Of a stretch of DNA of 5,241 nt, positions 1 through 5,241 are shown piece by piece. The position numbers were made by a program, and so were the translations under genes. Source of the DNA: an uncultured Gammaproteobacteria bacterium (lineage in GTDB: Bacteria > Patescibacteriota > Patescibacteriia > UBA2591 > UBA6264); the NCBI GenBank assembly GCA_964507075.1, contig CAZDOL010000011.1:1-5241 (forward strand), in the 5' to 3' direction. Below the pieces are notes generated by a model that did no database searches, was not told where the DNA came from, and saw nothing but the letters and a program-made list of their open reading frames with translations. How positions within the stretch are numbered: position 1 is the first letter of the stretch; each line of letters begins with the position of its first letter.

Positions 1-18
1 AATTTTAAAGAATTCTAA

Positions 19-51
19 AAAAAGTTTGGTGGCCGAGCCACCAAACTTTTT
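19..51. terminator. Symmetric (bidirectional-type) intrinsic terminator hairpin, copy A: AAAAAGTTTGGTGGC-cga-GCCACCAAACTTTTT
   Basis: Perfect 15-bp stem. The core pairs g24-c33 with g37-c46, and A19-23 pairs with T47-51. The loop is 3 nt (34-36). An A5 run 5' and a T5 run 3' would let it terminate transcription from either direction. It probably ends an unseen upstream gene. Confidence 0.8.
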
Positions 52-54
52 GTC

Positions 55-83
55 TTGACAAAAAGGGGGAATTATGCTATTCT
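55..83 (+). promoter_or_regulatory. Sigma70-type promoter: -35 TTGACA (55-60), 17-nt spacer, extended -10 TGcTATTCT (75-83)
   Basis: Consensus -35 hexamer, optimal 17-nt spacing, a TG at 75-76 one base upstream of the -10 TATTCT (78-83). It lies about 60 nt upstream of the 142 start codon. Confidence 0.65.
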
Positions 84-141
84 TTTAAATAAGATTCGTT
101 CTTTCAAAAGAAAAACGAACAAAAAAAGAAAAGGAGAAATC

Positions 142-720
142 ATGAAAAAGACAATTGTTTTTTCAATGATTATTGCAGTTTTTTTTACAGCTAACCTGTT
201 TGCTGGGAATTTTTTCCTCGCAAAACTATCACATGAAGGGTCCCTCATTTTTGGATGGGACCATATGGAAAAGAACTGGCTGACCGAGGTGGTGGTCAGC
301 GCAGATGGTGATTTGTTCATGGTTGGTGTTGGACCAATGTTTGATATTGGTTCCGTTAGTTTTAATTCACCCTTGTTGCTCACTTTAGAAGATAATGGCA
401 TCAGCGATGAATTTGATTTAGCGCCTAGAATTGATATTGCCATTGGCAAGTGTCTGATTCAGAACTGGAATGACATTGTTTTTGCTGCTAAGTATTTTGA
501 TTCATGGAGTACTGACAACAGAATATTGTATCAGTTATCTCCGGACCACAAACTGGGGTTGAACTTTCTTACGTCCATGGGTGGAGGCGAGAGTTACAGT
601 TTGGGATTACTTCATCAGTATAAGATAAATGATATTTTCACTGTTGCTTCTTTCGCCGGTTATAATATAACTGATGAAGAAACGAAAGCCTGGGTTAAAC
701 TCAAATTCTTTCTTCCATAA
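142..720 (+). CDS. Hypothetical secreted protein (192 aa), beta-strand-rich, no family recognised
   Basis: ATG at 142 is preceded by AAGGAG (131-136) with 5-nt spacing. The N-terminus MKKTIVFSMIIAVFFTANLFA is a classic signal peptide. The ORF-track start at 55 lies inside the promoter and would add a Lys/Arg-rich, non-signal extension. The mature part has alternating hydrophobic/polar strand-like segments and ends in ...WVKLKFFLP. Confidence 0.75.
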   Translation: MKKTIVFSMIIAVFFTANLFAGNFFLAKLSHEGSLIFGWDHMEKNWLTEVVVSADGDLFMVGVGPMFDIGSVSFNSPLLLTLEDNGISDEFDLAPRIDIAIGKCLIQNWNDIVFAAKYFDSWSTDNRILYQLSPDHKLGLNFLTSMGGGESYSLGLLHQYKINDIFTVASFAGYNITDEETKAWVKLKFFLP

Positions 721-744
721 TCAACAATTTTACAACAAGACAAC

Positions 745-769
745 AAGCCCGTCATATTATGGCGGGCTT
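745..769 (+). terminator. GC-stem hairpin after the secreted-protein gene (AAGCCCGTCAT-att-ATGGCGGGCTT), no clear U-tract
   Basis: 11-bp stem with one G.U wobble (t752-g762) and a 3-nt loop, 25 nt past the stop codon. The downstream sequence is cactcgttgtg, so there is no canonical T-run. It could be a weak terminator or an mRNA 3'-stabilising hairpin. Confidence 0.5.
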
Positions 770-776
770 CACTCGT

Positions 777-785
777 TGTGGATAA
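777..785 (-). promoter_or_regulatory. Perfect DnaA-box consensus 9-mer (TTATCCACA on the minus strand; TGTGGATAA as written)
   Basis: Exact 9/9 match to the widely conserved DnaA box, 7 nt upstream of the -35 hexamer at 792-797. I found no second good box in the window, so this is not an origin. Confidence 0.4.
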
Positions 786-791
786 CTTTTG

Positions 792-820
792 TTGACTATT
801 AATAGTTATGGGTATATAAT
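792..820 (+). promoter_or_regulatory. Near-consensus sigma70 promoter: -35 TTGACT (792-797), 17-nt spacer, -10 TATAAT (815-820)
   Basis: 5/6 match at -35, 6/6 at -10, and optimal spacing. It sits about 50 nt upstream of the DUF5320 start codon. Confidence 0.75.
795..806. promoter_or_regulatory. Perfect 12-bp palindrome ACTATTAATAGT overlapping the -35 and spacer; candidate operator
   Basis: All six pairs are complementary: a795-t806, c796-g805, t797-a804, a798-t803, t799-a802, t800-a801. A bound dimer here would occlude RNA polymerase. Confidence 0.35.
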
Positions 821-869
821 CAAAACATAGTCGACACATTTTTTAATTAATTTTTTAAACAATAAATAT

Positions 870-1100
870 ATGCCAAGATATGATGGAAATGGTCCTGCCG
901 GTATGGGTCCTGGAACAGGATGGGGGAGAGGCCCTTGCGGAGCTGGTCGTGGATTCAATAGAGGATTTGGTGGTGGATTCGGCTCTCGCCGATTCTGGAC
1001 CAAGTCAGAAGAAAAAGAATCATTACAAGGAGAGAAAGAGATGCTAGAAAACGAAATGAAAGCAATCAAAGAACGCTTAGATGAATTAAAAAATAAATAA
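870..1100 (+). CDS. DUF5320 family protein (76 aa): Gly/Arg-rich N-terminal half plus C-terminal coiled coil
   Basis: The N-terminus MPRYDGNGPAGMGPGTGWGRGPCGAG matches the DUF5320 signature as I remember it (MPRxDGTGPxGxGPxTGRGxGxC). The C-terminus SEEKESLQGEKEMLENEMKAIKERLDELKNK is heptad-like. The gene ends in tandem stops, TAA TAA. No SD is visible. Confidence 0.88.
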   Translation: MPRYDGNGPAGMGPGTGWGRGPCGAGRGFNRGFGGGFGSRRFWTKSEEKESLQGEKEMLENEMKAIKERLDELKNK

Positions 1101-1109
1101 TAAAAAAGT

Positions 1110-1150
1110 AAACATTGTCTTATCTTGTTTGTTGATATGAGGCAATGTTT
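1110..1150 (+). other. Imperfect long stem-loop between the DUF5320 and thioredoxin genes
   Basis: AAACATTGTCT (1110-1120) pairs with AGGCAATGTTT (1140-1150): 11 bp with one G.U. An inner TATC (1121-1124) pairs with GATA (1134-1137). On the + strand it is followed by ggtgtag, so there is no good U-tract. On the minus strand it would be followed by a T6 run. Confidence 0.5.
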
Positions 1151-1160
1151 GGTGTAGAAT
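1132..1160 (+). promoter_or_regulatory. Candidate internal promoter: TTGATA (1132-1137), 17-nt spacer, TAGAAT (1155-1160)
   Basis: 4-5/6 matches at each hexamer with 17-nt spacing, about 25 nt upstream of the trx ATG. It is embedded in the 3' half of the stem-loop. Such matches also arise by chance in AT-rich DNA. Confidence 0.35.
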
Positions 1161-1184
1161 TAATAAAAAAATAAAATTAAGTTT

Positions 1185-1514
1185 ATGTCTAAAATTATTG
1201 AATTAACAGACCAAAATTTTGATAAAGAGGTTTTGCAATCTGACATCCCAATTTTAGTAGATTTCTGGGCTCCGTGGTGCCAGCCTTGTTTAATGATGTC
1301 CCCAATATTAGATGAGTTAGCAAAAGAATTAGATGGTAAAATTAAAATTGCTAAACTTAATACTGAGATTCCTAGCCATCAGCAAATGGCCGTGCAATAT
1401 GATATTCGCAGCATTCCTAATATGAAATTTTTTAAAGACGGAAAGGTGATTAAAGAATTTATTGGTTTGCGCTCTAAAGAAATGCTTAAAACAGAATTAG
1501 AAACAGAAATTTAG
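1185..1514 (+). CDS. trxA: Thioredoxin (109 aa) with atypical active site WCQPC
   Basis: Collinear with E. coli TrxA by eye: KIIELTDQNFDKEVLQSDIPILVDFWAPWCQPC..., IRSIP (cis-Pro) and FKDGK. The active-site Cys residues are C32 and C35 (nt 1278-1289), with Gln replacing the canonical Gly of CGPC. Confidence 0.95.
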   Translation: MSKIIELTDQNFDKEVLQSDIPILVDFWAPWCQPCLMMSPILDELAKELDGKIKIAKLNTEIPSHQQMAVQYDIRSIPNMKFFKDGKVIKEFIGLRSKEMLKTELETEI

Positions 1515-1554
1515 GATTTTTTAACAAATATATAAGTTTTAAATTATAAACAAA

Positions 1555-1917
1555 ATGAAAATTTGTATTTCATCAATTGGAAAAAATCTTTCTTCTGCTA
1601 TTGACCCAAAATTTGGAAGATGCGCCTATTTTTTAATTATGGATTCTGAAGAGAGAGAAAAGTTTGAAGTTATTGAAAACACAGGAACTCAATCTCAACA
1701 TGGGGCTGGTGTCACAGCTGCTCAAATTGTAGCTGACAAAAAGGTAGATATTGTTATTTCCGGGAATTTCGGACCAAATGCTTATCTTGTTCTATCCCAA
1801 GCTGGCATTAAGTGTTATACCGTCTCCGGCTCTATGTCTGTGAAGGAAGCATTAGAATCTTTAAAACAAGGTGAACTTCAGGAATTAGTTAGGTCACCCT
1901 CATCTCATTATAGATAG
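1555..1917 (+). CDS. NifX/NifB-C-terminal-like 'dinitrogenase iron-molybdenum cofactor biosynthesis' domain protein (120 aa), orange-protein-like
   Basis: MKICISS...KFGRCAYFLIMD...HGAGVTAAQIVADKKVDIVISGNFGPNAYLVLSQAGIKCY follows the family pattern: HFGRA..F.i.d, then G.G..aa..l...gv..vi.g.iG..a...L...GI.v. The size is typical of stand-alone NifX-fold proteins. Confidence 0.88.
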   Translation: MKICISSIGKNLSSAIDPKFGRCAYFLIMDSEEREKFEVIENTGTQSQHGAGVTAAQIVADKKVDIVISGNFGPNAYLVLSQAGIKCYTVSGSMSVKEALESLKQGELQELVRSPSSHYR

Positions 1918-1923
1918 AATTTA

Positions 1924-2805
1924 ATGGCAACAGAAAAAATTCAAAAAATTGCTATTACCGGCGGTAAGGGCGGAACAGGCAAATCTACCTTTTCTGTTTT
2001 ATTAGCTAATAAATTAATTAAACAAGGCCATAAAGTGGTTTTAGTTGATGTTGATGTAGAATGCCCGAATGATTATTTGTTAGTAAATCAAAAGCTTGAA
2101 AAAATAGCAAAGTTTGTTTATACTAAATTTCCTAAATTAGACAAAAGAAAATGTCGGAAATGCGGTTTATGTGTCGAATCGTGTAAAAGTAATGCTATAT
2201 TTCAAGCACCCGGCAAATATCCAATATTTTTACCAGAGCTTTGCGCTGGTTGTGGTGTTTGTTGGCTAACTTGCCCATACAACGCCATAAGGCCCCAAAA
2301 AGTAAAAACAGGGAAAATTTTTGTTAATAAAGTCAAAAGGAATTTATGGTTGATTACAGGACAAACTAATCCAGGATTAGAAGAAACAGGTCCGGCCGTA
2401 GCACAAGTAAAAAAGTTTGCTTTGCAATTTGCTAAAAAGAAAAATATTGATATGGTTTTATTTGATACAGCTGCTGGAATTCATTGTCCCGTAATTCAGG
2501 CATTGATTGGTGTAGATTTAGCTTATGCCGTGACAGAACCAACGCCAATGGGCGCTTATGATTTAGAATCAATATTAAGTTTATCTCAAAAATTGAAAAT
2601 ACGCATTAAAGTAATTTTGAATCAAGCAAATTTAGGCAGCAAAAAGCTCGTTGAGAAAGTTGTCAATAAATATAAAACTAAAATAATCAATGAGATTCCT
2701 TATTCCAAAAATTTAGCACAAGCATATTCTATGGGACAACTCTTGAATTTAAAATGTGATTTTAAGATTAAAATAGAGAAAAATTTTTATGAAAAAAAAA
2801 TTTAA
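1924..2805 (+). CDS. MinD/ParA/Mrp-type P-loop ATPase with inserted 2x[4Fe-4S] ferredoxin domain (293 aa), paralogue 1
   Basis: Deviant Walker A GGKGGTGKST (nt 1960-1989). Two ferredoxin motifs, CRKCGLCVESC and CAGCGVCWLTCP (C77-C117, nt 2152-2274). Walker B-like VLFDTAAG followed by a conserved HCPV Cys (C188, nt 2485-2487). The start is 6 nt after the preceding stop. Confidence 0.93.
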   Translation: MATEKIQKIAITGGKGGTGKSTFSVLLANKLIKQGHKVVLVDVDVECPNDYLLVNQKLEKIAKFVYTKFPKLDKRKCRKCGLCVESCKSNAIFQAPGKYPIFLPELCAGCGVCWLTCPYNAIRPQKVKTGKIFVNKVKRNLWLITGQTNPGLEETGPAVAQVKKFALQFAKKKNIDMVLFDTAAGIHCPVIQALIGVDLAYAVTEPTPMGAYDLESILSLSQKLKIRIKVILNQANLGSKKLVEKVVNKYKTKIINEIPYSKNLAQAYSMGQLLNLKCDFKIKIEKNFYEKKI

Positions 2806-3667
2806 AATAGCGATTGCTTCAGGGAAGGGCGGAGTCGGCAAGAGTATGCTCACTTCGTCGTTATCTACTTTGTTTAGCCAAAAGTATAAAGTTGTAGCCA
2901 TAGATGCTGATGTTGATGCTCCGAATTTAGCTATTTGGTTAGGAGAAATTGGTAAATGGAACAAAATAGAAAAAATTAGCGTTTCGTCCAAACCGATTTT
3001 TGATTATAATAAATGTAATGGTTGTGGTAAGTGTGCTCAGATTTGTCAATTTAGCGCTATAAAAATGGTATCAGGGAGACCACAATTAGAGCCCTTTACT
3101 TGCGAGGGGTGTGGGGCTTGTGAAATTATTTGTCCCCAAAAAGCTATTAATTTTAAGCCAGTCAATAGTGGTAAAATAAAAATAAAAAATACAAAATATG
3201 GCTTTTTTTTAATATCTGGTGAGCTTATGCCGGGGGAGATAGGTTCTGGTAAAATAATTTCAAAAATAAAGGAAATAGCCGAAGAATATGATTATGAAAT
3301 TATGCTTATAGACTCTTCTCCTGGTACTGGTTGCCCTGTTATCGCTTCGTTACAAGGAGTTGATTTTGTGGCCTTAGTAACCGAGCCAACGCCTTCAGCA
3401 TTTTCCGATTTAAAAAGAGTTTTAAAAGTAGTTAATTATTTTAAATTACCATGGGGATTAATAATCAATAAAAAAGATATCAACAAGACATTAAGCAGCA
3501 GAATTGATAAATGGGCTAAAGGGAGGAAATTAGGTGACATTTCTTATGACCAAAATATCTTTAAAGCTATTGCTGACTTTAAACCAATAATGGAAACCGA
3601 TTTAACAGCTAAAGAGGAAATCAAAACTATTTTTAATAAATTACTTCTTAAGATTCGAAATATATGA
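2789..3667 (+). CDS. MinD/ParA/Mrp-type P-loop ATPase with inserted 2x[4Fe-4S] ferredoxin domain (292 aa), paralogue 2
   Basis: Walker A SGKGGVGKSM (nt 2819-2848). CNGCGKCAQIC and CEGCGACEIICP (C76-C115, nt 3014-3133). LIDSSPGTGCPV (C182, nt 3332-3334). The N-terminus MKKKFKIAIASGKGG parallels paralogue 1, which supports the 2789 start and a 17-nt overlap with the upstream gene. Confidence 0.93.
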   Translation: MKKKFKIAIASGKGGVGKSMLTSSLSTLFSQKYKVVAIDADVDAPNLAIWLGEIGKWNKIEKISVSSKPIFDYNKCNGCGKCAQICQFSAIKMVSGRPQLEPFTCEGCGACEIICPQKAINFKPVNSGKIKIKNTKYGFFLISGELMPGEIGSGKIISKIKEIAEEYDYEIMLIDSSPGTGCPVIASLQGVDFVALVTEPTPSAFSDLKRVLKVVNYFKLPWGLIINKKDINKTLSSRIDKWAKGRKLGDISYDQNIFKAIADFKPIMETDLTAKEEIKTIFNKLLLKIRNI

Positions 3668-4734
3668 AAGAAAAAATAGCTACAATATCAATATTTAATA
3701 ATTTATTTTTAGCAATAGGAAAGATTTTGATTGGTCTTTTGGTAAAATCAGTATCAATTTTTGCAGAAGGGATTCATTCATCAGTTGATGTTTTATCATC
3801 TGTTATAAGTTTGGTTGGTATAAAAATAGCTAAAAAACCAGTTGATAAAAACCATCCATATGGTCATTACAAGTTTGAGGTTCTTGCGGGACTCCTTATA
3901 ACAATCATTTTATTTTTAACTGGAGCCAAGATTCTTTATGAAGCATATAAAGGTTTTTTATCGCCTTCTGTGGTAAAATTAAGTTATTTAGCATTGGGAA
4001 TTATGGCTGTTTCGGCCATAGCAAATGAAGTTATGTCTCGTCTAAAAATACATTATGGCAAAAAAGAAAATTCCATAAGTCTTCTTTCTGATGGGGTTCA
4101 TGACAAAGTAGATGTTTGGGCTTCGGTTGCAGTTTTTATTGGTTTAATTTTGTCTAGATATTGGATTTATGTTGATTCATTTCTAGCATTATTAATTGGA
4201 TTATATATAATGAAGGAGTCTTTTTCTTTAGGAAAAGAGGCTACAAATTCGTTGTTAGATGTCTCAGCTGGCGAAGAAATTGAAGACAAAATCAAAAGCA
4301 TTGTAATTGAACAAAGGATAGAAATCTCGGATTTAATAACACAAAAGAAAGGTTCCGCAATAACCGCAAACCTAAAGATTAAATTACCTAATGAGACAAG
4401 CGTGGAAGAAGCTACGAAAATATCTAATAATTTAAGGAGTGGCTTGATTGATAAAATTGAATTACTTGAATATGTTGCTATTCAAATAGAAGGACGCGAT
4501 ATATCAAATAATTATTTCAGGCCTACAAAAACACTCTTTGGTTTGAAATTAGGCGAAAAATTTGGTTGGCAGAGGAAGGGGAAATTCAAAAATTCAATTT
4601 CTCAGGCCGAAGGTAAAGGGCCAGAGGGATATTGTCAGTGTTCTCAATGTGGATATAAGATTAAACATGAACGTGGAACTCCGTGTTTTGAACTAAAATG
4701 CCCTAATTGTAATATAAATTTAAAAAGGAAATAA
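3664..4734 (+). CDS. Cation diffusion facilitator (CDF) family metal transporter with C-terminal 4-Cys zinc-ribbon extension (356 aa)
   Basis: About six hydrophobic helices. The TM2 motif is H38-SSV-D42 and the TM5 motif is H146-DKV-D150 (an HD-HD transport site). A cytoplasmic alpha/beta domain spans roughly residues 200-277. An extra ~80-aa tail ends in GKGPEGYCQCSQCGYKIKHERGTPCFELKCPNCN. The start overlaps the upstream stop as ATGA (3664-3667). Confidence 0.92.
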   Translation: MKEKIATISIFNNLFLAIGKILIGLLVKSVSIFAEGIHSSVDVLSSVISLVGIKIAKKPVDKNHPYGHYKFEVLAGLLITIILFLTGAKILYEAYKGFLSPSVVKLSYLALGIMAVSAIANEVMSRLKIHYGKKENSISLLSDGVHDKVDVWASVAVFIGLILSRYWIYVDSFLALLIGLYIMKESFSLGKEATNSLLDVSAGEEIEDKIKSIVIEQRIEISDLITQKKGSAITANLKIKLPNETSVEEATKISNNLRSGLIDKIELLEYVAIQIEGRDISNNYFRPTKTLFGLKLGEKFGWQRKGKFKNSISQAEGKGPEGYCQCSQCGYKIKHERGTPCFELKCPNCNINLKRK

Positions 4735-4736
4735 AC

Positions 4737-5015
4737 ATGCCAAGACCAAGATTATGTCGTCGAGTACGATTTAACCCAAATATTACATATTTCAAGCCCC
4801 AAGGAGTTCCTCTGAGGTTGTTGGAAATGATTGAATTGACGTCAGAAGAAATAGAGGCCCTGCGACTTAAGAATATAAAAAATTTGGACCAAATTAAATG
4901 TGCTAAAAAAATGAATACTTCTCAAAGCACTTTTCAGCGGATTTTGACATCTGCTTATAAAAAGGTAGCAGATGCTTTGGTAAATGCTAAAGCTATAAAA
5001 ATCATCACCGATTAG
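4737..5015 (+). CDS. DUF134 / UPF0251 family predicted DNA-binding protein (92 aa)
   Basis: MPRPRLCRRVRFNPNITYFKPQGVPL...LTSEEIEALRLKNIKNLDQ...MNTSQSTFQRILTSAYKKVADALVNAKAIKI matches the DUF134 pattern (MPRPxxCRRV, YFKP.G.P, sigma-r4-like HTH, RKKVAdALvnGKAI). AAGGAA at 4725-4730 is a plausible SD. The start is 2 nt after the CDF stop. Confidence 0.9.
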   Translation: MPRPRLCRRVRFNPNITYFKPQGVPLRLLEMIELTSEEIEALRLKNIKNLDQIKCAKKMNTSQSTFQRILTSAYKKVADALVNAKAIKIITD

Positions 5016-5020
5016 TTTAG

Positions 5021-5053
5021 AAAAAGTTCAGTGGCCGAGCCACTGAACTTTTT
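5021..5053. terminator. Symmetric intrinsic terminator hairpin, copy B: AAAAAGTTCAGTGGC-cga-GCCACTGAACTTTTT
   Basis: Perfect 15-bp stem and 3-nt loop, flanked by A5 and T5, starting 6 nt after the DUF134 stop codon. It ends the operon. Confidence 0.85.
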
Positions 5054-5056
5054 GAT

Positions 5057-5085
5057 TTGCCAAAAAGAGAAAAATTTAATATAAT
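5057..5085 (+). promoter_or_regulatory. Sigma70-type promoter: -35 TTGCCA (5057-5062), 17-nt spacer, -10 TATAAT (5080-5085)
   Basis: 5/6 match at -35 and 6/6 at -10 with optimal spacing. Its position relative to the hairpin is the same as in copy A. Confidence 0.65.
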
Positions 5086-5118
5086 TAACGTACATAAAGG
5101 GTATTAAACATCTGTACT

Positions 5119-5241
5119 ATGAAAGCTAAATTGTTTTTTGTCTTGTTTCTGGTTTTTATTATATCTTCGGCACTATTTACAAGAAATATAGTAAATGCCC
5201 AGGCAGACTTATCTATTACTAATGCCAGTATTAGTTTTTCA
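5119..5241 (+). CDS. 5' end of a secreted protein (partial, runs off the window)
   Basis: ATG at 5119 opens 41 codons with no stop: MKAKLFFVLFLVFIISSALFTRNIVNAQADLSITNASISFS. This is a signal peptide with an AxA-like site (VNA-Q). It lies about 35 nt downstream of the TATAAT, and the SD is poor. Confidence 0.55.
   Translation, partial: MKAKLFFVLFLVFIISSALFTRNIVNAQADLSITNASISFS

Follow-up and report, generated by a model that had tools for sequence, protein, structure and literature searches.

The closest described systems to the locus reported here are the orp operons of Desulfovibrio vulgaris Hildenborough, which encode Orp3, Orp4, Orp5, Orp8 and Orp9 and are defined by MrpORP (Mrp/NBP35 plus Di-Nase) and by a sigma54 promoter under OrpR and IHF. 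They hold two paralogous MinD-type ATPases with inserted 2x[4Fe-4S] domains, an orange-protein homologue that consists of a single NifX/MTH1175-fold domain, a dedicated regulator with a palindromic site at the cluster promoter, and a small Cys-rich module, possibly Orp5 itself, encoded just 5′ of the ATPases. MrpORP transfers Fe-S clusters to Orp3, Orp4 and Orp8 in vitro (PMC6345978) and resides at the cell pole, and loss of orp expression gives morphology defects (PMC6345978, PMC8359166), the authors calling the role still unclear (PMC8359166). The orange protein cluster is [S2MoS2CuS2MoS2] (cited in PMC6345978), and in D. alaskensis the orp genes co-vary with feoA and flavodoxin (PMC10533852).

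Here we analysed a stretch of DNA from an uncultured anaerobe with tiny cells, 5,241 nt long (hereafter the window); its seven genes are a single tightly coupled unit behind a sigma70 promoter. Judging from sequence, we give a probability of roughly 0.5 to the reading that it is one autoregulated operon that manages a divalent metal together with metal-sulfur clusters made from that metal, a CPR/DPANN version of the ORP system of anaerobes. A cluster built around a tailed cation diffusion facilitator (CDF), with an operator shared across bacteria and archaea, offers new handles on an ORP-type protein system whose function has been unsettled since 2011. The features of the window are as follows.

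792..820, + strand: sigma70-type promoter TTGACT, 17-nt spacer, TATAAT, the window's best promoter match (11 of 12 positions)
806..825, + strand: operator palindrome TTATGGGTATATAATCAAAA, which runs over the -10 box (815-820) and is the presumed site of DUF134 binding (PWM score 23.7)
827..835, + strand: leader motif ATAGTCGAC, a degenerate version of AAAGGTCG, the hairpin-loop motif conserved in sister CPR leaders
870..1100, + strand: DUF5320 protein (PF17253), 76 aa, with an MPR.DG.GP N-terminus, a segment rich in Gly and Arg that holds one conserved Cys, and a coiled coil at the C-terminus
1132..1160, + strand: possible internal promoter TTGATA, 17-nt spacer, TAGAAT, before the thioredoxin gene (pattern match only, 10 of 12 positions)
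1185..1514, + strand: thioredoxin whose active site, WCQPC, is non-canonical (C32, C35; Pfam 101.6 bits; TIGR01068 110.5 bits against a cutoff of 96.8)
1555..1917, + strand: NifX/MTH1175/orange-protein-fold carrier, 120 aa (Nitro_FeMo-Co 81.9 bits)
1924..2805, + strand: MinD-type ATPase number 1, into which a 2x[4Fe-4S] ferredoxin domain is inserted (CbiA/ParA and 2x Fer4, Pfam)
2789..3667, + strand: MinD-type ATPase number 2, likewise carrying a 2x[4Fe-4S] ferredoxin insertion (CbiA/ParA and 2x Fer4, Pfam) and an amphipathic C-terminal helix, overlapping number 1 by 17 nt
3664..4494, + strand: body of the CDF transporter, six TM helices and a cytoplasmic domain, transport site H38/D42 and H146/D150 (Cation_efflux 156 bits; AF2 model)
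4495..4620, + strand: Gly/Arg/Lys-rich tether of the CDF, predicted to be disordered, residues 278-319, with an invariant GFGWQRKG motif (AF2 pLDDT <50 over 278-319)
4621..4734, + strand: Cys-rich "knuckle" of the CDF, residues 320-356, C-x-C-x2-C-x5-H-x5-C-x4-C-x2-C, predicted rubredoxin-like or zinc-ribbon-like fold (AF2 pLDDT 87, isolated domain)
4737..5015, + strand: DUF134/UPF0251 protein, presumed autorepressor, whose helix-turn-helix resembles sigma70 region 4 (PF02001 67.9 bits)
5021..5053, + strand: intrinsic terminator hairpin, then a U-run (-21.7 kcal/mol, z = -6.2; sequence read directly)

In order, the genes are separated by 84, 40 and 6 nt, then overlap by 17 nt and by 4 nt (ATGA), and the last two lie 2 nt apart, with the whole CDF frame running from 3664 to 4734. 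The overlaps and short spacers, together with a single promoter and a single terminator, lead us to regard the seven genes as one operon. An earlier note on this DNA had described seven same-strand genes with the last four of these spacings and a terminator, which the ORF listing, folding and sequence reading bear out; a pattern scan of the window likewise found no terminator-like site between 1185 and 5015, as that note had stated. The strong terminator that it placed at 5021-5053 is real, with 0 of 200 shuffles folding as well, and was missed by the pattern scan solely because the stem rule absorbed the T-run. The TTGACA-17-TATAnT arrangement is kept 5′ of the first cluster gene in >25 CPR-type loci, and the internal promoter candidate carries no operator. 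No stable hairpin forms at the window's own leader motif.

The families called earlier, namely DUF5320 (37 bits against a cutoff of 27), Thioredoxin, Nitro_FeMo-Co, CbiA/ParA with 2x Fer4 in both ATPases, Cation_efflux and DUF134, all score above the Pfam gathering scores, and ZT_dimer falls just below its cutoff in the CDF (25.1 against 26.7). Description of the cluster as ORP-like holds as well, since the D. gigas orange protein is among the PDB matches of the NifX-fold protein (2wfb, E = 1.7e-15; also 1eo1 at 1.6e-21 and 1rdu at 1e-19) and the two paralogous ATPases carry 2x[4Fe-4S] as do Orp3 and Orp4. ATPase number 1 has the Walker A sequence GKGGTGKS and conserved ECPN and HCPV cysteines, with no full-length solved homologue; in number 2 the helix EEIKTIFNKLL reaches a hydrophobic moment of 0.60 against a protein-wide 95th percentile of 0.56. 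The two kinds of cluster are both restricted to anaerobes, and in both a palindromic site for a regulator (presumed in the window) lies at the cluster promoter. However, neither MrpORP nor sigma54/OrpR is present in the window cluster, which has a sigma70 promoter and DUF134 operator in place of the sigma54 promoter and OrpR/IHF, adds a thioredoxin, belongs to a type hosted by CPR bacteria and DPANN archaea, and has an inserted CDF between its ATPases and regulator, the Cys-rich module being fused to this CDF as a tail. DUF5320 had been taken for an addition to the ORP set; this fails, as it occurs also in a classical sigma54-type orp cluster (L090), where the Cys-rich module is a separate gene positioned as orp5 is in orp5-orp4-orp3.

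The CDF shares with YiiP/FieF-type CDFs (also MamB/MamM and MntE) its six TM helices and cytoplasmic alpha/beta domain, the HxxxD motifs in TM2 and TM5 and the HPYGH loop, and YiiP/FieF efflux pumps are its nearest solved relatives (PDB, 7e-27). Unlike them, it is translationally coupled to ORP-type genes and has an extra C-terminal extension of ~80 residues (a Gly/Arg tether of ~40 residues plus the knuckle) that is in no solved CDF, Pfam or NCBIfam entry. This Cys-rich tail is a previously undescribed module and the feature that ties the transporter to the remaining cluster genes. The knuckle itself gave no match in Pfam, NCBIfam or the PDB; all of 32 orthologues keep its six Cys and one His, and W302 and Q303 of the tether are likewise invariant among the CDF orthologues. 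The earlier note had not noticed the tail. Tailed CDFs occur in 203 GTDB species of CPR bacteria and DPANN archaea, and the knuckle family counts 2245 representatives at 50% identity, fused to DUF134 in 18 loci and elsewhere to NifX-like, rhodanese plus NifX, PDZ plus NifX or ferredoxin domains. It also stands alone: in a classical orp layout, one such copy separates the NifX gene from the MinD-Fd genes. By functional analogy only, the knuckle resembles the HMA domains of P1B-ATPases and the Atx1/CopZ chaperones, small Cys-based modules that are free or tethered to a metal transporter, with hand-off or regulation proposed for both. The folds are unrelated, however (rubredoxin-like against ferredoxin-like beta-alpha-beta-beta-alpha-beta), the knuckle having six Cys and one His for a predicted metal site where HMA has one CxxC, and occurring also in fusions with NifX-like carriers and with a transcription factor.

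The same neighbours surround the orthologous CDF in dozens of species-level genomes, and the arrangement is therefore far beyond chance. In 49 well-flanked tailed-CDF loci the neighbours are NifX-like (78%), DUF134 (76%), DUF5320 (63%) and MinD-ferredoxin (61%), usually translationally coupled; all four occur together in 45% and none in 16%, and DUF5320 is the first cluster gene in 63%. This gene-neighbourhood check shows the association of CDF and DUF5320 with the core to be conserved across loci, so not peculiar to one genome. The proposal that thioredoxin belongs to the cluster stands in part: a thiol-redox gene of any kind recurs in 41% of well-flanked loci (sister loci hold Trx, a DsbA-like domain fused to DsbD, and Pyr_redox_2), but classical thioredoxin is a minority accessory (16%). 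Its gene looks, from sequence, inserted relative to the canonical gene order, and the APWCQPCLM variant adjoins the cluster in L029, L048 and L055 as well. In 47 of 79 loci the gene immediately 3′ of the CDF is DUF134, in most of them 1 nt away, and L043, L059 and others hold this tightest pair without MinD-Fd or NifX. With efflux pumps as the nearest solved relatives, this could suggest a plain detoxification module of CDF and its own regulator DUF134, co-transcribed with functionally unrelated NifX-like, MinD-ferredoxin, DUF5320 and thioredoxin genes. We consider this rather unlikely, as the MinD-Fd/CDF 4-nt overlap (ATGA) is kept in 17 of 28 loci, and the CDF knuckle recurs as a fusion partner of NifX-like, ferredoxin and rhodanese proteins and inside classical orp clusters without a CDF.

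Across loci the operator stands 5′ of DUF5320 or NifX, so that the entire gene set is controlled together, which again argues against an efflux module with chance neighbours and is consistent with one autoregulated operon. Its consensus, TTATGRRTAnnTAYYCATAA (20 bp), is common to the cluster promoters of bacteria, over the -10 box, and archaea, after the TATA box. In 1.07 Mb of related loci there are 128 raw PWM matches against 4-11 in shuffles, and 70 of the 74 distinct sites are at cluster promoters. A PWM from archaeal sites alone matches bacterial promoters in 15 of 28 loci (9 kb), against 18 matches, the shuffle level, in the remaining 399 kb. L087, with DUF134 but no CDF, carries the operator; the sigma54-regulated L090, lacking DUF134, does not. 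DUF134 is the likely autorepressor of the cluster, and its earlier proposed role as dedicated regulator now has positive evidence from the conserved operator, as a prediction from sequence. The window copy matches sigma70-ECF region 4 weakly, and recognition-helix residues correlate with the operator half-site, a correlation confounded by phylogeny and with exceptions; the operator could be bound by a factor other than DUF134. In regulatory logic only, the palindrome over the -10 box and a regulator encoded in the operon that it apparently controls recall IscR, SufR, Fur and Zur, and in L091 DUF134 and a knuckle protein lie directly 5′ of SufC-SufB/D. DUF134 is, in contrast, an unrelated family without a characterised member, and the operator is not the box of Fur, Zur or IscR, one operator serving both Bacteria and Archaea.

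In the proposed mechanism, a DUF134 dimer would bind the palindrome and block RNA polymerase, and a metal or cluster signal would release the dimer. Sensing may be by DUF134's own knuckle in DPANN and in trans in CPR; short CPR-type DUF134 proteins, the window copy included, have no conserved cysteine in their conservation pattern, which counts against this scheme. The two MinD-ferredoxin ATPases (Orp3/Orp4-like) and the orange-protein-like NifX-fold protein would hold and pass on a metal-sulfur cluster with ATP, thioredoxin would keep the numerous cysteine ligands reduced, and the CDF dimer would export surplus metal from the cytoplasm, its HMA-like knuckle on a flexible arm of ~40 residues gating the pump or handing metal between pump and soluble partners. 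A MinD-like positioning or cell-division system has been proposed for the D. vulgaris ORP complex, with ATPases organising a membrane-associated assembly and metal-binding features that are structural or redox-sensing only; the MinD/ParA family membership, the amphipathic helix of ATPase number 2, polar MrpORP and the morphology defects would fit it. We hold this improbable for the window, given that no division or cytoskeletal genes recur among 80 loci, where recurrent accessories are metal transporters, ferritin-like proteins and thiol-redox enzymes, that knuckle fusions to rhodanese, ferredoxin and NifX-like domains suggest metal-sulfur chemistry, and that DUF134 and a knuckle protein adjoin SufCB in L091.

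CDF substrates are divalent cations, not oxyanions or Cu(I), and the hosts, small-genome CPR/DPANN organisms, would rarely be expected to encode Mo/W enzymes. Both points, and the lack of a molybdate/tungstate transporter or molybdopterin gene among the recurrent families of 80 cluster spans, make molybdenum/tungsten-copper-sulfide handling very improbable, a scheme suggested by the homology to 2wfb and its cluster, in which the NifX-fold protein binds a thiometallate-Cu cluster and the CDF removes the partner cation. For the divalent-metal operon that we prefer, Fe(II) is the most probable metal and Zn(II) the alternative, and homeostasis of this metal and of metal-sulfur clusters is the likeliest function. 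Hints of iron are the NCBIfam scores of the CDF (MamM 145, MntE 141, MamB 133, FieF 116, ZitB 64), the orp/feoA covariation and the Fe-S transfer by MrpORP. The H-D/H-D site, in ZnT/CzcD-type CDFs more typical of Zn(II) than Fe(II), counts against Fe(II), and the 16% of well-flanked loci without core partners count against this operon reading. The earlier note had made the CDF the metal-acquiring step, which is unlikely because CDF transporters move cations out of the cytoplasm. Metal genes found in sister loci comprise the importers ZIP and ABC-3 (with ATPase), EncFtn/rubrerythrin-like proteins, an ArsP permease and cobW with an FeS domain.

The operon and its signals are laid out as follows, with genes taken from the ORF list and Pfam:

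792-820, + strand, sigma70-like promoter TTGACT-17-TATAAT, the best promoter match of the window, just 5' of DUF5320
870-1100, + strand, DUF5320
1185-1514, + strand, thioredoxin
1555-1917, + strand, NifX-like carrier (NifX/MTH1175/orange-protein fold)
1924-2805, + strand, MinD-Fd 1, a MinD-type ATPase with an inserted 2x[4Fe-4S] ferredoxin domain
2789-3667, + strand, MinD-Fd 2, of the same type
3664-4734, + strand, CDF transporter
4737-5015, + strand, DUF134
5021-5053, + strand, terminator hairpin, then a U-run (-21.7 kcal/mol, z = -6.2)

The genes are separated, in order, by gaps of 84, 40 and 6 nt, a 17-nt overlap, an ATGA overlap and a 2-nt gap; the seven + strand genes and spacings that an earlier note had read from the sequence all agree with the ORF list. 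Its terminator claims also held, since a pattern scan found no terminator-like site inside the cluster and the hairpin at 5021-5053 is real by folding, with a U-run after it. Every family call it had made scored above the Pfam gathering score in profile-HMM searches, and NCBIfam concurred where models exist. The DUF5320 product scored 37 bits against PF17253 (cutoff 27) over the whole profile and has the MPRGDGTGP-type N-terminus, Gly/Arg-rich region and C-terminal coiled coil of that family. The thioredoxin is of TrxA type (TIGR01068, 110.5 bits, cutoff 96.8), with the variant active site WCQPC in place of the canonical WCGPC. The DUF134 product belongs to DUF134/UPF0251 (PF02001, 67.9 bits, cutoff 27) and carries a helix-turn-helix together with the N-terminal motif M.RP...R..F.P...YFKP.G, kept in 62 sequences; we infer that it binds DNA. 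The literature searched held no functional study on DUF134, UPF0251, COG1342 or DUF5320, and Rfam covariance models (e.g. the NiCo/czcD riboswitch) gave no match across the whole window at E up to 1.

The transporter scored 156 bits against Cation_efflux and 216 bits against TIGR01297 (cutoff 82), and has the six TM helices, the cytoplasmic alpha/beta domain and the (H/D)xxxD motifs in TM2 and TM5 of CDF proteins, with a concordant AF2 topology. Its transport-site residues H38/D42 and H146/D150 are invariant in 32 aligned orthologues. The nearest solved relative of this body is S. oneidensis YiiP/FieF (7e-27), and among NCBIfam models MamM, MntE, MamB and FieF score highest, above ZitB. The body is followed by a C-terminal extension common to hundreds of full-length CDF homologues (63-89% identity), composed of a Gly/Arg-rich linker, or tether (residues 278-319), and a module of six cysteines and one histidine termed the knuckle (320-356); a transporter with both is referred to as a tailed CDF. 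Within the tail, W302, Q303, G317, G319, P320, G322, C324, C326, C329 and H335, as well as G338, P340, C341, C346, P347, C349, L353 and R355, are invariant in 32 orthologues. In the AlphaFold model of the whole protein, the 6-TM body and the cytoplasmic domain are modelled with confidence, residues 278-319 are disordered (pLDDT below 50) and residues 320-356 fold as the knuckle, which reaches pLDDT 87 when modelled in isolation. The knuckle model resembles rubredoxin, rubrerythrin, HypA and zinc-ribbon knuckles, none of these matches being significant, and the knuckle has no match among Pfam, NCBIfam and PDB sequences.

A profile of the 39-residue knuckle core, run against 1.84 billion representatives, matched 2245 proteins with E of 1e-3 or lower, 549 of them with E of 1e-10 or lower, in a wide range of architectures. 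DUF134 itself carries a Gly/Arg linker and a C-terminal knuckle (150-176 aa) in 18 loci of DPANN archaea, and stand-alone knuckle proteins of 50-110 aa often have a DUF5320-type N-terminus, MPRGDGTGP, in front. Among the other protein matches the knuckle is joined to a NifX-like domain (P0259, P0295, P0186) or to a 2x[4Fe-4S] ferredoxin (P0250); three knuckles lie between a rhodanese and a NifX-like domain in P0163 (600 aa), and two PDZ domains precede 4-5 knuckles and 1-3 NifX-like domains in P0158 (1430 aa) and P0159 (988 aa). Secreted knuckle-repeat proteins, with a signal peptide, were also found (P0161, P0174), and a DsbD-type membrane protein with a secreted CPHC (DsbA-like) domain is linked to the cluster at L067 5382-6539 and in similar loci. 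Given these signal peptides and the secreted CPHC domain, some components may work beyond the cytoplasm, as would suit a metal-exporting CDF.

The operon invites comparison with the orange-protein (ORP) complex of Desulfovibrio vulgaris. The MinD-like Orp3 and Orp4 of that complex bear two [4Fe-4S] motifs apiece and end in an amphipathic helix; the complex also contains Orp5, a homologue of a small [2Fe-2S]-binding protein, Orp8, the orange protein, and Orp9, or MrpORP, which passes Fe-S clusters to Orp3/Orp4/Orp8 in vitro (PMC6345978). Counterparts of Orp3 and Orp4 are present in the window, as both ATPases have CbiA/ParA split by 2x Fer4 and two CxxCxxCxxxC motifs each, and the NifX-like protein corresponds to Orp8 (Nitro_FeMo-Co, 81.9 bits; D. 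gigas orange protein 2wfb, E = 1.7e-15 over 107 residues). MrpORP, a fusion of Mrp/NBP35 to Di-Nase, has no such counterpart: its NCBIfam model reached only 32-47 bits against a cutoff of 450, over partial regions only, and no Mrp-type gene occurs in the window or in L001, the longer contig that contains it. Regulation differs as well. Expression of orp in D. vulgaris, from a sigma54 promoter, needs sigma54, IHF and OrpR, a [4Fe-4S] redox sensor and PAS-AAA+ activator with GGGCGYRTTTTGCGCCC sites (PMC8359166), whereas the window has a sigma70-like promoter and a different palindrome, with no EBP gene up to 7 kb upstream. Judged from its sequence, the operon would work like an ORP system yet is a distinct variant of it.

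Three related loci show the genomic context of stand-alone knuckle proteins. In L087 (Pacearchaeota) the order is DUF5320-like, DUF134, knuckle, NifX, MinD-Fd and MinD, then EncFtn-like and ZIP genes. L090 has a PAS-sigma54 activator divergent from NifX, DUF5320, Mrp-like, NifX, NifX, knuckle and two MinD-Fd genes, which is the classical orp layout, with orp5-orp4-orp3 as the D. vulgaris counterpart (PMC8359166). L091 (4204-8391) encodes a thioredoxin, a 436-aa protein, a knuckle protein with DUF5320-type N-terminus, DUF134, SufC and SufB/D, which suggests that in some genomes a minimal SUF-type Fe-S assembly system is likewise under DUF134 control. These contexts make DUF5320 and the knuckle a regular part of ORP-type clusters, and the CDF fusion plugs the transporter into the ORP-type network. 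A small Cys-rich Fe-S protein (Orp5/Dde_3197) lies ahead of the ATPases in orp operons; that place is taken in L090 by a stand-alone knuckle, while the knuckle of the window is fused to the CDF. The knuckle protein of L090, used as a query, found 22 metagenomic matches, none from Desulfovibrio, and the best match of Dde_3197 (41.3%) is a protein annotated for dinitrogenase FeMo-cofactor biosynthesis (PMC10533852), which, if anything, argues against Orp5 being a knuckle protein. In D. alaskensis, Dde_3197-3199 co-vary with feoA and flavodoxin in transcriptomes (PMC10533852), a hint of a link to iron status.

For the survey of conservation, one genome per GTDB species was scanned for the tailed CDF and 80 loci were retrieved, in which ORFs were annotated with HMMs built from domain segments, as some DUF134 proteins carry a knuckle. 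The tailed CDF is encoded in 203 GTDB species. Named DPANN hosts are Pace-, Woese-, Nano- and Aenigmarchaeota, and named CPR hosts (Patescibacteria-type bacteria) are Parcubacteria/Paceibacterota and Falkow-, Portnoy- and Zambryskiibacteria, with one Spirochaetota genome in addition; these taxa cover the named loci, and the labels on many TPA assemblies look like placeholders. The canonical CPR order is DUF5320 - NifX - NifX - MinD-Fd - CDF - DUF134, and the DPANN order DUF5320 - CDF - DUF134 - NifX ... MinD-Fd (x1-2). Among the 49 loci with at least 3 kb upstream and at least 1 kb downstream of the tailed CDF, it is accompanied by a NifX-like gene in 78%, DUF134 in 76%, DUF5320 in 63%, MinD-Fd in 61% and all four in 45%. 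DUF134 follows the CDF immediately on its 3' side in 47/79 loci, mostly with a gap of 1 nt, and in 17/28 loci the start of the CDF lies in a 4-nt overlap with MinD-Fd. At L058, about 10001-11020, there is a CDF match without an intact called ORF, while the upstream genes and operator are intact; this CDF may be a frameshift or a pseudogene.

The earlier note had joined thioredoxin, CDF and DUF5320 to the core genes, and the neighbour statistics across loci show that for CDF and DUF5320 this association is not confined to one genome. Classical thioredoxin did not prove to be a regular partner: a classical or short thioredoxin occurs in 16% of loci, and thiol-redox genes as a group in 41%. The latter include a secreted CPHC domain fused to a DsbD/CcdA membrane domain, thioredoxin fused to the catalytic chain of ferredoxin:thioredoxin reductase, and Pyr_redox_2 flavoproteins; the WCQPC variant recurs in the cluster-linked thioredoxins of L029, L048 and L055. 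Unassigned ORFs within the cluster spans were clustered de novo and their representatives scanned against Pfam. A 94-aa EncFtn/rubrerythrin-like protein recurs in 9 loci and a split ArsP_1 permease in 8; a ZnuBC/TroCD-type ABC-3 permease and its ATPase recur in 7, a ZIP transporter in 4 and a cobW/HypB/UreG-type GTPase with C-terminal FeS domain in 3. No molybdate/tungstate transporter or molybdopterin gene turned up in this recurrent set. Together these families point to metal economy.

The genes of the window have different nearest relatives. Its DUF134 (74-84% identity), DUF5320 and promoter/operator are nearest to CPR-type loci, and its NifX-like protein and both MinD-Fd proteins to DPANN-type loci (Pace-/Woesearchaeota), as is the CDF, apart from L007. 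By these affinities the cluster appears to be a mosaic of CPR and DPANN types. The identity of the CDF between archaeal and bacterial hosts (58-71%) and the common operator suggest that the cassette was transferred between domains of life.

This operator is a 20-bp palindrome, TTATG(A/G)(A/G)TAnnTA(T/C)(T/C)CATAA, common to the 160 nt 5' of the first cluster gene; in the window it reads TTATGGGTATATAATCAAAA at 806-825, with the -10 box at 815-820. When related loci (1.07 Mb) were scanned with a PWM, 74 distinct sites were found, 70 of them at cluster promoters and typically 30-110 nt ahead of DUF5320, NifX or CDF, and raw matches numbered 128 as against 4-11 in shuffles. Because this PWM was derived from the same promoters that it scored, a second one was built from archaeal-type sites only. 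It matched within 320 nt 5' of the first cluster gene in 15/28 bacterial-type loci (9 kb searched), and elsewhere gave 18 matches in 399 kb, the shuffle expectation being 16. Bacterial loci have a conserved TTGACA-17-TATAnT promoter with a -10 hexamer that the palindrome overlaps; at archaeal loci the palindrome comes immediately after a TTTAAATA TATA box, often in two copies. Repressors typically bind at such positions.

DUF134 is the only DNA-binding protein kept in the cluster in both Bacteria and Archaea. L087, a locus with DUF134 but without a CDF, has the palindrome; the sigma54-regulated L090, where DUF134 is missing, does not; and L091 has DUF134 and a related palindrome, TTGGGTAATAACCCAA, in its promoter region. 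For these reasons DUF134 is probably the autoregulator of the cluster, acting through the palindrome. The recognition helix of DUF134 shows a trend with the operator half-site; phylogeny confounds this trend and exceptions occur, and it was therefore not taken as evidence. Short DUF134 proteins have no conserved cysteine, therefore sensing in CPR must be indirect.

Between operator and start codon, about 15/25 CPR-type loci carry a hairpin in the 5' leader (e.g. L021 8097-8124; L027 1004-1033; L037 5943-5971; L084 6935-6966), found by folding leaders one by one because their MAFFT alignment was out of structural register. Stem sequences differ among these loci (at least 8 arm pairs, e.g. GAUAG/CUAUC, GGCAAU/AUUGCC and GAGAAC/GUUCUC), and the loop is conserved, A-rich and then GGUCG (the AAAGGUCG motif). 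With its apparent compensatory changes the hairpin resembles an RNA element of the 5' leader, and it has no match in Rfam. The window leader keeps only the motif AUAGUCGAC, at 827-835, and has no fold.

The reading that these data support best is that the operon regulates itself and serves the homeostasis of Fe(II)/Zn(II) and of metal-sulfur clusters. DUF134 would act as the repressor at the palindrome, a heterodimer of the MinD-Fd proteins with the NifX-fold protein as an ATP-dependent cluster holder and carrier, and the CDF as an outward valve or a supplier of metal to the cell exterior. By analogy to the HMA domains that P-type ATPases carry, the tethered knuckle could be a sensor or an arm for hand-off, and thioredoxin the reductant for cysteine ligands. 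The earlier note, whose underlying observation is confirmed, had proposed a pathway that acquires a metal, builds or holds a cluster on the ATPases and hands it to the NifX-like carrier under DUF134; it is partly supported, and the acquisition step is contradicted by CDF polarity. The H-D/H-D transport site is Zn-like, and the whole-sequence affinities and neighbours of the CDF lean towards Fe. A counterpoint to the homeostasis reading is that 16% of tailed CDFs (49 loci) have none of the four core partners.

A wider claim, to which we give a probability of about 0.3, is that the tethered knuckle is a new and widespread mobile metal-/Fe-S-binding family (at least 2245 clusters at 50% identity) which wires CDF, DUF134 and NifX-like, ferredoxin and rhodanese carriers into one trafficking network, namely the ORP system; that DUF134 is a new family of metal- or cluster-responsive repressors with one operator in Bacteria and Archaea; and that the cassette has been exchanged between CPR and DPANN, the window being a mosaic. 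The knuckle with its fusion network, the DUF134 operator common to Bacteria and Archaea and the CDF linkage are apparently undescribed. ORP proteins are reportedly conserved across anaerobes and have been studied since 2011. Their role is still described as unclear (PMC8359166), and this variant offers concrete links in the form of a defined DUF134 operator and a Cys-rich domain tying together a metal pump, a regulator and NifX-like carriers. A further link is that genes for Fe/Zn transporters, ferritin-like proteins, thiol-redox enzymes and SufCB are consistently associated with it. The genomes of CPR and DPANN organisms are very small, and that such hosts retain the cassette, and apparently exchange it across domains, suggests its importance for the metal or Fe-S economy in anoxic habitats.

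The window sequence is identical to metagenome contigs L001-L003 (JGI, Logan). Its sigma70 promoter and intrinsic terminator, together with the labels of the nearest relatives, indicate that the host is probably a CPR/Patescibacteria-type bacterium. On the source contig, the genes 5' of the window encode a diversity-generating retroelement (bAvd and reverse transcriptase), a mechanosensitive channel and an LD-carboxypeptidase; the retroelement, with its bAvd accessory gene and RVT_1, lies at L001 1073-2452, about 5-6 kb upstream of the window start. Within the window, an upstream ORF of 192 aa (142-720, or 55-720 if counted from an upstream TTG) has no match in Pfam, and its N-terminus is hydrophobic and signal-peptide-like. 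A hairpin at 757-781 (TTATGGCGGGCTTCACTCGTTGTGG, then T-rich), terminator-like by pattern scan, sits 37 nt past its stop codon (718-720), between that gene and the cluster promoter. On the other side, the gene at 5120-5241, which continues in L001 (11456-12499), lies outside the cluster and has a promoter-like site of its own at 5057-5085; its 347-aa product is hydrophobic at the N-terminus and matches TSP3_bac weakly.
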